IMG/VR virus record: IMGVR_UViG_3300028888_000084
Coordinates: 1-64,000 of that record
Reading direction: 5' to 3' (one strand)
Length of the DNA stretch: 64,000 nucleotides
Source of the DNA: a virus
Taxonomy: Duplodnaviria; Caudoviricetes
Part shown: positions 1-64,000 of the stretch, piece after piece
How the letters are laid out: every line of letters begins with the position of its first letter
How positions within the stretch are numbered: position 1 is the first letter of the stretch
Program-made: the position numbers and the translations under genes
The notes under the pieces: generated by a model
The model's input: only the letters and a program-made list of their open reading frames with translations
Database searches by the model: none
Told to the model about the DNA's origin: nothing

Positions 1-3
1 CAC

Positions 4-438
4 CTACCAACTTGAACAGTAAAATAAATAATTATTATCAAAATCAAAAGTATTTAATAAAGTTCTTAAAACACCAATAGTTTCACAAACCTTAGTAAAT
101 AACCACATATCCATATCGTCATCACATACAAAATTATCTGCATAAAAATTATAATCACCATAATCGGTTTTTACTATATTGGCATTTACTAATGAACTTT
201 GCAAACTTAGCATTTCATTTAATATGCTTTGTAAATCATTGTATGTTACTTGATAGAACATACAATCGTCTGTGCCGTTCTGAACTAAACTAACAAATAA
301 CCTGTGTAACGTGTAGAACTTTCGCCAGTAAGCAATTTCATATACTGGAACATTACCATCGTTATCTAAAATTTCCTTTACTTTTTTAGCACTTTTTCTG
401 TCCTTTTTTACACTGTAAAGCATCATATCTAATCCCAT
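4..438 (-). CDS. conserved phage hypothetical protein (MGLDM...YWRK...SSW type)
   Basis: 144-aa ORF with a G-run RBS; motif pattern recalled from phage hypotheticals. Confidence 0.8.
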   Translation of the reverse strand: MGLDMMLYSVKKDRKSAKKVKEILDNDGNVPVYEIAYWRKFYTLHRLFVSLVQNGTDDCMFYQVTYNDLQSILNEMLSLQSSLVNANIVKTDYGDYNFYADNFVCDDDMDMWLFTKVCETIGVLRTLLNTFDFDNNYLFYCSSW

Positions 439-452
439 TTTATAACCCCCTT

Positions 453-860
453 TTATAACCTTCTAAACAACCTATTTTCATCCATAATGGGATCGAATTG
501 TGTGTAAAAAACACAGTCCCCATATTCACTAAAATCTGAATTTATTAGATTTTCTACATAACAGAAAACTATATTATTTCTTAAAGATGACTTGTAAAGT
601 TCACTTTCAATATCTTCACGTGTTACACATAGGAAATTCATAAATTCATTTGAAATTACAACACCAATAACTTTAATATCATTACTGCTTTGAATATCAG
701 AAATTTTATCATTAACTTTTTGACAAATTTCAGTAGTTAATAAAATGTTTGTATATACTGGAATTTCACCTTCCATTAAACCCCTTGCATCATTGTCTAA
801 GTCAAAGTGACGTAGAATTTCAGCACCTATTTCATAATATTTTCTATCATTTTCATTCAT
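453..860 (-). CDS. hypothetical protein
   Basis: 135-aa ORF with AAGGGGG RBS. Confidence 0.8.
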   Translation of the reverse strand: MNENDRKYYEIGAEILRHFDLDNDARGLMEGEIPVYTNILLTTEICQKVNDKISDIQSSNDIKVIGVVISNEFMNFLCVTREDIESELYKSSLRNNIVFCYVENLINSDFSEYGDCVFYTQFDPIMDENRLFRRL

Positions 861-1044
861 TATTAAAACCCCCTTATTCCTATCTTAATCTGTGATAGGT
901 TTCACAAATTTCATTCTTATTTGCCATTTTAAGATGTTTTACTATGTTAGATATATAACTTGTCTACCTACATATCAAAAGTGTCCCTACGTGTCAATAT
1001 GGAACGCACAAGGTCATTCTGATAAATCAGACAACCCACATTTT

Positions 1045-1290
1045 TTATTTTCTTTCATTATCGTAATCTGTAATTGCAATTTCATAATGTCTTTTTATTT
1101 TTTCTACTGGAATACCAATTACCTGTGCTATTTGAATAGCAGCATCTTCATCCATTTCGATCTTTTCTTTATCGAAATTGAATCCTTCGTATCTTTTCTT
1201 TATGATATTCACAAGATTTTCGTCTATTGGAATACCAACTTCCACTTGATTTTCTAATTCTACATTTTCTACCTTTCTTTTTCTACCCAT
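1045..1290 (-). CDS. hypothetical protein
   Basis: Start moved to MGRKRK, which follows an AAGGGGG RBS. Confidence 0.7.
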   Translation of the reverse strand: MGRKRKVENVELENQVEVGIPIDENLVNIIKKRYEGFNFDKEKIEMDEDAAIQIAQVIGIPVEKIKRHYEIAITDYDNERK

Positions 1291-1444
1291 TGTAAGAACC
1301 CCCTTCTTTAATTTGTTTTCCCAAAAATCTAAATATAACATATTTAGCCATACATTCATTACATATCTTGTAATCATTGTATGTAACTAATTCGTTAGAT
1401 TTACATCTTGGACATTGTGTTGCGTTATGTTTAATAAATTCCAT
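1283..1444 (-). CDS. small zinc-ribbon protein (53 aa, not in ORF track)
   Basis: MEFIKHNATQCPRCKS...ICNECMAK; two CxxC motifs; AAGGGGG RBS; promoter-like sequence just upstream. Confidence 0.65.
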   Translation of the reverse strand: MEFIKHNATQCPRCKSNELVTYNDYKICNECMAKYVIFRFLGKQIKEGGSYNG

Positions 1445-1503
1445 AACCTTCAACCCCCTTCCTTACAATAACATTATATTATAATGTCAAGGCAAAGTCA
1501 AAT

Positions 1504-1725
1504 TTAGTCATATATATGACTTTTTGAATCTATGTAACATATTTCGTTACGCCAATTCTTCTTTTTATCTATTGTATCCTCTATTATTCTATCGTATTGT
1601 GATAGTAAGGCATCACGAAATCCACGATATTTTCTGCCGTCTATGGTATATCCTTTCTTTTCCTTCTTTATGGGTATCTTATAATAACTGCAAATATCAA
1701 ATAAATACCTTTCACCTTTCAACAT
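1504..1725 (-). CDS. hypothetical protein
   Basis: 73-aa ORF overlapping the end of the upstream gene. Confidence 0.6.
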   Translation of the reverse strand: MLKGERYLFDICSYYKIPIKKEKKGYTIDGRKYRGFRDALLSQYDRIIEDTIDKKKNWRNEICYIDSKSHIYD

Positions 1726-2029
1726 ATTTTTTCATTTCCTTTTCTAAGTCTAACTTCAATAAATTGTTGTTATAAGATACACCGTCTATTTCGTTTTGCA
1801 ATTCAATTTCGTCTACAATTTCATATGTTGTTATACCATTAGATAACTTATTTTTCTTCATTACACTATATTGGAAATATGAATCTAAAGGACTATCTTT
1901 GCAAATTACTTCAAGTAAAACTAAATAGTCTTCTGCATCATATTCTGCTATTAAATCGCCATCTTCGTAATCAATGGCACGATTATTATTTTCTGTATCT
2001 ACGAATTTCTTGAATTTTTCCATATTCAA
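1712..2029 (-). CDS. hypothetical protein
   Basis: 105-aa acidic ORF with G-run RBS. Confidence 0.75.
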   Translation of the reverse strand: MNMEKFKKFVDTENNNRAIDYEDGDLIAEYDAEDYLVLLEVICKDSPLDSYFQYSVMKKNKLSNGITTYEIVDEIELQNEIDGVSYNNNLLKLDLEKEMKKYVER

Positions 2030-2035
2030 AACCCC

Positions 2036-2479
2036 CTAAAATAAATATTTATTGACTTCTGTCATAGTCATCTTTTTTACTGTATCACATAATTGACCTT
2101 CACTAAAATCGTAAAAATCAAATTCTATGTCTACATATTCTTTGTCCATAAAACCATTGTCATCCTGAACTGTAAGCATAAACGTGTTATTTTGAACCAC
2201 GTCATAAATCTTACTGTCATAGATTTCATGATTCTTAATTGATTCACGCAAATCCATTGGATAATTACAAGCGTGATAATATGCAATTTCATCCACATTA
2301 TCAGCAATAATCTTATCGCCAACAGGGACAATTTCTGATGTTATTTTTGCACCATCATTCATTTCAATTTCACATCTTAAAATCACGTCATCTTCGTCAA
2401 AAAGTAATGCGTCTTTACATTCATTTAATCTGTGAAAAATACTAAATTTTATTTCTTTAATATCGTCATTACAAAACAT
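2036..2479 (-). CDS. hypothetical protein
   Basis: Start moved to MFCNDD, after an AAGGGGG RBS and downstream of a TTGACT/TATAAT promoter. Confidence 0.75.
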   Translation of the reverse strand: MFCNDDIKEIKFSIFHRLNECKDALLFDEDDVILRCEIEMNDGAKITSEIVPVGDKIIADNVDEIAYYHACNYPMDLRESIKNHEIYDSKIYDVVQNNTFMLTVQDDNGFMDKEYVDIEFDFYDFSEGQLCDTVKKMTMTEVNKYLF

Positions 2480-2539
2480 AACGACTAACCCCCTTCCTTT
2501 TACAATACTATTATATAACAAAATTACATAATAGTCAAA

Positions 2540-3502
2540 TTAAAGTAACCTAATTACTTTATCGGCGACTGTTTTGTAATTATCTGTTTTACCTTCAGTT
2601 AGTTTACTAAAAAACGTTTCGTTTAGTTCTTTAATGGCTTCAGATAATTTACGTTCACGTTTTATTATTCCATCTTTTACAAGATAAATTTCTATAACTT
2701 TGTAATACCTTCCAACACCAATTTTATTTATCAATTTTTGTTGAACCATATTATAGTATTCCACTGCTTTATTTGTGTTATACAATTCATAGATGTTTTC
2801 AGCATCAAATTCTGTTAATGTCTGATATTCAATGTCGGCGATAACTTGAATTTCCTTCTGACTTGCTCGGCGAAATTCGTCAGAAATATCAACAGGTCTG
2901 TAAACATCAACTTTTTCATCACCATATCTGTCTTTATCGGATTTTACAATTACAGTATTTTTTTCAAAAATTTCTTGAACATAAAATACTTCTTGGAATT
3001 TGATTATTTTTTGTTTTTCCATTTTGTTTAAAGTCCTAAATAAAACAGATTTGTAATTTCTTTGGCTTTCTTTGTATAACTGTTCCACAACTTCTATCGG
3101 AACATTTAATTGTGCAGATAATTTATTTCTGTGCCACAGATAACTGAAATATAATTCATTTACAAAACCTACATTTTCTGCAAGTTCGTTTATTGTAGCA
3201 CAGTATAATAAATTACCATTCATTTCTATATGGTTGCTTAAGATTTTGCACAACACAAATTCTAACAATTCATAGTATAAACTTCCTTGTGCTGACATAT
3301 CGGGCAAAGGTTCATTATACACTTTTTTGATTAGATACTTGTGTCCATCTTTTACGAAATCCATATATCTTTTTAATTCTTTTTCTTGGGCAACTTTTGA
3401 ATTACCCGATAAAATAGGAATTTTAAGAAGGCTACAAAGTGCTCTGTAATTGGGTATCAAGTCGCCGTCTTTCACACCAAATACGTTTTTTCGTTCAATC
3501 AC
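2540..3502 (-). CDS. hypothetical protein, possibly DNA-binding or origin-associated
   Basis: 320-aa ORF; N-terminal NYRALCSLL...GNSKVAQEKELKRY; lies next to the repeat-rich intergenic region; function is inference only. Confidence 0.6.
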   Translation of the reverse strand: MIERKNVFGVKDGDLIPNYRALCSLLKIPILSGNSKVAQEKELKRYMDFVKDGHKYLIKKVYNEPLPDMSAQGSLYYELLEFVLCKILSNHIEMNGNLLYCATINELAENVGFVNELYFSYLWHRNKLSAQLNVPIEVVEQLYKESQRNYKSVLFRTLNKMEKQKIIKFQEVFYVQEIFEKNTVIVKSDKDRYGDEKVDVYRPVDISDEFRRASQKEIQVIADIEYQTLTEFDAENIYELYNTNKAVEYYNMVQQKLINKIGVGRYYKVIEIYLVKDGIIKRERKLSEAIKELNETFFSKLTEGKTDNYKTVADKVIRLL

Positions 3503-3556
3503 TTTAAAGCACCCCTTTCCACCCTATTCTATCTTTTACGATCGTTTTTGTAAATT

Positions 3557-3731
3557 GTTAAGAAATCCATAGTATTAGGATATCCTCAAGTCTTTTCAGT
3601 TCGCCAAAGATTACAGTCTTTGGTTTATGCCAATACTGTGTTGTTCACTTAATTGTGGTAATCCTGTAAGATTATTATTCCACAATATTAAACCTGATAC
3701 TTGCTATCAGCACTTTTTAGCATTTCTTAAC
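3557..3731 (-). ncRNA. candidate structured RNA (5' leader or stand-alone sRNA)
   Basis: Closing stem GTTAAGAAAT/ATTTCTTAAC enclosing several hairpins; begins just after a sigmaA-type promoter; no ORF. Confidence 0.55.
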
Positions 3732-3745
3732 TCATTAGCATACAT

Positions 3746-3774
3746 ATCATAACACATATTGTAAAAAATGTCAA
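3746..3774 (-). promoter_or_regulatory. sigmaA-type promoter
   Basis: TTGACA-17 bp-TATGAT with extended -10 TG. Confidence 0.75.
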
Positions 3775-3825
3775 TGCCTTTTTTAAAAATTTTTATAGGT
3801 CTTACAAAATTCATAAATCTTTTAC

Positions 3826-3964
3826 AGTAACAAGTACTTGTAGGTAATAGTAACAAGTATTTGTAACTATTAGTAATATATATATATATATAAAATAATA
3901 ACTCACAATAGTAACTAAAGGTAATATATTATCTGTTACTATTAGTAACAAGTACTTGTTACTA
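3826..3964. repeat. AGTAACAAGTA repeats, (TA)n tract and 22-bp perfect palindrome; candidate origin
   Basis: AGTAACAAGTA at 3826, 3849 and 3944; palindrome TAGTAACAAGTACTTGTTACTA at 3943-3964; (TA)n at about 3876-3892. Confidence 0.75.
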
Positions 3965-4146
3965 TACGAAATCGATATAAAATTTTGCGAAATTGTTACT
4001 TTTGTGAAGTTGAAATTTTATTCAACTTTTTCTTTTATCAGCCTTAGAAAACTTTTCAATACTTTGAAAAGTTTCGATTGAGAAATTTCGGCGTTTTACA
4101 TATTAGTAAAATTGAAAATCTACATACTTACGAGTATACAAATCTT

Positions 4147-4317
4147 TGTAACATAATTGTAACATTTTTGTAACACAAATTTAATATAAATTTAATATTT
4201 CTGTAATATAAATCTTATAAAATGGCTACCCTATGCAATTCTTTATGTTACAAAATTGTAATAAAAACTTAATCTTTTGTAACAAAAATGTAACATAAAT
4301 TTAATATAATTGTAACA
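4147..4317. repeat. two arrays of T(G/T)TAA(C/T)A with 11-bp period
   Basis: Units at 4147, 4158, 4169, 4180, 4191, 4202 and at 4278, 4289, 4300, 4311. Confidence 0.8.
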
Positions 4318-4382
4318 TTTCTAAAGTGCAAATTTTGCACTTTACCTACTGGTAAACAAAAAAAAGAAAGCCTTGTATTTTT

Positions 4383-4664
4383 TTACAAGGCTAATATTTT
4401 TTCGATTAGTTTAATTTTATTTGTTTCAGAATTTGAGGATTCACAAATTTCACTAATTTTTTCAACCTTATTTTTGTCGGAAATAATTTTATCTACATTT
4501 ATAATTTGATTAGGAAATTGCCTAACTTTTTGACCTTCAAATTCTATCACGCAAGTTTTTGGTGATATTGAAATTATAGTTCCTACGCCAAAAAATCTAT
4601 AACCAACTTGCATAAAAATTACTTTCGTGCTTATTTCTAATTCATTTCCGAATACATCTTTCAT
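4383..4664 (-). CDS. hypothetical protein
   Basis: 93-aa ORF with G-run RBS. Confidence 0.75.
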   Translation of the reverse strand: MKDVFGNELEISTKVIFMQVGYRFFGVGTIISISPKTCVIEFEGQKVRQFPNQIINVDKIISDKNKVEKISEICESSNSETNKIKLIEKILAL

Positions 4665-4675
4665 ACCTATTCCCC

Positions 4676-5200
4676 TTATATATCCATTATAGAATTATAA
4701 TATTTCAAGTATTGTTGTAAATCAAATTCACTTGAAAAATGTTCTGCAAATGGTTTTATTCTAACAATCGCATTACAAAGTTTGTCTTTTAAATTCTCAT
4801 CAAATTCCCTCTTCTTTTTACTTTGCATAATGCTTTTTTGAAAATTTAATATTTTAAGATTATCAGCCAACAAATCTAAAACATCACCTATACTATAATT
4901 TCTTTGAATATACCAATACATTGTATACCACAATATATACACATCTATATAATCTAAATTTTCTTCTTTTACTATACTTGAAGGAATTAGATATATAGGA
5001 TTTATTGTATAATCCCTATTCGTGATTTTCTTCGTGTTATCGTCATAATTATTAAAAGATACTATGGTTCTATGATATTGATTTACATCCCATACACTTA
5101 AATCAAAATTAAAATCAGATGTAATTCTGCCAACTCTTAATTTATTATAATAAATAAAATAAACATCTTCACCAGCTTTAATTTTAAAATCAAAATCCAT
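4676..5200 (-). CDS. hypothetical protein, paralog of 5220-5756
   Basis: MDFDFKI start after a GGGGG RBS; shares ENLDYIDVYIL with its neighbour. Confidence 0.8.
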   Translation of the reverse strand: MDFDFKIKAGEDVYFIYYNKLRVGRITSDFNFDLSVWDVNQYHRTIVSFNNYDDNTKKITNRDYTINPIYLIPSSIVKEENLDYIDVYILWYTMYWYIQRNYSIGDVLDLLADNLKILNFQKSIMQSKKKREFDENLKDKLCNAIVRIKPFAEHFSSEFDLQQYLKYYNSIMDI

Positions 5201-5219
5201 TTTTGATACCCCCATTCTT

Positions 5220-5756
5220 TTACGATTCAATAACGGAATTATAATACTTTATAAATTCTTCATAATGGCTATCTGGACAACGGTCTTTAAAACTATCAAC
5301 AAAAGGTTTCATTGTAATAATTGCTTTATAAATTCTATTTTTTAATTCGTTATTAAATTCTTTTTTCTTTTTACTTTTCAAAATTTCTTTATCAAAATTA
5401 AAAATGTGTAAACTATCGCACAAATCCTTTAAAGTAGAATTCATATTTTGTATCGCACTATGTCCTTGCATTAAACGCAATAATATATATACATCTATAT
5501 AATCTAAGTTTTCTTTTTTTGCTACACTTATAGGTAACACTGCAAGACAATTTACGTCAAAATGTCTAATATTTTTTATACCATTATAACCTTCTTCTAT
5601 ATAAGTTATTTCTGGATATCTGGTTTGTTTTTTATCTAAAGTTGTTAAATCAAAATTGAATTCAGAAGAATTGCGTTCAAATTTACCTACTGCTATACCC
5701 CCATATAAATTAAAACAAACTTCTTCATTAGGTTCAATTTTAAAATTGAAATCCAT
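5220..5756 (-). CDS. hypothetical protein, paralog of 4676-5200
   Basis: MDFNFKI...ENLDYIDVYIL...SKKKKEF. Confidence 0.8.
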   Translation of the reverse strand: MDFNFKIEPNEEVCFNLYGGIAVGKFERNSSEFNFDLTTLDKKQTRYPEITYIEEGYNGIKNIRHFDVNCLAVLPISVAKKENLDYIDVYILLRLMQGHSAIQNMNSTLKDLCDSLHIFNFDKEILKSKKKKEFNNELKNRIYKAIITMKPFVDSFKDRCPDSHYEEFIKYYNSVIES

Positions 5757-5769
5757 AATAAAACCCCCT

Positions 5770-6348
5770 TTATTTATCCTCTTTATTTTTGTCTAAATTT
5801 TCTTTTTCTATTCTTTCTTGCCTTACTTTTTCAAATAAAGCATCTAATTCCATATTATAATCGGATTTGTTTTTAATAATATTACCACTATCTACTTTTT
5901 TTAATTTTTTAGTTTCATCAATTTTATTTTTAATATTATCTACTATTTGGTCATTATCTTCTTTTTTTATTACAGGCACATCAAATCTGTCTGTTAATAT
6001 TCTCGGTCTATAAAATCTATTTTCCATACCTTTTTCTATTTCTTTTTTGGCATTGATAATACCTTTGATTTGACCATATAAAGTATTCATATCTGGAAAT
6101 CGCTTTTCAAGTTCTGATAAAACATATAGTTCGTCTTTCTTTTTTCTTCTTTCTAATAAGATATTTTTTCTTTCTTTTGCCCACACAAGCATCTTAGCAC
6201 CATTCATAGATTTTAATTCTAATTCGTGGTCTAAATCTCCAAGCATTTTATCGTAATCGCCAACTTGATTAAATAAAATTTCTCTTTGTCTTTTCATGGT
6301 TGTTACGAAATTCAGTAAATCTTCTACACTATCTTTGGTATCAAACAT
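5770..6348 (-). CDS. coiled-coil hypothetical protein
   Basis: 192-aa charged, helical-looking ORF with RBS. Confidence 0.75.
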   Translation of the reverse strand: MFDTKDSVEDLLNFVTTMKRQREILFNQVGDYDKMLGDLDHELELKSMNGAKMLVWAKERKNILLERRKKKDELYVLSELEKRFPDMNTLYGQIKGIINAKKEIEKGMENRFYRPRILTDRFDVPVIKKEDNDQIVDNIKNKIDETKKLKKVDSGNIIKNKSDYNMELDALFEKVRQERIEKENLDKNKEDK

Positions 6349-6366
6349 TTTATAACCAACCCCCTT

Positions 6367-6948
6367 TTAACGTAAATTATCGTAATCTTTCTTTAAGTAA
6401 CTAAAGTAATGTGTTCCTATACTTTTATAACTTATTGCCCAACTAAAATAGTAATCAGCTCTAAAATATAATATGTATTTTGGAAATATGTTACCATTGT
6501 CAATAACATCTTCTACTGCTTTGATACATTCGTTCCAAGTTTTATTGTCAGTTATATTCAATGAACTTATCTGCTTTGCTGGTGTAAATTGTCCTTTAGC
6601 ATATATAACATCATATATTGTGTTTCCCCAGTGCCCACTTTCTAAACGATTAAATACTATACTAGCAACTGCTTTTTTACCCTCGTAAGGTTCACCCCTT
6701 GCCTCTAAATAAACAAGTTTAATAATTAATTCTTTGTCGGAATCACAAATTTCATATGCTTTTTTGACTTCTTCTACAACAACTTCTTCTTCCATAATTT
6801 CTTCTACATTTTCTTCTACATTAAATGTTTCTACAATTTCTACATTATCAATATTTTGTTCTTCTTGTATGCTTTTATTATCTATTAAGTTCATATTAGA
6901 TAATGCTATCAAATTACATACAAGAAGAACTTTAGTAATACGCATCAT
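6367..6948 (-). CDS. cell wall hydrolase, SleB/Hydrolase_2 family
   Basis: VYLEARGE.YEGK.AVASIVFNR...DVIYAKGQF...YF...IGTHYF; N-terminal signal-like segment. Confidence 0.85.
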   Translation of the reverse strand: MMRITKVLLVCNLIALSNMNLIDNKSIQEEQNIDNVEIVETFNVEENVEEIMEEEVVVEEVKKAYEICDSDKELIIKLVYLEARGEPYEGKKAVASIVFNRLESGHWGNTIYDVIYAKGQFTPAKQISSLNITDNKTWNECIKAVEDVIDNGNIFPKYILYFRADYYFSWAISYKSIGTHYFSYLKKDYDNLR

Positions 6949-7012
6949 ATTATCACCACCCTTCTGTTACTATAATAACAGATTGGTATCTATTTTGTCA
7001 AATTTATGCTAC

Positions 7013-8530
7013 TTATACGGCTGCAAATGCTTGTTCAAGACGTTTGTCTTGTATTCTTTGTTCGCAATCTTTACAAATTACATTTCTTTGTCTTGCGAAG
7101 TTAGAATCAAACATTTTTTCGCCACATTCTAAACAATAGATAAATTGATTACCTATATTAAATCTTATACATTCACCAGTAGTTTTTTGCATAGTTGATG
7201 GCATTACAATGTAATAAATAGGATCTGTATAATGGAAATTACCACTTGCATTTATACTGCCTTGTAAATTATTTGTATCGTGGTCACTGCAATACCATTC
7301 GTTTTTTATACCTAAATATTTAGACATTATTTCTTCCATTAAATATCTAAATTCTGAACAAGTTTCTTTAGACATATTTGGATATGGTTTATTAAATGAC
7401 ATAGCACCTGTATTTTTATCTATATTTATCATTAATCTTGCTTGTTTACTATTCCACATAAATTTTTCATGTTGAATATAATTGTATTCAACTTTAGTAT
7501 CTTTACCTATAAAACCAACCAATGATGCCTCGTCTAACATTAAACTATAACCTGCTGTTTTGAAAAGTCCGTCTACTGCATTATGACAAGATTTCCAGTT
7601 GTGGTTATTGATTGATACAGTTATAAAATCACAAGGATCGATAGATACAAACATAGAAGTTTTAACCCTTTTATTTTGTAATATTTTACTGTAATCTATA
7701 TCGAATTTGACATCATTAAAATAACTACTTAAAAATTTACTTAACTTCATTCCTTCTACATAATGGTCTGTTAAATTACTTAACATTTCATTTTTAGGAC
7801 AAACATTATTAATAAAATCTTCTGTCGTGAAATTTCTTAACATTATAGTATATATATCATAATTATATAATAAATCGTCTACTTTTTTTGCTAATTCAAC
7901 TTCAGACGCAACTAAATCTATATCTTTTTTTACAAATAAATTCTTATCAAACATTAAATAATATTCATATTTATTTTCTGCCCATAATTGTAAATATTTA
8001 TCCACCACGTCATCACTTATTGGTGGAACACTACTTTCATAATTCCTTCTTGGTAATGACATCATTTTCTTTAAATTTTCTTTATCAACTTTAGATATCA
8101 TTTCCTTTATAATTTCAGGATCTTTATTTTCTATTTTAATATCATATTTTAAAATATCTGTATTTTCTTCTTCCTTTGGGAAATTTTCTATACTTTCATC
8201 ATCTATTATAAACATTTTTAATGGTATATCTATTCTTGACCTTTCTATTATTGGGAAGTATATGCCACTACTTTCATAATTACAAGCATTAATTCTGTCA
8301 AGCATCGCTTGATTAATAGTAAATTTCTTTCCTAAAACCTTTTCTGTTATACCCGCTATTTGATATTGATAAAATGAACCTACACCTTCTAAACTACCGA
8401 AATGTTCTACAATTTCATCTTGTGTCATAATGTGCATTTTCATACCTTTTTTTACATTAAACCACCTTGCTGTTTTACTTGGTCTTGAATAATAAGACCT
8501 AATTGCTATTGATGTTGAAATTTCACTCAT
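7013..8530 (-). CDS. hypothetical protein with SIDPxD..WxSCH domain and C-terminal Zn finger; paralog of 11238-13244
   Basis: 505 aa; GMKLSKFLS, SIDPCDFIT, WKSCH, CLEC..CKDC. Confidence 0.8.
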   Translation of the reverse strand: MSEISTSIAIRSYYSRPSKTARWFNVKKGMKMHIMTQDEIVEHFGSLEGVGSFYQYQIAGITEKVLGKKFTINQAMLDRINACNYESSGIYFPIIERSRIDIPLKMFIIDDESIENFPKEEENTDILKYDIKIENKDPEIIKEMISKVDKENLKKMMSLPRRNYESSVPPISDDVVDKYLQLWAENKYEYYLMFDKNLFVKKDIDLVASEVELAKKVDDLLYNYDIYTIMLRNFTTEDFINNVCPKNEMLSNLTDHYVEGMKLSKFLSSYFNDVKFDIDYSKILQNKRVKTSMFVSIDPCDFITVSINNHNWKSCHNAVDGLFKTAGYSLMLDEASLVGFIGKDTKVEYNYIQHEKFMWNSKQARLMINIDKNTGAMSFNKPYPNMSKETCSEFRYLMEEIMSKYLGIKNEWYCSDHDTNNLQGSINASGNFHYTDPIYYIVMPSTMQKTTGECIRFNIGNQFIYCLECGEKMFDSNFARQRNVICKDCEQRIQDKRLEQAFAAV

Positions 8531-8567
8531 AAATAAAACCCCCTTAAAATTAAAATAATTATATATA

Positions 8568-8597
8568 AAGTGGTGGCTTTTTTACACCACCACTTTA
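8568..8597 (-). terminator. intergenic hairpin, probable terminator
   Basis: AAAGTGGTGG / CCACCACTTT inverted repeat. Confidence 0.6.
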
Positions 8598-8604
8598 TTA
8601 TTTT

Positions 8605-9102
8605 TTAATACTCGTCGTCATCCTCGTCATAGTCATCATCATCATCATAATCATTATCGTCATCTGATGAAATTCTGTTTAATAAATCTTCAACTAATTC
8701 GTCTGTATCAACACCATTTTCACTTAATGTGCGAAGTGTATTAAGCATTTGTGAAGATATATTATCTAAGTCCTCTTTTGCTTTCTTTACTATTGGATTT
8801 TCTGCTGTGAATATGGTAGTTAAATCTGCACACGCCTCACGACCTGTATATAAATACTTTAATGCCTCTGAAATTTGGTCTGCTTGTGGCATTGTCAAAA
8901 AAGCACTAACTTTGTCAATTTGATGACCACCTTTAACGTCTGCTAAACCATTAGGATTTAGTCTTACAAATCTCCCATCTTTTCCGAACATTGAAGGCAC
9001 ACCCGAATCATCTCTTAAAAGAATGTATTCGTGTCCTTTTTTTGTTGTTAATATTGCACCTGATGCAATATCGCTAACACTTTTGATTGCTGTTTTTTTC
9101 AT
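8605..9102 (-). CDS. hypothetical protein with highly acidic C-terminal tail
   Basis: 165 aa ending DDDNDYDDDDDYDEDDDEY; preceded by tandem promoters. Confidence 0.8.
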   Translation of the reverse strand: MKKTAIKSVSDIASGAILTTKKGHEYILLRDDSGVPSMFGKDGRFVRLNPNGLADVKGGHQIDKVSAFLTMPQADQISEALKYLYTGREACADLTTIFTAENPIVKKAKEDLDNISSQMLNTLRTLSENGVDTDELVEDLLNRISSDDDNDYDDDDDYDEDDDEY

Positions 9103-9152
9103 AACAATTCCCCCTTAAATTTTAATTTTTTATTTGTTTGTTTTACTGTCTA

Positions 9153-9265
9153 TATTATAACCCGAATAAGCCAATTTTGTCAACTTATTCATATTATAAC
9201 CAAATTGTTTTGTCGTTATTCCCAACGACAACATTATTATACTACAAATCGACTTTATATGTCAA
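9153..9265 (-). promoter_or_regulatory. tandem sigmaA-type promoter-like elements
   Basis: TTGACA at about 9178-9183 and 9260-9265, with TATAAT boxes downstream. Confidence 0.55.
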
Positions 9266-9269
9266 GTTT

Positions 9270-10145
9270 TTATAATTCTTTCCAATCTTCACCGTATAAT
9301 TTTCTTAAATACTCTTCTTCTTCGTCATATCCCAAAAATCCACTATTTTTATCCCAATTATTTTTATTGCTTCTCCAGTAACCATTCCAATAATCAGCAG
9401 TATATTCTGTTTCTGGTAAAGGATCGGGTTGATAAGTGAATTTTTCGCCATTTAAAACCCTATCACTATTCAGTATATTTAAGACTTTATTTATAGTGTC
9501 CATCAAGTAATTTACATTTATATATTCAGTCTTTGTATGCTCTGAAAAATAACCTGAACTAAGGTTAGTTGATGCAATATCCCAAGAAGGTGAAAGTTTA
9601 GAAATATCAGAACAAGAACCGTGTGCTTTTACAAATCCAAAACTTTGAATGAAATCTTCAAATTCTTTATTTCTTGTATTATAAAATACACAATCTTCAC
9701 TGCCCCTTCTATCTATTTCTATCAAGAATTTCAAATCACTAACCATTTCTTGTGGAATTTCGACAGATGCTATACCAGCACCTATACAACCAACTTCTTC
9801 TGATGTCGTAAATAAAATTGATGGCTTTGTTAAATTGTTTTTTAATCTTGTAGAAAGTATATACAAAACTGCAAAAACACCACATCTATCATCTCCACCA
9901 ATTCCTTGTGGCGACCACATTAAACCATTTTCTTTATCGCAAAGAATTGTAGTAGGTAATTCTGCGTGAACAGTATCTAAATGACACACTAAACATACAG
10001 GACATTCACCTTTAAAGAATAAATAATCGTCTGTTAATTTTTGATTTTCTTCACTATACAAATCTTTTAATTGATTTGTTAAATAATGCAATAAATCTTC
10101 TTGTTTATTTCTTAATATTTTCTTAAACCCCTCATAATTAAACAT
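9270..10145 (-). CDS. zinc peptidase, M20/M28-like
   Basis: HLDTVH, GGDDRCG, EEVG, EIDRRG, SDI and EHT metal-ligand motifs. Confidence 0.8.
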   Translation of the reverse strand: MFNYEGFKKILRNKQEDLLHYLTNQLKDLYSEENQKLTDDYLFFKGECPVCLVCHLDTVHAELPTTILCDKENGLMWSPQGIGGDDRCGVFAVLYILSTRLKNNLTKPSILFTTSEEVGCIGAGIASVEIPQEMVSDLKFLIEIDRRGSEDCVFYNTRNKEFEDFIQSFGFVKAHGSCSDISKLSPSWDIASTNLSSGYFSEHTKTEYINVNYLMDTINKVLNILNSDRVLNGEKFTYQPDPLPETEYTADYWNGYWRSNKNNWDKNSGFLGYDEEEEYLRKLYGEDWKEL

Positions 10146-10146
10146 A

Positions 10147-10434
10147 TTATAAACCCCCTTCACTTTTTACACTACTATTATACTTCGTTTTGTTTTGTTT
10201 GTCAAATTCTTTCGATTCTGAGCGTATAAGTCGCATTTCTTTTCTAAATATATGATAGTAGTTCATATGACGATAAATATCGTCATCTTTCCTAAAGAAA
10301 TATATCCATTCCTTAGGAATTTTGAAATTCTTTTTCATAGCATCTAATAAGTGTCCCTTTAATATTAAAAATGCTGCCAAGTCATTTTCATATATAGGAA
10401 CCTGTGGTAATTTGTCGTAACTACTTGGATTCAT
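10147..10434 (-). CDS. small hypothetical protein
   Basis: 95-aa ORF with GGAGG RBS. Confidence 0.7.
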   Translation of the reverse strand: MNPSSYDKLPQVPIYENDLAAFLILKGHLLDAMKKNFKIPKEWIYFFRKDDDIYRHMNYYHIFRKEMRLIRSESKEFDKQNKTKYNSSVKSEGGL

Positions 10435-10437
10435 ACC

Positions 10438-11175
10438 TTACCCCTCCTTTATTTCTAAAGTTAAATCAGCGAATTTGGTGTTTTCTTCTACAAATTCATT
10501 TGGTGTATAAATCTTTGGTTTTGGTGGTTCTAATGCTTTCGCTGGTTCTTTAGTTAAATCGAATATATTAGTTTGTTTTGTGTTCTTGAAAAATGGTGTT
10601 TTATTATCTTCTTTATCTACTAATTTTTTATCGGTATCTTGAATTTCAGTAGCTTTTTGGTGCTTATTTACATACATTGTATCTTCTATGGCTTCAGATA
10701 TTTCATTTAATATTTCTTCATCTGAATAAAATTCCGTATCTGATACGTGTAATTGTAGGTCGTCATATAAAATTCCTGAATCAAAATCAATTAAATTCAT
10801 ATCAAGTTCGTGTGATTTGTTTAATTGAATATAAATCATAGTGCCTACATCACCACATAGCAAACTACACATTTCTATGTCGTCTTGTTCTATTGTTGCA
10901 GGTTTATTCTTTTTTGTTCTTCCTAAACAACAACATTCAAAACCTTCTTCTTCAATGGCAAATTCAATTTCGGGTAATAAATCATAATCAATACAACCCT
11001 TGTTTCCGACAGTTTGTGGCACTATAACTGCATCCGTTATAGTATAATCCATTCCATCGTGAACCACCTTTCCCATCCAGTAAATAGAACTATCGCATAA
11101 ATCAGCATATTTTCTGATTTTGTTTAATGCCTCTGGTAATATCGAAACCACAGGCGTTCCCTTTAATGATTTCAT
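10438..11175 (-). CDS. JAB/MPN-like protein with degenerate active site
   Basis: P.V.I.PEALNKI..Y...C...I.W.G.V...Y.ITD...VPQTV pattern; the HxH position reads GRTK. Confidence 0.5.
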   Translation of the reverse strand: MKSLKGTPVVSILPEALNKIRKYADLCDSSIYWMGKVVHDGMDYTITDAVIVPQTVGNKGCIDYDLLPEIEFAIEEEGFECCCLGRTKKNKPATIEQDDIEMCSLLCGDVGTMIYIQLNKSHELDMNLIDFDSGILYDDLQLHVSDTEFYSDEEILNEISEAIEDTMYVNKHQKATEIQDTDKKLVDKEDNKTPFFKNTKQTNIFDLTKEPAKALEPPKPKIYTPNEFVEENTKFADLTLEIKEG

Positions 11176-11237
11176 AATAAATCCCCCTTTATTTTTTTAT
11201 ATTTTTATTATATACAAATTTTGTGTAAATGTCAATT

Positions 11238-13244
11238 TTAGAATGGTATAGAACCGTCAGTCCTAATTGAATGGGTAGCTGAATCGGTTATAGTAGTCCT
11301 ATCGGTTGTAGTAGTCCTATAAGTTCCCCTGTCTGCTACGGCTGATGATACATTAAATCCACTATCAAGTGTAGCATAATCTATATTGCTTGCCCAAGCT
11401 GGTGTTTCTGATAATGTTATTGTAGTATATCCTTCACCAGATAATGTTATTTCTGATTGTCTTGCGATCGGTATTGCTTCTTTTTGCTTTAATGATGTTT
11501 GACCTGTAATACAAGAATTACATATGATACGGCTATCACGATTTCCATTAGTATTTTGATTACAAATAGGACATTTAACTTTTGCACCTATAATTATTGG
11601 TGTATATATTTTTTTCTGCAATATATGTTTGATAGTTGTAGTATATTGATGCGGTATATCATTATAAGCCATATGATAAGGATATGTGTAATCCACATCA
11701 TATTCTTCTTTATTATGTGATACCATCCAATAATCGTCAATATCACAAAAACGACATATATTTTCTTCTAATAATTTACGAGTTTTTTCGGCAACAAGTG
11801 CGTTTGAATAGTGTTGTGGATATTCCCTTGAGAATATACAACGATTTTCTTGTGTATTTACATATATTAATTGTCGCCAGTTTTTAGAATTTCCCTTAAA
11901 TTTTCTTTTTTCTATTACATATTCATATTCTTTATCGTGGCACATATAAGCAACTAAGGTAGATTCGTCAAACATATAAGATGCACAACCTGCTGCGTGT
12001 TCACCTGTTACAAAGTGATGGCAACTACGCCAACCACTTTTTGTTATAGCAGATGTTAAATAATCATATGGATCTATAGATATATATAAATTTTGCTTAA
12101 TACATTTATCTTGTAATATTTTAGATAAGTCTATATCAAACTTTTCATCTTGAAATAAAGATGATAAAAATTTGGATAATTTCATACCCTTTTTAACTTC
12201 ACAATATTCCTTTAAAGAAGAATCACGATCACTTATTTTATTATTCAAATAATCACTTGCAGGAAAAGTATTTAATGTTAATGCGTATTTTGGATACATA
12301 TGATATAATTCAACTAATTGACGCTGTAAATCTAATTCTTGTTTTTCATATTCAACAGTCGTTTTTATATAAAGTTCGTTGTCGAATAACAAATAAAATT
12401 TATATTTACTTCTTGCCCAATCCTTTAACCAAATCTTAATACTATCAGTTGTTGCTCTTTCTTTTATTTCTTCGTGTTTATCTATATTGGCATTTACCAA
12501 ATTCATAATTCTTTTTATATCAACTTTGCTAATCATTTCGTCTATTAAATCTTCTTTATCAACATCTAAATTTCTAACCATATCGTCAATAGATGTGAAA
12601 ACTTTTTGTGGAACAAATTCTTTTTTTACTTTTTCTTCTATTACGAATTTATCAAACAATGCACTTGTCCAACCACTTTTTGCTACATTTTTTATTAACG
12701 AATCTATTAAATTTCTTTCACCTGACGATCCATTATGAAATGCGTCATAAGTAAAATAAAAGATATACTTTTCTTCTTCTTCATTTTTATAAACTATTAA
12801 TAATGGAAATTCAGTTTTTTCATTTTTAGATAAGCAAAAAGTTTTTTCTTGATTATAATATTTATTCATATCTTCGTCATATGGTAAATAAATCCAATCT
12901 TCAATTAAATCATATTTGTTAAAAATATTCATCATATCTGTAGAAAAATCATCGAAATCTTCTGCTGAATATTCATAATAATTATCTCCGTGAAAACCCC
13001 AGTTTACAAATACAATCGATTTTTGTGGTAAATCTTTACATAGATTTTTTGGTGATAATGGCTTCATATTATTATGTCCGTGATTATCCAATACCACATA
13101 AGTATAAGAATCAAATTGTTCATCACTCATTTTTTCTTTAAAGAAATCCCTTAAATAAAAGTCATACAGCTTTTCAAGAGAACTTGTAAATGAATGTGAA
13201 ACCAATTCAATTCCCCCTAAATCTAATTCTTCGTATTTTTTCAT
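11238..13244 (-). CDS. large hypothetical protein with SIDPxD..WxSCH domain; paralog of 7013-8530
   Basis: GMKLSKFLS, SIDPYDYLT, WRSCH, CPIC..CNSC; start moved to MKKYEE after an AAGGGGG RBS. Confidence 0.8.
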   Translation of the reverse strand: MKKYEELDLGGIELVSHSFTSSLEKLYDFYLRDFFKEKMSDEQFDSYTYVVLDNHGHNNMKPLSPKNLCKDLPQKSIVFVNWGFHGDNYYEYSAEDFDDFSTDMMNIFNKYDLIEDWIYLPYDEDMNKYYNQEKTFCLSKNEKTEFPLLIVYKNEEEEKYIFYFTYDAFHNGSSGERNLIDSLIKNVAKSGWTSALFDKFVIEEKVKKEFVPQKVFTSIDDMVRNLDVDKEDLIDEMISKVDIKRIMNLVNANIDKHEEIKERATTDSIKIWLKDWARSKYKFYLLFDNELYIKTTVEYEKQELDLQRQLVELYHMYPKYALTLNTFPASDYLNNKISDRDSSLKEYCEVKKGMKLSKFLSSLFQDEKFDIDLSKILQDKCIKQNLYISIDPYDYLTSAITKSGWRSCHHFVTGEHAAGCASYMFDESTLVAYMCHDKEYEYVIEKRKFKGNSKNWRQLIYVNTQENRCIFSREYPQHYSNALVAEKTRKLLEENICRFCDIDDYWMVSHNKEEYDVDYTYPYHMAYNDIPHQYTTTIKHILQKKIYTPIIIGAKVKCPICNQNTNGNRDSRIICNSCITGQTSLKQKEAIPIARQSEITLSGEGYTTITLSETPAWASNIDYATLDSGFNVSSAVADRGTYRTTTTDRTTITDSATHSIRTDGSIPF

Positions 13245-13360
13245 AAATAAAACCCCCTTTTGAATTTTTGGTTTGTTCAACCTTGACTATAAAAATTATA
13301 TCGCAAAAACATCTTACCTGTCAAGTTTTTGCATTATTTTAAATTTTTATTAAAAATTCA

Positions 13361-13391
13361 CAAAAGCAAGGCATTTGTCGCCTTGCTTTTG
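13361..13391 (-). terminator. Rho-independent terminator
   Basis: CAAAAGCAAGGC-7 nt-GCCTTGCTTTTG. Confidence 0.8.
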
Positions 13392-13407
13392 CTTTTATAT
13401 CAAATTG

Positions 13408-13761
13408 TGCTTGACTGTGCAGCCACGTGGGAAACCACACGTTATTACCTCATCCGATTAACCATTAATCATGGATTTAATAATATTTAATGACTTTGTT
13501 ATTTCAACTTTAAGAAAGAAGAATTTTAATGCTTAACCTTTATCCCTTAAATTTTGAACTTCTAACGGTATCAATGGACTCAGTTAAATAGATTCAACAA
13601 TCTATTTGGTGTCCACCACTAGAACGATTTTATCGTTTCAACACATTAACATATCGCTTTGTTGGTGCGGTATTGTTAAATAAAGGGGCGTCAATACGCC
13701 AGCTGTATCATTTACCCAATGATAAAGGGGAGATAAATCGTGGTTTTCGCACAACCAAGCA
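13408..13761 (-). ncRNA. candidate large structured ncRNA (~354 nt)
   Basis: 13-bp terminal stem UGCUUGGUUGUGC/GCACAGUCAAGCA with two G-U pairs; at least 5 internal hairpins; heptad repeat tract; no ORF; followed by a terminator. Confidence 0.7.
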
Positions 13762-13768
13762 TATAGGT

Positions 13769-14404
13769 TTAATCTATTAAATTGACAGTAATTTTAGTAA
13801 TTGTGTTGCTTTCTGATAATTTGTAATCAACTTCTGACTCAAATTCGTCAATTTCTTTTTCTAATTCATTGATTACATCATTTATTTTGCACGGATCTAC
13901 TAAATAATATTCATTATTATCATAGAATTGTTTTTCAAATTTGGCAACTACTTCAGGATCACTTTTATCTTTTTCGCCAATTACGGATTTCAGGTAACTT
14001 TCCAAATTATTCTTCAATGATTCATTCTTTGTTTCTATATTATGCATGGCATTTACATATTGTGCTTTTAATTCAGCAAGTAATTTTCTTTCCATATCTA
14101 TCATTGATTTTCTTTCTATTGCTTCAGCAACAGTATATTCTTTATCGCCAATAGTAATTTTCGTATTAGCATTTGATAAAACAATCGCAGATTTTACAAT
14201 CTTTTTGTTTTCCATTAAAGCCCTTACACTATCCAAATCTCCTTTTAATAAATCAGAATATTCTTGTATTGTGTAACTTCCGATTTTGTCATTTCCTTTC
14301 TTTGTGTAGGTTACAAAACTTTTGTTAAGTCCCTTCCAAATTTTATTGTCGTATAATTTTAATTCTGCTAATGCTTGATGTATAGACATCACTTTTTCTG
14401 CCAT
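13769..14404 (-). CDS. coiled-coil protein resembling the DIP1984/DUF6847 family
   Basis: MSIHQALAELK...SNANTKI.I....YTVAEAIERK...LEKEIDEFESEVDYKLSESN.IT.I; family assignment is from recollection. Confidence 0.6.
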   Translation of the reverse strand: MAEKVMSIHQALAELKLYDNKIWKGLNKSFVTYTKKGNDKIGSYTIQEYSDLLKGDLDSVRALMENKKIVKSAIVLSNANTKITIGDKEYTVAEAIERKSMIDMERKLLAELKAQYVNAMHNIETKNESLKNNLESYLKSVIGEKDKSDPEVVAKFEKQFYDNNEYYLVDPCKINDVINELEKEIDEFESEVDYKLSESNTITKITVNLID

Positions 14405-14445
14405 TTCACATTACCTCCTAAATTTTAATTTTTGAACTTTATAAA

Positions 14446-14553
14446 ATTATTAAAGCCACAATCGTTGCCTTCAGTATGTGGTAAACAGCAACTCACCCCT
14501 CACCCTTATACGTTCTTTTCCAAACGACCACATTTGGTGGTGGCTTTAATAAT
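14446..14553 (-). ncRNA. candidate ~108-nt structured RNA with possible pseudoknot
   Basis: 14-bp perfect closing stem ATTATTAAAGCCAC/GTGGCTTTAATAAT; internal GTTGC/GCAAC hairpin whose loop ACCACAT is complementary to ATGTGGT. Confidence 0.55.
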
Positions 14554-14626
14554 GGTGATAGCGGTCGGACTTACACCGACATCAACACCCCCTGCGGATG
14601 CCGTTTTATAATTAAACTACACTATC
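14553..14626 (-). tRNA. non-canonical tRNA-like RNA with encoded CCA (nominal anticodon CAG)
   Basis: Full cloverleaf: acceptor GATAGTG/CGCTATC + A + CCA; D stem GTTT/AAAC; anticodon stem GCATC/GGTGT; T stem GTCGG/CCGAC; all loops deviate from consensus. Confidence 0.7.
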
Positions 14627-14639
14627 ATATTTATTATGG

Positions 14640-15080
14640 TTATATTATATCATTATTGTAATATTTTGTCAAGTATTCTTTTATCATCTCCTGTGTTTTT
14701 TCTAAACCATTACGTTTTAGATATCTATTAACATATCCCCTTCCCCTTTTAATAATATAAGACCATTCGTTTCCACTATGAATTACACCATCTATTTCTA
14801 TTATATTTGTTGTTGACTTAAATCTTGAATTTTCTTCTTTTGTTATCCACCTACAATTATCGGGTGAATAATCTTTAGTGCTATCTATTCTATCAATAGT
14901 TAATATATCATTGTAACCATTATCAAATGACCATTTAAAAAAATTTTCTTGATTTATTAGCCAGTCATCACAGATTCTTATGTTTTTAGCACCGTAAAAC
15001 CTATAATCTTTATCTAATTTATTATAACATCTTGAATACATTTTTGCAAATATAATTTTTAATCGTCTGTTTTTATTCAT
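14640..15080 (-). CDS. HNH-type homing endonuclease-like protein
   Basis: MYSRCYN....Y..YGAK.I.ICDDW...TIDRIDS...YSPDNCRWIT..EN. Confidence 0.75.
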   Translation of the reverse strand: MNKNRRLKIIFAKMYSRCYNKLDKDYRFYGAKNIRICDDWLINQENFFKWSFDNGYNDILTIDRIDSTKDYSPDNCRWITKEENSRFKSTTNIIEIDGVIHSGNEWSYIIKRGRGYVNRYLKRNGLEKTQEMIKEYLTKYYNNDII

Positions 15081-15191
15081 ATGATAACCCCTTTATATGT
15101 ATCGTGGGACTGAGCAAATTGAGTAAAAACCAGTCCCACAATCTATTTTAAATTTATGGAGGACATAAGGTTTCATCAACCTTACAATCAT

Positions 15192-15220
15192 ATTCTATCA
15201 TAGGCATCACGAATTGTCAA
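15192..15220 (-). promoter_or_regulatory. sigmaA-type promoter driving the HNH/tRNA-like/ncRNA operon
   Basis: TTGACA-17 bp-TAGAAT. Confidence 0.7.
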
Positions 15221-15234
15221 GCATTTTTTAAAAT

Positions 15235-16527
15235 TTATTTATAACTTACTTCTTTACCTTCTTCACGTAATTCATCAAAAACAGGAAATCTTAAAGACTT
15301 CTTGCCTTCTTTATTTTGTGTTTCTTCAAAGTATCTAACCTTGATAACTCTACCAACAAGTTTATCACGATTTGCCCAAAAATAATCACGTTCATCAGAC
15401 GTAAATCCACTACCTACATTAAGAATACTTCCTTTATAATCAACCAGTATAGCACCTAATGTGTCCTTGAACCTGCCTTCCCCCTCTTGAAATCCCAAAA
15501 TTTCCAAGTCGCAATCTTGCATAACTTTTACTTTTAACAAATTGTTAGTCCTTTTGAAATCATAAACTGCGTCATTCAAATTTATCATTATTCCTTCTTC
15601 GCCATCTTTTCTTGCTCGTGTAAGAAGTTCACCTATTTTATTTATATCATTACCAGAATACAATGCAGGAACTACTTTTACAAAGTTTAATTTAGAAAAT
15701 ATTTTCTCTAAAACATATCTTCTTTGTGCATAAGAAAATGTGCATTTTTTATTGTCAAATTCTTTGAATGATAATATGTCAAAAGCCAGCAGTTGAACAC
15801 CGTGTTTTTCGCCATCTTTGGTTACAATTTCAATGGTTTTTTTATACTGTATTTTGCTTGGAAATTTCTTACGATCTAGTATCATAATTTCGCCATCTAA
15901 AACAAAGTTATCGCAATCAAAATTTGATAATTCATTTACTATATCTACTAGTCCATCTATCTTTTGTCCTTGTCTTGAATATACTGTAATTTTGCCTTCA
16001 TTCTTTATCAGAATACAGCGAATTCCATCAAATTTTGTAGTTATCGTAAAGTTTTTACCATCTACAATTTCAGGTTTTTCAAAATATTTATTCGCCAACA
16101 TAACTTGAAAATCTGGTAAAAAATTAGGAATGGCAGTATTTACAAGTTTGATATTACATCCTATTTTTAATTTTTTTGTAATAATTTCTTCGATAAATGT
16201 AGCATATTCAGCACCATAAATTCTTGATATAGCTCTTAAACTATTCTGAACATAATTGATATCTAAATCAGTTCCAGTATTATGTTTTAACAAATATTTA
16301 AACAGATTTTTAACGTCAATATTTCCTTCATGCGTGATTTCTATGGTAAATTTTTTATTCAATTTATTCGTAGAAATTCCAAAAATATTGTCTGGATTTA
16401 GTAACATATCTAGTAAAAACAAGAAGTCTTTATTATCTTTATTAGCCTTTAAAATTTCTATTTTTTCTAATTTGGAATTGGTATTCGACAAAGAATCGAA
16501 TATGGCTTTATTTTTTGCAAGATCCAT
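15235..16527 (-). CDS. lig: ATP-dependent DNA ligase
   Basis: KFDGIR adenylation motif, LDGE, FDIL, EGIM, LLKVK, VGSGF, SLRFPVF. Confidence 0.95.
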   Translation of the reverse strand: MDLAKNKAIFDSLSNTNSKLEKIEILKANKDNKDFLFLLDMLLNPDNIFGISTNKLNKKFTIEITHEGNIDVKNLFKYLLKHNTGTDLDINYVQNSLRAISRIYGAEYATFIEEIITKKLKIGCNIKLVNTAIPNFLPDFQVMLANKYFEKPEIVDGKNFTITTKFDGIRCILIKNEGKITVYSRQGQKIDGLVDIVNELSNFDCDNFVLDGEIMILDRKKFPSKIQYKKTIEIVTKDGEKHGVQLLAFDILSFKEFDNKKCTFSYAQRRYVLEKIFSKLNFVKVVPALYSGNDINKIGELLTRARKDGEEGIMINLNDAVYDFKRTNNLLKVKVMQDCDLEILGFQEGEGRFKDTLGAILVDYKGSILNVGSGFTSDERDYFWANRDKLVGRVIKVRYFEETQNKEGKKSLRFPVFDELREEGKEVSYK

Positions 16528-16548
16528 AAATACAACATCTCCTTTATA

Positions 16549-17157
16549 TTAATTTATCCATTTTATAATAGGATCGCCTTGAAATCCCTTTTCCCAAACA
16601 AACCAGCCATAAGCCACAGCACTTGAAAATTTGTTATCAAAATCACCATTTTTACAACATTTAAGCCTTGAGCTTGATACGTATATAACTTTAGGTGGAT
16701 ACTTCTTAAACATTTCTTTTCTTGATTTTCCTTCTAAAAAAGTAAGTTTAAGAAACATAGCGACTTTGTGTCCATCTTGTATAAGATCCATAGCCTTTTC
16801 TACAAAGGCTTGAGCGAAACTATATGGTGGATTTGTGATTATATCGCCATTCCACAGGTTTTGTGAATCTGGCACAACTTTTAGAAAATCTATAATTTCC
16901 GTCTGTGGGTAACCCCTGTCTATTATATCACTACACCTTACATTATGTCCAGTATTTTTTAAAACTTCTGCTAAATGTCCACCACCTACTGCACTCTCCC
17001 ATATATTATTATCAAATTCTTCCTCTTTTAGTAATAATTCCATAGCTAAAGGTTCTGTCGCATAATAGTCATTAATTTCACGTTCTTCTTCCGTATGACT
17101 ACTTGCACCTAAAATTTTCCAAACTGATTTGTCGTTACCTTTCCAATCTTTCGACAT
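16549..17157 (-). CDS. DNA N6-adenine methyltransferase
   Basis: DYYAT, WESAVGGG SAM-binding motif, ITNPPY catalytic motif. Confidence 0.85.
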   Translation of the reverse strand: MSKDWKGNDKSVWKILGASSHTEEEREINDYYATEPLAMELLLKEEEFDNNIWESAVGGGHLAEVLKNTGHNVRCSDIIDRGYPQTEIIDFLKVVPDSQNLWNGDIITNPPYSFAQAFVEKAMDLIQDGHKVAMFLKLTFLEGKSRKEMFKKYPPKVIYVSSSRLKCCKNGDFDNKFSSAVAYGWFVWEKGFQGDPIIKWIN

Positions 17158-17175
17158 TTTTATAACCCCCTTTTT

Positions 17176-18105
17176 TTAATAACCAGTTGCTTTCTTATCG
17201 CATTTATTTAATAATATCAAATTTTTAAATTTAGTTTTACCGAACACTTGTTCGTATTTTTTTAATTGTTTTTCAGTTTTCCATTCAAAAGGCAACATAT
17301 GATAATTTACATAAAAAAGTGTATCTAATGTATTTCTAATATCACTAGGAAATCTTATTATATCCAATAATTGATAAGCACCTACATTTGCGTGACCATA
17401 ATAAGATGTTTCGCCATCTTCTTTGGTTTTCGCAGTCGCCATTTTACCTATATCGTGTAGTAAAGCACCTGCTATCAATGTAGGGGAATTATCGAAATCG
17501 GCATCTTTTTTCAACTCTTCATAGCACCTTAATGTATGTTCATATAAATCATATTTATGATAATGTGTATTTTGGTCATAACCTTCCATTCCAGTTATAA
17601 AACCTTCCCATTCATCTTCAGATGTTATTTTTCTATTTATAAATTTATGAATAATTATATCATCAAATCCTTCTTCGTAAAATGGAATTTGATAGCTTTT
17701 TACCTGTTTAAGTATAACATCTTTGCCCACCATTTTTTCACGATTTTTGTCGTCTTCTATACAAATTTCTATTGGTTTAGTCATAATATAAGCAATTATT
17801 TTAGTTTCAAGATTTCCTTGTTTTGCAATATTTTTTATTGTATTTATCAGACCTTTTCTACTTTTCATAGTAATATTGGTTGCATCAACGATTATGTTTT
17901 TGGAACTTAATAACAAATCTTTGATTCTTTTGTTAAGTTCTTCAAATACTTGTGTATTATGTTCAGTATCATTAATATCATTATATAAGTCTATACGAAT
18001 TTGGTCTGAAGATACCACTATTGCGTCATGTTTTTTAGCCATAAAATTAGCCACAGACGATTTTCCACTGCCACTAATACCAACCATAATTATTATTTTT
18101 GACAT
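17176..18105 (-). CDS. polynucleotide kinase (P-loop) fused to an HD phosphohydrolase domain
   Basis: GISGSGKS, SSDQIR, DATN; C-terminal H...LLHDIGK...H...HM. Confidence 0.85.
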   Translation of the reverse strand: MSKIIIMVGISGSGKSSVANFMAKKHDAIVVSSDQIRIDLYNDINDTEHNTQVFEELNKRIKDLLLSSKNIIVDATNITMKSRKGLINTIKNIAKQGNLETKIIAYIMTKPIEICIEDDKNREKMVGKDVILKQVKSYQIPFYEEGFDDIIIHKFINRKITSEDEWEGFITGMEGYDQNTHYHKYDLYEHTLRCYEELKKDADFDNSPTLIAGALLHDIGKMATAKTKEDGETSYYGHANVGAYQLLDIIRFPSDIRNTLDTLFYVNYHMLPFEWKTEKQLKKYEQVFGKTKFKNLILLNKCDKKATGY

Positions 18106-18118
18106 TATTAGCACCCCT

Positions 18119-19201
18119 TTATTTTATAAATTTTAATATTTTTTGCGTAGGTAAAGACAAAAAATAATCGTCTTTATAATTCCCATCAATGTAGCAAAAA
18201 CAAGCAGATTTTATATAAGATTCTTTATCTTGTAAACATAATGCTAAATCTTTTCTACTGTTAAAAGGATTATGTGAAATAAAATCTATTGCACTTTCTA
18301 TTTCTGTTTCACATTTATTTATCTTATCTTCTACATCCTTTATCATTGTATCATATTCGGGATAGTATGTCAAGAATTCTTCTTTATCTCCAGATTTTAT
18401 TAGTTCAATTATCCTTCTGGTATTCACAATGCCATTACTTTTCATAAAGAAAGATGCTACATATGCTGGTGATTTAATTTTTATTCTATTAAAATCTTTG
18501 TCTACTACCACATACCCCTCTTCGTCATATGGTAAATCTTTGGCGATATTTACAATCGTATCTAAATTTTTATCAAAAAAATATTCTTTTGGAGTTGTAA
18601 TACCTAAAAGAGGACAAAAATATTCTTGTAATGTTTTATTATTTCTTTCAGATAATTTTATCAATTTCGTTTCTTTATATGGAACTACTACCCTATTATA
18701 CGGCGAAATTAACTCGAACATATAAGTTACGTCTTTTTCTAAGGTATAGAGATTTTCATTTATAATTTCATATTCTTTAGTTTTCTTTATAAGATCCATG
18801 AAATTGGCTAGATTTTCTGTGTCGGATAGTGGTGCATCATTTGCATCTATCATCCCATTCGTTGCCCATTTCCACCCGTTATGATAAAACAATTTTATTA
18901 GCGATCCATCAACTTTTTCTTGTATTTTGGCACTTGACCAATCAATTTTTGCAGCATTTGGTGAAGAATAATTAAAGAATTTAAACATAGGTACGCAAAC
19001 AGGAATAAATTTATCATTGTCTTTGTAGAAGATTATTCCCCTGCTTTCTTGAACTATTTTTTGGTTGAAATCTGAATTGAACGTATCATAGCAAAATATA
19101 TAATAATTATCCTTATTTTTTATTTTAAGAAAATATGGTTGATTAGTGAGAATTTCATACCAATTTCTATTTTCATTCAATACCTTTTCTAATTCTAACA
19201 T
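18119..19201 (-). CDS. RNA ligase, T4 Rnl1-like
   Basis: ESRGIIF, KFFN, EKVDGSL, FEL, EGYVV, KIKSPAY. Confidence 0.85.
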   Translation of the reverse strand: MLELEKVLNENRNWYEILTNQPYFLKIKNKDNYYIFCYDTFNSDFNQKIVQESRGIIFYKDNDKFIPVCVPMFKFFNYSSPNAAKIDWSSAKIQEKVDGSLIKLFYHNGWKWATNGMIDANDAPLSDTENLANFMDLIKKTKEYEIINENLYTLEKDVTYMFELISPYNRVVVPYKETKLIKLSERNNKTLQEYFCPLLGITTPKEYFFDKNLDTIVNIAKDLPYDEEGYVVVDKDFNRIKIKSPAYVASFFMKSNGIVNTRRIIELIKSGDKEEFLTYYPEYDTMIKDVEDKINKCETEIESAIDFISHNPFNSRKDLALCLQDKESYIKSACFCYIDGNYKDDYFLSLPTQKILKFIK

Positions 19202-19228
19202 AAAATTTCCCCACCTTTATTTTAAATT

Positions 19229-19441
19229 TTAATTTAACTCTATTATTTCACCATCTTCATCAATCACGTTATGTCCTACAAATGATAATCTATACCATTC
19301 TTCTCCTTCCATACCACAATCTAAACATTTATATGGATAATAACATAAGTCCCCTTCGTTACATACAGTATCATAATCCATTTGCCTAGATTGACAATTT
19401 GGACAAATTCCTGGCTGATTTACTAATTTTTTAATATTCAT
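19229..19441 (-). CDS. small zinc-ribbon protein
   Basis: CPNC...CLDC; start moved to MNIKK after a G-run RBS. Confidence 0.7.
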   Translation of the reverse strand: MNIKKLVNQPGICPNCQSRQMDYDTVCNEGDLCYYPYKCLDCGMEGEEWYRLSFVGHNVIDEDGEIIELN

Positions 19442-19669
19442 AAAAATTCCCCCCACTTTGACCTCATTTTTGACCATTTTTAGTGCTTTATCCCCCACTT
19501 TTTTATTTCAATAAAATCTGTATTTTATCGTGAAATTCGAGCCCTGTAACGCACTATTTAAGCCATTTTTTATTTTCAAAATCCACAAATTTCTCAAAAT
19601 TTTCGATTTTTGGCGATTTTCACAGAATTCCACCATTTTTCGACTAAATTTTCACAAAATTCCTAAATC

Positions 19670-19834
19670 TTATATTTTCATACCAAATTCTCTTTTACAA
19701 CACATTTCTACAATTTTATCATATTGTTTCATAGAAATATTTTTATCTTTAAAAGCCTCATAAGAAATTTGTGATAATACCTCATGTTTTGGTTCTGCTT
19801 TTAAAATTTTATTTTTATATTCTGAAGTTGTCAT
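19670..19834 (-). CDS. small hypothetical protein (54 aa, not in ORF track)
   Basis: MTTSEYKNKILKAEPKHEVL...; AAAGGAGG RBS. Confidence 0.65.
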   Translation of the reverse strand: MTTSEYKNKILKAEPKHEVLSQISYEAFKDKNISMKQYDKIVEMCCKREFGMKI

Positions 19835-19975
19835 AAAAAATCCTCCTTTTTATCAAAATTTTATTAAAATTTATATACCCCTCAACCCCGCATTATTACT
19901 GCATCTGTAGTTGCCATTTTAAGACACTTTATTTTTAAGCAATAAAAACAGTCGAACCTTATTTTGAAAATGCCC

Positions 19976-20572
19976 TTAAATGTCAGCTACGAATGATTGA
20001 AATTTGGTTTTGTAATATTTTTCTCCTTCTTTTATAATTGTATCTAAATTTTGTGGTTCATAATTTATGTAAGGCATCATACATCCTACATTGTATGCAA
20101 AACATTGTTTACCACTTTTTCTAACATCATTTATATATTTTTCGTATAGATCTTGTTCTTCTGAATTATGAAGATGACCATAAAGATGGATACTTCCCCT
20201 TTGCATACCATTCCAACTAAATAAAGGATAATGACACAAAACAAATAATTGTTTATTAAATCTTATTTCTTTGTAGTCAGTTACTTCTTCAAATAATGAT
20301 TTATTCGCTAAAGATTCTGTGCCATTCGTATGATTACCACGAATTAAAACTTTTTTACCTTTTAATGTTTCGATTATATTATGTGATACAGTGTCATTAC
20401 ACCAAAACATATCACCTAAAATATAAACGGTATCTTTTGGTGTAATTTTATTGTTCCAATTAGATACTATAACATTATTCATTTCTTCTATTGTTTCAAA
20501 TGGTCTATTATCAAATTTAATTGAATTTTTATGAAACATATGATAATCGCTTATAAAAAACATATCGCCCAC
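19976..20572 (-). CDS. calcineurin-like metallophosphoesterase
   Basis: SDYH, LGD, GNH, CHYP, GHLH, NVG. Confidence 0.9.
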   Translation of the reverse strand: MGDMFFISDYHMFHKNSIKFDNRPFETIEEMNNVIVSNWNNKITPKDTVYILGDMFWCNDTVSHNIIETLKGKKVLIRGNHTNGTESLANKSLFEEVTDYKEIRFNKQLFVLCHYPLFSWNGMQRGSIHLYGHLHNSEEQDLYEKYINDVRKSGKQCFAYNVGCMMPYINYEPQNLDTIIKEGEKYYKTKFQSFVADI

Positions 20573-20587
20573 GATATCACCCCTTAA

Positions 20588-21262
20588 TTAATGTTGATGG
20601 AATACAACAGATTCGTTATTTTTTAAATACCAACATTTAAAACAAGTGCTACAATGTCCAGTACATTGAAATCCATCTTCAGGAATTGTAGGATTTATAT
20701 CAGAATCCTTGAAATCAACATAACTTACTGGCAAATTATATGGATTTTCAAATTTCCAACTTTTATCCCATGCTGAAAAAACTATATTGAAATTCTTAGG
20801 TTTTTTATTATTGTTTAACCATTCATTAACCCATTCATATCTTTTTGTAAACATTAAGAATTTAATTTTTGGATGATTTAATATTACATTTTGAACTAAT
20901 TGATTTAAAAAATCTTTATCAGGTATATCCCCACTATCAAAAATACGCATATATTTGTAACCTGAATAATCTAAATAACTGCCTATTTGTTGAAAGAAAA
21001 GTTCGGGATTTTCTTGATAAATTCTAAAGTTTTTCATATAAGTTCCAAGAACTGAAGAACAAATTTGAAATCCTTTATTACAATAACAATTTTTTCTGCA
21101 AGGTGCGTCTTGTCTACAAGTAATACCAGCAGGAAATGATAGACCACAAATCTGCGAACCTAATTTTGTATTTCCTGTGGCTATTGTAACTATATTATTT
21201 AAATTACAATAATAATCTAATTTTTCATTCTTAGATAATTCCTTGATTTTTTCTGAAATCAT
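20588..21262 (-). CDS. Cys-rich Gp88-like phage protein
   Basis: GN.KLG, TC...C..CY, R..DSGD, FTKR, C..C..C..CW. Confidence 0.6.
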   Translation of the reverse strand: MISEKIKELSKNEKLDYYCNLNNIVTIATGNTKLGSQICGLSFPAGITCRQDAPCRKNCYCNKGFQICSSVLGTYMKNFRIYQENPELFFQQIGSYLDYSGYKYMRIFDSGDIPDKDFLNQLVQNVILNHPKIKFLMFTKRYEWVNEWLNNNKKPKNFNIVFSAWDKSWKFENPYNLPVSYVDFKDSDINPTIPEDGFQCTGHCSTCFKCWYLKNNESVVFHQH

Positions 21263-21280
21263 AATCAAACCCCCTTTTTA

Positions 21281-21745
21281 CTACAATATATCTTTATTTA
21301 TTCTTCTGATGTTTTCTATTTTAATGTTTAAACATTCTGGTAACTCACCTTTAGATTCTGGAATTTCACTTTTTAAACAATATTCCTTAGCCTCATCTCT
21401 TGTTATTTCTTTACCATTCTTAAAATATTTTGCGTGTATAGGATTATTAGTTGTAGGATATACACGAAGATGAATAGAATTTTTACCTTGTAAAAGATAA
21501 GGAAATTGCAACCATTCCATACCTTTTAATCCTTGATTTTCAGAAGGTAATTCGCCAGTTTTTCTCATATTGATTACATCTTTTTTGTTGTCATAATCAA
21601 TTCCTAATCTAACATTTCCATTAGATTCTTTGGTGATTACATCTACAATCCCCTTCTTTGTCTTTAATTGTTTTCCCCAAGACATATTTACGAATGTCCC
21701 TTTTTTAATTTTGTTCAATTCGTTTTGAATATTTGTTAATTCCAT
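21281..21745 (-). CDS. hypothetical protein
   Basis: 154-aa ORF with AAAGGGGG RBS and its own promoter. Confidence 0.8.
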   Translation of the reverse strand: MELTNIQNELNKIKKGTFVNMSWGKQLKTKKGIVDVITKESNGNVRLGIDYDNKKDVINMRKTGELPSENQGLKGMEWLQFPYLLQGKNSIHLRVYPTTNNPIHAKYFKNGKEITRDEAKEYCLKSEIPESKGELPECLNIKIENIRRINKDIL

Positions 21746-21819
21746 AACAAAACCCCCTTTACATTATTGTTTTCTTTTACTGTAAATATTATACAACTAA
21801 TAAACCTTTGTTGTCAAGT

Positions 21820-22299
21820 TTATATCCATAAATCGAACAAGTGTTCGTTAAAGTGTTTCATAAAGTAATTAAAAGCATCAAGTTTGACTTTTGGATCTTG
21901 ATCGTCGGTATTTATTACATCTAACAACATTATCATTTTTCTTAATACCTCTTGTGTTTCTTCAAATGTATAAAAAGCACTATCAAAGTTATTGGCATCA
22001 ATAGTCTTGCTGTTTAATTTATCTTCAGGTTTTCTCCAACAACCTACATTTCTTTTATACATTTCAATTAATATTGCTTGCGTGTAATTAAAAAAGGCTA
22101 TGTCGTAATTCCAAACAGATATATCGTCATAGCCACGCCAAGCTCTTTGCCAAGCATACTTCAAGTAATCAAAAAATGTTGTTATCTTATATCCTATACT
22201 AAACCCTTTTGTGTTTTTTGTAAAGTTTTTTAATACATCTACTTGAAAATTATTATATTTGTCAACATTTTTACTTGAATTTTCATATTTTTTCTTCAT
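21820..22299 (-). CDS. hypothetical protein
   Basis: 159 aa; AWQRAWRGYDD...F.DLW; GAGGTG RBS. Confidence 0.75.
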   Translation of the reverse strand: MKKKYENSSKNVDKYNNFQVDVLKNFTKNTKGFSIGYKITTFFDYLKYAWQRAWRGYDDISVWNYDIAFFNYTQAILIEMYKRNVGCWRKPEDKLNSKTIDANNFDSAFYTFEETQEVLRKMIMLLDVINTDDQDPKVKLDAFNYFMKHFNEHLFDLWI

Positions 22300-22328
22300 A
22301 ATATCACCTCGTAGGATTTTTGAGAATT

Positions 22329-22538
22329 TTACGTTTTTTTCATTTTTCCCACTTTTATTTTAGCACCACAAAATGGACAATAATTTATTTCTCTTTCTAC
22401 TAATATATTAGCACAAAGATTATCGCCACGCATATATGCGAATAACACACCATCTTCTATTCTTAATCCACATTTTGTATAAGCATTATATGGATTACTT
22501 ATTCCTTCACAATATTCACAAGATTTTTTAATTTTCAT
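22329..22538 (-). CDS. small zinc-binding protein
   Basis: CEYC...INYCPFCG. Confidence 0.7.
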   Translation of the reverse strand: MKIKKSCEYCEGISNPYNAYTKCGLRIEDGVLFAYMRGDNLCANILVEREINYCPFCGAKIKVGKMKKT

Positions 22539-22929
22539 TTTTATCACCTACATATGTATTATCTTCCACTTGGTTAATTTTTATTAAATCACCTATAAAA
22601 ACCAACCATTTAACATCATTTGTATCTTCTGCAAAACTGCAAAACATTTTGTTTTTTGAATGTTCTTCGTCAAATTCAACTGTAAATATTTTATCTTTAT
22701 TATCGTGAATCCACTGTTGAAATTTAGGATTCATATTCGGAAAATTTACGTCTGATATAATTTTATCATAATTTAATTTAACTTTATCACATTCTTTTAT
22801 ATCATAAGAATCTATTTGTGCTTTAATAGTGTCTTGTAAAAAACTTTTAACTTTATCAATTCTTATTTTACCAGATTTTATGCCAGATTTTACAGCTTTT
22901 TTTACTTTTCTTTTTTGTTCTCTATTCAT
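22528..22929 (-). CDS. hypothetical protein
   Basis: MNREQKR start with GAGG RBS. Confidence 0.75.
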   Translation of the reverse strand: MNREQKRKVKKAVKSGIKSGKIRIDKVKSFLQDTIKAQIDSYDIKECDKVKLNYDKIISDVNFPNMNPKFQQWIHDNKDKIFTVEFDEEHSKNKMFCSFAEDTNDVKWLVFIGDLIKINQVEDNTYVGDKNEN

Positions 22930-22951
22930 ATTTATCACATTTCCTCTCTAT

Positions 22952-23584
22952 CTATTTCTTAAAATCTTCTACTTTTATTTTTGTTATTATTCTTCTGCCA
23001 CATCTATCCTGTAATTCAATCTTTGGTCTACCTACTACCCCTTCCATTGGTGCTTGACCTATTGTTGATGGTGGATTGGTTTTTACGAAATCCACACCAT
23101 CTTGTATTGTTCCTTCTAGCACTATCGGAACTATATCTAAATTAAACATTTGTGCTATTTCTTCAACTGTTTCTCTTGACTGATAATTTCCGCAAATCAT
23201 AACATCAAATAAAATAAAATCTTGTGTCTTTTTATATAGTCCGCCTACACCTTGAATTTTCGCACCATATCCTTCGCCTACCAACATTACTTCTTTTTCA
23301 CCGAAGTTTTGTTCGAATATTTGTTCGTTTGCTTCACCACCAAATAATTCTATAAGTCTATTGGTTAATTCAGTAGGTATCATAGCGGCATCAGTTCTTC
23401 CATAAAAACTTACCTTATAACCATCCCAAACAACACGTATATTTGTTCCATCTATTTTTTCGGTAAACTGCCAAGTATTGTTTTTTAAGAATTCCACTTC
23501 ATCATTTCTATAACAGCCTTCCATTATTTTTTTTGTTTTTTCATCTCTTTTGAACAGTCCATCAATCTTATGATAACCTACCAT
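22952..23584 (-). CDS. RNA ligase-family nucleotidyltransferase (Rnl2-like core)
   Basis: YHKI, TEKIDGTN, GEGYG, FDV, EGVV, KIK. Confidence 0.8.
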   Translation of the reverse strand: MVGYHKIDGLFKRDEKTKKIMEGCYRNDEVEFLKNNTWQFTEKIDGTNIRVVWDGYKVSFYGRTDAAMIPTELTNRLIELFGGEANEQIFEQNFGEKEVMLVGEGYGAKIQGVGGLYKKTQDFILFDVMICGNYQSRETVEEIAQMFNLDIVPIVLEGTIQDGVDFVKTNPPSTIGQAPMEGVVGRPKIELQDRCGRRIITKIKVEDFKK

Positions 23585-23586
23585 AA

Positions 23587-23895
23587 TTAGTCCTCCTTTA
23601 AATTATTTTTAAAATCTATGTATCTAGGAACATTTCCTTCGATTGGATGATGTTTTCCACAAAATTGACAAATACAATGCAGTTCCTTATAATTTGCCAT
23701 TGGCGTAAATTCTAATAATCTATATTTATGTTTGCAAAATATTTGCCTTAATCTAAAAATAAACGATTTTTTTAATTTTATATCGCATATTTCCAGCTGA
23801 CCAAGAAATTCATACTTGCCGAAGGAATCAAGGTATTTGCTGAATATTTCCAATTCTTTGTCAAATTCTTCAGCTGATAAATTAAATAAATTCAT
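23587..23895 (-). CDS. hypothetical protein with CxH..CxxC motif
   Basis: FCKHKY...CQFCGK. Confidence 0.65.
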   Translation of the reverse strand: MNLFNLSAEEFDKELEIFSKYLDSFGKYEFLGQLEICDIKLKKSFIFRLRQIFCKHKYRLLEFTPMANYKELHCICQFCGKHHPIEGNVPRYIDFKNNLKED

Positions 23896-24238
23896 CTAAT
23901 TCATCTTCCTTTCCTTGATTTTTTTTACACAAAGCATTTGATAATAAAGCTAATATTTTTATTAATTCTTTATTTTCCTCTTTTAGTTCGGCATTTTCCT
24001 TTTGTAAATCAATATTTTTATCTTCATTTTCTTCATTTTCTTCATTATGTTGTTCATCAGCACTATCGAATATAGGAAATGGGAAAAAGTCATACCATTT
24101 ACCTTCCCAAAAATATTGCATTTTATCGCCATCTTTTTCTATCCAAACCCAATGATTATAAGGTGAACTTGGTCTTTCATGTGTTTGATGTATTTGCGGT
24201 TTAATAGAACTTTCGTATTGCGATTCCCTTTTAAACAT
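23882..24238 (-). CDS. hypothetical protein
   Basis: ORF with GAGGTG RBS and C-terminal coiled coil. Confidence 0.7.
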   Translation of the reverse strand: MFKRESQYESSIKPQIHQTHERPSSPYNHWVWIEKDGDKMQYFWEGKWYDFFPFPIFDSADEQHNEENEENEDKNIDLQKENAELKEENKELIKILALLSNALCKKNQGKEDELDEFI

Positions 24239-24248
24239 AACCACACCT

Positions 24249-24392
24249 CTATTCTAAGTTTATTTTTTTAATCTTACCACAATTTTCACAAGTAAGTAGT
24301 AATATTATTCGATATACTTCGTCTAAATGATTTTTCACACTTATTTCTTTCAATATTGTCCATTTATGTTTACAAAGAAATTTTAAAATCAT
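24249..24392 (-). CDS. small CxH..CxxC protein (47 aa, not in ORF track)
   Basis: MILKFLCKHKW...TCENCGKIKK; start overlaps the upstream stop (TAATG). Confidence 0.65.
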   Translation of the reverse strand: MILKFLCKHKWTILKEISVKNHLDEVYRIILLLTCENCGKIKKINLE

Positions 24393-24631
24393 TAAGAACC
24401 AATCCTTTCTATATGATAAAATTCCGTATGACTTCCTACATCTATACGAATAAAATCACTATTTTCTAAAGTATCGCCTTTATAACTAAAAATCATATAA
24501 GGTGATATAAATTTATTTTTACTTCTTATTTCGATATCTTTTTTTATAGCATCTTGACATTCATCTAAAGTATTATAAGTTCCTATATTAATAAATTTTC
24601 CATTACTTCTTTCAAATTTTAATTTTAACAT
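24392..24631 (-). CDS. hypothetical protein
   Basis: 79 aa; DVGSHTEF; GAGGTG RBS. Confidence 0.7.
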   Translation of the reverse strand: MLKLKFERSNGKFINIGTYNTLDECQDAIKKDIEIRSKNKFISPYMIFSYKGDTLENSDFIRIDVGSHTEFYHIERIGS

Positions 24632-24653
24632 TTATACCACCTCATATCAAATT

Positions 24654-24911
24654 TTAATTTAAATCTCCTAAAATTCTTTTAAGTTCGTCATCTAATTCTA
24701 CACTATTTACCAATGTGTTGTCAACTTTATAAGGCAATTCTTTATTTTTTAGATTACACTTTAATTCCATAGTAAATATTTTACTTTCAGAATCATTGTT
24801 TATAGCATCTACTAATGGTTCACAAAGAATTTTGTATTCTTCCGTATAAGGACACACATTTTGGTTTTTACAATTTTCACACATTTTTCTATACCTCCGA
24901 AATTTATTCAT
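24654..24911 (-). CDS. hypothetical protein
   Basis: 85 aa; CENC....VC. Confidence 0.65.
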   Translation of the reverse strand: MNKFRRYRKMCENCKNQNVCPYTEEYKILCEPLVDAINNDSESKIFTMELKCNLKNKELPYKVDNTLVNSVELDDELKRILGDLN

Positions 24912-24916
24912 AGATA

Positions 24917-25537
24917 CTATGCTTTTTTGGTAGGATAAATACTGCTTTTTTCGCCTATAATGCTATTTACTATCTGTAATTTCTTAGCAGTTTCAGCATC
25001 TATGTAGAGGTTACTTTTATTCTTTTTGCAATCAGATATCATTTTAGGTGTAATTTTACATCTTGCCATTACCCATTCATCCATTCTTTCTTCTAATCGC
25101 ATATCCTCTTCCATTTCTTCTACTAATTTTCCGTAAATTCCACTTAATGTATGACTTAGGTTATGATACATAAATGTAGTATTTTTCATACAAAATCTTT
25201 GACTTCCTGCCAAAAATATATGCAAACCCGCACTCATACATTTTCCCATAGCAAATGTGTAAATTGGTGTTTGACTTGTTGCCATAACATCCATCAAGCC
25301 TAAAGCATCATAACACAATCCGCCGCCAGTATTAATATATAAATATATAGGATCTCTAACATAGTCGGCATAAATTTGTTCTTTTAAACCATCTTCTTGG
25401 TTAATTTTTAAGATAGCATTTATGATAATACCAACAGTTTCTTCAGTGATATCATCAGAAAGCATTATACTTCTCTCATTAACATATACATTTGCCATTC
25501 CACGTACCTCCTTAGAATCATTTGTATATTCAGCCAT
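24917..25537 (-). CDS. ClpP-like serine protease
   Basis: PIYLYINTGGG, GKCMSAG (Ser), FMYH (His), YIDAETA; start uncertain (alternative at 25498). Confidence 0.85.
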   Translation of the reverse strand: MAEYTNDSKEVRGMANVYVNERSIMLSDDITEETVGIIINAILKINQEDGLKEQIYADYVRDPIYLYINTGGGLCYDALGLMDVMATSQTPIYTFAMGKCMSAGLHIFLAGSQRFCMKNTTFMYHNLSHTLSGIYGKLVEEMEEDMRLEERMDEWVMARCKITPKMISDCKKNKSNLYIDAETAKKLQIVNSIIGEKSSIYPTKKA

Positions 25538-25614
25538 AGTGAATATCAACTCCTTTTCTTATGGTGTAACTTTATTATACCATACAAATATAATAAAGTC
25601 AACCATTTAGTAAA

Positions 25615-25893
25615 TTATTTGATTAATTTTAAATTTCCTTTTGTGGAAATGTCTGCTGATAAAAATAATCTTCGACATTCTATATTTGAACATATCATTA
25701 TTGCAAAATTCTGTATATCGTAATTATATGGATTATTCAATATGCTATCAACAATAACATCTTCATAATATTGTATTAACAAATCGGAATGACAAAATGG
25801 ACAAGTTGAATTAATAATATTTTCTTCTACAGAAGTTTTATCTTTTCCAAGTTCTTTTATATCATAACAACAAAAAAACGACATATATATCAC
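25615..25893 (-). CDS. zinc-ribbon hypothetical protein
   Basis: CPFC...C....C. Confidence 0.65.
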   Translation of the reverse strand: MIYMSFFCCYDIKELGKDKTSVEENIINSTCPFCHSDLLIQYYEDVIVDSILNNPYNYDIQNFAIMICSNIECRRLFLSADISTKGNLKLIK

Positions 25894-25905
25894 ACCTTCC
25901 TAATA

Positions 25906-26214
25906 TTATCCCCTTGGTGCTTCATATTTTACTAAATAATCGTAGAATTTATCAGCTGTGCTTATATCTACAGATTTTGAATTTATTTTCAAACTATCTT
26001 TATCAGCACGTTTTCCAAAATCCAAATCATAAATCCACCACGATAAACTATCAAAACTATTTCGTAAATTCATTCCTTTACCTAGTAAAAAAATAAGATC
26101 GTTTTCTAATGGATTATAATAATTACCAGACATTAATTTATTAAATTTTTCATTTATTTTATGGGAATTTTCTACGCTTTTCATTATTCCCACAAATTCT
26201 TCTTTTTTAATCAT
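25906..26214 (-). CDS. hypothetical protein
   Basis: WWIYDLDFG...YDYL; AGGAGG RBS. Confidence 0.75.
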   Translation of the reverse strand: MIKKEEFVGIMKSVENSHKINEKFNKLMSGNYYNPLENDLIFLLGKGMNLRNSFDSLSWWIYDLDFGKRADKDSLKINSKSVDISTADKFYDYLVKYEAPRG

Positions 26215-26309
26215 AAAACTTCCTCCTTTTTTATTTTTGAATTCGGGATAAAAAACAGTTCCGACAACTTATATTTGTTATATTATAAATTGAACGGAAC
26301 TGCTTGTGT

Positions 26310-26873
26310 TTATTTGTTAGAACTTCCTAAAGATCCTTTGTTTCTTTCTGTTTTGTTTTTATCTAAATCTTCAACAAGTCCCACAGTAGGTATTATGCCA
26401 CCTAATGGTAAAAATATACCTTGTGCAATCGCCTTGCTATAAGGATAAACTATATAGTCATCTTCTAATGCGGATATATCTTTTTCTTTAGTTATTATCA
26501 AAGGTTTATCGTTAGTATTTGTTATTCCAACAAAGATTTCTCCTCTATAATTTGAATCTATAACTCCGCATCTTAAAGCCATTCCACGACTTCCTGTACT
26601 ACCCCTTTCACGAAGTAATAAAACATACTTGTTAGAAAAAATAGTTGATAATCCAGTTGGCACTAATTTTGTTTCGTGTGGTCGAATAATAAAATTTTCT
26701 TCCTCAAAATTTGCATATATATCGTATCCTGCATCGCCTTTTCTTTTTGAAGGTATAATTGTTTTATTATTTAACCTTATAAATTTAACTTTTCTTTTTC
26801 TAAATAAAACTATTAAGTCTATTAATATTAAAACTAAATATAAAACAATAAGTATGTTTAATAATGTATCCAT
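26310..26873 (-). CDS. dut: trimeric dUTPase with N-terminal hydrophobic helix
   Basis: AGYDI, VPTGL, RGS, GVIDSNYRGEI, IAQ, R..G.LGSS. Confidence 0.9.
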   Translation of the reverse strand: MDTLLNILIVLYLVLILIDLIVLFRKRKVKFIRLNNKTIIPSKRKGDAGYDIYANFEEENFIIRPHETKLVPTGLSTIFSNKYVLLLRERGSTGSRGMALRCGVIDSNYRGEIFVGITNTNDKPLIITKEKDISALEDDYIVYPYSKAIAQGIFLPLGGIIPTVGLVEDLDKNKTERNKGSLGSSNK

Positions 26874-26875
26874 AA

Positions 26876-27091
26876 TTATTCTTCATTCCTTTCATCTTCT
26901 ATTATAGTCTTTTCATATAGTCCACAATGGCAAATTCCTTCTGCCATTTCACGAAATTCTCTGCACATACATTTTGTATCAGCATTTTTCGTTAATCTAC
27001 AAGGACAATATCCTTCATTTTCTTTTAATTTCCTTTTAATGATGTCTACATACTCTTTATCGTCTACTAATTTAATTACTGTTTTTGGCAT
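26876..27091 (-). CDS. ferredoxin-thioredoxin reductase catalytic-subunit-like protein
   Basis: GYCPCR...CMC...CHCGLY. Confidence 0.75.
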   Translation of the reverse strand: MPKTVIKLVDDKEYVDIIKRKLKENEGYCPCRLTKNADTKCMCREFREMAEGICHCGLYEKTIIEDERNEE

Positions 27092-27093
27092 AT

Positions 27094-27303
27094 CTACATC
27101 TCCTCGTCTTTCATCCATTCCACATGTTTGCCTACCATATAGAAATCAAGATCTTTATTACCCAACAAAATTTCTATATCTTTATTAGGTAATATTTTTA
27201 TTTCGTCATATCCAGTATTATTTAAAAATAAGTACTCACTAATTCCTATTGTGGCATCTTGTGGTAACTTGCTTAATTCCTCAATAAATTCTTTTACTGT
27301 CAA
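27094..27303 (-). CDS. small hypothetical protein
   Basis: MTVKEFIEELSKLPQDA. Confidence 0.7.
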   Translation of the reverse strand: MTVKEFIEELSKLPQDATIGISEYLFLNNTGYDEIKILPNKDIEILLGNKDLDFYMVGKHVEWMKDEEM

Positions 27304-27377
27304 TATATCATCTCCTGCAAATACGAATTTATCTTACAATTATATTGTATAACGGAATCACGAAATTGTCAAGTATT

Positions 27378-28214
27378 TTAATAAAATCTTATAACACCAT
27401 TACTTAACATATAAGCATGCTTGTCATCATCTGGTTTTATATAATAAAAATCTTCATTAGATATAACATCAGATATATTTTTGATTATAGATGTATGATA
27501 ATTAAGATCGGTATCTTGCGACATATCATTGCTTTTAAAATAAATATCAGTATTTGTAACTTGAACATTTAATCCTAAACTTACAATGATAGATACAATA
27601 CTGTTATCAAATTCGCTATCTAATTTAGGAATTCTTCCCCATTTCATAGAATCGTTTGGTATACATATTCCTTCTAAAAAACCTAATTTGAATTTTCCAC
27701 TTGTATCGAACATTGTTTGTTTTAATAAAGTTTTATCATTGTCAAAATCTATATATCTTTTTATCATAGTTTGAACGGTTTTAGAATGTGTTGTTAATGA
27801 ATCGTCGGTTTTTGTAGTTGAACTTCCGCACATTTCCCATAATTCCTGTAAAGCATTTAAAGATCTTTTATCGTTAGTGCGAAATACAGTATCATTTCCA
27901 GAAAAATATCCACCATTTAAGAACAACCCTATTGAATATCCCAACATAGCCATTCCTATATTATTACCATTATCTGCTTTATTTAAGTATATTGTGTCGC
28001 CAACACATAACGATTCGTCATCTGTAATAAAAAATTCTATACCATTGTCTAATGTTACCTTTTTTATATTTTTAGGTATAACACTGTCTATATGTGCTGG
28101 AACCCAATTAAATCCATTCCATACACCAAATATTGATTGCAATGGTAAATCTTTAGCCTGTTTTAATTGAATTTGATTGTTTATTTTTACTAGAATAGTA
28201 TCATTTTGTAGCAT
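27378..28214 (-). CDS. free-standing degenerate intein-like protein (Hint + LAGLIDADG-like)
   Basis: VWNG..W, KVTLDNG.EF.ITDD, GYSIGLFLNGG, LGFLEGI, C-terminal HAYMLSNGVI; lacks the Cys1 and His-Asn ends. Confidence 0.55.
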   Translation of the reverse strand: MLQNDTILVKINNQIQLKQAKDLPLQSIFGVWNGFNWVPAHIDSVIPKNIKKVTLDNGIEFFITDDESLCVGDTIYLNKADNGNNIGMAMLGYSIGLFLNGGYFSGNDTVFRTNDKRSLNALQELWEMCGSSTTKTDDSLTTHSKTVQTMIKRYIDFDNDKTLLKQTMFDTSGKFKLGFLEGICIPNDSMKWGRIPKLDSEFDNSIVSIIVSLGLNVQVTNTDIYFKSNDMSQDTDLNYHTSIIKNISDVISNEDFYYIKPDDDKHAYMLSNGVIRFY

Positions 28215-28231
28215 TAAATAACCCCTCCTCC

Positions 28232-28705
28232 CTATAATGTATTTCTATTGTTCTTTTTAAATAGAAACGTGGTATCTGTCCAATCATTATTATTTTTAGT
28301 GAGAAATATTTGGTTTGTGTTTTCAGAATCCAATCCACCATATTCGTCTTTGTAACTTCCATATTTTATAAAATCTAAATAAGGAAGGAATATTTGCAAA
28401 TTATCAAAATTGTCACATCCAGTATATAAACATGTTTTTAAACCAATTTGTTTTATGCGATTAAGTGCAGATATTAATTCATCTGCACTTTGATCGCCAC
28501 CCATAAAACAAACACAAGTAATTAAATTTTTATACTTGTCTAGTAAATCATTTAACACGTTATCTAATGGACTACCAATATCTTCCCATAGAAATTTAGA
28601 ATGACAACTAGGACAATGATATGGACAATTACTTATATTCAGAACCAAACTTACTTCGTTTGGTACTTCTTGAAATACAATATCATAATTATAAACCTTC
28701 AACAT
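28232..28705 (-). CDS. nrdG: anaerobic ribonucleotide reductase activase
   Basis: IVFQEVP.E, CPYHCPSCHS radical-SAM motif, FMGG, TNQ; start moved to MLKVY. Confidence 0.92.
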   Translation of the reverse strand: MLKVYNYDIVFQEVPNEVSLVLNISNCPYHCPSCHSKFLWEDIGSPLDNVLNDLLDKYKNLITCVCFMGGDQSADELISALNRIKQIGLKTCLYTGCDNFDNLQIFLPYLDFIKYGSYKDEYGGLDSENTNQIFLTKNNNDWTDTTFLFKKNNRNTL

Positions 28706-30542
28706 CTTTATCACCATTTGCATAATATCTTGTTTTTTCTTCGGCTTGTCTGGCTTCTGAAAAATTAGACACACGTTTCAAATATCCTATTATTCTTGTT
28801 AGCCAGTCTACATTTTTACTATGGCATTTAGGACAGAATTTCAAATTTTCCTTGGTTATATATCCGCAATCATTACAAACTGTATTAGGAATATTAAATG
28901 TAAAATACGAACAACCTGTTTTGATTGCTACATCTAATAAATGTAAATACTGTTCTTTGGTTAAATGTTCCGATAAATTTGCGTGAAGTGCAGAACCGCC
29001 ATCGAGATATTTTGTTAATTTATCTCCGTGTAGTATAAATTTATCAATTATAGACGTATTTTCATCTTCTACTACATAGAAATAGCTGTTATAACAATCT
29101 CTAGGTGAAAATAATCCATCTTCTTTATCCCACTTAGCATTTTTAACTCCAAGATTCTCCGCTGGAACAAATTCAGTATTAAACATAACTTCCTTTGTTC
29201 TTGCTTTTTTATTTTCTTCATAAATAGGTTTTAAAATCATTTCACCGTATTCATAATATTTATCATTATAAGCCGAAGGTTTTATTCCAAGAAATTCGGC
29301 GCCTTCAACAAATCCTTGTATTCCTATTGTTAAATATTGTTTAGGTAAAGATATATATCCTGCGTCATAAATAGGCAATAATCCAGACGCTTGAAAATCT
29401 TTAAGTATTTCATTATAGGCAATAAGATATTTGTGTATTTTTTGAACTTGTTCTCTTACCATATCTTCTATATTTTTGTTTTCTTTTGTAGCCTTTTGTA
29501 CTAATCTATTTATATTTATGGTTATAACACCCTTTGAACCAGTAGATACGCCACCTGCACCTAATGTATAAGAAAATGTGTTGTCAGTTATACCATTCTT
29601 AAGACGACAGCACGATGCTAAACTATCTACGCTATCACTTCTATATAAGAAAAACGAATGTCCTTCTGCCCACATTTCCGCAGCGAAATCTGCCCATTCT
29701 TTGTCTACATATCCATTTTCATCATTTAAAAGATTTAATGTTTCAACAGGAAAAGTTAAAGGTGTTTTCAATCTTTCAGCATTAAACCATTTCATAAATC
29801 TTTTTTGCAGCCAACTTACACTTTCCCATTGCATTTTGCTACCGTCTGGAAATATAAAATCTTCAAATACACCTTCAAAATAAGGTTTGTCGAAATATGC
29901 TATGTTCCAAAATACACTTTGGAAATTTCTTGCTGCCGCAGGTTGGTTCAGTGAATAAACAATTTGTTGAAAAATATTACAAAGAACAGCATCTAACGTT
30001 CTTTTTCTTTTTGTATTATCTGCTTGCATATCAGTATGCAAATAATAATCGTCACCATATTCTTTTCTAATAAAATAATCCATATAAGATAAAAATTCAG
30101 GTGTTGCTACTGCACCAGCAAATTGTGATGCTACTGCAAAAACAAGATTTATAAATGCACCAGCAAAAGAATTTAAGTTTTGTGGTGCTTCTGAAACTCC
30201 ACCTATTGGCTTTAATCCATAAAATATAAAAGGATACATTGTTATACTTACACAATATGGCATACAAGGGTTTGTTTCGTCATGCCTATAAATTTCATGA
30301 TTGTCTAATTGCCTTATATATTCTTCAGCTAAATCTTCACCATATATTTCAGCAATTTTTTGTTGCATATTTAATCTGTTTATGCCTATTGCATCACCTT
30401 TATATAATTCACCAGTCAATGTTGTAACATTTTTCTTCTCTACATTTGCATTGCTATCATACTGACTTCCAGTAGATGCATTAGATGCTTTTTTATATTT
30501 GCTTATAAAATTCAAGTAAGGTTGATACTTTGTGTAGTCCAT
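28689..30542 (-). CDS. nrdD: class III (anaerobic) ribonucleotide reductase without ATP cone
   Basis: YC, SCCRL, PAE, CNDCG..CPKC and RIIGYL glycyl-radical motif. Confidence 0.95.
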   Translation of the reverse strand: MDYTKYQPYLNFISKYKKASNASTGSQYDSNANVEKKNVTTLTGELYKGDAIGINRLNMQQKIAEIYGEDLAEEYIRQLDNHEIYRHDETNPCMPYCVSITMYPFIFYGLKPIGGVSEAPQNLNSFAGAFINLVFAVASQFAGAVATPEFLSYMDYFIRKEYGDDYYLHTDMQADNTKRKRTLDAVLCNIFQQIVYSLNQPAAARNFQSVFWNIAYFDKPYFEGVFEDFIFPDGSKMQWESVSWLQKRFMKWFNAERLKTPLTFPVETLNLLNDENGYVDKEWADFAAEMWAEGHSFFLYRSDSVDSLASCCRLKNGITDNTFSYTLGAGGVSTGSKGVITININRLVQKATKENKNIEDMVREQVQKIHKYLIAYNEILKDFQASGLLPIYDAGYISLPKQYLTIGIQGFVEGAEFLGIKPSAYNDKYYEYGEMILKPIYEENKKARTKEVMFNTEFVPAENLGVKNAKWDKEDGLFSPRDCYNSYFYVVEDENTSIIDKFILHGDKLTKYLDGGSALHANLSEHLTKEQYLHLLDVAIKTGCSYFTFNIPNTVCNDCGYITKENLKFCPKCHSKNVDWLTRIIGYLKRVSNFSEARQAEEKTRYYANGDKDVEGL

Positions 30543-30559
30543 TTTATTTCCTCCTAATT

Positions 30560-30772
30560 CTACAAATTATTTATCCACTGTAACGAATCTGAAAAATTCA
30601 TTAATTTATTATCTATTTTAATCCACGGAACATCTTTTAGTCCCATAGAAATCATTTCATCAATATCTGTGCGTTTCACAAAACCCACATTTTTTTCTGC
30701 CAATTTTTGTTCTAATATCATGCATCTAGGACAACCATTGGAATACAATATTACTTCATATTTATCTTCCAT
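30560..30772 (-). CDS. glutaredoxin/NrdH-like protein
   Basis: CPRC motif and VP; directly upstream of nrdD. Confidence 0.8.
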   Translation of the reverse strand: MEDKYEVILYSNGCPRCMILEQKLAEKNVGFVKRTDIDEMISMGLKDVPWIKIDNKLMNFSDSLQWINNL

Positions 30773-30776
30773 AATA

Positions 30777-31511
30777 TCATTCCTTTCTGTTATATATAAA
30801 TAATTTCTCTGTTCTTGTCCTTTCTTGGGTGTTTTTGCTAATGTTGTTATCTATATTAGTTTTTACTTTCTTCTCCCATATAACATCAAATTCCCTCGGC
30901 ATATTATACTCGCTAATTATTACTGTATTATTTTTCGATAATTTTTTTGCAAATTCATAAAACTCGTCATATGGAAAATCTTTGGTTTTATATTTTGTTG
31001 TATCTCTATATGGAATATCGCAATAAACAACATAATTATTTATTTTAGTTATATCTATATCACGAAAATCCATACATACAAAGTTTATATCATTGAATTT
31101 TTTTGCTTGCTCTTTTAATGTCTTTATGGCAGATGCAGACCAGTCACCACTATTATCACCCTTGTAATTTCTTGCGTATCCACCAAAATACTTAGCACCA
31201 AAAGATGAACAAAATCCAACTAATCCAACGTACCAGTCATCATAATCATCTCTGTTGTTTTTAACTTTGTTATATTCATCTTCTGTTATTCTATCTGGTA
31301 TTTTATCACTATTAGTTTTTGCGTAATTTAATAAAGCTATTAATTGCGGATGAATATCTATTGCAATCTTGTTTTTACATAATATTTTATCAATTATATT
31401 AGCTCCACCGCAAAAACAATCTATAAATCCATCTGTGTTTTTGTCTATATAACTTTGTATGATGGGAATAATATCACTTGCTATTTTATTTTTACTACCT
31501 AAATAACGCAT
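30777..31511 (-). CDS. Dam-like DNA adenine methyltransferase
   Basis: MRYLGSK, D.FCGG, YCDIPY (DPPY variant), ISEY. Confidence 0.85.
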   Translation of the reverse strand: MRYLGSKNKIASDIIPIIQSYIDKNTDGFIDCFCGGANIIDKILCKNKIAIDIHPQLIALLNYAKTNSDKIPDRITEDEYNKVKNNRDDYDDWYVGLVGFCSSFGAKYFGGYARNYKGDNSGDWSASAIKTLKEQAKKFNDINFVCMDFRDIDITKINNYVVYCDIPYRDTTKYKTKDFPYDEFYEFAKKLSKNNTVIISEYNMPREFDVIWEKKVKTNIDNNISKNTQERTRTEKLFIYNRKE

Positions 31512-31589
31512 TAGCCTATCCCCTCCTTTTATTCTCTTGTTTATAATAAAATTATAACATATATAATTTTAGCAGTCAATAATAAATTA

Positions 31590-31619
31590 TAGTATGCCCT
31601 GTTTTCGCAGGGCATACTA
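31590..31619 (-). terminator. hairpin, probable terminator
   Basis: TAGTATGCCCTG / CAGGGCATACTA. Confidence 0.65.
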
Positions 31620-31629
31620 GGTAGTGCTA

Positions 31630-31950
31630 TCATTCATCTGACTCTTCTACTTCCTCGTTAAAAGGCATATGATATCGTTTGTTTATATTCTTTCTTGCAG
31701 TTTCCATAAGTTCGTCATATTCAGGTGTTCCGTATTTTAAGCTATTAACGATATCAAAATGGCAATGTTGACAAAGTATCATACTGTCTTTCAAGGTTGT
31801 AGTGTGACTAATGCTATATGGAATGATGTGGTGAAGTGTTAAATCTTTAATGTCGAATTTTTCCATGCACAACCAACAATATTTGCCATATTTTGATAGC
31901 AATTCTTGTTTTACGACCTTTTTTCCGCCATCACGTCTTGTTTTTGACAT
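31630..31950 (-). CDS. HNH endonuclease
   Basis: CWLC...TLHHIIP...LCQHCH. Confidence 0.8.
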   Translation of the reverse strand: MSKTRRDGGKKVVKQELLSKYGKYCWLCMEKFDIKDLTLHHIIPYSISHTTTLKDSMILCQHCHFDIVNSLKYGTPEYDELMETARKNINKRYHMPFNEEVEESDE

Positions 31951-32173
31951 AAATACCTCCAAAATACGTTTTCCATAAAAACCTTATTTTATGGTGATTT
32001 TTAAGGCTTCAAACACACTGTTCATGCGGGTTTCAAAATTTTCGACCACCACTTTTCGGATTTTTTTACGTTTTTGTGCGATTTCATACATTTTTCATGT
32101 TTTTTTGTCCTTCCTTTCAAAAGAGATTGGAATTTATATCTTATAAAGATATATGGCGACACTAACCGATAGG

Positions 32174-32881
32174 TTAGTTAGTGCTCAATGTTATGTAATT
32201 TAATGGATTTTTAGCAATTCCATCTTTATGTATTTCAAAGTGCAAATGATTTCCAGTAGCATTTCCCGTTCTTCCCATATGACCTATTAAATCGCCTTTA
32301 TTTACTTCTTGATTTAAATCGATACATATATCTTGAAGATGTGCGTATAAAGTCTTATATCCATCTGGATGTTCTATTACTATGTGATTACCATAGCTTA
32401 CATTGGAATATACTTTCTTTATACAAGTGCCATCATATGCTGCATAAATTTCAGTTCCTGCAGAATTATATATATCAACAGCAGGATGTGATCTTTTAAA
32501 TCCTTGTGATTTTTTACCAACACAAGGTGTAAGAAAATTTATATCATTTGCAACTTCATTTGTTTCCTCTTCTTCTTTTGTAACTTGTGGTATTTCTCTT
32601 TCTACACTAGATCTACTTGTAACAGTAGATGTATCTTTTATTCTGTTTATTACTGGTTCTGTATGTTCTTTGCTGTCAAATGTATTTTCTTGTGTAATAA
32701 TTTCATTGCTATTTTCTTGTATTTCTGCCTTTTCTTCTGAATTTACTTCTTGTGGTATCACAAATTCAGTATCCTTTTCGTCTTGTTTAATATCTTCATA
32801 TTTCATGTCTGGTATAAAAATTAATTTCATGGTTATCACAGAAATAATAAGAATATTAGTTAGTAATTTAATTGTTTTCAA
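32174..32881 (-). CDS. secreted or membrane-anchored M23 peptidase
   Basis: N-terminal hydrophobic segment; H.AVD, YGN, YAHL, G.TG.ATG.HLHFE; TTG start. Confidence 0.9.
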   Translation of the reverse strand: MKTIKLLTNILIISVITMKLIFIPDMKYEDIKQDEKDTEFVIPQEVNSEEKAEIQENSNEIITQENTFDSKEHTEPVINRIKDTSTVTSRSSVEREIPQVTKEEEETNEVANDINFLTPCVGKKSQGFKRSHPAVDIYNSAGTEIYAAYDGTCIKKVYSNVSYGNHIVIEHPDGYKTLYAHLQDICIDLNQEVNKGDLIGHMGRTGNATGNHLHFEIHKDGIAKNPLNYITLSTN

Positions 32882-32898
32882 AATACATTCACCTCAAT

Positions 32899-32937
32899 TT
32901 ATTTTGCTGGCATATTTTCAATAGCTTCTCCCCACAT
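32899..32937 (-). CDS. micro-ORF MWGEAIENMPAK (copy 2)
   Basis: GAGGTG RBS, ATG start, TAA stop. Confidence 0.55.
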   Translation of the reverse strand: MWGEAIENMPAK

Positions 32938-32954
32938 AATACATTCACCTCTGT

Positions 32955-32993
32955 TTATTTTGCTGGCATATTTTCAATAGCTTCTCCCCACAC
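32955..32993 (-). CDS. micro-ORF MWGEAIENMPAK (copy 1)
   Basis: AGGGGTG RBS, GTG start, TAA stop. Confidence 0.55.
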   Translation of the reverse strand: MWGEAIENMPAK

Positions 32994-33023
32994 AATACAT
33001 TCACCCCTAATTAAAGATAATAA

Positions 33024-33062
33024 CTAATCCAAGATAACTTCTTCAAATCCATCATGCCACAT
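33024..33062 (-). CDS. micro-ORF MWHDGFEEVILD
   Basis: AAAGGAGG RBS, ATG start, TAG stop. Confidence 0.6.
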   Translation of the reverse strand: MWHDGFEEVILD

Positions 33063-33084
33063 AATGATTCCTCCTTTTATATAT

Positions 33085-33120
33085 TTAATAAGCAATGCCA
33101 TCAAATATTGGATGCCACAC
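33085..33120 (-). CDS. micro-ORF MWHPIFDGIAY
   Basis: AAAGGAGTG RBS, GTG start, TAA stop. Confidence 0.6.
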   Translation of the reverse strand: MWHPIFDGIAY

Positions 33121-33140
33121 GATAATCACTCCTTTATGTA

Positions 33141-33165
33141 TTTAAGTGGCATTTCGCCACTTAAA
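33141..33165 (-). other. hairpin upstream of the micro-ORF array
   Basis: TTTAAGTGGC / GCCACTTAAA; no U-run follows on the minus strand. Confidence 0.6.
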
Positions 33166-33169
33166 CCGT

Positions 33170-33676
33170 TTATTGTTCTGCATCGTAATTATCGTCATCT
33201 TCATCATCTTCAGCATTTTCTGCTATAGATATTTTTTTGTCTATATTACAGTCATCACTTATACATAAAAGTAAATCACCATCTTTTGTAATAACAGATA
33301 TTTGATTTAAGTTATTAAGCGAATCAATTTCACACCACGATACATATACCAAAGTTGGTTCAATATTTTCATCCTCATATTGGACTTCTATTGCTACTAT
33401 GTCATTATATTGTGTTATTCTATCAAAAGCATTATATTCTCCATAAAGTCCATTATTTATACTTATATTAAAAGATTTATCTATCATCATTGTCAAAGAA
33501 TCGCATGAATCATAAATCACTTGATTTTCATTTCCATATGAGTAATTAGGATTTATATTTGATAGAAAAAAGTGTTTTATATACCTTATCGGAATAACCA
33601 ATTCTTCTACGTTTTCAAAAACCAAATTGATATTTTTAATTTTAGCATCTTGTAGTTTTTTTAAATCACTCAACAT
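33170..33676 (-). CDS. acidic hypothetical protein
   Basis: 168 aa; LVFEN.E...DRI..YNDIVAI. Confidence 0.75.
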   Translation of the reverse strand: MLSDLKKLQDAKIKNINLVFENVEELVIPIRYIKHFFLSNINPNYSYGNENQVIYDSCDSLTMMIDKSFNISINNGLYGEYNAFDRITQYNDIVAIEVQYEDENIEPTLVYVSWCEIDSLNNLNQISVITKDGDLLLCISDDCNIDKKISIAENAEDDEDDDNYDAEQ

Positions 33677-33971
33677 CTGTCACCTCCGTAACATCAATTA
33701 CATTATCATCTAAAGTTACATTGGCATCAACATTATCATCTTTTTGTTCAAAAACAGTGTCAAACTGATAGTTGTCTTGAATTTGTGATAAATTGATGTC
33801 GTTTTCTTTACGATATTTTTCATACCAGTTGTCCAATATCTTTTGTATTGAAGTACCAAATGTAGCAAAATTAGAGCAAGACAAACATGAAACAGTATTA
33901 TATTGCGTACAAGTTTTACACTTATCATAGCTATCATAAAGATTTTTAATATCATCTTTAGTTTCGTTCAT
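33666..33971 (-). CDS. hypothetical protein with Cys cluster
   Basis: CKTC...CLSC; start moved to MNETK after a GGAGG RBS. Confidence 0.7.
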   Translation of the reverse strand: MNETKDDIKNLYDSYDKCKTCTQYNTVSCLSCSNFATFGTSIQKILDNWYEKYRKENDINLSQIQDNYQFDTVFEQKDDNVDANVTLDDNVIDVTEVTDVE

Positions 33972-33996
33972 TAACACCCCTCCTCCCCTTATAAGA

Positions 33997-34025
33997 ATTA
34001 TATCATAAATTATACTGATAGTCAA
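33997..34025 (-). promoter_or_regulatory. sigmaA-type promoter
   Basis: TTGACT-17 bp-TATAAT with extended -10 TG. Confidence 0.75.
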
Positions 34026-34029
34026 TATA

Positions 34030-37000
34030 TTATTGACATTTTATATAATTAGATAAATACCAGCTTACTCTGTCATTGTATACCTTTTTTTGCATACAAT
34101 TTGGATTTACTTGAATGATGTCATTTTCTAATAAAGGATTTTTATCAAATATTTTTTGATAAACAAGAAGTTCGTTATTTTTAGAACTATACAATGATAC
34201 ACAATCCAATGCATATGCCCATGTTTTACTTTTATCCTTTGTTCTTAATGGTTTCACACTTTTAACTAACAGCTTAAACCTATCTTCGGGATTGCTAGAC
34301 CTTAGATCAGTATATCCCATATATTCTTGTTGCCAAGATATTTTGTCTTTTGCTGAAAAATCATTTGTTATTGTGACTTTATAATATTCATATAATTCAC
34401 GCATAATAGACATGCAATCTATTTCACGAAATTGTTTTTCTGTATGTTTACTGTTTCTTGATATTACGGATTTTACAAATTCGTCAGTTATTTTGGCTTT
34501 GTCTATTTGCTTAGCAGTTCCAAATTTGAAAAACGCAAACATTTCATAAATCTTACTTAAAAATTGTGAATTGCCGTAATTTTTGAAGTAGTCTAATTTA
34601 ATTAATATATCTATTTGTCGTGAATTACAGCTTGTATTTTTTATATCCATAAGAAGATCTAAAAAATTATCATGCTTTTCTAAAGATAATTGATATAATT
34701 CTTCTGCAACAGTATCGTTTAAAAACTTAATTGAACCTATTCCTTTAAATATAGTGTTATTTTCTTTGTCCATATTGTAATTTGACCTAGACTTACCAAA
34801 TTCAATATCTGATATTTTTATCCCAAAATATTTTAATTCGTCTGTTAAATTAACAGTTCTATCTTGGTCATCACCATATAGATTTAAAACAACAGTATAA
34901 TATTCCAATGGATAATGCGATTTCAAATAAGCACCATAAATGCTATCTATCGCAACTGATAAGCTATGTGATGCATTAAAAGAATAATGTGCTGCATCCA
35001 TTACAACTTGCCACGTATTATTAAATCCATCTTCTTTTCCAACTTGTTTGATCCAACCCTGCAATAACTGCCCACGAAGTTTTTCCAATTCATCTTCTTT
35101 GAATTTTTTCTTTGCTATTTTCTTGATTATATCATAAGTTCCTTTTTCTTCTATTCCTAACCATACTAAATATTTCATAATCGATTCTTGGTACATCATA
35201 AAATGGAATGAATCTTGTAAAATATTATCTAATTCTGGAACACCAGTAGTATAGCTTTTTCTATCTAAAAAGGTATTTAACAAACTTGAAAATCCAGGTC
35301 TTATTGCAGCAACCCACGCACTCATTTCAGCCAAAGACCTTGGTTTATATCTTCTTAAAGTTTGCTTTCCAAAGTCACTATCTGATTGATTTATTGTAGT
35401 AGTTAATCCCTTTTCATAAATTTCCCACACTTTATCGTCACAATTATTTATAAGTTGTGATATATTATCAATAGGTCTTCCTATTAATTTATAAACATCA
35501 TCTATTATTTCCCATACTTTTACAGTTAGATAGTCATTTTTCAGGTATTTATAATAATCGCAATTATATCCATCTAATGCACAACAAATTATATCGCCAA
35601 CTTTTATAAGTCCAACCTCTTCTGAAATAGGTTTATCTAGTAATAAAAATGAACAAGGTGATGGTGCTATACTTTCTATAACACCACGAAACCTTTTGCT
35701 ACCTTCTATTAAATCTTTCCATTTTTCATCTTCTACATACTTTTCTAAATCTTTAGCTATTTCATCGTAATCTGCTATATTCAGATCATTGGCTTTGCAC
35801 CATAATCTAAAAGCGGAAGATTCTTGAAGTGGTTTATAGGCAACCATATAGTATATTCCGTCATCACCAAGTATATCTTTACTAGCTTTAATTACTGGAT
35901 CGACATTTGCAAAATTCAAATCTATATCTGGAAGACTTCTTGAAGATAATATTCTTTCTGCACTCATAAACCTTGTAGGATAGAGCGTAATTGGTGCTTT
36001 TATTCTATCTACTTCAGTAAGACCAAGTAGTTTATTAATATAAAAACTAACAGCACTTCCACGACCACTTCTTGTTAATACAGCATCATAATCCGTAACT
36101 GCGTGTTTGACAATATTATAGTCTAATATAAAGTAATCTGCCATTCCACAATTTTTTATTATGTTCAATTCATAATCTATTGCATCCTCGTAAACAGACC
36201 ATTTATTTTTATTAACAGAATATTTTTCTTTTGCCCAAGCACTATACACTATTTCCTTCAATTTTTCATCGCTATCTTCTTGTATAATCTTTGGTATTTT
36301 AAATTCTTTATCTATACTTATTGGCTCAGCATTATCAAATATAAGCGTATTATTTAATGCTTCTATAGCCAAGTCATCAGGTATTACCCCTTGTACTTTA
36401 TACCTACTTAATATTTCATCAGATGTAGGATAATCTAATATAAAATTATTTTCTTCTTCATATATTATTCCTTTAGCTTTTAAGAATAAATCTCTGTATT
36501 TAGAATCTTCAGGTTTGATATAATGACTATCACAACCATGAATTAATTTTATATTATATTTTTTATGAACTTCAAGAATTTTTTTATTGTATTCTTTTTG
36601 TATATCTACATTATGATCTTGTATTTCTAAATATAAACTATCGCCAAAATGTTTATATACAGGTATCAAGAATTTGTCTTCCCAATCATCTTTAAACATT
36701 CTTCCCGCAATACAAGCCGTTGTAACGATTACATCATTTGGTGATAGGGTTAATAGCATTTCTAGATCGATTCTAGGTTTATAATAAAACCCAATCGTAT
36801 TAGCCAACGATAAAATTTTATTTATTTGTTTTCTTCCCTTTTCAGTCATAGCTATTAAAACTATGTGATAATTACCCCTATCATCTTTATTAGTAGCATC
36901 ATCTACATAATAAGCCTCTGTACCGTATATACATTTCATTCCATTTGCTTCACACAAGGTTTGTGCTTCGTATATATTACCTTGAAATCCATGTTCAGTT

Positions 37001-37122
37001 GTGAAATAAGTGTCTTGTCCAAGTTCTTTAGCCCTTTCGATGTAATCGCTTGGTTTAACGATTACATCTAAGGTTCTAACATTAGAATAATGTGTATGTT
37101 TATGATAATTATTATATCTCAT
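34030..37122 (-). CDS. dnaE: DNA polymerase III alpha subunit (family C, PHP domain)
   Basis: H.HT.YS, TEHG, TACIAG, DSHY, GRGSAVS, PDIDL, RPG, YQE, YSFN.SH. Confidence 0.95.
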   Translation of the reverse strand: MRYNNYHKHTHYSNVRTLDVIVKPSDYIERAKELGQDTYFTTEHGFQGNIYEAQTLCEANGMKCIYGTEAYYVDDATNKDDRGNYHIVLIAMTEKGRKQINKILSLANTIGFYYKPRIDLEMLLTLSPNDVIVTTACIAGRMFKDDWEDKFLIPVYKHFGDSLYLEIQDHNVDIQKEYNKKILEVHKKYNIKLIHGCDSHYIKPEDSKYRDLFLKAKGIIYEEENNFILDYPTSDEILSRYKVQGVIPDDLAIEALNNTLIFDNAEPISIDKEFKIPKIIQEDSDEKLKEIVYSAWAKEKYSVNKNKWSVYEDAIDYELNIIKNCGMADYFILDYNIVKHAVTDYDAVLTRSGRGSAVSFYINKLLGLTEVDRIKAPITLYPTRFMSAERILSSRSLPDIDLNFANVDPVIKASKDILGDDGIYYMVAYKPLQESSAFRLWCKANDLNIADYDEIAKDLEKYVEDEKWKDLIEGSKRFRGVIESIAPSPCSFLLLDKPISEEVGLIKVGDIICCALDGYNCDYYKYLKNDYLTVKVWEIIDDVYKLIGRPIDNISQLINNCDDKVWEIYEKGLTTTINQSDSDFGKQTLRRYKPRSLAEMSAWVAAIRPGFSSLLNTFLDRKSYTTGVPELDNILQDSFHFMMYQESIMKYLVWLGIEEKGTYDIIKKIAKKKFKEDELEKLRGQLLQGWIKQVGKEDGFNNTWQVVMDAAHYSFNASHSLSVAIDSIYGAYLKSHYPLEYYTVVLNLYGDDQDRTVNLTDELKYFGIKISDIEFGKSRSNYNMDKENNTIFKGIGSIKFLNDTVAEELYQLSLEKHDNFLDLLMDIKNTSCNSRQIDILIKLDYFKNYGNSQFLSKIYEMFAFFKFGTAKQIDKAKITDEFVKSVISRNSKHTEKQFREIDCMSIMRELYEYYKVTITNDFSAKDKISWQQEYMGYTDLRSSNPEDRFKLLVKSVKPLRTKDKSKTWAYALDCVSLYSSKNNELLVYQKIFDKNPLLENDIIQVNPNCMQKKVYNDRVSWYLSNYIKCQ

Positions 37123-37148
37123 AGTAATTATTCACATCCTTTTATTCC

Positions 37149-39113
37149 TTAAAATCCAAAACTCTCTTCAAAATTATTTGACACAGTTTTGTTTACAACC
37201 AAATCTTTACTTATATTTTTAGGATAATCTATTTTAAATTTTGATTCCCAAGAATATCGTCTTTCTAATTCTTCTTCGTCAGAATATATTCTTGCTGTTG
37301 CATAATCATAAAACATTTTGACCTTTTGACCAACTTTTCCAGTTTGTCTATCTTTAACAACAGTAAGATAAGAATTAAATCCTTGTGGATCATCTTTAAG
37401 TATTCCTACGGCAAATGCCCTGTCTGCAAGATTTACTATTTCAGAACTACCAGATATATCATACATTCCTGCCTCTTTTTGACCTGGTGCTGGTTTTTTA
37501 GGATGTGCTACCAGTATAACAGTAACAGGATATTTTCTTGTAAATCTTTTTAATGCTAATGCAAATTTTATTTGTGCAGAATATTTATCTTCTTCATCAT
37601 TAGTTGTGCACACAATACACATTAAATTATCTAGCGAGAAAAATGTAACATTATGTCTTTTATAAGCATATTCCATAGCTGATAATATTTCTTCTGCATT
37701 TGTACTTATTTCTTCTCCATCTTCATAATTCCATATTCTGTTTTTATAATATTCACGTATAGCATTTTTTGCTTCAGTTGTAACTTTATATACTGGTGGT
37801 AAATATGGAACTGTATTATCATACTGCATAATATGATGTTTTCCAGCTAAAGGTCTAAATGTATTGCCTAACAATGTTCCACCATTAGCTTCACCAGAGA
37901 ATATCATAACATTTTTACCTGCCTCTAATGGCGATATTATGCCCATTTCTGATATCATACTACTTTTACCAGATCCAGCAAATCCAGTTAAAACTATAAG
38001 ATTATTATCGAAATTTCCCATAACAACTTTATCTACGGCTTTAAATCCAGTACTTATGAAAGGTAAACTTGCCAATTCTACTTCATCATAATCCCATAAT
38101 GATTTTAATCTTGGATTTGGTACTTCTTTTGCATTATCTATTAATCGTAATACGTCATCTTTTCCACATATAGATAATACATTACTACAATCGCATTTAT
38201 CGTAATCTATATCAAAATTATCGTGGTAAAATTGCTTTATTTTTGTCAAAACTTCTTCGTCTGGTTGAACAAGTTTTACCCTCGCTAATCCTAATCTATT
38301 AACACATTCTTTTCTCATAGCATCGCCTGGTGCATCATTATCAGACCATACAATTATAGATGAAAATTTATCTAACCAATCATAATTATATTCTATCCAA
38401 TTGAAATCTTCTGCACCGCCATTTATTGATACAGCATTCTGAAAGCCACTTTCTACTGCCGCAAGACAATCTACAAATCCTTCTACTATAAGTAAAGGTT
38501 TAGTTGTATCGATTCTGTCCATATTGTATAATATAGGGCACTTTCCACTATCCTTTTGCCACCACCATTTTCCTTCTTTATTTGTGGCAGCTCTAGATAA
38601 TCTATACTTAGTACACATATGAACGCCATCACTGTTAAAAAGTTGAAATGCCATATTGCCATGTGCGTCTTGTTTAACATGACAGTAATCAAGTGTTTTT
38701 GGCGATATACTTCGTGATTTAGCATATTCTTCTACTATTTTTCTATCATTTTCGGGCTCATCAACTGGATATTTATATCCTATTAACTTGTCAGAATTGT
38801 AGTTATCTTTGAAATCACTTGCGTCATAAGGCATTTTAACTAAGTCGAATAATTCTTTAACCGCTTCAGGAAAGGATTTATTATGGAATTTACAAAAATG
38901 GTCTATAATATCATATGTTCTTCCAGTAGAAAAACATTTAAACATATTTTTTTCTTCATACCAAATCATACTAGGTGTATTTTCTTGTTTGAATATAGAC
39001 TTTCCTTTTTTGCCATCCCACATTTCTATTGGTATTTCTTTAGCAATGATATCTGCAGCACGAATTCCAAGTTGACTTTTAGCTTCCTCTATCTTTTCCT
39101 TACTTATTTTCAA
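37149..39113 (-). CDS. TOPRIM primase-SF4 helicase fusion
   Basis: VEGFVD, DND..G; G.AGSGKS, DNLM, VAHPKK, DISGS, K.R. Confidence 0.9.
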   Translation of the reverse strand: MKISKEKIEEAKSQLGIRAADIIAKEIPIEMWDGKKGKSIFKQENTPSMIWYEEKNMFKCFSTGRTYDIIDHFCKFHNKSFPEAVKELFDLVKMPYDASDFKDNYNSDKLIGYKYPVDEPENDRKIVEEYAKSRSISPKTLDYCHVKQDAHGNMAFQLFNSDGVHMCTKYRLSRAATNKEGKWWWQKDSGKCPILYNMDRIDTTKPLLIVEGFVDCLAAVESGFQNAVSINGGAEDFNWIEYNYDWLDKFSSIIVWSDNDAPGDAMRKECVNRLGLARVKLVQPDEEVLTKIKQFYHDNFDIDYDKCDCSNVLSICGKDDVLRLIDNAKEVPNPRLKSLWDYDEVELASLPFISTGFKAVDKVVMGNFDNNLIVLTGFAGSGKSSMISEMGIISPLEAGKNVMIFSGEANGGTLLGNTFRPLAGKHHIMQYDNTVPYLPPVYKVTTEAKNAIREYYKNRIWNYEDGEEISTNAEEILSAMEYAYKRHNVTFFSLDNLMCIVCTTNDEEDKYSAQIKFALALKRFTRKYPVTVILVAHPKKPAPGQKEAGMYDISGSSEIVNLADRAFAVGILKDDPQGFNSYLTVVKDRQTGKVGQKVKMFYDYATARIYSDEEELERRYSWESKFKIDYPKNISKDLVVNKTVSNNFEESFGF

Positions 39114-39162
39114 TTATATCACCGCCATTTACAATTATATAACACATAAAGTAAAAGTCGAT

Positions 39163-39957
39163 TTAAATACATAGTCCTTTGTATCCACAAATATATCTAC
39201 AGAAAAAGTCGTTATAAGGATTCTCACATTTAGTATCAAAATCTTCTTCTTCATATATATCGTGAATCGTATTCTCTACCCATTCAAGTGCTTCTTTCAA
39301 TGCATTTTCATCAAATTCACACGTTACAGTTTCGTTCTCTTTAAACATATTAAATTCTAAAATCTTAGGATATTCATTATATTTTTGTTTAACATACAAT
39401 GAATATAAGTATAACTGCCTAAGATATTCTTTTAATTCTGTGTCATTCTTAAAAGCACTTTTACTTTTGTGGTCAAGTATCTTAAAATTACCGTCTTTGT
39501 CTTTTGATAATCTATCTATATACCCGATGAATTTAATTGTCATATCAGATAATTCTATGTCTAGTTTGATTTCTTGTTCGGTACCAACTACATCATCGGA
39601 AAAACCTTCAAAGTTTTCAAGGTATTTTAAACCTTTTTTATAATATTGCTCTCGTAAATCAACGTAATTATTAGGCGGTGCTTCTTCTGTTATATATAAA
39701 TCAAAATTATCTTCGTAATATTTTTTCATATCAAATAATTCTATTTCATTTTTGCTATACATTTCAAGAATTTTGTGAACAAAACTTCCGAATTGTGCAA
39801 AAAAATTACCCTCAGCATCGTCTTCTAATACATATCTTTTGTAAAACATACGTTTACAAGTATGAAAGGAATTTAATCTTGAAAATGACCAAACCATTTC
39901 ATCAAGTATGTCCTTAAGAAGTTGTTTGTCTAAAATTTCAAATTCCAAAATATTCAC
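39163..39957 (-). CDS. PD-(D/E)XK exonuclease (RecB/Cas4-like)
   Basis: WSFSRL...C, G..VH.ILE, GYIDRL, LDHKS, QL.LY, C..IC.Y...C. Confidence 0.85.
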   Translation of the reverse strand: MNILEFEILDKQLLKDILDEMVWSFSRLNSFHTCKRMFYKRYVLEDDAEGNFFAQFGSFVHKILEMYSKNEIELFDMKKYYEDNFDLYITEEAPPNNYVDLREQYYKKGLKYLENFEGFSDDVVGTEQEIKLDIELSDMTIKFIGYIDRLSKDKDGNFKILDHKSKSAFKNDTELKEYLRQLYLYSLYVKQKYNEYPKILEFNMFKENETVTCEFDENALKEALEWVENTIHDIYEEEDFDTKCENPYNDFFCRYICGYKGLCI

Positions 39958-39974
39958 CCCTCATTAATATTTGG

Positions 39975-40000
39975 TTAGTCGCCACAAATGTGGCGACTAA
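39975..40000 (-). terminator. intergenic hairpin
   Basis: TTAGTCGCCACA / TGTGGCGACTAA. Confidence 0.6.
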
Positions 40001-40005
40001 AACCA

Positions 40006-40419
40006 TTAAAATGGAAGTTGTTCTTCATTAGTAGATGTTGGATTTACAACACCATTTACAGAATTGGTGTTATTCTTATCAACCTCACTTGCCATACAGA
40101 AGTCGAAAATTGTAAGATTTAGGTAGTAAACTGGTCTTCCTGATGCATCTAATATGTCCCCACCATTACGATCTAAGCCTTTAACACGTTCTATTCTTCC
40201 TTTAAGAATATAAATCCTATCTTTACTTTTTAATGTATCAAACTTCTTATCTGCTTCGCCTAAAAAAGAAACAGTTCCCCAAGCTGAATTTATATAAGTA
40301 GTTTCATTTGTTTGTTTATTTACATTTCTTCTACTTGTACTTAAATTTGCCAATGCTGTTTTTCTATCATTTCTTGATGGATTAAAAACAGTTGCATAAA
40401 CATTTGAAAAATTTATCAT
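40006..40419 (-). CDS. single-stranded DNA-binding protein
   Basis: OB-fold-like sequence, C-terminal EEQLPF, located in the replication module. Confidence 0.7.
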   Translation of the reverse strand: MINFSNVYATVFNPSRNDRKTALANLSTSRRNVNKQTNETTYINSAWGTVSFLGEADKKFDTLKSKDRIYILKGRIERVKGLDRNGGDILDASGRPVYYLNLTIFDFCMASEVDKNNTNSVNGVVNPTSTNEEQLPF

Positions 40420-40438
40420 ATTATTATCTCCTTTTTGA

Positions 40439-41335
40439 TTATATTTGTTGAAGTGCGGCTAATACTGCTAATGCAGTATCAATATCCTTAATGGCTATAA
40501 AATTCTTTTTACCATCATTAACTTCAGCTACAGCATCATATAATTCTTCCTTTTTCTTTCCTTGTTCCATCTTTTGTTTAAAAAGGTCTGATATTTCGCC
40601 TATAACAGATTCAAGCGTAGGTTCTTCTGATACCTCTGGAATTGGTTTTGGTGCTACTGCTTCACCAGAATTCGCCCAATCATATAGCTTTTCGCCATCT
40701 TTTTCTGTAAGCATAGCCATAGTTCCTTCAAATAAGTGTGTATTATCCTTCGTAGCCTCTGCAACGTGTGAATCTTGGAATATATTAAAAGCTACAGTAT
40801 AATCGTATTCAGCATCTTTATCTTGTTGAACACCTACGCCAACTTTTTTAGGTACTTGTTTGCCTTCTTTTTCCTCAAAGACATATTCATCCTTACCCCT
40901 ACCTGTAGATATTACATGTATAGGTGAGAATAATATTTTTTCCATCAAAACTTTGTGTCTTGGTTTTAGCTTTGCCCAAGTTCCAGCACCTGGTTTAACT
41001 TGTGCTTGTTGACATAAATACAACCATTCGTGTGTTGTGCTATCAATTACAATGACCTTATAATCAGCATCGATTGCATTTTGTATAGCTTCGCAAAATT
41101 TCTCTGGTGTGTAAGGTTCTGATAATTCTAAGATATCGAAGTCAAATTCGTTAGCATAATATTTGCTACGACCAGCTTCTGTGTCAATTACTGCAATACC
41201 AGTTCCTCCACATTTCTTGTAAATTCCTGTGGCAAGTTTTAAAGCCGAATAGGTTTTACCCGATCCGCTACTGCCAAATAACAGTGCCTTTACATAGATT
41301 TTTTCCTTTTTTGCTTTTTGGAAAGCGTTAGCCAT
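40439..41335 (-). CDS. AAA/P-loop ATPase (Sak4-like recombination protein)
   Basis: GSSGSGKT, IDTE, VIDS.THEW. Confidence 0.8.
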   Translation of the reverse strand: MANAFQKAKKEKIYVKALLFGSSGSGKTYSALKLATGIYKKCGGTGIAVIDTEAGRSKYYANEFDFDILELSEPYTPEKFCEAIQNAIDADYKVIVIDSTTHEWLYLCQQAQVKPGAGTWAKLKPRHKVLMEKILFSPIHVISTGRGKDEYVFEEKEGKQVPKKVGVGVQQDKDAEYDYTVAFNIFQDSHVAEATKDNTHLFEGTMAMLTEKDGEKLYDWANSGEAVAPKPIPEVSEEPTLESVIGEISDLFKQKMEQGKKKEELYDAVAEVNDGKKNFIAIKDIDTALAVLAALQQI

Positions 41336-41466
41336 TCCAAATCACTCCTTTAGATTTAAATTTATATAATAAAATAAAAAATATTATATAGCAACATTAT
41401 ATCTTACAAGGTTATTTTACAACATAAGATTTAATTTGTCAAGTATATAAATTAATCTAATTTTTA

Positions 41467-41518
41467 AGGTGAGCCAGACGCATCCAACTCACCTAGGTGT
41501 CGCCCGCAGGCAAACACC
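41467..41518 (-). ncRNA. candidate small two-hairpin RNA
   Basis: Two GC-rich hairpins, both with UGCG loops, directly after a TTGACA-17 bp-TAATAT promoter. Confidence 0.45.
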
Positions 41519-41740
41519 GCAATTCAATTATATATTAACACGATATTAATAAAATGTCAATAAAAAATCGGTAAAAAATCAGAATAGAATTTCAAAATTT
41601 GTTAAAATTTATTAAAATTACTATTCTGATGTATATTTTTCTTATTTTCCATAAAATTTTGATTTTTTTCAAATTTTTAAAAATAAGAATGGCTTCAATA
41701 GTGGGCTGCAGGGCTCGATTTTCACAATAAAATTGTGTTT

Positions 41741-42142
41741 TTATGGATTTACCCCAGTTATTATAATTTCCAAAGGAAATGATATAGTTGGTTTTCTATA
41801 TTTTGCTGATAAAACGATGTTTCCATTTCCTTGTGATATAAGTCTAACACCACATTCTTCGGCTTCATTACATTCTTCTTCTGTAGCTATTGCGGCAATA
41901 CCAATAATACCATTGGTTTTAACCGTGATATCAGTCAACCCGTTTATAGTGCAAGTATATGGTGCGTATTCACCAGACCAGTCACTTGCTGCTGGCACTT
42001 GTACTACAATAGATTTAGTTCTATTGTCTTCTATAGTAGTATTATCATTATATTTTACCACATCAGCCATTGTTGCTGGATATATCGTATCATAATCCAC
42101 ACCATTAAATCTTTTTATGTTTGTTTTATAATTATTAGCCAA
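41741..42142 (-). CDS. tail-fibre-associated protein
   Basis: YDTIYP.T.A..V and W....PYT..I.G motifs typical of fibre modules. Confidence 0.6.
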   Translation of the reverse strand: MANNYKTNIKRFNGVDYDTIYPATMADVVKYNDNTTIEDNRTKSIVVQVPAASDWSGEYAPYTCTINGLTDITVKTNGIIGIAAIATEEECNEAEECGVRLISQGNGNIVLSAKYRKPTISFPLEIIITGVNP

Positions 42143-42156
42143 TTACCTCACCCCTT

Positions 42157-42849
42157 TTAATTTATAACTTCTAGCCATAAACTTCCGTTTGTTCCGTAAC
42201 TTGGTTCAGAAGAACTTAAGTAAGGAACACATTTATTATAATCAACTACCAAAGTCCAATAAATAGAGTCTATTGAAGGTTCTTTGTCTGTGCTTGAAGT
42301 TTTTGCTACCCATAAACAATTATCGTACACAACGCATGCTTTAGCCGCATATTGCGTTGAACTGTTCCAATTTGTATAACCAGTTAAATTTAGTGATGTA
42401 TTTCCTTTATTGCCCCTTAAACCTAATTTTAAGCAAAAATTTGTTGTAGTTGGCGAGGTTCCTGCGGGTTTTTCAACTTTTACTAAATACAAATTATTAT
42501 TATATAATATTACATTTCCAACTTCATATTGAGTTGTACTTGAATATTGACCAACATATTTAATATTATATATTTTATCCTCATATTCATCGTAAAGATC
42601 ATTTAATTTATCTATTACACCTTCTTGATTAAAATTCTCTGCCTCAAGAAATGCATCTATAAATCCGTTATAAAATTCTTGTATTACACCTTTACCTATT
42701 AATTCTTCTTTTTCGTTATCATTTTGATCATAAACCGCATCTATCATAGCATTATAATCTTCTGATTCAGCTGCGTTATAAAATTCCAATCTAAAACTTT
42801 GGTCTGAATGGTGTATATCTTGTGGTCTTTGTATTTCAAATGACTTCAT
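42157..42849 (-). CDS. virion protein with carbohydrate-binding-like repeats
   Basis: Y...T.Y..G..V.Y....Y/W repeats; paralog-like to 42866-43597. Confidence 0.65.
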   Translation of the reverse strand: MKSFEIQRPQDIHHSDQSFRLEFYNAAESEDYNAMIDAVYDQNDNEKEELIGKGVIQEFYNGFIDAFLEAENFNQEGVIDKLNDLYDEYEDKIYNIKYVGQYSSTTQYEVGNVILYNNNLYLVKVEKPAGTSPTTTNFCLKLGLRGNKGNTSLNLTGYTNWNSSTQYAAKACVVYDNCLWVAKTSSTDKEPSIDSIYWTLVVDYNKCVPYLSSSEPSYGTNGSLWLEVIN

Positions 42850-42865
42850 AAATAATCACCTCTTG

Positions 42866-43597
42866 TTAAATTATTTCAAGCCATAAATCGCCATCATCTA
42901 AACCTGATGGTGTTTCAGATTGTAAAGGAATTGATGATGGTGGTATATCTAATATTTTTTTCCATTCAGTTGTTGCACTATCTGTTGGTTCAACACCTGT
43001 TGAAGTTGTATTGGACAACCACAAACTATTATTATGCGATACAATATCATTCGCACCATATGTCTGGTCTTCTAAATATTCATATCTAAAAGAACCAGCA
43101 GAACCACTTAATCCTAACGCACCACGTATTGTAAATTGCACCCAATATTCTTGATTGTCTAATTCTATATTTACTGGAACATCTTGTAATGCTATATATA
43201 AAAACGTAGAATCGCCAGATACCTTAGAAACAATATTATTTTTCTTATAAGTATGCGACTTGTTCCATGATTCTTTATAACCAAAATCATCTAATTTGCC
43301 TTGCCATTCAGTTTGTTTTGTATTTATATATGGTTCTATATCTGTTTTATAATATCTTTCAAGTGCTATTAAAGCATCACGAAATTTGTTTAATTTTCCT
43401 GAATCTATTAATTTTTGATCTTTGCCAGGAAGTCCATCTAATAATTGCTGTGCAGCTTCAAAATCACCCATTCTCAAATAATAATGAAACATGTTTATTT
43501 GAGGCAAATCTTCAGCAGTTATATTGACAAAATATGGCATATCATCTAAAGAATCAGGAAAGGATGTGTAAATTAAATCTTCATATAATTCACTCAT
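42866..43597 (-). CDS. virion protein with carbohydrate-binding-like repeats
   Basis: W.....Y..N.IVS...YW repeats; ends GDLWLEI. Confidence 0.65.
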   Translation of the reverse strand: MSELYEDLIYTSFPDSLDDMPYFVNITAEDLPQINMFHYYLRMGDFEAAQQLLDGLPGKDQKLIDSGKLNKFRDALIALERYYKTDIEPYINTKQTEWQGKLDDFGYKESWNKSHTYKKNNIVSKVSGDSTFLYIALQDVPVNIELDNQEYWVQFTIRGALGLSGSAGSFRYEYLEDQTYGANDIVSHNNSLWLSNTTSTGVEPTDSATTEWKKILDIPPSSIPLQSETPSGLDDGDLWLEII

Positions 43598-43608
43598 TTT
43601 TTACCTCC

Positions 43609-45024
43609 TTATATGTCTGGATATAGCGGATAAAATTTAATTGCATTAACTCTTTGTTCACCGCCTATCGATAAATCAATATTAATACTTTTCGTAATAT
43701 ATTGACTTCCTATGCCAGTGTCTGGATCTAAATAATAAATCTTATCATTTACGTCTAACCAATATAAAGGTGCCATTGTTAAATTCAAAGAATCATTAAG
43801 CCTTGTTAATTTCCAGAGTTCATATTCAGCACGTTGTAAACACAAATCATCTGTAGTTATATTATCATATTCGCCGCCGTGTAACACAGTATAAATTTCA
43901 CCTATTTTGTTTATACAGTATGGACTATCTTCATTTGTATCACTACAAGTAGCTGTCGGTTGTTGTCTACCCATATACATAAAAGTTCCATTTTCCTGCA
44001 TTTTAACAACATAATATTCATCGTTTTCTGGAAAAACAGCACTAGTCCCATCTTCATTAACTATATTACCAGTTACTATATCTGTAGTTCCATTATTTAT
44101 AACTAATTTGGGATTCTGTGCTATAGAATGAATTGTAAATCCTATAGTTTCGCCAGTTTCAACTTCTTCTTTGCCAGTAAGAACAATCGTGTATTTACTT
44201 CCCGACAATGTTGCATCTCCGCCATATTCATTTGGATCTAAACTTTTCCCTAACACTGTTACTTTATTTTTAACATCCTCAAAATTTATTTCCACGTTTT
44301 CTGTTACCACGATCTTTTTTAAAAAATCATATGTAACAACAATCTGATCTTCTGTATTACTAGGTATTTTTTGAAATACGAATACACCATCTAAATCAAA
44401 AAACATCTCATAATTTGGATAGATATCACGAATTTTAGAAAGTAAATCATATACCGTTCCACCAATATCTATAGTAATATCGTATGGTAAATTACCTTCA
44501 TCACAGTCTATTGTATATTTACTAAATCCAGCTAATTGTGTTATTATAGATACTAAAACTTCACGCATGTTCTCCCCAGCTTCAATTTTGGTTGTCATAG
44601 CTTGAAGTGTTCCATTTCTCATACCAGTAAGTTTAGACATTAAATCTACACCTTCAAATGATAATCTTTTATCACTTGCTGAATATGAAAAACTAGGTTT
44701 ATTTATAAGATAAATTCCACAATTATACCATATAATATTTTGTGTGGTAATATGTCTAATACCAACATATAATTGTATATATCTATCTAACCATATATCA
44801 CCACCAGATTTTATAGTAAGTGTAGAACTATCCACAACAAATTCAACCCTACAAGTTCTTCTTATATCAGCGTTTGCATCTATTGATATACTACCGCCTA
44901 AACTATAACCACTTATTTCATCTACTATATTCATATCTAAATCCAAAACGTTGATTTTTATAAATAATTCCCTATATGGTTGTTCTGCCAATTCTAAATC
45001 TAGATTACTTGGAATATAAGACAT
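43609..45024 (-). CDS. baseplate hub / tail protein
   Basis: G.ISIDA.ADIRRT, D.MSKL, FFD.DG.FVF; position in the tail module. Confidence 0.65.
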   Translation of the reverse strand: MSYIPSNLDLELAEQPYRELFIKINVLDLDMNIVDEISGYSLGGSISIDANADIRRTCRVEFVVDSSTLTIKSGGDIWLDRYIQLYVGIRHITTQNIIWYNCGIYLINKPSFSYSASDKRLSFEGVDLMSKLTGMRNGTLQAMTTKIEAGENMREVLVSIITQLAGFSKYTIDCDEGNLPYDITIDIGGTVYDLLSKIRDIYPNYEMFFDLDGVFVFQKIPSNTEDQIVVTYDFLKKIVVTENVEINFEDVKNKVTVLGKSLDPNEYGGDATLSGSKYTIVLTGKEEVETGETIGFTIHSIAQNPKLVINNGTTDIVTGNIVNEDGTSAVFPENDEYYVVKMQENGTFMYMGRQQPTATCSDTNEDSPYCINKIGEIYTVLHGGEYDNITTDDLCLQRAEYELWKLTRLNDSLNLTMAPLYWLDVNDKIYYLDPDTGIGSQYITKSINIDLSIGGEQRVNAIKFYPLYPDI

Positions 45025-45036
45025 ATTATCACCTCA

Positions 45037-45948
45037 CTATTCTTTTACAAAACCAGATAAAAATAAATCGTGTGAAGAATTTGTATCTCCAACTTCTACG
45101 TACTTAAATTCTACATCTGCAAATCCAAATCCTAAATTATTATTAGGAGTAACTGTAGGATTATCAATAATCATTACTAACCACGAATTACCATTCCAGT
45201 CTTTTATTATTTTAGGTTTACGATTAGTTAAAAAATCTAAAATACCTTTTCTATATTCGGCTTCATCGTGCCTATTCAATGTGCTATTATATAAATCATC
45301 TTCTAATATAATAGTTGCTTTTAAAGATGATTTATAATAATTGGTTATACCATTTGCAACCACTATAGGATATTTTTTACCCATAGGTTCATATATGCCA
45401 GTTATATTTTTTTGTTCGCCATTTCCAAATGATACACCAGCTGCGAATTTATAAATCGTATCTGTATCACATATAAAAACACCGTCAAATTGTGACATTA
45501 TAGAATTTATCATATATTGTGATTCTACGTTATTTTCAAAGTCTATAACTGGAACTATTGCGTACTCATATTCAGTGTTAGCCTCCGACATATAATCAGT
45601 AACATTAAATTTTAATGAAGTGTTAGGATCCAATGTGTATTCAGCCAACAACACCCATTCATCAGTACCTTTTTTTCTTTTTTTTAATCTTACACCTTGC
45701 ATTTGATCTAATAAATAATCTATGTTACCAGCATTTAAACTACCATCAAATCCAGCGGACATTATAGTAAGTAAATTCCACGTCGTGTCATAGTTTGGTG
45801 TATATGGTTTATCTATTCCACTTTCTATATATAATTTATCAAATATACCATTCATAACTTCTACAGTATTGATTTCATTTCTATATGTTCCCATGTGTTC
45901 AAAAGCAACTTCATCTAAAGGAAAGTTATATCCAACGATACTTATCAT
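45037..45948 (-). CDS. tail or baseplate protein (distal-tail-like)
   Basis: Y.YAIVPV, KYP, K.K.IKDWNG, F.YVEVG; position. Confidence 0.6.
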   Translation of the reverse strand: MISIVGYNFPLDEVAFEHMGTYRNEINTVEVMNGIFDKLYIESGIDKPYTPNYDTTWNLLTIMSAGFDGSLNAGNIDYLLDQMQGVRLKKRKKGTDEWVLLAEYTLDPNTSLKFNVTDYMSEANTEYEYAIVPVIDFENNVESQYMINSIMSQFDGVFICDTDTIYKFAAGVSFGNGEQKNITGIYEPMGKKYPIVVANGITNYYKSSLKATIILEDDLYNSTLNRHDEAEYRKGILDFLTNRKPKIIKDWNGNSWLVMIIDNPTVTPNNNLGFGFADVEFKYVEVGDTNSSHDLFLSGFVKE

Positions 45949-47054
45949 TATGACGCACCCCCTATATTTTCAATTCTAATATCCATCATGTCATTTCCAC
46001 AAATCATTTGTATTACCAAGTAATCTGTTTCTAAAGGTTTAGGTATATCATTACTATATATTCTATAATAATATATTCCATCAGAATCAAATCTGTTTAA
46101 TAATTCAATATGACATAAATCTTCTTCTGTTAAATCATCATAAAATTCACGATAATACAAACCTGTTCTATCACCTAATTGACAAATACAAGTATTATTG
46201 TTAAAATCACGACCTGTTATATAAACTGTATAATTTTCATTAAAAGATAATTGATCATCCCAAATAGCACCATTATTTCGTAAATCAGCTGCTGTAACAC
46301 TACCTTCTGTTAGATATTCAATATCGCCGTTAGTGGATTCACCTTCCAAATCATGAATTTGACTTTCTATATATATAGTACCATCTTTACAGTTATTTGT
46401 CAACTTAATTGCAGATGTAAATTGTGAAGATCCATATTTTACATTAAATGTTTCTTTATTGCTATACACAACTGTGTTTTGTGAAGTATATCCTACTGCT
46501 TGAATTTTATATGTCGTATCGTCTTCTAATCCAGTAAAAGTGTAATTCAAATACGTTGGTGGCGGAATAGTGTCATAAACATATATTCTATTTTCACCAT
46601 CTATTGATTTTATCAAATTATCATATCTATCGTATAATAAAAATCCATAAGAACTTAATAATTCACCTTGCAATTGTGTATATGTAGCTTTGAAATTATA
46701 AGAAGATGCTTCTACGATTCCACCTGCTGGTATATTTGTAAAAACAATAACTGGCGTAGTATAACACCAAAATTGTATAGAATTACTAGCCATACTATAA
46801 TTATCATCTTCGTCAACCGTTTGAATACTTGCAACATAATAATTACCATTAGTTAGTGAATTAGCTGGTAATACATATTTTGGTGATGTAGAAGAGATTG
46901 TATTACTATATACTACTGCACCTGTATCGTTTAATTTGACAGTCAACTTGCTGCCAACAAACGGATCGCCGCCATTGGCAACAAAGTTAAATGTCATAGA
47001 TTTAGTGGCATCAAATGCAGCCACCGAAGATAATACTGGTTTTATTAATGCCAC
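45948..47054 (-). CDS. virion structural protein with FN3/Ig-like domains
   Basis: L.NG.YY and GLEDDTTYKI motifs. Confidence 0.6.
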   Translation of the reverse strand: MALIKPVLSSVAAFDATKSMTFNFVANGGDPFVGSKLTVKLNDTGAVVYSNTISSTSPKYVLPANSLTNGNYYVASIQTVDEDDNYSMASNSIQFWCYTTPVIVFTNIPAGGIVEASSYNFKATYTQLQGELLSSYGFLLYDRYDNLIKSIDGENRIYVYDTIPPPTYLNYTFTGLEDDTTYKIQAVGYTSQNTVVYSNKETFNVKYGSSQFTSAIKLTNNCKDGTIYIESQIHDLEGESTNGDIEYLTEGSVTAADLRNNGAIWDDQLSFNENYTVYITGRDFNNNTCICQLGDRTGLYYREFYDDLTEEDLCHIELLNRFDSDGIYYYRIYSNDIPKPLETDYLVIQMICGNDMMDIRIENIGGAS

Positions 47055-47071
47055 ATTACCTCACCCCTATT

Positions 47072-47419
47072 TTATGAATTAATTAAATTTTGTCTTTCTA
47101 ATCTTAATTCTCTTTTTTTATCTATTAATTGTTTTGTTGTTTCATACAAAGTATTATAAGTACCACTTGCATCTATTTGATTTTCTAAGTGCCTTGTAAC
47201 ACCTTGCTCATCTATTTCTTTTAGTTCATTGTCTATTTCTTCTATTCTTTCTTCTTTTGTTTTTACTGGATGCGACCATTTATCACCGTCAAATATGTCG
47301 CCGACACCAAATTCATCATCTACTTTTATTAATCTTATATCAAAAGCCATAGCGTCTTCTACAGTGTTAAATAACATTGTTTCGATACATACTTCGTCTT
47401 CTATTATACCAAATATCAT
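47072..47419 (-). CDS. tail-fibre assembly chaperone-like protein
   Basis: GVGD.FDG.KW..P plus a coiled coil; directly downstream of a fibre gene. Confidence 0.5.
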   Translation of the reverse strand: MIFGIIEDEVCIETMLFNTVEDAMAFDIRLIKVDDEFGVGDIFDGDKWSHPVKTKEERIEEIDNELKEIDEQGVTRHLENQIDASGTYNTLYETTKQLIDKKRELRLERQNLINS

Positions 47420-47436
47420 TTATAATGGCACCCCCT

Positions 47437-48765
47437 TTATACCATAGGATATAAAATTACAACGCCTTGTGTTGGATTTATAGATTCTTTTATTTCACTA
47501 TCCATATATCTATAACTTCCGCCATTACCATAAGTAATTCCATCTATTGTCCATCCTTCGCCACCTAATGCGTAATGCCAATAACCATCAGTTTTACTAC
47601 CATTATGACCATCATATCCAACACCACCAGATACAGTTCCGCCTTCACCGCCAGATTGTGAACTACTATTGGTTACGCCACCATTTCCACCATATGCGAT
47701 TAAATTACCAATCTGTGAATATCCACCGTTTGTACCAGAACTAGCATCGTATCTTGAATAATGATTGACACCAGGCGCACCAATTATGACTTCAGTAGTA
47801 TTTGATGTAGGCTTAAATATATCTTCTATTTTTCCACCTGCACCACCACCCATAGCATGCCAGTAATAATATGTTGCCGATGCCCCACCACCAGCGCCTA
47901 TAACTATAGCCCTATAAGATATATCAGGATCTATATCATAAGTTCCACTAGAAGTTATTACTATAGCATTAGTATCTAATCCAAATGTTGTTGGCTGAAC
48001 TAACCATACAGCACCATTATACATGATGTTATAATATTTACCAGCCCTTATTGTACCTACAATTTGTTTTGCATCATTGTTTCCTATTTTAATATAAGGA
48101 TTTTCAAAAACGGTTTTATCATCATATGCAATACCAACTATATTTAATATAACGTTATTTTCATATAAAAAGTAAGGTATATCGAAATCTAAATAATAAT
48201 TATAAAATGTTTCTGGCGTAGCATATTCTAATGGTTGCCAATTAGATACGATGAGCTGTGCCTTTGAAGCTCTATTCTTATAAAATCTGTAATAAGTATA
48301 ATAATCTCTATTATTTAATACAAATTCTCTTACAGACGTTGAAGCCCCAGAAACTGTATATAAATCAGTCCAGGAAGTTCCGTTTTTACTTCCTTGTATG
48401 GTAACTGGCGACGTTCCAGAAACAGCTGCTTCCATCTTTGTTATTTTAGTAGCTTCTGGTAATTGTAACGTTATATAAACATCACCAGTTGCATTATTAG
48501 ATTGCCACGATCCAGATGTGGCAAATGCGTTTTTGGCGGCATAAGTCGAACTGTAACTTGAACTTGCTGTAACTATATAACCTAAATTATTAGAATCTTT
48601 ATATTTTGTATATGATGTAACAGCAGTCCAAGATGTAGGAAACACCATATCTGTTCTATAATCTTCACTTTCATAACTTTCTTTGTGCATAGTTGGAATA
48701 TTGAATCTATCAATACCAATGATAGATTCTTTTGAACTACTATTAAAAGAGTTTATTATAGACAT
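47437..48765 (-). CDS. receptor-binding or fibre protein (discoidin F5/8-like + glycine-rich domain)
   Basis: VTASS....A.NAF...W, IQGS.NG..WTDL, Y.YYR; IGAGGG..GGG.GG...G.G...G.VI. Confidence 0.7.
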   Translation of the reverse strand: MSIINSFNSSSKESIIGIDRFNIPTMHKESYESEDYRTDMVFPTSWTAVTSYTKYKDSNNLGYIVTASSSYSSTYAAKNAFATSGSWQSNNATGDVYITLQLPEATKITKMEAAVSGTSPVTIQGSKNGTSWTDLYTVSGASTSVREFVLNNRDYYTYYRFYKNRASKAQLIVSNWQPLEYATPETFYNYYLDFDIPYFLYENNVILNIVGIAYDDKTVFENPYIKIGNNDAKQIVGTIRAGKYYNIMYNGAVWLVQPTTFGLDTNAIVITSSGTYDIDPDISYRAIVIGAGGGASATYYYWHAMGGGAGGKIEDIFKPTSNTTEVIIGAPGVNHYSRYDASSGTNGGYSQIGNLIAYGGNGGVTNSSSQSGGEGGTVSGGVGYDGHNGSKTDGYWHYALGGEGWTIDGITYGNGGSYRYMDSEIKESINPTQGVVILYPMV

Positions 48766-48806
48766 GAAATTTCACCCTTTCTTTATTTTCAAATATTGTT
48801 TATTAT

Positions 48807-48835
48807 ATTATATCGTGTTTTATTATTTTTGTCAA
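48807..48835 (-). promoter_or_regulatory. perfect sigmaA consensus promoter inside the tail module
   Basis: TTGACA-17 bp-TATAAT. Confidence 0.75.
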
Positions 48836-48840
48836 GTTCA

Positions 48841-50445
48841 TTAATAACTTCCATTTATAGCAGCAGTGATATATGTATTAATTGCTGTAGATATTGCCTG
48901 ATCAACATAATCTTTTGTTGCTAATTCCTTTGCATCAGTGTCATCTTGACCTGTTCCACCGATTTTAATAACACCAGAAAACCAACCATTACCAGACCAA
49001 TCAACAGTATGTGCATTACTTCTTTCTGCTGTGCCAGTACCATTACCAATGATAGATATATATTTTCCTTTGTCACTTCCGAGCGTTCCTTCTGTGTCCA
49101 ATATATTGTATTCACCGATTACATGCTGGGATCTTCTTTGTGCCGTACTTAATCTACCTTCTGCATGAGAATATAAACCAGAAGCTGTAGTTTGATAACC
49201 TTCGCAATGTGCATATTGTGCACTTGCCGTACTTAACCATCCTTCAGCATGTGCACCAGAACCACTAGCTGTAGTGTTACTTCCCTCGGCATATGAATAA
49301 GAACCACTAGCCGTAGTGTTTAAACCTACGGCTGTAGAACTAGCACCCACTGTTGTATTCGCTTTTCTTCCTACGTTTATTGTAGAATCACCATATTTTT
49401 CTTTCAATGCATATTTCGCATCAGATTCTGTTTTTGTATAAGAATCACCGCTTCCACCACCGCCAGATACCGTTCCCCAATATCTTGAACCACTACCATC
49501 TGTCATTAACACTTGACCAGAAGTACCATCACTTGATGGTTCACTTATTTTGTCGTCTAATGCCGACTTTACACCGCCACTTTTAACTAGATTATCACTA
49601 TTTTGTGTTGGTGTATTATCTATAGAAGGAAAATCAGTTATATTAGAAATAGTGTGATTATGACTATTATTATTAACACTGACGTTTCCGTTGTTATCAA
49701 CCGTAATATCTGTTCCAGACTTCACACCGCCAAGAGTATTACTTGATGCTGTCGGCAACACATAGTTGCTTAAACCACTAAGTTTTTGTTTTTCTGTGGT
49801 TGTATAATTATTATCAGTATGAACATAATTAGAATCTGATATAAAAGAACTATCGTTGATTAACTGTGATGTTTTTGTTACAGCTTCTGGTGCATTTGTT
49901 AAATCATCATAGTCGCCAGTAAAAGCAACGGCACTTAAATCAGAATACCATTTGGCTATTTTACCAAGTATAACGGATAGTGTTTCGCCAGAATTTATAC
50001 CACTTCTTATTGCAGCTTGTGTAAAAGTTACAATATTTGAATTTAAATTAGAATCGTTTGATAGTTTATTTGCTAATTGCTGACTTAAACCATTTATGTC
50101 ACTTATACCAATAATAACATTACCAGTCTTGCCATTTACAGAAGTTACACCAGACTCTCCGCCGCCGCCACCATTTTGACTACCAGGCGCCAGTATAAAC
50201 ATATTATTGTACTGATTTTCTGGAACTAAAACTTTTACAATGGCATTTAGAGGCAGCACATCACTGGAAATAGATGGAACTTCATATTCCGTATCGTCTA
50301 TTTTAACTATATATCTGTTTTTATCCAATAATCTTATTATTCTTCCTGTCCTGGTTTTATCAAATGATGCATTTTTAAGTCTTTCTTTAACAATATAATC
50401 TATACTATTGATAATTTCATCTGTAATATAATCATATTTCGCCAT
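48841..50445 (-). CDS. tail spike or fibre with YadA-like head repeats
   Basis: N-terminal OB-like region, VTSVNGKTG, repeated ASG..S.AEG..T. Confidence 0.75.
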   Translation of the reverse strand: MAKYDYITDEIINSIDYIVKERLKNASFDKTRTGRIIRLLDKNRYIVKIDDTEYEVPSISSDVLPLNAIVKVLVPENQYNNMFILAPGSQNGGGGGESGVTSVNGKTGNVIIGISDINGLSQQLANKLSNDSNLNSNIVTFTQAAIRSGINSGETLSVILGKIAKWYSDLSAVAFTGDYDDLTNAPEAVTKTSQLINDSSFISDSNYVHTDNNYTTTEKQKLSGLSNYVLPTASSNTLGGVKSGTDITVDNNGNVSVNNNSHNHTISNITDFPSIDNTPTQNSDNLVKSGGVKSALDDKISEPSSDGTSGQVLMTDGSGSRYWGTVSGGGGSGDSYTKTESDAKYALKEKYGDSTINVGRKANTTVGASSTAVGLNTTASGSYSYAEGSNTTASGSGAHAEGWLSTASAQYAHCEGYQTTASGLYSHAEGRLSTAQRRSQHVIGEYNILDTEGTLGSDKGKYISIIGNGTGTAERSNAHTVDWSGNGWFSGVIKIGGTGQDDTDAKELATKDYVDQAISTAINTYITAAINGSY

Positions 50446-50471
50446 TGTATCACCCCTTTACAAAATATTTA

Positions 50472-50499
50472 TCCTACAACGCTTTATGCGTTGTAGGAA
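50472..50499 (-). terminator. intergenic hairpin
   Basis: TCCTACAACGC / GCGTTGTAGGA. Confidence 0.6.
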
Positions 50500-50507
50500 T
50501 TTTAAAT

Positions 50508-50693
50508 TTATTCTTCATTATCTATTATTTCATCAATTTCTTCGAAATCGTCTTCACTTGTTCCATCGGCTAAATAAATCTCTTTTGCGGTTACAACTGG
50601 ATTTCCGTCTTCGTCTTTCGATTTACTGACAATCACTTTACCTTTAGCCGCTATTAATTTTCTTAATGTTACTTCTTGTGTTTGAATTTGCAT
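50508..50693 (-). CDS. small hypothetical protein
   Basis: 61 aa; AAAGGAGG RBS. Confidence 0.7.
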   Translation of the reverse strand: MQIQTQEVTLRKLIAAKGKVIVSKSKDEDGNPVVTAKEIYLADGTSEDDFEEIDEIIDNEE

Positions 50694-50721
50694 CCTTTTA
50701 GCCTCCTTTTTATTGATATTA

Positions 50722-51672
50722 TTAATTTTCTGTTAATTCCATAAAAGTTGTAAGAGTAATGTCTACAGGTTTACATAACGTTAATAATTTTTGTTTAGCC
50801 ACGTTTTCATATACTTCTACAAATAAATCAGCATCGAATTTTTCATTTATAAAAATTTTATAAAATTTTTTTACCCATTTAAAAAATTCATCATAATTTA
50901 TTCTTTCATCGCCCCATATTTTAAGATCTAGATAAAAAAAATAAGCCGTTATATATATTGTATATATAAATTTCTTTATTATTTCTTCTGCAGTACCTAT
51001 TCTTCTTATCTCGCTTACAGCCCATTCCATATTATTTAAATATCCTTCGATACCAGTAAATCTATATATACCATCATCACGTCTAGTAATACTATTTGGA
51101 TTAAAATGCCATATATATGTATCATCATTAAGATGACCTGCTTTGCCTACAGCAAAGCAAACTGCATTAAATCCAGTATCTTCATTTGCCCTAGTATCGT
51201 TAAAATATATAGAGTTTTTTTCTAAAAATTCTCTTCGATACATTTTACCAAACACCCATATTACATCTGCTATATGGTTAAGAAATTGATTATTTTCTAA
51301 TTCTTCAAAAAAATTAGAATTAATCAAATCATACTGTCCTTCTTCTATAAAATCATATAATCGCTGTACTGCAAATGAACTGGTAAGTGTATCATCGCTA
51401 TCCATAAACATTATATACTTACTTTTACCAGCTTTAATTCCCATTCGTCTTGCAACCCCAGGTCCGCTATTTTTATCAAGTTTAACAATCTCCATATCCA
51501 AATCTTTAAATTGTTCTAATAAATAATTATACGGATCTTTTGAAAAGTCGTCAACTAATATTATATGGATTTTATCTTTAATTGTTTGTGTTTCTATACT
51601 ATATAAAACCCTTTTAATTGTTGAGTGTGCATTATAACATGGCACAATTAAATCAATTTCCTTTTTTTCCAT
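50722..51672 (-). CDS. glycosyltransferase family 2
   Basis: IVPCYNA, LVDD.S.D, N.GPG.AR..G, FMDSDD, ED..FN. Confidence 0.9.
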   Translation of the reverse strand: MEKKEIDLIVPCYNAHSTIKRVLYSIETQTIKDKIHIILVDDFSKDPYNYLLEQFKDLDMEIVKLDKNSGPGVARRMGIKAGKSKYIMFMDSDDTLTSSFAVQRLYDFIEEGQYDLINSNFFEELENNQFLNHIADVIWVFGKMYRREFLEKNSIYFNDTRANEDTGFNAVCFAVGKAGHLNDDTYIWHFNPNSITRRDDGIYRFTGIEGYLNNMEWAVSEIRRIGTAEEIIKKFIYTIYITAYFFYLDLKIWGDERINYDEFFKWVKKFYKIFINEKFDADLFVEVYENVAKQKLLTLCKPVDITLTTFMELTEN

Positions 51673-51688
51673 AATATTTCCTCGCTTT

Positions 51689-52765
51689 CTAAGTTACATT
51701 CCATCCTTTGCTGGTTGCAATGGCTATTTCAGAAGAAGATAATTTAGATAAATTAGTAGTTCCGAAAACCAAACTTTGATTTGCTTTACCAGCAGAAGAT
51801 AAATCATATAATCCATTTATAATATTCATCATACTATCATGTGTTAATTTCGTACTTGCATTTAATGCAATTCTATATGCTGCATAATTAACAGTAGTTG
51901 ATGTATAACCTTGTCCTATATTACTAAATGTGCCAGTAATATTTGCAAGATTTGAACATCTATAAAATGCATTCGTCATGACATTAACATGTGTGCTATC
52001 AAATGTTCCTAATGACAAGTCAGATAATTTACTACAGTTATTAAATATATTAGCTAGTGTTGTTGCAGTACTATTTTGTAATCCACTTATATCTAGACTT
52101 GCTAAATTAGCACAATTACGAAACATTATACTAAGAGTAGTTAATGCCGAACTATCAAACCCACTTAAATTTAATGAAGTCAACTTGTTACAATTATCAA
52201 ACATTTGTGACATACTTGTTACTTTAGATGTATTAAAATTACTTATATCTAGACTTGCTAAATTAACACAATTTGCAAACATATTAGCCATCATAGTTAC
52301 ATTTGATGTATTGAAACTATTCAAGTTTAAACTAGTTATTTTTCTGCAATTAGAAAATGTACCATACATATTTGTTACCTTAGATGTATTAAAATCCTGC
52401 ATATTCAAAGAAGATAAATTAGTACAGTTTGCAAACATAAAATACATATTTGTAGCATTTGATTTATCAATATTTGTAAAATCTATAGTTGTAAGAAGAT
52501 CGCAACCATCAAAAGCACGAGAAAAATTATTTACAACTGGTGCTGTTATTGGCGGAATTTGTTTTATAAATCTTGCTATAAAACAACCATTACTTTGTGT
52601 TGATCTACTTGATTCAAAATAGTCATAAATATTATCTCCACCGCCACCACTAGGTAAATTACTTATTTCCGAGGCAAAATTTTGTGCTGGTATAGCAGCT
52701 GACGTGCCCTTCTTACTTCTTATTGCATTTGCAATATCGGTAAATAAATCTGTTAATTGACTCAT
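51689..52765 (-). CDS. BspA-like leucine-rich-repeat protein
   Basis: Repeated FNTS.VT.M..MF.NC..L.SL.LS; N-terminal IANAIR.K.G..I....FA..I. Confidence 0.85.
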   Translation of the reverse strand: MSQLTDLFTDIANAIRSKKGTSAAIPAQNFASEISNLPSGGGGDNIYDYFESSRSTQSNGCFIARFIKQIPPITAPVVNNFSRAFDGCDLLTTIDFTNIDKSNATNMYFMFANCTNLSSLNMQDFNTSKVTNMYGTFSNCRKITSLNLNSFNTSNVTMMANMFANCVNLASLDISNFNTSKVTSMSQMFDNCNKLTSLNLSGFDSSALTTLSIMFRNCANLASLDISGLQNSTATTLANIFNNCSKLSDLSLGTFDSTHVNVMTNAFYRCSNLANITGTFSNIGQGYTSTTVNYAAYRIALNASTKLTHDSMMNIINGLYDLSSAGKANQSLVFGTTNLSKLSSSEIAIATSKGWNVT

Positions 52766-54312
52766 TAGTAACTACCCCCTATCGCACTTGTTATTGCATT
52801 TGCTATTGCATTATCTACATATTCTTCTGTAGCAAGTTTTTTTGCATTTGCGTTATCTTTATCAGTAGCACCTACATATACATCACCTGCAAAGCAACCA
52901 TTACCACTCCAATCAAGTGTATAAGCATTGCTTCGGTTACTTTCGTCTGCACCATTTCCTGCTATAGAAAGATATTTGCCATGAGTAGTCTGCCCGCCAG
53001 TCATATCATATGCATTATATTCACCTATTACGTGTTGCGATTTCCTTTGTGCAACAGTACCATACCCTTCTGCATGTGAATAATAACCTGAAGCTGTTGT
53101 TTTATAACCCTCTGCATGCGTATAACTTCCGCTTGCTATTGTGTCGCCACCTTCTGCGTGTGAACTATCACCACTTGCTATATTTTTATTGCCTTCTACG
53201 TGTGAATAATTACCAGAGGCAACGGTAGTTAATACTGTAGTGTTGACATTTGATAAAGTGTCAGATGAAAGAGTTTGATTTAATGTTACACTTGTATCTT
53301 CTACGATATTTGTAATTTTTCTTATAATATTATTGTATTCAACATAATATCCTACTTTCACATCAGTTGTACTGGCTGTTGTATATGTTGTAGCATTTGC
53401 TTCGCCAGTTAATTTAAGTGTAACATTATATCGATGTCCACCTTCAGAATGTGAACCTATACCAGAAGATACAGTGAATTTACCTTCTGCATGTGAATAA
53501 TCACCAGAAGCAACAGTAATATATCCTTCTGAATGTGAACTTGAAGCACTAGCAATAGTATTATTACCTTCTGCGTGTGAAGAGTTACTACTAGCTATTG
53601 TATTGCGTCCTTCTGCATGAGAATATAAACCAGAAGCTGTGTTACTAGCACCTTCCACGTGTGAACTTTCGCCACTAGCAATAGTGTTATTGCCTTCAGC
53701 ATGTGAATAATTACCAGAAGCTGTAGTACTATATCCTTCTGCTGTTGATCTTGAACCTACAGTTGTACTAGATTTTCTTCCTATATTTATAGTTGTATCA
53801 CTATATAATGATTTTTGTGCTGCATAATTATATACTGCTTCAGCACTTGGATATTGAATATCTGTGCTGCTAGATGATATGGTAGTGACTTTATTACTTG
53901 GAAGTTCAAATGAACTGGCAAATGAATATATATTTAATTGATTCATCTGCCACACGTTGTTATCATATTTTAATTCCAAAGTTATTATACCAAGTTGATT
54001 TCCTTGTTCTGTAAGTGCCCACATAAATTGAATAATTTTTTGCGATCCATTATCTGCTATTTGTTCAACAATTCCAGACATAGTTCCTTCTTCGCCAGCA
54101 TAAACAATTACATGTGAAGGCAATTGGTTATTTGAAGCAAAATTTGTCATAGCCGTTTCTATCGACTGTATATTAGACGCAGCAGATATAGTGGGAAAAT
54201 TTGGCTCTATTGTTGCATCTAAAAATATATCTTCTGAGCTAACGGAATTATTATCTACATACTCCTTAGTAACAATATCTTTAGATTCATCTATTTGACC
54301 AAGATTTTTCAT
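52765..54312 (-). CDS. fibre or adhesin with YadA-like head repeats
   Basis: More than 10 ASG..SHAEG..T repeats, interrupted by an inserted domain. Confidence 0.8.
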   Translation of the reverse strand: MKNLGQIDESKDIVTKEYVDNNSVSSEDIFLDATIEPNFPTISAASNIQSIETAMTNFASNNQLPSHVIVYAGEEGTMSGIVEQIADNGSQKIIQFMWALTEQGNQLGIITLELKYDNNVWQMNQLNIYSFASSFELPSNKVTTISSSSTDIQYPSAEAVYNYAAQKSLYSDTTINIGRKSSTTVGSRSTAEGYSTTASGNYSHAEGNNTIASGESSHVEGASNTASGLYSHAEGRNTIASSNSSHAEGNNTIASASSSHSEGYITVASGDYSHAEGKFTVSSGIGSHSEGGHRYNVTLKLTGEANATTYTTASTTDVKVGYYVEYNNIIRKITNIVEDTSVTLNQTLSSDTLSNVNTTVLTTVASGNYSHVEGNKNIASGDSSHAEGGDTIASGSYTHAEGYKTTASGYYSHAEGYGTVAQRKSQHVIGEYNAYDMTGGQTTHGKYLSIAGNGADESNRSNAYTLDWSGNGCFAGDVYVGATDKDNANAKKLATEEYVDNAIANAITSAIGGSY

Positions 54313-54340
54313 ACTTAAATCTCACCTCTTTGTAAAAAAT

Positions 54341-54368
54341 GGGAGTGTCAAATACTTTTGACACTCCC
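54341..54368 (-). terminator. intergenic hairpin
   Basis: GGGAGTGTCAAA / TTTGACACTCCC. Confidence 0.65.
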
Positions 54369-54389
54369 CCATATTTATATTTATTCTAA

Positions 54390-56195
54390 TTAAGACATTA
54401 TAACAACTCTATAAGCATTTGAAGCTGGTGCTGTAGCAAATGTTATAGTTACTGTATTTGTTGTTGCCATAACTACATCAGCCATAACAACTTCGTATGT
54501 TGTGTTATCCATTATTTGAACAATTACATCTCTTGTACCAAGATTATGTGTTAATGTATATGTTGTAGCTGTTCCATTTCCAACATTGTTAGCATACTTA
54601 CGTGTTACGATTACTACATTTCCACTAGCGTCTGTTTCAACATTTTTATTTGCAGCAGATGATCCTTGTGCTTTAGCTAAATATGTTGCACTTAAATCTG
54701 GAATATCACTAGCAGTTAAATCTGCACCACCAGTTACCAATCCCTTAGCATCATATGTTATTTTTGTTTTTGTTGCCCCGGTAATAGCTGTATTTGCAGC
54801 TACAGCTCCAATATTTGCTGGTGTTATATTAACTTGACCAATACGATATGTAGATTCTTTATCACCTTTTACACCAGTTACAGCATCAGTATTATCAACC
54901 TTATCCCAACCAGCTGTACCGTTAGATATACACCAGTCACCAACTTTAAATTCAATACCAGCTACTGTTCCGTTTGCAGAAGCTATAAAATAATAACCTC
55001 TATATTTAGTAGCATTATTTGTTGCTATTGTTAATGATGTAACTTCAGTTCCATCAATATCTACTAATTTACCATCAACTAAAGTACAAACACCACTTGC
55101 ATTAAATGTTCCACCATATTTAACATTTCCCAATAATCCATCAGGAATTTGTGATTGTGTAAGTTTCCCAGAATTATTTAATGTGGCGACACCATTGTTA
55201 GCTCCCTTTTCAGTAGTAACAATATAAGTATCGCTTAAGTCTGGTATATCAGTTGCGGCTAAGTCGGCACCAGATGTAACAAGACCATTTTTATCATATG
55301 TTATTTTAGTCTTTGTAGCACCTGTTATAGCTGCATTTTTATCTAATTTATTATTCAACTGTGTTTGAACATTACTTTCAATTCCATCTAATTGATTTAC
55401 TTCTTCCGCTGCTACAGTAACATCAGAAATTTTTGATAAAGGAATGGCTGGAATGTCTGTTGCAGCTAAATCAGCACCAGCTGTTACTAAACCTTTAGCA
55501 TCATAAGTGATCTTGGTATGTGTTGCACCAGTAATTGCTGTGTTCTTAGCAACGTAAGTAGCACTTAAATCAGGAATGTCGCTTGCTGTTAAATCTGCAC
55601 CCGATGTAACAAGTCCGTTCTCATCATAAGTAATTTTAGTCTTTGTAGCGCCAGTAATTGGTGTACCTAAACTCGAAGGTTTATCTTGTATTTCAGACCA
55701 TGTAGCTGCATTGGTTGAAACAACACCTGTAGAAGAATCAATTGTTAAACCAGCACCAATCTTGATTCCACCAAGCACTGTTGAACTTGCCTGTGGAATA
55801 TTAGCCGATATTACATTATTTGTAATATCAATGTTTGTTCCAGGTGTCAAAGTATCTTGCTTACCATTAATATCACCTTGTAACGTTGATACATCTTCTT
55901 CTAAATCATCAATTCTGCTTGTAAAATCAGTATCTAACGTTAAAGTTCCATCGTTTCCTACAGATAAATTTGAACCAACTTTAATTCCACCAAGTACATT
56001 ATCTGTTGCAGGTTGTAATTCAAATGTGTTAGTTACCCATGTTTCGCCTGTCCAAATATACTCCTTTTCATCTGCTGTATTGTAATAAATTTGTCCAACA
56101 CTTGGATTTGCTGGTGCAGTCGCACGATTTTCGATTCTAGCGTTCAAAAGCTGTTGACCACTTAAATCAATGTCGGTTAAAAATTTCTTTGCCAT
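54390..56195 (-). CDS. tail fibre protein with internal repeats
   Basis: 4 copies of ITGAT.TKITYD..GLVT.GADL.A.DIP; LGGIK.G repeats; HNLGT C-terminal domain. Confidence 0.8.
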   Translation of the reverse strand: MAKKFLTDIDLSGQQLLNARIENRATAPANPSVGQIYYNTADEKEYIWTGETWVTNTFELQPATDNVLGGIKVGSNLSVGNDGTLTLDTDFTSRIDDLEEDVSTLQGDINGKQDTLTPGTNIDITNNVISANIPQASSTVLGGIKIGAGLTIDSSTGVVSTNAATWSEIQDKPSSLGTPITGATKTKITYDENGLVTSGADLTASDIPDLSATYVAKNTAITGATHTKITYDAKGLVTAGADLAATDIPAIPLSKISDVTVAAEEVNQLDGIESNVQTQLNNKLDKNAAITGATKTKITYDKNGLVTSGADLAATDIPDLSDTYIVTTEKGANNGVATLNNSGKLTQSQIPDGLLGNVKYGGTFNASGVCTLVDGKLVDIDGTEVTSLTIATNNATKYRGYYFIASANGTVAGIEFKVGDWCISNGTAGWDKVDNTDAVTGVKGDKESTYRIGQVNITPANIGAVAANTAITGATKTKITYDAKGLVTGGADLTASDIPDLSATYLAKAQGSSAANKNVETDASGNVVIVTRKYANNVGNGTATTYTLTHNLGTRDVIVQIMDNTTYEVVMADVVMATTNTVTITFATAPASNAYRVVIMS

Positions 56196-56217
56196 ATTTT
56201 ATTCCCCCTATTTTAAA

Positions 56218-56991
56218 TTAATTCAAAGATGCTTTCCCACGCATTGGTTGGTTAAAGCATAATTTAACTTGATTTGAATTAATATAATATACATCAGCTA
56301 TTACAGCTTTTCCGTCATCATCAATTATAACAACTGACGGATATTTATTCATATTATGTGTTATGTTCCATGTATCAGATTCAACACTTTGTGTGTGAAT
56401 ATAAGTTTTATCTCCTGTAAGATTAAGCTCCGCACTTGTTTTGTTTCCTATTAATTCTATGCCATTTATACTTGGTAAATTAATTAAATTTTCATAATTA
56501 TTTGTTCCAAAACCACCACCGACAGCACTTAATATGCCATCTTCAGTTATAATTAAATTTTCTCCTACTTTTATACCACCAAGTATATCTGATGTAGCGA
56601 CTGGTAAAACATAAGGATCGTCACCGCCACCACCACCGCCGCCACTATTTTTTTTTATTTCTATGATATTTAATGACTTAGCAAATAGTGATAAGTCGCC
56701 ACCAGAGATAGATGTTATTTCAAATTTAACAGCAAACAGTCCAGATACAAGACATACATAATTTCCTTCTTCTGTTATAGACGTAGATTCTGATTTGTCT
56801 ATATCATTTATTATTTTTAATGTTTTGTATTCCATTCCACTTGCTACGCAGCCCAATACGTTTATAGAAAAACTAGCCGTACTATCAATTTGAAATTTCA
56901 ATAATTCTCCATTACCTATTGACATAGGATCAGATAACATTGCAGTAGTTGCTTTATTAAACACCATTTTACTGTTATAGCATCTACTCAA
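56218..56991 (-). CDS. tail-fibre-associated structural protein
   Basis: LGGIKVG, NYE.L.N.PSING..L.GNKT, W.I.HN..KYPSV; start moved to a TTG after GAGGAG. Confidence 0.7.
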   Translation of the reverse strand: MSRCYNSKMVFNKATTAMLSDPMSIGNGELLKFQIDSTASFSINVLGCVASGMEYKTLKIINDIDKSESTSITEEGNYVCLVSGLFAVKFEITSISGGDLSLFAKSLNIIEIKKNSGGGGGGGDDPYVLPVATSDILGGIKVGENLIITEDGILSAVGGGFGTNNYENLINLPSINGIELIGNKTSAELNLTGDKTYIHTQSVESDTWNITHNMNKYPSVVIIDDDGKAVIADVYYINSNQVKLCFNQPMRGKASLN

Positions 56992-57012
56992 CAAAATCAC
57001 TCCTCTGTTTTT

Positions 57013-57039
57013 TTTGCCACCACTAATAGTGGTGGCAAA
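57013..57039 (-). terminator. Rho-independent terminator-like hairpin after the tape measure gene
   Basis: TTTGCCACCACTA / TAGTGGTGGCAAA. Confidence 0.6.
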
Positions 57040-57047
57040 CATTTATT

Positions 57048-60000
57048 TTACTTTCTTTTACTTGTTTTTTGTATTGCTTTATTTTTAAGAGTTCTAAATG
57101 AATTTATAAATTCTTCAGCATTATTTGCATTAACTGTTATTCCGCTAATATTAAATATTTCATTATATCCGTTATTATATAATGATGATACGTCTGGTGT
57201 AGAAAGTGAATTTATAAATGAAGCTGGATCTTGTGCAAATTTCATTAATGTTTGTGTTTCTGGATTAGGTACTACCCCACTTCCTTTTGGAAGTAACCTT
57301 AATTCAGCACCTTCTTCGCCTACTAATGCAATATTATCATCGGTAGTTCCTTCTGTACCAGAAGCGTATCCAAGTACCTTGCTGACAACTGATTTGGCGG
57401 CATTTTTAACAACACTAGGTAACGAAGAAGAATTGATAACACTTTTAGCAACTTTACTTATCGTTTCTTTACTAGAACTACTGCTAGAACCACTTGATTT
57501 ACTACTTGATGAACTTGACTTACTACTAGAAGAACTAGATCCGCCACCAGAACTACTTCCAGAAGACATATCTACGGCTTTAGCTTGATAATTGCCTGCT
57601 TCACCACCAGTAATAGTCCATGCACCAGATTTATTCACTATAGTACTACCTACAGGAACATTATCCGTTACTTTATTACTTGAATTTACATTAACGGCAA
57701 CAGATTGACCATTAGGTAATATAGCCCATGTTTGACCGCTATTACCTATCATAGATTGTGCTTGTCTTACTTCTGATGCTAAGTTGCCACTAGCAGTATA
57801 TTGATTACCCTTTTGTGTGCTTGTAAATGATTCAGAATCACTGCTATACTTCATATCGTAAATTCCACTATTAATCATTTGCTGTGATTGTGCTACTTTC
57901 ATAGCAGCTTTTGCATAAGATTCAGCATACTTATCTATTAAATCAGTTCTTTGCTGTAAAATACTCTTTTCATCGGCATAGCCCTCATACATCAAGGCAG
58001 TTAATCTTGTTTGTTCCTTATTATATGCATTTACAGTTTCGTTCCATTTATTCTTATATTCTTCCCACGACTTAATTTCTTCGTCTATAGCATCTATACG
58101 TTTTTCTTTTTCTACTTCCGCCGTATAATCATCTATATCTTTTTGTGCAGCATTTACAGCAGTTTGATCTTCTTCATAAACAAATCCCTGACCTTTACGA
58201 TATATAAGAACTTTGTTACGTTTTGCTTCCGCTAATTTCTTTTCAAGTTCAGCAAGTTGTATAGCTCTTTCACGTTCTTTATTATCTTTTTCTAATTCTT
58301 CTCTATCTTCTTGTAAAGATTTAATTCTGTCATCTATAATGTTATTAACATAATCAAGATAAGCCTCGTGAACGTCTAAATCTTGTTCTGCTATAGATTT
58401 TGCTGTATCGTAAATTTTTCTTGCTAATTGTTCTTGTTCATTTGCAAATTTTTCAGCTATAGCAGTATTTTGACCATAAATCTTTTCCATCATAGTCTGT
58501 TCTTCTGCTAAATAACTTAATTTTTGCTGTAAAGACCACTTATTATAGTAATCCATTTCATCTATGTAATTTTCGTGTAATTGTAACCAATTTTCATATT
58601 CACTTTCTATAGCTTGTGTTTGTAATTTATAAATTTCGTCACTTCCGCTTAAAAATTGGTCTTTAAAAAGATCACTATATAATTGACCATTCGGTGAAGC
58701 ACTAGTTTTACCTTCAAATTCATTATTGTAGCCATAATATCTATCTACAAGTTTTCTGTAAGCCTCTAAATATTGTTGATCGTTGATTAATTTTTTTTCT
58801 AATTGTCTTTTTAATTCTTTTAATTCATCATTATATGCTTGTGTCCATAGATTTTTACGACCTTTATATATTTCTTCTAAATATTTTTTGTATTCTTCTT
58901 CATAATCTTTTCTATTGGCAAAATATTTGTTGTTTAATTCTTCTAATCTGTCATAATAATCCTTTTCAACAATATAATCCATGTCAAGCTGATGTTTTAA
59001 GTCATTATAAAATGAATCAAATTGTTTTTTCCATTTATCTTCAGAAGAAGATGTAGAAGATGTTGAACCTGTTCCTGTTCCAGAACCACCTCCGAGAACA
59101 TCTGAAGCCAACTTTGCAGCAGCATCTGTTAGTTCTTTAGCAGCAGTATCAGAATTTTTTCTAATAGCAGCTGCGCTTTTACCTAAATTCGTTTCCTGAT
59201 GATATTCACCAGGTTGACCTACATTAGGATTGTCTTTGTGATGCCATAAATTACCTTCTTTATCTAGATAAATCGAATCTTGACCTTGTGTTGCATCCGA
59301 CATCCAAGGTAAATCTAAAAACGAATTCATCGCTTCTAACCATGCTGCCTGTGCTTTTCCGGAATACGTTATAGCATCCGCAGCCATTTTCATGTTAGAT
59401 ATCTTAAATCTAGCAGCATTTGCGTCATATTCCACACCTAATTGTGCAAATAATGTTTTATTTGTATTATATACATTGGTCTTAAAATCTGTAGTACTTG
59501 TATAAGCATTACGTAACTCTTCTTTATATTTATCATAAAGACCATTTTGCTTATTTTTTAATATTTGATATAATTCTTGTTCATCTATTAAACCAGATAA
59601 ATATTTTGTTAATTCCAATGATAATTCTGGATATTCTTTTATTAATTCATCAAGTTGTGATTTTGTTAATTCGTTACCAGATGCCAAAGAATCCATTATG
59701 TCGCCCAATCCATTTATTTTATCCAATGTATCAGACATGGTTCCTAAAGCACTAGATAAATCTAATGCATCGTCAGCGGCTTTATCTGATTCTTCGCCTA
59801 TATTCTTTATTTCGTTTACAACTTGTTCTACTTCTTCTTTTGTTAATTTATATTCATCTTGAAGTTTTGCAAGTTTTTCAACCATTGTATCCGTATTTAA
59901 ACCTTTTTCAATGGCTTCACCTAGCCACTTTTGGTCGCCAGTAGTTATTAATTCTTTAAATATATCTTTATTTGTTTTCACATATTCTTTGGCTATATCA

Positions 60001-63000
60001 CGAAAATATCCAGCTACGGCTTTATTTCCTTCCTTTTCTGCTTTCACCGCCGCTTCTTCTGCTTTTTGTATTAAATAATTATAAGATTCATCAATGGTTT
60101 TTTTATCTCCACTTAATTTGGCTTCTCTATATTTATCTTCTGCATCTTGCACTTCAGATAATTCGTTTGTATAAGAAGATTTAACTTGTAATTCTGTTCC
60201 TTCTTTTATAATTCTAAGGCGTTCATTATACTTATCTTGATCACCTATTGCTATTTTTAATGCATTATCAATATCACTCAAATGTTTTGCAAAATTATCA
60301 TCATTCAACAATTCTCTGTGAATACTTTGATATTCTATAAGTTTATCTTTTAATTTTTGTAGATTATCTATTTGTTCATTTCTACTTTTAGCTGTATTGT
60401 TGAACTGTGTTCCATCTGTAGACCATACCGATTTAAACCCAGATTCTTCAGCCATTTGTAAAACATCTTTTCTTACTTGATCATTTGAAAATTTAGCGCT
60501 TATACGACCTGCAATCAATGGTGTGCCATTAAGCCAGTTTTCTGCATTATGATATGCTGTTTCAATTTCACCCCATGATTTTAATGCCCTTTTAGAATCT
60601 AATTCATCTATTTTTTTTATTTGTTCACTAATACTGTCTGTTACAGTATCAATAGCACCCTTTTCCATGCCGTATTTTGTTACTAATGTGTCTTCTATTT
60701 CAATTAATCTTTGTCTTGCTAAATACGAATCTGTTATTGAACTATTTGAATCATCATAAGTTTTTCTTAAATCTGATATTTCTTTTTTTATATTTTCTAA
60801 TTCTTCGTTTTCTTCTTTAAGTGTATCTATCGAATCTATCGCTTTTGAACGTAATTCATCTTGTTGTTTATTATAGTAATTTATACCAAGCGATACTACA
60901 CCAAAAATTAACGCTATGCCACCCAAAGCTGCTTGTAACGCCGTGATAGCACCAGCTGCTGTCATTCCAGATGTAGTTAAAGAATTTAACGTAACAGATC
61001 CACTTGCAACACCGCTTACAAATGATGGTATACCTTTTATCATAGCCCACATGTTTCCTAAAAGTGTCACAAACGCTACACTTAATTTTGAGAAATAAGG
61101 CAAAACAAATTTTATTCCTTGTAAAACTATTATTCCACGAACAAATCCATTATTTAATAAACCTACTAATTGTGTTAATATGTCTACTAATCCTTTAAGA
61201 ACAGCATTTGAATGCAAGGAAAGTAAAAATTTCTCCCATTCTGCTTTAAGTTTATTTAAAGATGCTTCTAAGCCTTGGTTATATGCTTCCATTCTTTTTT
61301 CTGCTGTTCCAGATGCGTTCAATGCTACTTCGTTTGCTTCAAGAACACGATTCCAGTTTGTTAAAATAACGATACCGTTTTCACGTTGTCTTGTACCAAA
61401 CATAGCTGTAGCAATAGCATTTTGTTCTAGGTCATTTAATTCATTAAATCGTTGACCTACTTCACCCATTACATCATCATAATCACGCCATGCGCCAGTA
61501 TTATCACGTAATGCTATTCCTAATTTATTAAGAACACGTTCAATATCGTTTATTCCCTCAACTTCTTCAGGATGTTCGGCATCTTCAAATTTATTTATTT
61601 TAACATTACCAAATCTTGCATACATTGTCTTCATTGCTTCACCGACAACTTGTGCGGATTTCTTTGTTGTTTCACCTACAATAGAAATTGTTGCCATAAG
61701 CTGCGACATGTCAGAACCAGCCATTTTAGCTGATGCTGCGGTTCTTGACATAGCCTCCATTATGTAACCAGAAGATACAGAATATTTCATGTCCAATTCT
61801 GTAGCCATATCTATAATTTTAGATACGTCTTCTACTGCAACCCCATATCCCTTCATGGCTGATATCATATAATCAGTTGCTTCGGCTGAATCAATCATAC
61901 CTAATGTTGATAATGTTAATGATTGCTTGATTAACTCATTTGATTCTTCGGCACTAAAGCCCATTCTTAAAAATTCATTGGCTGCATTTGCAACTACACC
62001 TGTAGTTCTACCCATGTCTTTAGCCATCTGATTATATGTCATTAACATTTCGTTGGTTTGTGCTCTTGTATTTCCAGTAACTATTTGTAAATCAACCAAT
62101 GTTTTATCTAATTCTTTTATTGTATCTATAGATTGCCTTAATTGTTGTATAGCAGCATTTACTGCTTGAAATGCCAACGCAGCTGGTGTTAATGCAGATA
62201 TAGCACTTTTAAATCCACCTTGCAATTGTTGCAAAAACGAAAGCTGTTGCGTTCCTTTAGCATTTATTGCATCAATAGATGATGCGTATTTTTTGTTTTC
62301 AATTTCTGCCGCAGCCTCTACTTGATTAACACTTGTTAATTCTTGTGCTACTTGCCTTTTTTGTTCTACATCCCTTTGTTGTGCAGCTTCCACATCTTTC
62401 AAGCTAGATATGTATTTACGCATTTCTTCTTCATTATATTTACCAGATTCCATATCTGTTTCTGCTTGCTTTATTTTTAATTGTGTATCATGAAGTTTAG
62501 CAAGTGCATTTACATAATCGTTTATAGATTTAGTTTGTTTTCTTGTTTCTTCGGCGTCAGCTCTTTTTGTTCCGTTTATATCATTAAGTTCAACATCTAA
62601 CGCATTTAATTTTTCTTTTATATTTTCAACTGCTGACATATATTCTAGATCATCAGTTATATTGTTGAGATCTTCATACGCATCTTTTACTTGGTTTATA
62701 GTGTTTTTAAGCACTATAAATTTTTCACTCGCTTCATCTAGTCTTAAATTCTTTAAATTGTTAGCAGTTGTTTGTATTTTTTTACCTAAATCATCTATTC
62801 CTTCTAATGATATGTTTTGATCCCAATTTATTTTAATGCCATGACCCTTACCAAAAGTTTTATTAAGTTCCGTTTTTAATGATTTCTCAATTTGTTGTGC
62901 TATTTTTTTTGCATTTTGATTGTTAAAATCAAACTTTAAGTCAATTTTATTTATGTTTTTATTCGATTCTACTGCTTTTATCGCATCTTTAACCTTTTCT

Positions 63001-63062
63001 TGTACTTGTTTTTCATCTATATCTGCACCTATAAGAATATTAAATTGATCAAGATTTGACAT
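57048..63062 (-). CDS. phage tail tape measure protein
   Basis: 2004 aa, helical; TP901-type core (ELD..L.DL..VTG...F.R.G...), hydrophobic middle segment, C-terminal YASGT..A.VGE.G.EL..LP.GS.V.PN. Confidence 0.92.
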   Translation of the reverse strand: MSNLDQFNILIGADIDEKQVQEKVKDAIKAVESNKNINKIDLKFDFNNQNAKKIAQQIEKSLKTELNKTFGKGHGIKINWDQNISLEGIDDLGKKIQTTANNLKNLRLDEASEKFIVLKNTINQVKDAYEDLNNITDDLEYMSAVENIKEKLNALDVELNDINGTKRADAEETRKQTKSINDYVNALAKLHDTQLKIKQAETDMESGKYNEEEMRKYISSLKDVEAAQQRDVEQKRQVAQELTSVNQVEAAAEIENKKYASSIDAINAKGTQQLSFLQQLQGGFKSAISALTPAALAFQAVNAAIQQLRQSIDTIKELDKTLVDLQIVTGNTRAQTNEMLMTYNQMAKDMGRTTGVVANAANEFLRMGFSAEESNELIKQSLTLSTLGMIDSAEATDYMISAMKGYGVAVEDVSKIIDMATELDMKYSVSSGYIMEAMSRTAASAKMAGSDMSQLMATISIVGETTKKSAQVVGEAMKTMYARFGNVKINKFEDAEHPEEVEGINDIERVLNKLGIALRDNTGAWRDYDDVMGEVGQRFNELNDLEQNAIATAMFGTRQRENGIVILTNWNRVLEANEVALNASGTAEKRMEAYNQGLEASLNKLKAEWEKFLLSLHSNAVLKGLVDILTQLVGLLNNGFVRGIIVLQGIKFVLPYFSKLSVAFVTLLGNMWAMIKGIPSFVSGVASGSVTLNSLTTSGMTAAGAITALQAALGGIALIFGVVSLGINYYNKQQDELRSKAIDSIDTLKEENEELENIKKEISDLRKTYDDSNSSITDSYLARQRLIEIEDTLVTKYGMEKGAIDTVTDSISEQIKKIDELDSKRALKSWGEIETAYHNAENWLNGTPLIAGRISAKFSNDQVRKDVLQMAEESGFKSVWSTDGTQFNNTAKSRNEQIDNLQKLKDKLIEYQSIHRELLNDDNFAKHLSDIDNALKIAIGDQDKYNERLRIIKEGTELQVKSSYTNELSEVQDAEDKYREAKLSGDKKTIDESYNYLIQKAEEAAVKAEKEGNKAVAGYFRDIAKEYVKTNKDIFKELITTGDQKWLGEAIEKGLNTDTMVEKLAKLQDEYKLTKEEVEQVVNEIKNIGEESDKAADDALDLSSALGTMSDTLDKINGLGDIMDSLASGNELTKSQLDELIKEYPELSLELTKYLSGLIDEQELYQILKNKQNGLYDKYKEELRNAYTSTTDFKTNVYNTNKTLFAQLGVEYDANAARFKISNMKMAADAITYSGKAQAAWLEAMNSFLDLPWMSDATQGQDSIYLDKEGNLWHHKDNPNVGQPGEYHQETNLGKSAAAIRKNSDTAAKELTDAAAKLASDVLGGGSGTGTGSTSSTSSSEDKWKKQFDSFYNDLKHQLDMDYIVEKDYYDRLEELNNKYFANRKDYEEEYKKYLEEIYKGRKNLWTQAYNDELKELKRQLEKKLINDQQYLEAYRKLVDRYYGYNNEFEGKTSASPNGQLYSDLFKDQFLSGSDEIYKLQTQAIESEYENWLQLHENYIDEMDYYNKWSLQQKLSYLAEEQTMMEKIYGQNTAIAEKFANEQEQLARKIYDTAKSIAEQDLDVHEAYLDYVNNIIDDRIKSLQEDREELEKDNKERERAIQLAELEKKLAEAKRNKVLIYRKGQGFVYEEDQTAVNAAQKDIDDYTAEVEKEKRIDAIDEEIKSWEEYKNKWNETVNAYNKEQTRLTALMYEGYADEKSILQQRTDLIDKYAESYAKAAMKVAQSQQMINSGIYDMKYSSDSESFTSTQKGNQYTASGNLASEVRQAQSMIGNSGQTWAILPNGQSVAVNVNSSNKVTDNVPVGSTIVNKSGAWTITGGEAGNYQAKAVDMSSGSSSGGGSSSSSSKSSSSSSKSSGSSSSSSKETISKVAKSVINSSSLPSVVKNAAKSVVSKVLGYASGTEGTTDDNIALVGEEGAELRLLPKGSGVVPNPETQTLMKFAQDPASFINSLSTPDVSSLYNNGYNEIFNISGITVNANNAEEFINSFRTLKNKAIQKTSKRK

Positions 63063-63080
63063 TCTACATTTTCACCACCT

Positions 63081-63617
63081 TTAGTATCTTATTTTTACTA
63101 TTTTTTGTACTGATTTTGAAAAACTATCATTTGATTGCATAGATGATAATTTATCAATAACAGCTTGTAACCATTGTTTTGTTTCACGTATCATATGTGC
63201 ACCCTCACGTTTTTCTTCTTTATGTGGAATGGCATGACCTTCTTCTAACCATTCTATTAATTGACCTACAGGTATTTTGTCGAAATTAAAGTCGGCATGT
63301 GCATTAAACATCCTGCTATTTTCTTCAAAATCACTACGTGAACGACCTCTATTTGTAATTCTTGATTTCTTTATCTTTCTACCATCAAAAAGAACCTTAT
63401 ATCTTTTTGTTGCTGCTGAAAAATTGACTGATATGGATTGTAAAACCTCACCTGTTCTAATATAATAGTCGCCTTCAGACATATTTTCATATAAATTTCT
63501 TTTGGTAGATCCATATAAATAAGCTGCGGTGGCAATAGCTAACGACTTTCCTCCTTGCTCAATATCTGATTTTAGTTCAGATAAAAGTTCACGCATATTA
63601 ATACATCTTCTAGCCAT
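63081..63617 (-). CDS. putative tail completion protein (HK97 gp10-like)
   Basis: Y.RTG..L.SI...WLEEGH motif; immediately upstream of the tape measure gene. Confidence 0.55.
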   Translation of the reverse strand: MARRCINMRELLSELKSDIEQGGKSLAIATAAYLYGSTKRNLYENMSEGDYYIRTGEVLQSISVNFSAATKRYKVLFDGRKIKKSRITNRGRSRSDFEENSRMFNAHADFNFDKIPVGQLIEWLEEGHAIPHKEEKREGAHMIRETKQWLQAVIDKLSSMQSNDSFSKSVQKIVKIRY

Positions 63618-63641
63618 ATCCTATACCACCTCCATAATATT

Positions 63642-63974
63642 TTATTCTTGTTTAGTAATAATATCCATAATACTTGATATTCTTGGATCATTAAAGTTTA
63701 TAACTTGTGCCAATTCATCTAATGTTTCTTTATTTTCGCTTAAATAATTCGTAACTTCGCCCATTTGTTGTGCCAAATCAGGAAGTTCGTCTACTTTTTT
63801 ATCTAAATATTTTGTTATATCAACACGTTGTGCAAAAAATAAAGCTAATGGTATCAATTCTTCATCAACTTCTGCAACTTTATTATATAACTCAATAATA
63901 TTTTCATCTTGAATATATTTTGTTAAAATTGGTTCTAAAACCTCATTTGCATACTCATCTGTTATTTTTTTCAT
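63642..63974 (-). CDS. hypothetical protein, tail module
   Basis: 110-aa acidic ORF with AAAGGTG RBS. Confidence 0.7.
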   Translation of the reverse strand: MKKITDEYANEVLEPILTKYIQDENIIELYNKVAEVDEELIPLALFFAQRVDITKYLDKKVDELPDLAQQMGEVTNYLSENKETLDELAQVINFNDPRISSIMDIITKQE

Positions 63975-64000
63975 AAAATTTCACCTTTTCCTTTCATTCC

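What the first reader, a model, noticed from the sequence alone, without database searches (positions are those of the whole stretch)
13361..15220. RNA-rich operon: tRNA mimic + pseudoknot RNA + coiled-coil protein + large ncRNA, a candidate undescribed ribonucleoprotein system
Seen: one sigmaA promoter (15192-15220) and one terminator (13361-13391) bracket, in order, an HNH gene, a non-canonical tRNA-like RNA, a ~108-nt closed-stem RNA, a 211-aa coiled-coil protein and a ~354-nt structured RNA. About 540 nt of this unit is non-coding and base-paired, in a genome that is otherwise densely coding. It sits directly downstream of the DNA-ligase / PNK-HD / RNA-ligase cluster. Inference: the protein and the RNA(s) form an RNP, and the tRNA-like element may serve as an RNase P/Z processing signal or as a decoy for host anticodon nucleases.
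Basis: partly seen in the sequence, partly recalled or inferred. Interest (0 to 1): 0.88.

Follow-up and report, generated by a model that had tools for sequence, protein, structure and literature searches.

The report
Phage heptad-repeat RNA with partner protein
Behind a small helical-protein gene this sheep-gut phage encodes a real, abundant, knotted 354-base non-coding RNA; the same gene-plus-RNA pair occurs in hundreds of phages including model phage T5, is almost uncatalogued and has no known job, while the HNH gene and the 108-base hairpin RNA beside it are dispensable insertions.

Summary
The conserved core is two parts: the 211-aa gene (13769-14404, minus strand; PHROG 1491; T5 gene T5.085) and the 354-nt RNA right behind it (13408-13761). 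This pair recurs in 79 of 79 testable viral loci and about 42 of 44 independent bacterial-genome loci. It is always on the same strand and in the same order, and no other gene recurs beside it. The RNA has a covarying closing helix, a long-range pseudoknot, a 7-nt-period AAAG track and a conserved 3' domain. In a sheep-gut metatranscriptome it forms a discrete contig (13409-13743) at 25-80 times the depth of its own mRNA. The protein is predicted to form a homodimer and has no known family or fold. The tRNA-like element passes Rfam's tRNA threshold (41.8 bits) despite its aberrant loops. Relatives carry tRNAs, tmRNAs or Y-RNA-type tRNA mimics beside or inside the RNA. One close relative lacks the HNH gene and another lacks the 108-nt element. 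Only the first 86 nt of related RNAs are catalogued (Rfam RAGATH-27, function unknown). An RNP is likely but binding is untested. This scan has found the same module before on other DNA (at least 18 notes).

The parts
15192..15220 (-). Upstream sigma-70-type promoter (TTGACA-17-TAGAAT with TG). It is probably the ancestral promoter of the tRNA / gene / RNA unit.
   Evidence: It is retained in both relatives laid.
14640..15080 (-). HNH homing-endonuclease gene. It is a mobile insertion and not part of the module.
   Evidence: PHROG 3377/374, E about 1e-33. A 35.7-kb contig of a ~95% identical relative joins 14664 directly to 15062. No homologue lies beside the module in other lineages.
14644..14672 (-). 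Second promoter, a perfect match (TTGACA-17-TGnTATAAT). It lies inside the HNH 3' end, about 10-20 nt before the tRNA.
   Evidence: 12/12 match.
14553..14626 (-). Aberrant tRNA (nominal Leu-CAG, CCA encoded). All four stems are present. The D-loop has no GG, the T-loop reads UGUAAGU, and position 33 is G.
   Evidence: ARAGORN. Rfam RF00005 scores 41.8 bits against a threshold of 29, E 6e-8, in a small-region search. Fold z -2.7. Relatives carry normal tRNAs at the same position.
14445..14552 (-). 108-nt closed-stem element. It is a lineage-specific indel, dispensable, and not conserved elsewhere.
   Evidence: Fold z -3.6. A 4-kb contig of a ~98% identical relative skips 14437-14543, flanked by the 5-nt direct repeat TAAAG. 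It is single-copy in the genome and has no match in isolated phages. No Rfam hit above noise.
13769..14404 (-). 211-aa acidic helical-bundle protein (PHROG 1491; T5.085 family), predicted to form a homodimer. It is the partner gene of the RNA.
   Evidence: PHROG 1491, E 4e-59. It is present in 744 phage records. AlphaFold2 pLDDT 93. pI 5.1. Dimer prediction. No Pfam, NCBIfam or PADLOC family.
13408..13761 (-). The conserved 354-nt structured ncRNA (whole extent, closed by helix P1).
13750..13761 (-). P1 5' strand. It starts 8 nt after the stop codon.
   Evidence: It pairs with 13408-13419. All 12 pairs covary across 30 lineages.
13743..13749 (-). Conserved (C/U)GAAAAC motif. The apparent 5' end of the abundant RNA lies at 13743.
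   Evidence: The motif follows the P1 5' strand in nearly every locus. An adapter is joined at 13743 in the metatranscriptome contig.
13740..13746 (-). 5' strand (AAACCAC) of the long-range pseudoknot. It pairs with GUGGUUU at 13432-13438.
   Evidence: Cognate 5'/3' segments pair better than non-cognate ones: 5.9 against 4.2 bp, with 0 of 2000 permutations reaching the observed value.
13707..13730 (-). Proposed H-type pseudoknot (CCCC/GGG crossed with AUCAUU/AAUGAU).
   Evidence: Seen by eye in at least 10 lineages, each with a different stem-2 sequence. A generic statistical test was weak.
13481..13561 (-). A-rich 7-nt-period repeat track. In this member it is degenerate, with only 3 exact AAAG.
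   Evidence: Family-wide there are 6.3 AAAG per 120 nt against 1.3 expected. Spacing peaks at 7, 14, 21 and 28 nt. nhmmer homology.
13420..13480 (-). Conserved 3' domain. It comprises AUUAAAUCC; helix Pa (13470-13474 with 13423-13427); a 5-nt bulge; helix Pb (13462-13464 with 13428-13430); a hairpin; and GGCUG.
   Evidence: Covariation. Covariance model R1 scores 69.1 bits here and finds a single hit in the 99-kb genome.
13408..13419 (-). P1 3' strand. The 3' end of the abundant RNA falls at 13408/13409.
   Evidence: The contig break lies at 13408/13409.
13360..13392 (-). Intrinsic terminator of the unit.

Best explanation
The locus holds one copy of a widespread phage module with two parts. 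The first is a gene for an acidic, helical, probably homodimeric ~210-aa protein (PHROG 1491, T5.085 family). The second, directly behind it, is a ~250-490-nt non-coding RNA (354 nt here).

Shown:
- The RNA is closed by a covarying helix (P1).
- It carries a conserved (C/U)GAAAAC motif.
- It has a long-range pseudoknot that ties its 5' end into its 3' domain.
- It displays a single-stranded track of 7-nt-period AAAG units.
- It has a conserved 3' domain.
- It accumulates in vivo as a discrete species, far above the level of its own mRNA.
- It is genetically inseparable from the protein gene across about 47 protein lineages.

Inferred:
- The gene and the RNA are transcribed together, with a tRNA in front, from the promoters at 15220 and 14672 to the terminator at 13392-13360.
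- The RNA is cut or trimmed to the P1-closed core.
- Protein dimers then load onto the heptad track, one unit per 7 nt, in the manner of HutP or TRAP. The result is a ribonucleoprotein.
- tRNA-shaped parts recur in the family: a separate aberrant tRNA here, and embedded tRNAs or Y-RNA-type tRNA mimics in other lineages. This suggests the particle deals with tRNA-handling or translation factors of the host, for example as a decoy or sponge.

The HNH gene and the 108-nt hairpin are later insertions into this unit. The existence of the RNA and its linkage to the gene are near certain (>0.95). Physical RNP formation is about 0.55. The tRNA-related role is about 0.3.
For: Linkage:
- An iterated nhmmer profile seeded from 13420-13561 finds the element in 78 of 80 IMG/VR loci that hold the protein. 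Every hit is on the + strand and 130-500 nt after the stop codon, with none elsewhere.
- The 79th locus is found with filters off, and the 80th is truncated at the gene's end.
- In an independent set of 44 loci from bacterial genomes, covariance model R1 hits 40, plus 2 more with filters off.
- There is exactly one hit per full record in this genome, in four other viral records and in T5.
- No other gene family recurs beside the module across the 47 lineages.

Structure:
- On a sequence-only MAFFT alignment of 30 full-length members, 94.3% of cells pair against 60.6% in shuffles. There are 197 double-change cells against 52. The covariation score is 0.84 against 0.21, and slid controls reach at most 0.16.
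- The independent set gives 91% against 69% pairing and 66 against 18 double changes.
- The pseudoknot strands pair better in cognate than in non-cognate combinations, with 0 of 2000 permutations reaching the observed value.
- The heptad period is shown.

Expression:
- A 358-nt contig from a sheep-gut metatranscriptome matches 13409-13743 at 100% identity, with depth 201.
- Neighbouring contigs have depths 2.5, 3.7 and 8.2.
- Illumina adapter sequence is joined directly at 13743.

Protein:
- The AlphaFold2 model is confident.
- Homodimer prediction: score 0.63, best of 3 controls 0.00. That mark was reached by 20 of 30 proteins solved as pairs of one chain and by 1 of 23 solved as single chains. 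The runs agree in at least 84% of contacts, and partner pLDDT is at least 88. The tool notes that the model supports binding but does not show it.

tRNA theme:
- 42 of 60 viral loci have same-strand tRNAs within 2.5 kb, and two have tmRNAs directly upstream.
- tRNAs lie inside the RNA in the T5-like metagenomic group and in L061, L070, L078 and L128.
- The tRNA-like module of Rfam YrlA hits inside the RNA in L058 (43.9 bits), L062 and L122.

Insertions.
Against: - No experiment or computation here shows that the protein binds the RNA.
- The protein is acidic (pI 5.1) and has no recognisable RNA-binding fold. Its few conserved basic residues cluster at one end of the bundle.
- Many prophage copies have no tRNA nearby. 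This member and T5 have no tRNA-shaped part inside the RNA, so the tRNA link may only reflect co-transcription in tRNA islands.
- The expression evidence rests on one study's assembled contigs, not on raw reads. The end at 13743 could be a reverse-transcriptase stop at the pseudoknot rather than a true 5' end. If it is a true end, it removes the P1 5' strand and half of the pseudoknot strand.
- The heptad track is degenerate in this window (3 exact AAAG).
Confidence: 0.6

Rival explanations
1. The RNA works alone, as GOLLD and ROOL RNAs appear to: an RNA-only fold or assembly. The protein gene is linked only because it supplies the transcript, or because the RNA stabilises or regulates that mRNA in cis as a 3' UTR element. 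On this view there is no stable RNP.
For: - The RNA is far more abundant than the mRNA, so the stoichiometry is not obviously 1:1.
- The protein is acidic and has no RNA-binding fold.
- The P1 5' strand stays on the mRNA side of the apparent cut at 13743. There it could protect the mRNA 3' end by pairing with the RNA (inference).
- Large phage RNAs near tRNAs without known protein partners exist (PMC5737381; bioRxiv 10.1101/2024.12.08.627333).
Against: - The order and adjacency are kept over protein identities down to about 28% and across hosts of several phyla, while every other neighbour changes. That is hard to explain by shared transcription alone.
- A 7-nt-period single-stranded track looks like a platform for a repeated ligand.
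- AAAG-type units also lie in front of the gene's own ribosome-binding site in many members.
Confidence: 0.2
2. A toxin-antitoxin-like or nuclease-substrate pair. The protein is an RNA-cutting or otherwise harmful enzyme. It processes the repeat RNA and is held in check by it, as ToxN is by ToxI.
For: - A repeat RNA lies next to a small protein gene.
- A discrete RNA end lies in the conserved GAAAA/C motif.
- Conserved polar residues (H9, S77, N78, E97, R98, K99, D193, S197, E198, N200) converge near the small sheet.
Against: - The order is gene then RNA. The repeats are 7 nt, not about 36 nt. The RNA has a large non-repeat fold.
- There is no match to any PADLOC model and no nuclease fold.
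- The module sits in lytic phages such as T5, not in defence islands.
Confidence: 0.07
3. One reading: all five parts (HNH, tRNA mimic, 108-nt RNA, protein, 354-nt RNA) form one dedicated RNA-rich operon or RNP system.
For: All five lie between one outer promoter and one terminator on one strand. An RNA contig spans the ORF, the 108-nt element and part of the tRNA.
Against: - The HNH gene is absent from one close relative and the 108-nt element from another.
- Neither recurs in any other lineage.
- A second strong promoter lies after the HNH coding body.
Confidence: 0.04
4. The conserved stretch is a DNA-level element (iterons, an origin, or a protein-binding array) or a small unannotated coding gene, not an RNA.
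For: Short phased repeats are typical of origins, and the region is AT-rich.
Against: - Compensatory changes, including strand-specific G-U pairs, occur across helices up to 340 nt apart.
- All 120 or so hits are on the gene's strand.
- A 7-nt period does not match the DNA helical repeat.
- An RNA contig lies at 25-80 times the flanking depth.
- No conserved open frame is seen: indels are not in threes, and stop codons occur in the repeats.
Confidence: 0.02

Closest known systems
RAGATH-27 RNA motif (Rfam RF03100, 86 positions, orphan candidate sRNA)
   Same: Its consensus begins with UUCAuUGuUUAcCGAAAACUUuAAAC. That is the P1 5' strand plus the CGAAAAC motif plus the start of the pseudoknot region, as found in one lineage of this family. 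Relatives L057 and L075 match the whole model at exactly the 5' end of the RNA (38.5 and 32.7 bits).
   Different: The Rfam model covers only the first 86 nt and annotates one hairpin. It contains no closing helix, no long-range pseudoknot, no heptad track, no 3' domain and no protein partner. All matches are below its threshold of 76.1 bits. The window's own RNA gives no match even at E<=10.
Bacterial Y RNAs (YrlA, Rfam RF02553) with Ro60/Rsr
   Same: Both are modular RNAs closed by pairing of the 5' and 3' ends and encoded next to a partner protein gene. In three lineages the variable region holds a permuted tRNA mimic (T-arm, closed acceptor hairpin, D-arm) that matches positions 23-85 of the YrlA model. 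From memory, rsr-Y RNA loci often sit with RNA-repair genes. Here an RNA ligase and a PNK-HD gene lie upstream.
   Different: There is no TROVE/Ro gene in this phage. The partner is an unrelated helical protein. The heptad track, the pseudoknots and the 3' domain have no Y-RNA counterpart. This window's RNA and T5's lack the tRNA mimic. All YrlA scores are below its threshold of 69 bits.
GOLLD and ROOL large RNAs of phages and prophages
   Same: All are large, ornate RNAs of phages or prophages, often beside tRNA genes, abundantly transcribed, and of unknown function (PMC5737381; 10.1101/2024.12.08.627333).
   Different: There is no sequence or structure match (Rfam scans). This RNA is smaller (250-490 nt), has a strict partner gene and carries a heptad repeat track.
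HutP-hut leader and TRAP-trp leader (Bacillus): oligomeric proteins that read evenly spaced short RNA repeats
   Same: A row of short purine-rich units at a fixed spacing in single-stranded RNA. From memory, HutP reads NAG units with a 7-nt period and TRAP reads 11 GAG/UAG units.
   Different: Those are cis-regulatory leaders bound by ring-shaped beta-rich proteins. Here the track is one domain of a stable trans RNA, and the protein is a helical dimer. No fold similarity was found.
tmRNA with SmpB
   Same: Both are pseudoknot-rich RNAs of about 350 nt with paired ends and a small dedicated protein. Phage tmRNAs lie directly upstream of the homologous gene in two loci. A GCGAAAC-like motif follows the closing helix (from memory of E. 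coli ssrA).
   Different: There is no tRNA-like acceptor end with CCA and no tag reading frame. The Rfam tmRNA models give no hit above noise. The protein is not SmpB-like.

Membership tests
RAGATH-27 (RF03100) | Score at or above the Rfam gathering threshold (76.1 bits) | tested here: not met
   Window: no match at E<=10. Relatives score 38.5 and 32.7 bits. The Rfam family is a narrow fragment of this larger RNA class.
PHROG 1491 / T5.085 protein family | Full-length profile match | tested here: met
   E 4.4e-59 over residues 4-208 against profile positions 3-210 of 211. 30% identity to T5.085 over 202 residues.
Heptad-repeat RNA class (this report) | Closing helix P1 directly followed by (C/U)GAAAAC and directly preceded on the 3' side by GGCUG | tested here: met
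   13750-13761 pairs with 13408-13419. CGAAAAC lies at 13743-13749 and GGCUG at 13420-13424.
Heptad-repeat RNA class (this report) | Conserved 3' domain (Pa, Pb, hairpin) matching covariance model R1 | tested here: met
   69.1 bits, E 1e-9, the only hit in the 99-kb genome. The window sequence was in the seed alignment, so this match is partly by construction.
Heptad-repeat RNA class (this report) | Track of 7-nt-period AAAG units | tested here: inconclusive
   The family mean is 6.3 exact AAAG per 120 nt, while the window has 3. The region aligns to the track by nhmmer but is degenerate.
tRNA (RF00005), for 14553-14626 | Score at or above the gathering threshold (29 bits) over the full model | tested here: met
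   41.8 bits over model positions 1-71. The scans missed it.
tRNA (RF00005), for 14553-14626 | Universal loop residues (G18 G19, T54 psi55 C56, U33) and, for Leu, a long variable arm | tested here: not met
   Read from the sequence and the alignment. The D-loop is AAUUAUA, the T-loop is UGUAAGU, position 33 is G, and the variable region is short.
Y RNA (YrlA, RF02553) with Ro | Rfam threshold (69 bits) and a TROVE-domain partner gene | tested here: not met
   No YrlA hit in the window. Relatives score 25-44 bits on the tRNA-like module only. There is no TROVE match in the genome, which is 84% complete.
GOLLD / ROOL / tmRNA | Match to the Rfam models | tested here: not met
   None at gathering threshold or at E<=10 over this RNA.
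Type III toxin-antitoxin (ToxIN-like) | ToxN-type endoribonuclease and tandem ~36-nt antitoxin repeats upstream of the toxin gene | tested here: not met
   No PADLOC model matches. The repeats are 7 nt and lie downstream of the gene.
DIP1984 / DUF6847 (PDB 3KDQ) | Sequence-profile or clear fold match | tested here: inconclusive
   3kdq is the best structural match. Foldseek gives E 0.018 and target-normalised TM-score 0.55. VIA-align gives Z 9.5 but rmsd 9.2 A. No Pfam hit in any of 28 members. The Atlas structural match has TM 0.47-0.56.

The most novel reading that the evidence does not exclude
The pair is a previously undescribed kind of viral ribonucleoprotein. Dimers of an acidic helical protein line up on a 7-nt-period single-stranded track. 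The track is held out by a doubly pseudoknotted RNA scaffold, which carries or travels with a tRNA-shaped module. The particle titrates or misdirects a universal host factor of tRNA or translation biology, such as anticodon nucleases, tRNA-processing enzymes or ribosome-associated factors. That would explain why the pair is kept from T5 to Bacillota, Pseudomonas, Vibrio and rumen phages.
Probability: 0.3. Interest if true: 0.9.

Novelty: new variant of a known kind. Interest (0 to 1): 0.8.

Why it matters
A structured RNA of about 350 nt sits unannotated in the classic model phage T5 (NC_005859 43140-43496, behind T5.085) and in hundreds of sequenced phages and prophages. It has a strictly linked partner gene that is mislabelled 'tail fiber protein'. 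Large orphan RNAs of phages such as GOLLD and ROOL remain functionally unexplained. This one comes with a protein handle, a simple repeat track that can be mutated, and a genetically tractable host-phage system. Its function is therefore directly testable. If it acts on tRNA or translation factors, it would add a new player to the phage-host contest over tRNAs. For annotation, the work shows that RAGATH-27 is only the first quarter of a larger RNA. It also shows that the 'tail fiber' label of PHROG 1491 is unsupported.

Tried and rejected
The 61-98% identical relatives P0001-P0009 could therefore not be fetched, and covariation in the tRNA and the 108-nt element could not be tested.
- The search for related loci with the single protein gave only one weak locus. 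The alignment query worked.
- Rfam at gathering threshold gave nothing in the window. The weak hits (csRNA, snoRNAs, twister-P1 at 15.5 bits) are noise.
- Protein function: Pfam, NCBIfam and PADLOC gave nothing. The PDB sequence search found only coiled-coil noise. Foldseek and VIA-align found only generic helical bundles apart from 3kdq. The ESM Atlas returned only hypothetical viral clusters.
- A generic search for the 5' H-type pseudoknot scored 12.5 against 10.5 in shuffles. This is too weak to claim statistically, so that knot rests on inspection.
- Column-wise counts for the long-range pseudoknot were diluted by register shifts. The cognate versus non-cognate test replaced them.
- Phage K lnc001 and lnc002 (PMC9241854) were checked as possible members. 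They give no model hit, and phage K has no homologue of the protein.
- The 108-nt element was checked as a possible repeated mobile element. It is single-copy and has no phage matches.
- Literature searches found nothing on T5.085, RAGATH-27 or stable RNAs of T5 at this position. The supplement of PMC5737381 is not held.
- RNA-run stretches without cover (for example 13744-13792 and most of the HNH gene in X2) are not interpreted.
- The idea that the module is tied to the RNA-repair genes upstream was dropped, because no neighbour recurs across lineages.
Full report
**What the window is**

The window is part of a 99,360-bp IMG/VR phage record, 84% complete. It has about 29% G+C and its genes lie on the minus strand. 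Public runs place the phage in sheep and cattle gut.

**Anatomy of the flagged stretch, read on the minus strand**

- Promoter-like site at 15220-15192 (11/12 match with a TG extension).
- A leader of about 110 nt with hairpins.
- An HNH endonuclease gene at 15080-14640 (PHROG 3377, E 3e-33).
- A second, perfect extended -10 promoter at 14672-14644, inside the end of that gene.
- A tRNA-shaped element at 14626-14553.
- A 108-nt closed stem at 14552-14445.
- A 211-aa ORF at 14404-13769.
- 354 non-coding bases.
- A strong terminator at 13392-13360.

Upstream lie an ATP-dependent DNA ligase, a methyltransferase-like ORF, a PNK-HD protein and an Rnl1-type RNA ligase.

**The protein**

- It matches PHROG 1491 end to end (E 4e-59). 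That family's 'tail fiber' label has no support.
- tblastn finds it in 744 phage records. These include T5-like phages, Pseudomonas, Vibrio, Erwinia, Bacillus, Lactococcus and Brevibacillus phages.
- In T5 it is T5.085.
- AlphaFold2 gives a confident model (pLDDT 93) of long helices with a small three-stranded sheet at one end.
- No Pfam, NCBIfam or PADLOC family matches.
- Fold searches return only generic helical bundles. The best match is 3kdq, a Corynebacterium protein of unknown function.
- The protein is acidic (pI 5.1).
- A homodimer is predicted: score 0.63, best of 3 controls 0.00. That mark was reached by 20 of 30 proteins solved as pairs of one chain and by 1 of 23 solved as single chains. 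The runs agree in at least 84% of contacts, and partner pLDDT is at least 88.

**The 354-nt RNA is the key element**

Finding the family:
- I fetched 80 viral loci around homologues of the protein.
- A single-sequence nhmmer search seeded with the window's 13420-13561 already hit the same position downstream of the gene in distant phages.
- After iteration, 78 of 80 loci had the element. Every hit was on the gene's strand and 130-500 nt after the stop codon, with no hit anywhere else.
- One of the two remaining loci ends at the gene. The other is found with filters off.

Common architecture, from reading the regions and a helix search:
- A closing helix P1 of 9-19 bp. Its 5' strand starts 0-60 nt after the stop codon.
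- P1's 5' strand is always followed by (C/U)GAAAAC, a motif that played no part in the helix search.
- P1's 3' strand directly follows an invariant GGCUG.
- Lengths range from 250 to 490 nt.

Covariation:
- On a sequence-only MAFFT alignment of 30 full-length members, P1 and two helices of the 3' domain pair in 94.3% of cells against 60.6% in shuffles.
- The same alignment has 197 double-change cells against 52.
- The covariation score is 0.84 against 0.21, and slid controls reach at most 0.16.
- The segment after GAAA (AAACCAC here) pairs with GUGGUUU inside the 3' domain, which forms a long-range pseudoknot.
- In an alignment-free test of that knot, cognate strands pair better than non-cognate ones. 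None of 2000 permutations reached the observed value.
- A second, local H-type knot after the motif is visible in at least 10 lineages. It did not pass a crude statistical test.

The repeat track:
- Between the knots and the 3' domain lies a track of AAAG units. There are 6.3 per 120 nt against 1.3 expected.
- Spacing peaks at 7, 14, 21 and 28 nt.
- The track is degenerate in this window.

**Independent confirmation**

- Covariance model R1, built from the 3' domain, finds exactly one hit per complete record. This holds in this genome, in four other viral records and in T5.
- In 44 loci from bacterial and archaeal genome assemblies that were not used for the model, it hits 40. Two more appear with filters off, one is weak and one is absent.
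- Covariation holds in that set as well: 91% against 69% pairing, and 66 against 18 double changes.
- Across 47 protein lineages (70% identity), no other gene family recurs beside the pair.

**Expression**

- In a sheep-gut metatranscriptome, a 358-nt contig matches 13409-13743 exactly, at depth 201.
- The contig downstream (13258-13408) has depth 2.5. The contigs over the ORF have depths 3.7 and 8.2.
- Illumina adapter sequence is joined directly at 13743, the last base of CGAAAAC. The other end falls at the outer end of P1, 16 nt before the terminator stem.
- The RNA is therefore a discrete species, 25-80 times more abundant than its own mRNA.
- The end at 13743 is either a processing site or a reverse-transcriptase stop at the knot.
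- These are assembled contigs from one study, so levels and ends need raw-read or Northern confirmation.

**What is not part of the module**

- A 35.7-kb contig of a ~95% identical relative joins 14664 to 15062, so it has no HNH gene.
- A 4-kb contig of a ~98% identical relative joins 14436 to 14544. It lacks the 108-nt element, and the gap is flanked by the 5-nt repeat TAAAG.
- The 108-nt element is single-copy here and has no match in isolated phages.
- No lineage outside this phage group has either element beside the pair.

**The tRNA theme**

- The 74-nt element scores 41.8 bits against Rfam's tRNA model (threshold 29) when the search region is small. The larger scans lost it.
- It has all four stems, discriminator A and CCA. 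It lacks G18 G19 and the T-psi-C signature, and it has G33.
- In relatives the gene sits in same-strand tRNA arrays: 42 of 60 loci have tRNAs within 2.5 kb.
- Two loci have a phage tmRNA directly upstream, one standard and one permuted.
- Several lineages carry real tRNAs inside the RNA.
- Three lineages carry, inside the RNA, a permuted tRNA mimic that matches the tRNA-like module of the Y RNA YrlA. L058 scores 43.9 bits, E 4e-7.
- Many prophage copies have no tRNA at all. The tRNA-shaped part is therefore recurrent but facultative.

**Prior knowledge**

- Rfam RAGATH-27 (86 nt, orphan) matches the first 86 nt of two relatives below threshold. Its consensus is the P1 5' strand plus CGAAAAC plus the start of the knot. 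Only a fragment has been catalogued, without its pairing partner.
- The region is unannotated in nearly all of 451 T5-like records.
- I found no paper on it.
- The abundant lncRNAs of phage K are unrelated.
- This scan has met the same module on other genomes at least 18 times. Follow-up notes there reached similar conclusions. Those notes are not independent evidence. I read them only after my own tests.

**Mechanism**

Shown:
- A conserved, knotted, abundant RNA.
- Its genetic linkage to a probably dimeric protein.

Inferred:
- Co-transcription of the gene and the RNA.
- Trimming of the transcript to the P1-closed core.
- Loading of protein dimers on the heptad track.
- A role connected with tRNA or translation factors.

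Rivals:
- An RNA-only function with linkage in cis.
- A toxin-antitoxin-like pair.
- The five-part operon.
- A DNA-level element.

Each rival is weighed in its own section of this report.

**Verdict**

- It is also much broader: hundreds of phages, including T5.

Noticed in passing
L084 3731-3957 (NC_005859.1 40848-41566): About 1.6 kb downstream of this module, T5 has an annotated misc_RNA 'rnaX', described as a stable RNA with unknown functions (719 nt). It is a different locus from the RNA described here.
   Followed up: no
L028-L055 about 3320-3407, also L077-L083 about 3327-3399: In a T5-like metagenomic group, the tRNA embedded inside the RNA changes its nominal anticodon between close relatives (ata, gcc, atg, gta, or undetermined). 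It still scores as a good tRNA (58.9 bits in L038).
   Followed up: no
L021 2095-2453; L062 1986-2366: Phage-encoded tmRNAs lie directly upstream of the homologous protein gene. One is standard (RF00023, 63.8 bits) and one is permuted (RF04321, 59.6 bits).
   Followed up: partly
L028-L055, e.g. L028 4530-4610: The tRNA arrays beside the module contain CUA-anticodon tRNAs, which ARAGORN labels 'Pyl'. These are putative amber suppressors.
   Followed up: no
window 14608: A second metatranscriptome contig (13993-14608, depth 8.2) also begins 22 letters into its record, as the adapter-bearing RNA contig does. This suggests a discrete end inside the D-loop of the aberrant tRNA. The loose letters were not shown, so this is unverified.
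   Followed up: no
window 14405-14445 and the 60 nt before the start codon in relatives: AAAG/AAAA units at roughly 7-nt spacing run into the gene's own Shine-Dalgarno region (AUAAAG UUCAAAA AUUAAAA UUUAGGAGG here). Many relatives have AAAG fused to the SD sequence (AAAGGAG). This may indicate autoregulation or may be only SD likeness.
   Followed up: partly
Five of the fetched loci, upstream of the focal gene; also L001 2116-2730: Some phages carry a second, upstream paralogue of the protein gene. In Jenst it appears to lack an RNA of its own (JENST_14, inside the tRNA array).
   Followed up: no
window 13295-13324: A perfect consensus promoter (TTGACA-18-TATAAT) lies immediately after the terminator. 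It drives the next gene, 11238-13280.
   Followed up: no
window 16549-17157: The ORF between the DNA ligase and the PNK-HD gene matches only the C-terminal half of a DNA methyltransferase family (PHROG 799, profile positions 185-380 of 458). It may be a truncated or split gene.
   Followed up: no

Follow-up and report, generated by a model that had tools for sequence, protein, structure and literature searches.

A 7-nucleotide unit shared by a structured phage RNA and the leader of its phrog_1491 gene: possible autorepression by target mimicry

Why should a row of 7-nt repeats in a structured noncoding RNA of a rumen phage reappear directly ahead of the Shine-Dalgarno (SD) sequence of the gene beside it? 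The locus lies in a 64-kb stretch of DNA that was analysed as a whole (the window, to which all coordinates refer) and that belongs to a 99-kb phage record from rumen or sheep gut. A first-pass annotation of the window had proposed that an oligomer of the encoded protein binds one heptad per subunit and represses its own translation once the RNA is saturated. Gene and RNA belong to a single promoter-to-terminator unit on the minus strand, extending from 14672 to 13360 (Table 1). The tRNA-like element of this unit has no Rfam tRNA match. The structured insert that follows it is missing from a ~97% identical relative (DNA run X3; joint 14436/14544), in which the three leader heptads are kept; the joint falls within the TAAAG direct repeat, indicating an insertion or deletion event that left the leader heptads intact.

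Table 1. Features of the minus-strand transcription unit in the window
Feature	Position	Strand	Basis or remark
Promoter	14644..14672	-	TTGACA-17-TATAAT, 12/12 matches, TG extension; sigma-70-type
tRNA-like element, transcript 5' end	14553..14626	-	ARAGORN: tRNA-Leu cag
Structured 107-nt insert between tRNA-like element and leader	14437..14543	-	Fold; flanking TAAAG direct repeat
Leader heptads AAGUUCA-AAAAUUA-AAAUUUA	14419..14439	-	Sequence; best 3-unit array of the window
Shine-Dalgarno sequence GGAGG	14414..14418	-	9 nt upstream of the ATG at 14404
211-aa ORF, phrog_1491	13769..14404	-	ORF and profile match
Structured RNA, 354 nt	13408..13761	-	Covariation architecture and RNA contigs
Main heptad tract of the RNA, six units	13520..13561	-	Sequence, alignment, array scoring
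Second, looser run of heptad-like units	13479..13513	-	After UUCUUCUUUC spacer, leads into P3; read from the sequence
Intrinsic terminator closing the unit	13360..13392	-	3' of the structured RNA

The unit is immediately preceded by an HNH endonuclease gene (phrog_3377, E = 3e-33; window 14640-15080). Phage tRNA regions often contain homing-type nucleases, and one also adjoins the copy of the gene in phage Ro1. Just past the terminator of the unit, a second perfect sigma-70-type promoter (13295-13324, 12/12 matches) starts the next gene, which encodes 680 aa (phrog_18912).

The six units read in the RNA by the first-pass annotation (AAGTTCA-AAATTTA-AGGGATA-AAGGTTA-AGCATTA-AAATTCT, 13561-13520, minus strand) are present as described and form the top-scoring array of the window, at 19.8 bits; the maxima of 40 shuffles had a mean of 14.3 and never exceeded 18.3. 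In a MAFFT alignment of 26 RNAs, with those of T5 and a Vibrio phage included, the units stay in register with a strict 7-nt period. An A is invariant at RNA positions 214, 221, 228, 235, and 242 of these 26 sequences (13555, 13548, 13541, 13534, and 13527 in the window), and a U is nearly invariant two bases ahead of the invariant A, at positions 205, 212, 219, 226, 233, and 240. Read from this alignment, the RNA unit is U-N-A-(A)-R-N-N with the core U-N-A-A. Heptad tracts occur in 29/29 IMG/VR lineages and 9/9 named phages examined, and the window RNA carries at least five in-phase 7-nt units with the U-N-A core. The tract had also been described as apparently unpaired. No covarying partner was found for it, which favors that description, but its pairing probability is 0.56 versus 0.61 elsewhere in the RNA, so that energy models fail to separate the tract from the rest and add little in its favor.

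From its near-invariant U onward, the heptad unit (U-N-A-A-R) fits anticodon-loop rules, with U33, an NAA anticodon, and a purine at position 37. Gene and RNA are situated nearly always inside or beside phage tRNA clusters.

Every lineage examined has an ORF-free gap of about 300 to 750 nt 3' of the gene, and gene and RNA co-occur in all lineages examined, with hosts spanning Proteobacteria to Bacillota. Anchoring on conserved motifs reveals a common architecture in 29/38 lineages. P1, a closing helix of 10 to 14 bp flanked by GAAA(A)C at the 5' side and CU at the 3' side, has strands that are complementary within each of these 29 lineages and unrelated in sequence between lineages. In the 5-bp helix P3 (AAAUC-CNNG / CNNGG-CU), four of five pairs vary in a compensatory manner, with no more than one break among 26 sequences. 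The segment after GAAAAC pairs with the P3 loop (P2, AACCAC/GUGGUU) and thereby creates a pseudoknot; both the helix and the pseudoknot come from visual inspection of about ten sequences, without a formal count. RNAalifold on the MAFFT alignment returned P3 only, P1 and P2 being obtained by motif anchoring, and a diagonal scan of the 26-sequence alignment gave just five well-paired P1 columns because the alignment shifts. The window RNA follows this architecture: it begins directly after the stop codon, its P1 comprises 13 bp (13761-13749 with 13420-13408) flanked by GAAAAC (13748-13743) and CU, and CCAUG (13474-13470) pairs with CGUGG (13427-13423) in the covarying P3.

The leader of the gene reads as the first-pass annotation had it: AAGTTCA-AAAATTA-AAATTTA (14439-14419), followed by GGAGG (14418-14414) and the ATG at 14404. 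Its U-N-A cores (14435-14433, 14428-14426, and 14421-14419) are spaced at exactly 7 nt, and the last A touches the SD sequence. Exact sharing of AAGTTCAAAA by tract and leader, to which attention had also been drawn, is real but weak alone, with 3 occurrences in the window versus 0.81 expected and 7/100 shuffles reaching 3. The three-unit array of the leader ranks first among ~128,000 positions (both strands of the 64-kb window). Its score of 12.5 is within the shuffle range, and a comparable three-unit array can arise by chance in 128 kb; against dinucleotide shuffles of the leader itself, P is 0.007. The array is informative by its position rather than by the height of its score. No further SD-adjacent array was found in the 64-kb window, in which the other top matches lie away from SD sequences, and a single such array gives no sign of a regulon.

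Whether the leader array recurs was assessed with a weight matrix built from the RNA tracts only, with which positions -44 to -5 of the family gene were scored and compared with 84 to 90 SD-bearing leaders of other ORFs at the same loci. Family leaders clearly exceed these controls (medians, 5.0 versus -1.1 bits; P = 3e-7; 38 lineages). After genome and T5-like loci were added, giving 51 lineages (clusters at 70% identity), 14/51 lay above the control 99th percentile (Mann-Whitney P = 4.6e-5), including T5-like phages, Brevibacillus phage Jenst, Raoultella phage Ro1, and Erwinia phage Rebecca. The leader arrays end 15 to 19 nt ahead of the start codon, i.e., at the SD sequence. The objection that an AT-rich background could produce such heptads was addressed by dinucleotide shuffles of each leader, scored against that leader's composition as background; 10/51 lineages reached P < 0.05 (binomial P = 1.9e-4; Fisher's combined P = 8e-6).

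The expectation that the leader heptads recur in homologs was thus borne out in part, for 14/51 lineages in distant clades, whereas the other 37/51 fall below the strict cutoff. About 60 to 70% of lineages are without leader heptads, including chromosomal copies in Lysinibacillus, Sporosarcina, and Brevibacillus. On the protein tree, the leader trait occurs in at least three clades, and well-supported branches force at least six changes. These clades are the window's own (7/12), an enterobacterial clade with T5, Ro1, and Rebecca (3/3), and one with Jenst and three further lineages (L127, L128, and L081). In T5-like phages (27 loci), the three units nearest the SD sequence vary only by C/T at the free N position. 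A metagenome scan for close relatives gave only two loci, at 50% identity, and both have four leader units (TCA-TCA-TCA-TAA) ahead of AGGAG. Periodicity analysis across homologs, suggested earlier as a check, therefore finds heptads that are phase-locked in the 26 aligned RNAs and recur at the cognate SD sequence. As far as sequence comparison goes, the comparative evidence for shared heptads is decisive, the arrays within the single window being only moderately unusual.

The window protein is a member of phrog_1491 (E = 4.4e-59 over aa 4 to 208 of 211), a family of ~205 to 215 aa with relatives in 744 phage records, among them T5-like, Felix-O1-like/Otagovirus, Vequintavirinae, Thalassavirus, Bastille-like, Lactococcus 949-like, and jumbo Erwinia phages. 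The family further comprises over 1,300 metagenomic proteins as well as copies on Bacillota chromosomes. The phrog_1491 label "tail fiber" is probably a misnomer. The annotation "tail fiber protein" has spread over hundreds of GenBank and RefSeq phage records, T5 relatives among them, and neither the sequence and fold of the protein nor the place of its gene in the genome (early or tRNA regions) supports it. Sequence searches of Pfam, NCBIfam, and PDB with the window protein gave no family match, and its Pfam search gave no match to TRAP (TrpBP), CsrA, Sm/Hfq, or HutP domains. The AlphaFold model (pLDDT, 91.6) is a long, elongated bundle, all alpha apart from a small three-part beta sheet. Its best fold match is 3kdq, a protein with no assigned function (Foldseek E = 0.02; rmsd = 9.3 over 150 residues; Z = 9.2, which is weak for a helical bundle), and the rest are generic helical bundles; DUF6847 / DIP1984-like (3kdq) is a distant Atlas lead only (0.88; TM, 0.47), with no Pfam match. 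No known RNA-binding relative was found among the fold matches.

The window protein probably self-associates as dimers, judging from complex prediction. With four copies, the self-association score was 0.50 versus 0.28 for the best control, a mark reached in calibration by 20/30 proteins solved as pairs and 1/23 solved as single chains. Contact agreement between runs was at least 83%, and partner pLDDT was at least 82. The predicted interface is that of a symmetric pair of two copies, neither a ring nor a head-to-tail chain. The earlier proposal of a TRAP- or Sm-like ring with one heptad per subunit therefore finds no support: the protein is an all-alpha bundle without TRAP or Sm signature, and the oligomer prediction that was to have tested for a ring gave a symmetric pair.

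The RNA was detected in two metatranscriptome runs of one sheep-gut sample, where contigs coincide with the window RNA (one of depth 201 covering 13409-13743, another of depth 38 covering 13413-13749). ORF contigs had depths of 3.7 to 8.2 in one run, and the ORF had no coverage in the other. Run X5 has an RNA contig for the structured 5' part of the transcript (14454-14610) but none for the ORF. A further RNA run, X21, gave no contig at the locus. As depths of assembled contigs from one sample, these values hint at a stable, abundant RNA rather than measure it.

Sequence comparison places the same element in the RNA and at the gene's own ribosome-binding site, and the best reading of the locus, with a probability of about 0.45, is autogenous translational repression by target mimicry (Nomura-type or CsrA-like). 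One transcript would give rise to the 211-aa helical protein and to a stable, pseudoknotted 354-nt RNA displaying a row of 7-nt units with the core U-N-A-A. The protein, probably as dimers, would bind the units of the RNA and form a protein-RNA particle. The high-copy sites of the RNA would be filled first, and free protein would then bind the three leader units at the SD sequence, block the ribosome, and shut off its own translation. Such leader repression would fix the stoichiometry of the particle, as had been supposed from the start. Each link in this chain (the neighboring protein as binder, repression upon binding, and priority of the RNA sites over the leader) is presumptive. Across very different hosts, no partner of the RNA other than the co-encoded protein is constant, which makes this protein the likely reader of the heptads, and the occurrence of the same unit in the RNA and 5' of the SD sequence in distant clades would be expected if one protein binds both and represses itself. 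Since most lineages are without leader heptads, autoregulation would be an optional rather than a defining feature. The units might conceivably act at the DNA level instead, as they resemble -10 hexamers such as TAAAAT.

Parallels to the proposed circuit exist in several well-characterized systems. As in ribosomal-protein operons (Nomura model; for example, S8, L1, S15, and L20), a primary RNA target would be accompanied by a mimic at the protein's own ribosome-binding region, and protein synthesis would be matched to free RNA sites; the mimic there is folded, whereas here it is a phased 7-nt row, the RNA is a phage noncoding RNA, and binding is putative. The CsrA/RsmA-CsrB/RsmZ systems likewise combine a noncoding RNA bearing many short motif copies with a motif that overlaps the SD sequences of regulated leaders, including that of csrA itself. 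However, CsrA recognizes GGA in hairpin loops at irregular spacing rather than U-N-A-A units at 7 nt, and it is a small beta-strand dimer encoded away from its RNA. TRAP of Bacillus also recognizes short units spaced evenly along single-stranded RNA and occludes the SD sequence at some targets (trpG and trpP), but it does so with 11 G/UAG triplets at a 5- to 6-nt period and a beta-sandwich 11-mer ring, in contrast to the helical, predicted pair described here. Sm/Hfq proteins, with the Sm fold and rings of 6 to 7 subunits, differ from the helical model of the window protein. HutP on hut terminator RNA shares the 7-nt period (a UAG triplet core with 4-nt spacers), but the third core base here is an invariant A, not G. 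HutP is, in addition, an alpha/beta hexamer that acts in antitermination on 2 x 3 sites, and searches gave no sequence or fold similarity between it and the window protein. T4 gene 32 protein fills its preferred sites and then cooperatively binds an unstructured A/U-rich leader beside a 5' structured element, blocking its own translation. It is thus a phage protein whose preferred sites are filled before its own leader is bound, as proposed here, although its primary ligand is single-stranded DNA, it has an OB fold, and it has no dedicated RNA partner.

Other explanations of the shared heptads are each less probable than repression by target mimicry. The protein could mainly repress mRNAs, its own among them, with the heptad RNA acting as a titrating decoy, like CsrB for CsrA, rather than as the core of a particle. 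The motif logic would be identical, and the RNA is far more abundant than the mRNA, as sponge RNAs are; against this stand the lack of a second SD-adjacent array in the 64-kb window and the elaborate, conserved, pseudoknotted fold that the RNA has besides its repeats, and a sponge is regarded as rather unlikely. It is unlikely, too, that the reader is a host factor, or that the ribosome uses the units as an A/U-rich enhancer, in which case the leader units would tune translation, the RNA would be a decoy, and the protein would act elsewhere. The units are indeed A/U-rich, some heptads contain AAGG, and the protein has no recognizable RNA-binding fold. Nevertheless, the 7-nt phase and the U-N-A core are kept across Escherichia coli, Vibrio, Pseudomonas, Bacillus, Lactococcus, and rumen Clostridia hosts, the constant element across those hosts is the co-encoded protein, and control leaders of the same phages are without arrays.

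If the leader array were due to chance or AT-rich composition, only the RNA tract would be functional. Window-wide shuffles reach similar three-unit scores, and the array is absent from most lineages, yet the matched-control and own-composition shuffle tests are significant, the array keeps a fixed distance to the start codon, turns up in separate clades, and is conserved among T5-like phages except at the free N, and the first-ranked array of the window sits exactly at the cognate SD sequence, all of which makes a chance origin quite improbable. Least probable, and only a slim prospect, is bridging in cis, whereby protein bound at both ends of the transcript would affect processing, stability, or cotranslational assembly rather than repress translation. 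Both sites do lie on one transcript (14672 to 13360), a symmetric dimer such as that predicted could engage two segments of RNA at once, and stable 5' and 3' RNA pieces without the ORF are seen in run X5. However, the RNA accumulates as a separate, abundant species, so that most of it is detached from the leader, and bridging has no precedent within the protein family.

A wider reading of the locus is held tentatively, at odds short of even: the pair may represent a widespread, undescribed phage ribonucleoprotein in which a new helical RNA-binding fold reads a rail of 7-nt U-N-A-A units within a pseudoknotted ~350-nt RNA, with a short copy of the rail at the SD sequence serving as translational operator in several clades, and it may act on tRNA biology or anticodon-targeting host defences. 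Such a particle would be distributed over T5-like, Felix-O1-like, Vequintavirinae, Bastille-like, jumbo, and rumen phages and Bacillota chromosomes. Action on tRNA biology or anticodon-targeting defences is suggested by the tRNA-cluster location together with the anticodon-loop likeness (U33-N-A-A-R37). The regulatory logic of repression by target mimicry is classical, with free RNA sites sensed through a mimic at the protein's own ribosome-binding site, whereas the players are new: a protein family without a Pfam entry and a structured, abundant RNA that is represented in public catalogues by a fragment only. The shared unit is the first concrete and cheap handle on which protein binds the RNA. 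Through it, the putative RNA binding, its code (U-N-A-A every 7 nt), and the proposed feedback can all be addressed together, a possible route to what the particle does in the many tRNA-rich phages that carry it.

The catalogued fragment is RAGATH-27 (RF03100), which matches the first ~86 nt of the RNA class in one subclade (the P1 5' strand, CGAAAAC, and the first hairpin). Three lineages score above its gathering threshold of 76.1 bits (L022, 97 bits at 2668-2752; L011, 88 bits at 2668-2753; and L042, 82 bits at 2667-2750), and five more match below the gathering score. Rfam searches of the region 12800-15300 gave no match to the window RNA at the gathering threshold or at E <= 10, and no paper on the protein-RNA pair or on RAGATH-27 was found. 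Unlike the RNA class described here, the RAGATH-27 model consists of one hairpin, without the heptad tract, P2/P3, or the closing helix, and its entry records neither a function nor a protein partner. Since only the first ~86 nt are covered, the catalogued motif seems to represent one part of a far larger RNA. Other catalogued RNAs neighbor the gene in two lineages. In Brevibacillus phage Jenst (L001), a skipping-rope RNA (RF02924) is located between the gene stop and the heptad RNA and is followed by a BsrG match (3625-3702 and 4160-4434), and in L042, a FuFi-1 RNA lies upstream of the gene (1664-1836).

What the first reader, a model, noticed from the sequence alone, without database searches (positions are those of the whole stretch)
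14553..14626. Complete tRNA cloverleaf with every conserved loop signature missing
Seen: all four stems pair, stem and loop lengths are canonical (74 nt) and CCA is encoded. However, the D-loop (AAUUAUA) lacks G18G19, the T-loop is UGUAAGU rather than UUCRANU, and position 33 is G. The nominal Leu anticodon CAG comes without the long variable arm of tRNA-Leu. Intact stems with divergent loops fit selection on shape better than random decay. Inference: a tRNA mimic acting as a nuclease decoy, processing tag or RNP component rather than as a decoder.
Basis: partly seen in the sequence, partly recalled or inferred. Interest (0 to 1): 0.7.

Follow-up and report, generated by a model that had tools for sequence, protein, structure and literature searches.

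The report
Odd but genuine phage tRNA gene
The flagged 74-base element is a real tRNA-family gene, the only one in this 99-kb sheep-rumen phage; its corner contacts are rewired and its codon-reading loop looks unfit for decoding, so it is probably a tRNA-shaped RNA with a job outside normal translation, though a recently disabled tRNA is not excluded.

Summary
The cloverleaf exists, on the minus strand (14626->14553), with CCA. ARAGORN calls it tRNA-Leu(CAG). The Rfam tRNA model gives 41.8 bits (threshold 29) when only this stretch is searched; window-scale searches lost it in the speed filters. So "every loop signature missing" is overstated: U8, A14, A21, U54, A58, G53-C61, R15-Y48 and A73-CCA are kept. 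Changed are both elbow contacts, on both sides (U18/G55, A19-U56), and U33 (G). C32-G38 can close the anticodon loop to 5 nt.

The elbow resembles a recurrent phage tRNA class (D loop AAUAGUA, T loop UGCAAGU) whose members have normal anticodon loops.

It sits 11 nt behind a perfect sigma-70 promoter, at the head of a unit that in distant relatives holds ordinary tRNAs. An RNA-library contig joins it to the downstream gene. CUG is the fifth-rarest sense codon.

Best reading: a tRNA-shaped, probably non-decoding RNA. Its deviations match those of staphylococcal non-proteogenic tRNA-Gly. Decoy, donor and processing roles are untested. Close relatives could not be read, so a young pseudogene remains possible.

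This scan had noted a related rewired-elbow tRNA class on other DNA.

Moderately interesting; a new variant of a known kind.

The parts
14644..14672 (-). sigma-70 promoter TTGACA-17-TATAAT with TG extended -10; lies inside the 3' end of the HNH ORF
   Evidence: 12 of 12 match. It is one of about 30 near-consensus minus-strand promoters in the phage.
14627..14637 (-). predicted 11-nt 5' leader (AUAAUAAAUAU) ending in U(-1) before G+1; inferred RNase P site
   Evidence: Read from the sequence. The start site is inferred from the -10 position. One variant, 14631 T>G, occurs in two related runs.
14553..14626 (-). 74-nt tRNA-family gene: nominal anticodon CAG, 4-nt variable region, A73, encoded CCA
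   Evidence: ARAGORN. Rfam RF00005 41.8 bits. Fold z-score -2.7.
14607..14613 (-). D loop AAUUAUA (U18, A19 in place of G18, G19)
   Evidence: alignment A2
14590..14596 (-). anticodon loop CGCAGGG (C32, G33, CAG, G37, G38); C32-G38 can pair, leaving a 5-nt loop
   Evidence: The minimum-free-energy fold closes the loop to 5 nt.
14569..14575 (-). T loop UGUAAGU (U54, G55, U56, A57, A58, G59, U60)
14446..14553 (-). 108-nt RNA closed by a 14-bp stem that starts at the last A of CCA, with two interleaved inner helices (pseudoknot)
   Evidence: Fold. Four compensatory pair changes in the X4/X5 lineage. Absent in the X3 lineage.
13769..14404 (-). 211-aa ORF of a large phage family of unknown function (phrog_1491, annotated 'tail fiber')
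13409..13743 (-). abundant 3' non-coding RNA after the ORF
   Evidence: 358-nt contig at depth 201 in RNA run X2, with adapter letters at 13743.
13361..13391 (-). terminator-like hairpin with U tract at the end of the unit
   Evidence: sequence
14640..15080 (-). free-standing HNH endonuclease gene just upstream; present or absent among close relatives
   Evidence: phrog_3377. The X5 contig skips 14665-15061.

Best explanation
This is a genuine descendant of a tRNA gene and the only tRNA in this rumen phage. It is transcribed from its own consensus promoter as the first element of a tRNA-operon-like unit: tRNA, 108-nt pseudoknot RNA, 211-aa gene, abundant 3' RNA. It keeps the tRNA L-shape through a rewired elbow (U18/G55 and a Watson-Crick A19-U56 replacing G18-Psi55 and G19-C56). 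It offers a textbook RNase P site (U-1, G1-C72, A73, CCA). Its anticodon arm is G-rich, lacks U33 and can close to a 5-nt loop, and its nominal codon CUG is almost unused. I therefore infer that it does not work as a normal decoder. It more likely acts as a tRNA-shaped RNA outside the ribosome, for example a decoy or substrate for a tRNA-binding enzyme or nuclease, or an amino-acid carrier. This would parallel the staphylococcal non-proteogenic tRNA-Gly species, which show the same three deviations. Shown: the structure, family membership, promoter match, operon position, and presence in an RNA-library contig. Inferred: the folding of the elbow, processing, non-decoding status, and any decoy or donor role.
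For: Family and structure:
- ARAGORN cloverleaf with 21/21 pairs and CCA.
- Rfam tRNA 41.8 bits against a threshold of 29.
- Only 1 ARAGORN false call in 60 shuffles of the window.

Elbow:
- Both elbow contacts are changed on both partners.
- Eight distinct phage tRNAs, covering Thr, Asn, Asp, Lys, Met and His, share a D loop AAUAGUA and T loop UGCAAGU with canonical anticodon loops. The window element aligns to them in the D and T arms and differs at 18, 19 and 56, with 19-56 compensated.

Transcription:
- A 12/12 promoter with extended -10 lies about 11 nt upstream.
- A 638-nt contig of metatranscriptome run X2 spans 13993-14608 without a mismatch, joining the last 56 nt of the tRNA, the 108-nt element and the ORF.

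Context:
- Homologues of the 211-aa gene in about 160 phage loci are flanked on the same strand by ordinary tRNAs scoring 38-77 bits.

Against decoding:
- G33 and a possible C32-G38 pair.
- A 4-nt variable region with a Leu anticodon.
- CUG is 29 of about 25,000 codons, the fifth rarest sense codon, and is not concentrated in late genes.

Other:
- T4 Rnl1-like RNA ligase and kinase/HD end-healing genes lie 2.5-4.5 kb upstream, and a second RNA ligase lies at 22952-23584.
Against: - No conservation test was possible. The only close relatives (runs X3, X4, X5) were seen through a truncated difference table, and their divergence from the window is mosaic. The lack of listed differences inside the tRNA is therefore uninformative.
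- No other tRNA with the A19/U56 version was found in IMG/VR, GenBank phages or GTDB genomes. The variant is confined to one lineage.
- A single U33-to-G change in an otherwise working tRNA would give the same anticodon loop.
- No partner enzyme (Fem-type transferase, Ro60, anticodon nuclease) was identified among the window ORFs screened.
- The RNA-library contig does not prove transcription, and it does not show a mature 74-nt species.
Confidence: 0.45

Rival explanations
1. Recently disabled tRNA gene. It would be the last survivor of a tRNA array that this phage lineage has otherwise lost, inactivated for decoding by the anticodon-loop change (U33 to G) and not yet decayed.
For: It is the only tRNA in the 99-kb record, whereas relatives hold 1-11 tRNAs around the same gene. 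The anticodon loop is one substitution away from a canonical C-U-CAG-G-N loop. CUG is hardly used. The A19/U56 variant is found nowhere else. The Rfam score is 27 bits below that of a class member.
Against: All 21 stem pairs are intact, with no A-C or other mismatch, despite a 29% G+C genome. The element stays at 47% G+C, and the anticodon arm at about 70%. The perfect promoter and the encoded CCA are kept. Both elbow contacts are changed on both sides, which needs several coordinated changes.
Confidence: 0.28
2. Cis-acting processing or stability handle. The tRNA shape would recruit RNase P (and a 3' nuclease) to trim the primary transcript and define the 5' end of the downstream pseudoknot RNA and mRNA, as in tRNA punctuation and plant mitochondrial t-elements.
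For: It is the first element behind the promoter and is directly fused, at the A of CCA, to a 108-nt structured RNA and then to the mRNA. An RNA-library contig bridges all three. U-1/G+1/A73/CCA is an optimal RNase P substrate (from the sequence plus established RNase P rules).
Against: RNase P needs only the acceptor/T-arm half and the elbow, yet the D and anticodon arms are also fully paired. The X3 lineage keeps the tRNA but lacks the 108-nt element. In relatives, ordinary tRNAs occupy this place simply as members of a tRNA operon.
Confidence: 0.15
3. Working decoder. It would be an unusual type-I tRNA that is charged (with Leu or another amino acid) and reads CUG for the phage.
For: It passes the tRNA covariance model. 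It has A73, A14, A15-U48 and G37, as CUN-reading Leu tRNAs do (sequence; identity rules recalled from the literature, not tested). Class members with the A18/G55 elbow look like normal decoders.
Against: G33 removes the U-turn. C32-G38 can close the loop. There is no long variable arm. CUG is 1.1 per 1000 codons.
Confidence: 0.12

Closest known systems
Canonical bacterial and phage elongator tRNA (Rfam RF00005)
   Same: The same cloverleaf and stem lengths. U8, A14, A21, U54, A58, G53-C61, R15-Y48, A73 and CCA are kept. Scores above the family threshold (41.8 bits).
   Different: G18, G19, U55, C56 and U33 are all replaced. The anticodon loop is G-rich and can close. A Leu anticodon sits on a short-arm body.
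Rewired-elbow phage tRNAs (D loop AAUAGUA, T loop UGCAAGU; A18 with G55), seen here in L036, L066, L178, L187, L217, L234, L247 and L274
   Same: 7-nt D loop. U54-G55-N56-A57-A58-G59-U60 T loop. The D-arm and T-arm sequence is shared (alignment A2).
   Different: Class members keep G19-C56 and canonical C/U-U-NNN-A-A anticodon loops and score about 68 bits. The window element has U18, A19-U56, G33 and 41.8 bits. I found no paper describing this class.
Non-proteogenic tRNA-Gly (NP1-NP3) of Staphylococcus aureus and S. epidermidis, glycine donors for Fem transferases (PMC13443448, PMC4574755)
   Same: Lack G18-G19 and U55. An extra pair shortens the anticodon loop. Full cloverleaf with CCA. Excluded from translation.
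   Different: Those are tRNA-Gly (UCC) charged by GlyRS, and their partner enzymes are known. Here the anticodon is CAG and the discriminator A73, no transferase gene was found, and charging is untested.
   Same: Odd tRNA-shaped RNAs of unknown function encoded among phage tRNA genes. The 211-aa gene family next to this element also occurs in T5-like phages.
Phage tRNAs that evade tRNA-cleaving defences (T5 tRNA-Lys and tRNA-Tyr; PMC10264068, PMC11555353)
   Same: Phage-encoded tRNAs with altered anticodon loops; RNA repair genes are present in the same genome.
   Different: Those remain working decoders that replace a cleaved host tRNA. This one looks unfit for decoding, and its codon is almost unused.

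Membership tests
tRNA (Rfam RF00005) | Covariance-model score at or above the gathering threshold (29 bits) | tested here: met
   41.8 bits, E 2.6e-8, full-length match 1-71. Missed at window and genome scale by the speed filters.
tRNA (Rfam RF00005) | Cloverleaf with 7/4/5/5-bp stems, 7-nt anticodon and T loops, and a discriminator | tested here: met
   ARAGORN drawing; 21/21 pairs, 3 of them G-U.
tRNA (Rfam RF00005) | Elbow nucleotides G18, G19, U55, C56 | tested here: not met
   U18, A19, G55, U56. The 19-56 pair is replaced by a possible A-U pair.
tRNA (Rfam RF00005) | U33 and an open 7-nt anticodon loop | tested here: not met
   G33. C32-G38 pairs in the minimum-free-energy fold.
tRNA (Rfam RF00005) | Aminoacylation and decoding | not testable with these tools
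   Needs an acid-urea Northern blot, or aaRS and ribosome assays.
Bacterial tRNA-Leu | Long variable arm (type II) | tested here: not met
   The variable region is 4 nt. A tRNA-Leu in related loci is 83-86 nt long.
Bacterial tRNA-Leu | Discriminator A73 | tested here: met
   A at 14556, before CCA.
Rewired-elbow phage tRNA class (AAUAGUA / UGCAAGU) | D loop AAUAGUA and T loop UGCAAGU | tested here: inconclusive
   5 of 7 and 6 of 7 positions match; the differences are at 18, 19 and 56.
Rewired-elbow phage tRNA class (AAUAGUA / UGCAAGU) | Canonical anticodon loop | tested here: not met
   All eight class members have Y32-U33 and A37-A38. The window element has CGCAGGG.
Non-proteogenic tRNA-Gly (Staphylococcus) | Loss of G18-G19 and U55 plus an extra pair closing the anticodon loop | tested here: met
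   Sequence, compared with the description in PMC13443448.
Non-proteogenic tRNA-Gly (Staphylococcus) | Glycine identity (UCC anticodon) and a Fem-type transferase partner | tested here: not met
   The anticodon is CAG. No FemAB-type family was found among 38 window ORFs scanned against Pfam. The rest of the genome was not scanned.
Y RNA / YrlA tRNA mimic | Ro60 (TROVE) gene nearby and a match to the YrlA or Y RNA model | tested here: not met
   No TROVE domain in the ORFs tested. No Rfam match.

The most novel reading that the evidence does not exclude
A phage keeps one purpose-built, non-decoding tRNA. Its elbow is rebuilt with a different pair set (U18/G55, A19-U56), and its anticodon loop is closed and lacks U33. 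It is made at high level from a consensus promoter. It would act as a decoy or inhibitor for a host tRNA-targeting defence nuclease, working beside the phage's RNA ligase and end-healing genes, or as an amino-acid carrier for a non-ribosomal transferase. That would be the phage counterpart of the staphylococcal non-proteogenic tRNAs.
Probability: 0.3. Interest if true: 0.7.

Novelty: new variant of a known kind. Interest (0 to 1): 0.45.

Why it matters
Phage tRNAs are now known to serve in the arms race with tRNA-cleaving defences. Odd tRNA-like RNAs in the tRNA clusters of phages such as T4 and T5 have, to my knowledge, no assigned function.

This element is a clean test object. It is a single tRNA in its genome, with a strong promoter. 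Its elbow appears compensated rather than broken, and its anticodon loop should not decode.

If it is functional, two things follow:
- The G19-C56 and G18-Psi55 contacts can be exchanged for another pair set in nature.
- It would be a second natural example, after staphylococcal tRNA-Gly, of a tRNA built to stay off the ribosome.

There is also a practical point. Genome-scale Rfam scans miss such genes through filter loss although the full model accepts them.

Tried and rejected
**Tools and searches that led nowhere**
The contigs of the close homologues P0002-P0010 (61-98% identity) could not be fetched.
- An exact T-arm pattern in IMG/VR gave three chance hits with no tRNA.
- The A19/U56-specific pattern gave 77 chance hits and no tRNA.
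- Two patterns in GTDB genomes gave nothing.
- blastn of the 74 nt against GenBank phages found no match.
- blastn against 160 related loci found no homologue.

**Limits of the read-laying result**
- The difference table was cut: 69 rows are hidden.
- Divergence among X3, X4 and X5 is mosaic, so 'no listed difference inside the tRNA' is not evidence of selection.
- Stretches of RNA run X2 without cover, such as the HNH gene, are not used as evidence.
- The RNA contig stops at 14608, inside the D loop, with 22 unaligned letters. I could not check whether these are adapter.

**Readings considered and dropped**
- Ro60/Y RNA: suggested by an 'RNA-binding protein' annotated near the ligase of Fusobacterium phages. 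Dropped because no TROVE protein and no Y RNA match were found.
- attP fragment of a host tRNA: rejected. The gene is complete, has its own promoter, and matches no GTDB genome.
- Known self-cleaving ribozymes or other Rfam families for the flanking RNAs: none at E up to 10.
- Function of the 211-aa protein: PDB and atlas searches gave none.

Full report
**Observation**

The element is real and lies on the minus strand, 14626 down to 14553. ARAGORN calls it tRNA-Leu(CAG), and it is the only tRNA call in the window and in the whole 99,360-bp virus record. The drawing shows:
- a 7-bp acceptor stem;
- a 4-bp D stem with loop AAUUAUA;
- a 5-bp anticodon stem with loop CGCAGGG;
- a 4-nt variable region;
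- a 5-bp T stem with loop UGUAAGU;
- A73 and an encoded CCA.

All 21 stem pairs are standard; three are G-U. ARAGORN made one call in 60 dinucleotide-preserving shuffles of the window, so a chance call is unlikely.

**Correction to the observation**

At window scale, at 601 bases and at genome scale the Rfam tRNA model reported nothing. When only 14545-14635 was searched, the same model gave a full-length match of 41.8 bits, against a family threshold of 29, with E 2.6e-8. The earlier blanks were losses in the speed filters, which rely on primary sequence.

The alignment shows what is kept: U8, A9, G10, A14, A15, A21, G26, U54, A57, A58, G53-C61, Y48 and A73. What is replaced is narrow:
- G18 and G19, now U and A;
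- U55 and C56, now G and U;
- U33, now G.

"Every conserved loop signature missing" is therefore too strong.

**The elbow**

Both D-loop/T-loop contacts have changed on both partners. Position 19-56 is A-U in place of G-C, which is a Watson-Crick replacement. Position 18-55 is U/G in place of G/Psi.

Among 123 tRNAs called in 160 related phage loci, and among hits to a loop pattern in IMG/VR, I found eight distinct tRNAs with D loop AAUAGUA and T loop UGCAAGU, that is A18 with G55 and G19-C56. They cover Thr, Asn, Asp, Lys, Met and His. They have canonical anticodon loops, and one scores 68.4 bits.

The window element aligns with them through the D and T arms (alignment A2). It differs at 18, 19 and 56.

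So G55 with a non-GG D loop is a recurrent and apparently working phage variant. The window element is a further step from it, in which the outer elbow pair is compensated. I found no paper on it. That the A19-U56 pair actually forms is inference.

**The anticodon arm**

The loop has no U at all, so no register gives U33. C32 and G38 can pair, and the minimum-free-energy fold does close the loop to 5 nt. The arm is about 70% G+C in a 29% G+C genome.

CUG, the nominal codon, occurs 29 times in about 25,000 codons. It is the fifth rarest sense codon and is not concentrated in late genes. The body has a short variable region, unlike bacterial and phage tRNA-Leu. A normal decoding role is therefore unlikely, although one U33-to-G change in a working tRNA could produce this loop.

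**Surroundings**

The phage is an AT-rich virus of about 100 kb from sheep and bovine gut samples. All its genes lie on the minus strand.

A 12/12 sigma-70 promoter with extended -10 (14672-14644) places the predicted start about 11 nt before G+1. U-1, G1-C72, A73 and CCA are what bacterial RNase P prefers; this rests on established knowledge and was not tested.

The last A of CCA begins a 14-bp stem that closes a 108-nt RNA. After that come the ribosome-binding site and a 211-aa ORF, about 350 nt of non-coding sequence, and a terminator.

In metatranscriptome run X2, one contig (depth 8) spans 13993-14608 without a mismatch. It joins the tRNA's last 56 nt, the 108-nt RNA and the ORF. Another contig (depth 201) covers 13409-13743. 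Contigs from an RNA library do not prove transcription, but the pieces match the predicted unit.

Upstream lie, in order, an HNH endonuclease, an ATP-dependent DNA ligase, a methyltransferase-like protein, a kinase/HD end-healing protein and a T4 Rnl1-like RNA ligase. A second RNA ligase lies at 22952-23584.

**Relatives**

The 211-aa protein has more than 1,300 homologues. They occur in T5-like and many other large phages.

In IMG/VR and metagenome loci the gene is flanked on the same strand by ordinary tRNAs. These lie either 50-450 nt upstream or about 400 nt downstream. The gene is often followed directly by RAGATH-27 RNA. The window element thus occupies a normal tRNA slot in a conserved tRNA-island module.

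Close relatives were visible only through laid contigs:
- one lineage (X5) lacks the HNH gene;
- another (X3) lacks the 108-nt RNA but keeps the tRNA;
- no difference shared by two runs falls inside the tRNA.

The difference table was truncated and divergence is mosaic, so this does not demonstrate selection. No homologue with the A19/U56 version exists in IMG/VR, GenBank phages or GTDB genomes.

**Interpretation**

With high confidence this is a real tRNA-family gene. It is neither a chance fold nor an unrelated mimic.

With moderate confidence (0.45) it is maintained as a tRNA-shaped RNA that does not decode. The reasons are the intact stems, the doubly changed elbow contacts, the retained promoter and CCA, the G-rich U33-less closable loop, and the unused codon.

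The closest functional precedent is the non-proteogenic tRNA-Gly of staphylococci. [quoted passage not shown] They are charged but kept off the ribosome (PMC13443448, PMC4574755).

A decoy role against tRNA-cleaving defences is attractive, given the RNA repair genes and known phage tRNA counter-defence (PMC10264068, PMC11555353). It is untested, and no partner was found.

The rivals are:
- a recently disabled tRNA (0.28);
- a cis-acting processing handle (0.15);
- a working CUG decoder (0.12).

**Verdict**

This is a new variant of a known kind and is moderately interesting. The decisive missing datum is the sequence of this gene in relatives at 60-98% identity.

Noticed in passing
window 14446-14553 (-): The 108-nt RNA fused to the CCA end has two interleaved helices. 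Both carry compensatory changes in the X4/X5 lineage: AUGUGGU/ACCACAU becomes ACACGGU/ACCGUGU, and GUUGC/GCAAC becomes GAUGC/GCAUC. The G-rich stretch between them is not conserved. The X3 lineage lacks the element altogether (skip 14437-14543, with a 5-nt repeat UAAAG at both edges). No Rfam family matches it.
   Followed up: partly
window 13409-13743 (-): A 358-nt contig at depth 201 in a sheep-gut metatranscriptome covers exactly this non-coding stretch after the 211-aa gene, against depth 8 for the gene itself, with adapter letters at 13743. In relatives the same position holds RAGATH-27 RNA (L019, L030, L050, L065, L078). The window sequence does not match that model.
   Followed up: partly
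window 14640-15080 (-): The HNH endonuclease gene is present in the window and in the X3 lineage. It is missing in the X5 lineage (joint 14664|15062), which leaves a 6-codon remnant and removes the -35 box of the tRNA promoter but keeps the extended -10.
   Followed up: partly
L019-L022 2826-2897; L019 4073-4151; L050, L059, L065, L079 around 5100-5500: Related phages carry a tRNA with anticodon UUA (reads the UAA stop codon), and tRNAs for which ARAGORN reports only two-base anticodons (6-nt anticodon loops), next to the homologous gene.
   Followed up: no
window 16549-19201 and 22952-23584 (-): RNA repair set: a T4 Rnl1-like ligase, a P-loop kinase fused to an HD phosphohydrolase, and a second small RNA ligase (PF09414); a metallophosphoesterase lies at 19976-20572.
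   Followed up: no
window 14632-14683, 14832-14900, 15213-15248: Short stretches around the promoters also align, with 4-13 mismatches, to many unrelated contigs of the gut runs. This suggests a promoter-region motif shared across phages of this habitat.
   Followed up: no
L063 4398-4505; L050 2664-2836: drum RNA and FuFi-1 RNA (Rfam) occur beside homologues of the 211-aa gene, so this module collects several orphan structured RNAs.
   Followed up: no

Follow-up and report, generated by a model that had tools for sequence, protein, structure and literature searches.

A tandem array of Met-Trp mini-ORFs between orf168 and an M23 peptidase gene in an uncultured phage genome

Tryptophan-sensing leader peptides include trpL and tnaC. 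A third, the rtpLP leader ORF of the Bacillus subtilis anti-TRAP operon, reportedly has about 10 codons with three consecutive Trp codons, and its stop is said to lie so near the downstream Shine-Dalgarno sequence (SD) that the terminating ribosome affects initiation of the next gene. Ribosomes can also act on the message itself: RNase J1 of B. subtilis is blocked by ribosomes bound to a strong SD (hbs, PMC5737220; yrzI/spyTA, PMC12067863). The characterised leaderless communication peptides (LCPs), SIP of the SIP-RopB system of Streptococcus pyogenes (MWLLLLFL) and LCPss of S. salivarius (MWLILLFL), belong to a group of peptides that are mostly 8-10 aa long, with a few longer exceptions, and very hydrophobic (GRAVY ~2.9). 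Their genes adjoin that of a RopB-clan HTH-TPR receptor and are under a regulated promoter of their own; in phages none has been reported (PMC10518010). The bar minigenes of phage lambda are toxic two-codon ORFs (experimental ones have 3-8 codons), which act by peptidyl-tRNA drop-off in Pth-limited cells (PMC2490762).

The array and its operon

The locus described here comes from a 99,360-bp IMG/VR virus genome, that of an uncultured phage with 29% GC which is ~84% complete. The window, the whole stretch of DNA that was analysed, is the first 64 kb of this record. Essentially all genes in the record are on the minus strand, and the array lies on that strand in an intergenic gap of ~290 bases between orf168 and an M23 peptidase gene. 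An initial annotation had placed four micro-ORFs in this gap, and reading the minus strand from 33175 to 32870 showed its coordinates, sequences and translations to be correct letter for letter. The features of the region, in their order on the minus strand, are listed below.

33997-34025, minus strand: sigma-A-type promoter TTGACT-17-TATAAT with extended TG; 11/12 matches, the best in the region
33666-33971, minus strand: orf101 (MNETKDD...), the operon's first gene; SD GGGGAGGAGGGG, ATG at 33971, without a family match
33170-33676, minus strand: orf168, 168 aa, phrog_2349, no assigned function; its stop is 4 nt before the hairpin
33141-33165, minus strand: hairpin UUUAAGUGGC-GAAAU-GCCACUUAAA; perfect 10-bp stem (11-bp in the RNA fold), 5-nt loop (3-nt in the fold)
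33085-33135, minus strand: unit A; SD AAAGGAGTG at 33135-33127, 6-nt spacer, GTG at 33120, MWHPIFDGIAY, TAA at 33087-85
33024-33077, minus strand: unit B; SD AAAGGAGG at 33077-33070, 7-nt spacer, ATG at 33062, MWHDGFEEVILD, TAG at 33026-24
32955-33008, minus strand: unit C1; SD AGGGGTG at 33008-33002, 8-nt spacer AATGTATT, GTG at 32993, MWGEAIENMPAK, TAA at 32957-55
32899-32951, minus strand: unit C2; SD GAGGTG at 32951-32946, 8-nt spacer AATGTATT, ATG at 32937, MWGEAIENMPAK, TAA at 32901-899
32882-33005, minus strand: 56-bp tandem repeat (Tandem Repeats Finder), 2.2 copies, 95% matches; made up of C1, C2 and a partial third copy that is the M23 initiation region
32174-32895, minus strand: M23 (LytM-type) metallopeptidase gene; SD GAGGTG at 32895-90, TTG start at 32881, Peptidase_M23 PF01551 (E = 3.7e-29)
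31984-32098, minus strand: mini-ORF MKNV (4 codons, 32098-32084) and a 35-aa ORF (32091-31984), in the same operon downstream of M23
31578-31950, minus strand: HNH endonuclease gene (31950-31630) and intrinsic terminator with an 11-bp stem (31618-31591) and a T-rich tail to 31578

The array is mid-operon, in the replication module near the genes for polymerase III alpha and the primase-helicase, since the promoter, orf101 and orf168 come before it and the M23 gene, the HNH gene and the terminator come after it. The promoter at 34025-33997 directly follows the stop of DNA polymerase III alpha and is likely the start of the array's operon, and the terminator at 31618-31578 is likely its end. The next promoter comes after this terminator, where a DNA methyltransferase gene has a promoter of its own. 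The free-standing HNH endonuclease gene closes the operon. A 119-aa ORF listed mechanically from a TTG (34025-33666) is more likely the 101-aa gene that begins at ATG 33971 behind GGGGAGGAGGGG; what was listed as its TTG start, at 34025, is the -35 element of the near-consensus promoter. Downstream of the M23 gene, a small hairpin separates it from the 4-codon mini-ORF MKNV, which has the SD AAAGGAAGGA and a TGA that overlaps the ATG of the 35-aa basic ORF (MYEIAQKRKK...). This 35-aa ORF is without a good SD of its own, and the pair makes a second tiny upstream ORF in the operon, apparently coupled to the next frame.

Each of the four units is led by an SD, has 11-12 codons and begins with Met-Trp. 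Each unit carries a single TGG, as its second codon and 56 nt upstream of the next start. Going from A through B, C1 and C2 to M23, each stop and the start that follows it are 22, 30, 17 and 17 nt apart; the stop of C2 precedes the M23 SD by 3 nt and the M23 TTG by 17 nt. Signal sequences had been noted as absent, and peptides of 11-12 aa cannot carry them. The M23 product carries a hydrophobic anchor at its N terminus and both zinc motifs, HxxxD and HxH.

The SDs had been described as strong and well spaced, and they are gene-like. Their duplex energies with the anti-SD (A -12.4, B -12.2, C1 -11.1 and C2 -11.7 kcal/mol) fall within the range of the phage's real genes, at the 25th-49th percentile of 87 of them (gene median -12.4). 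Start-like triplets of the background (ATG, GTG or TTG on the coding strand) have a median of -2.4, and 4% of them reach -9 kcal/mol. The predicted opening energies of the four initiation regions are also like those of real genes. Both strands of the whole 99-kb genome together hold 10 sites that combine SD, start and TGG, and 4 of the 10 are in the array. Trp follows the start codon in none of 98 long ORFs; the 13.9 kb of the 99-kb genome outside long ORFs contain no further cluster of SD-led micro-ORFs, and no Met-Trp array was found in ~84 other loci or in the two nearest phage genomes. The array is a real, non-random arrangement that grows by duplication. On the strength of their start sites, the four units are probably translated. 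The genome scans showed no genome-wide habit of MW or SD-led micro-ORFs.

The hairpin at 33165-33141 is not a canonical sense terminator, because an A-rich sequence follows it on the coding strand and not a U-run; it is possibly an RNA 3'-end or processing hairpin. It is responsible for the fold z of -2.4 in the 5' half of the leader. The whole leader folds unremarkably (z = -1.0) and no Rfam family was found for the leader or gap, and on these grounds a structured RNA or riboswitch was rejected. An antisense RNA ending at the hairpin was rejected in the same way for want of a convincing plus-strand promoter. Pairing of a hairpin arm with the start of unit B is within the chance rate of such repeats, since six comparable 10-11-nt inverted pairs occur in 600 nt. 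The search for a promoter inside the gap gave one weak 9/12 match only, and promoter-like hits in the region numbered 12 against 15.4 in shuffles.

Comparison with described short ORFs

The array is like hbs, yrzI/spyTA and STAB-SD (PMC5737220, PMC12067863) in that a strong SD and a short ORF stand in a polycistronic mRNA downstream of a structured element. It also resembles the coupled mini-cistrons and SD stabilisers of Firmicutes in having a stop within ~20 nt of the next start, and in that the effect is proposed to come from ribosome occupancy and not from the product. Coupled cistrons have an upstream stop within ~20-30 nt of the next start on one transcript, and the gaps in the array are of this size within a single promoter/terminator frame. 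Unlike the hbs and yrzI stabilisers, the array has four successive units rather than one, all of them Met-Trp. The SDs of hbs, yrzI and STAB-SD are exceptionally strong, whereas those of the array, at -11.1 to -12.4 kcal/mol, are at or below the phage gene median. In those stabilisers the SD also stands near a native or processed 5' end and has a measured effect on stability.

With the LCPs, the array shares ultrashort SD-led ORFs without leader or processing, the Met-Trp start and an origin in Firmicutes. The peptides have 11, 12 and 12 aa, where LCPs mostly have 8-10 aa with a few longer exceptions, and they are not hydrophobic, with GRAVY values of -0.45 to 0.42 and a net charge of -1.4 to -4.4. 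No receptor gene adjoins them; the neighbours are orf168 (phrog_2349), M23, HNH and the methyltransferase. Searches with TIGR01716 (Rgg C-terminal) and PF01381 (HTH_3) found nothing in the 99-kb record, which is ~84% complete, and a receptor for the array peptides may be encoded by the host. LCP genes have their own promoter with a receptor operator upstream of the -35, whereas the array is mid-operon behind the promoter at 34025. Its four copies in that position are also unlike the LCP-receptor pairs.

The array has in common with rtpLP and trpL a short SD-led ORF whose stop is beside the SD of the regulated gene (C2 stop at 32901-32899, 3 nt before the M23 SD). Those leaders, however, have two or more control Trp codons, positioned so that a stalled ribosome alters downstream structure or access to the SD, whereas each unit has a single TGG at codon 2 and no alternative structure stands out. 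The target of rtpLP is a tryptophan-regulatory gene, and that of the array is a cell-wall peptidase. The lambda bar minigenes, like the units, are phage-borne SD-led ORFs far below gene size with an effect independent of a folded product, but with 11-12 codons the units are outside the drop-off regime.

Divergence of the units and the M23 start

All units align in register in MAFFT, as paralogues. Their shared features are therefore retained from one ancestor and do not represent four independent events, and C1 and C2 count once. The C1/C2 pair had been attributed to a recent 56-bp duplication of RBS and ORF, which the tandem repeat bears out, and growth by tandem duplication of such units supports the accompanying description of the array as an expandable cassette.

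The units have diverged unevenly. Across the SD, spacer and codons 1-2, types A, B and C are identical pairwise at 16/21, 13/21 and 15/21 positions, and across the remaining ORF at 14/30, 10/30 and 13/33, where chance identity is 0.29. The difference between head and body gives a one-sided Fisher p of 0.02-0.04 per pair, the pairs not being independent of one another. Outside SD, start and TGG the bodies are at chance nucleotide identity (~29%), the exceptions being an invariant TTGA at codons 6-7 and, in A and B, a CAT as the third codon. The ORF length of 11-12 codons is about the random stop distance at the genome's composition (mean 10.6-10.9 codons), so length shows no sign of selection; the lengths of the three types are within one codon of each other (p ~0.02). 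The initiation signals are thus conserved over a diverged body. Because SD, start codon and TGG are kept while the bodies are at chance and the lengths random, these signals look to be under selection; the comparison covers three paralogous types, all from a single genome.

For selection on the peptide sequence there is a hint at most. All 4 differences between C1 and C2 fall within the 20 nt of flank and none within the 36-nt body that encodes the peptide, a placement with p = 0.013, or 0.046 under a 3-substitution history, and this pattern hints at constraint on the body itself. The hydrophobic-acidic pair seen earlier at positions 6-7 is present in all three types, but it is the same thing as the invariant TTGA island, for which there are at least three readings: in-frame F/I followed by D/E, a TGA that closes a nested GTG frame, and a -35-like TTGAxx. 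RTGTGG contains a second start, and the nested GTG frame gives MASNI and MGRSY. The initial annotation had also suggested effector or inhibitor peptides; with bodies at chance identity apart from the CAT and TTGA, and lengths equal to the random stop distance, we found no evidence of these.

The 14-mer GAGGTGAATGTATT is identical before the C2 and M23 starts, in agreement with the earlier remark that the peptidase gene uses the cassette's initiation region; GGGGTGAATGTATT precedes the start of C1. M23 starts 4 codons later than most homologues (MIFILKFAK...; ~50% identity, full length), at a position matching their Leu5. The in-frame codons upstream of its TTG now serve as SD and spacer and are closed by a TGA. 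Recombination within the array would have put a cassette-type initiation region onto M23, replacing the gene's own start. The protein database holds eight strain variants of M23, 91-100% identical, all with the same start position, and the 100%-identical variant (JGI copy) differs in its first letter only, a literal L from the TTG start. Among the homologues P0002-P0008, P0006 also starts at the late position of the phage M23.

Relatives of the locus were searched for widely. The locus had no blastn match among GenBank phages, and tblastn of M23 and orf168 against the same phages gave distant hits only. IMG/VR scans with M23, orf168 and an alignment of the M23 clade found nothing close, degenerate DNA patterns for each of the three peptide types had 0 hits in IMG/VR, and scans of metagenomes and GTDB genomes returned generic M23 genes only, ≤49% identical over the catalytic domain. 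There are no relatives of orf168 beyond its own cluster at E ≤ 1e-10, and an antisense 51-aa ORF that overlies the array is absent from the protein database. L003 and L004, the two phages closest in polymerase III alpha (62-65% aa identity), have neither the M23 gene nor the MW array, and because the nearest phages are without this segment, M23 plus array may be part of a mobile or exchangeable module. An origin of the gap from a decayed gene was rejected, as tblastx and blastn against the other loci, the two related genomes and the rest of the genome gave nothing significant.

Possible roles of the array

Tentatively, we favour a reading in which the array consists of locally amplified, translated mini-cistrons that act in cis, the last one coupled to the weak M23 start. 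Ribosomes would load after the orf168 hairpin at four successive SD/start sites of gene strength and translate 11-12 codons at each. This would keep an otherwise untranslated stretch of 290 nt of mRNA covered by ribosomes and could protect it against 5' exonuclease, endonuclease and Rho in Firmicutes. Termination at C2 would then hand ribosomes to the weak TTG of the membrane-anchored M23. With the end of C2 so close to the SD and TTG of M23, output of the peptidase is proposed to depend either on reinitiation after termination or on terminating ribosomes that occupy the SD. This reading draws on the gene-like SD and opening energies, on initiation signals kept over diverged bodies, on ORF lengths without a mark of selection, on the strong promoter at 34025-33997 as against a weak match in the gap, and on a leader without an Rfam family or unusual fold. 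The stop-to-start gaps and the GAGGTGAATGTATT common to C2 and M23 suit coupling, and the blocking of RNase J1 in B. subtilis is a precedent. Translation of the units, its weight relative to the peptide and the direction of the effect on M23 are inferences. Action in cis does not predict the conserved TGG, the CAT in A and B or the TTGA at codons 6-7, nor does it account for four units instead of a short intergenic spacer. Two further points against it are the ordinary strength of the SDs, in contrast to the exceptional ones of the hbs and yrzI stabilisers, and the lack of any C1/C2 difference in the body, which hints at constraint there. A sensor of Trp charging, of the rtpLP kind, would be a sub-variant of this cis-acting account. 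The Trp-sensitive uORFs suggested in the initial annotation suit the geometry, with a step of 3 nt from the C2 stop to the M23 SD; each unit, however, offers a single Trp codon and the gene that follows has no relation to tryptophan, and we give the idea only a slight chance.

The array could instead be a neutral by-product, in which slippage or unequal recombination copied a segment of RBS and gene head, the copies are maybe translated, nothing is selected and Met-Trp is inherited from the first copy. We think this somewhat unlikely. The in-register alignment of all units as paralogues, a newest event that is a plain 56-bp tandem duplication with 95% identity, the chance-level bodies and the random stop distances all agree with it, as does the loss of the first four M23 codons relative to most homologues, with the gene now on a cassette SD and TTG as expected from recombination within the array. 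The array is also unique to this phage genome among all collections searched. Neutral decay should, however, erode initiation signals and bodies alike, and the old units A and B keep SD, spacing and start at gene strength while their bodies are randomised. All four units start with ATG or GTG, whereas the cassette of M23 has TTG, and the TGG is invariant; moreover, the phage is tightly packed, with 13.9 kb of 99 kb outside long ORFs, and has no other such cluster. The conserved TGG and TTGA could also belong to a nucleic-acid element, with RTGTGG(C) and TTGA at ~56-58-bp spacing serving as operator- or iteron-like protein sites, as internal promoters or as pairing partners of the GCCAC hairpin arm, and with the reading frames incidental. 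The hairpin palindrome AAGTGGC...GCCACTT has a half-site similar to the ATGTGGC in unit B and the GTGTGGC in unit A, a stretch of 11 nt in unit B shows 91% complementarity to the 3' arm of the hairpin, and the locus is in the replication module, near polymerase III alpha and primase-helicase. TTGA, the only invariant island of the bodies, is -35-like in its three forms (TTGATG, TTGAAG and TTGAAA), and TATAAA and TATTAT follow it at 17-18 nt in units A and B. But promoter-like hits are fewer than in shuffles, the complementarity to the hairpin is within chance, the leader neither folds unusually nor matches Rfam, and the motifs do not recur elsewhere in the genome. A gene-strength SD at the correct distance from the start in every unit is left unexplained, and we regard such an element as improbable.

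A last reading takes the peptides themselves as the active product, a diversifying family of leaderless 11-12-aa Met-Trp micro-peptides acting in trans as mimics or antagonists of host signals, or as binders or inhibitors of a host protein or of the adjacent zinc peptidase. It draws on W2, which is invariant in all units compared with Trp second in 0/98 long ORFs, on the H3 common to A and B, on the hydrophobic-acidic pair of all three types and on the C1/C2 differences, which avoid the body (p = 0.013). SIP and LCPss also begin with Met-Trp and are made without processing (PMC10518010), and SpyA, of 17 aa, is functional in B. subtilis (PMC12067863). Against this, the three peptides have almost nothing in common beyond MW and their bodies are at chance nucleotide identity. 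They are acidic and not hydrophobic, with GRAVY values of 0.42, -0.11 and -0.45 as against 2.85-2.94 for SIP and LCPss, and LCP-receptor pairs are reported absent from phages (PMC10518010). The 99-kb record has no Rgg/RopB C-terminal domain and no HTH_3 domain, the degenerate patterns of all three types have no match in IMG/VR, and the units are without a promoter of their own. On this evidence a role in trans is unlikely; in the form of a tandemly expanding leaderless fMet-Trp family that works in the infected cell, by mimicking or antagonising host Met-Trp signals or by modulating the co-transcribed zinc peptidase, we consider it quite unlikely.

If the array acts in cis, it would be a clear natural case in which duplication of a single initiation cassette gave a phage a ribosome relay of several steps, and would show a gene, M23, whose own start was replaced by the cassette. 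It would then bear on translational coupling, mRNA protection and the turnover of gene starts in phages of Firmicutes. If the peptides act in trans, leaderless Met-Trp peptide biology would extend from bacteria to phages, and the array would give the first phage case of an LCP-like peptide cassette, one without a receptor of its own. Whichever reading holds, the claims rest on one metagenomic genome. For annotation the array is a caution as well: gene callers miss such frames.

Units A and B both start with Met-Trp-His (33120-33112 and 33062-33054), an X-X-His head which, if deformylated, would give an amino-terminal Cu/Ni-binding (ATCUN) pattern. Unit C is without His; the two heads adjoin a zinc peptidase as operon neighbour. 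A 3-codon MWH frame (ATGTGGCAT-TAA, 47056-47045, minus strand) lies behind GGGGTGAGG and overlaps the GTG start at 47054 of a 368-aa gene (45948-47054). Its 9-mer also occurs where units A and B start, with no further copy on the coding strand, and is compatible with chance in 2 x 99 kb.
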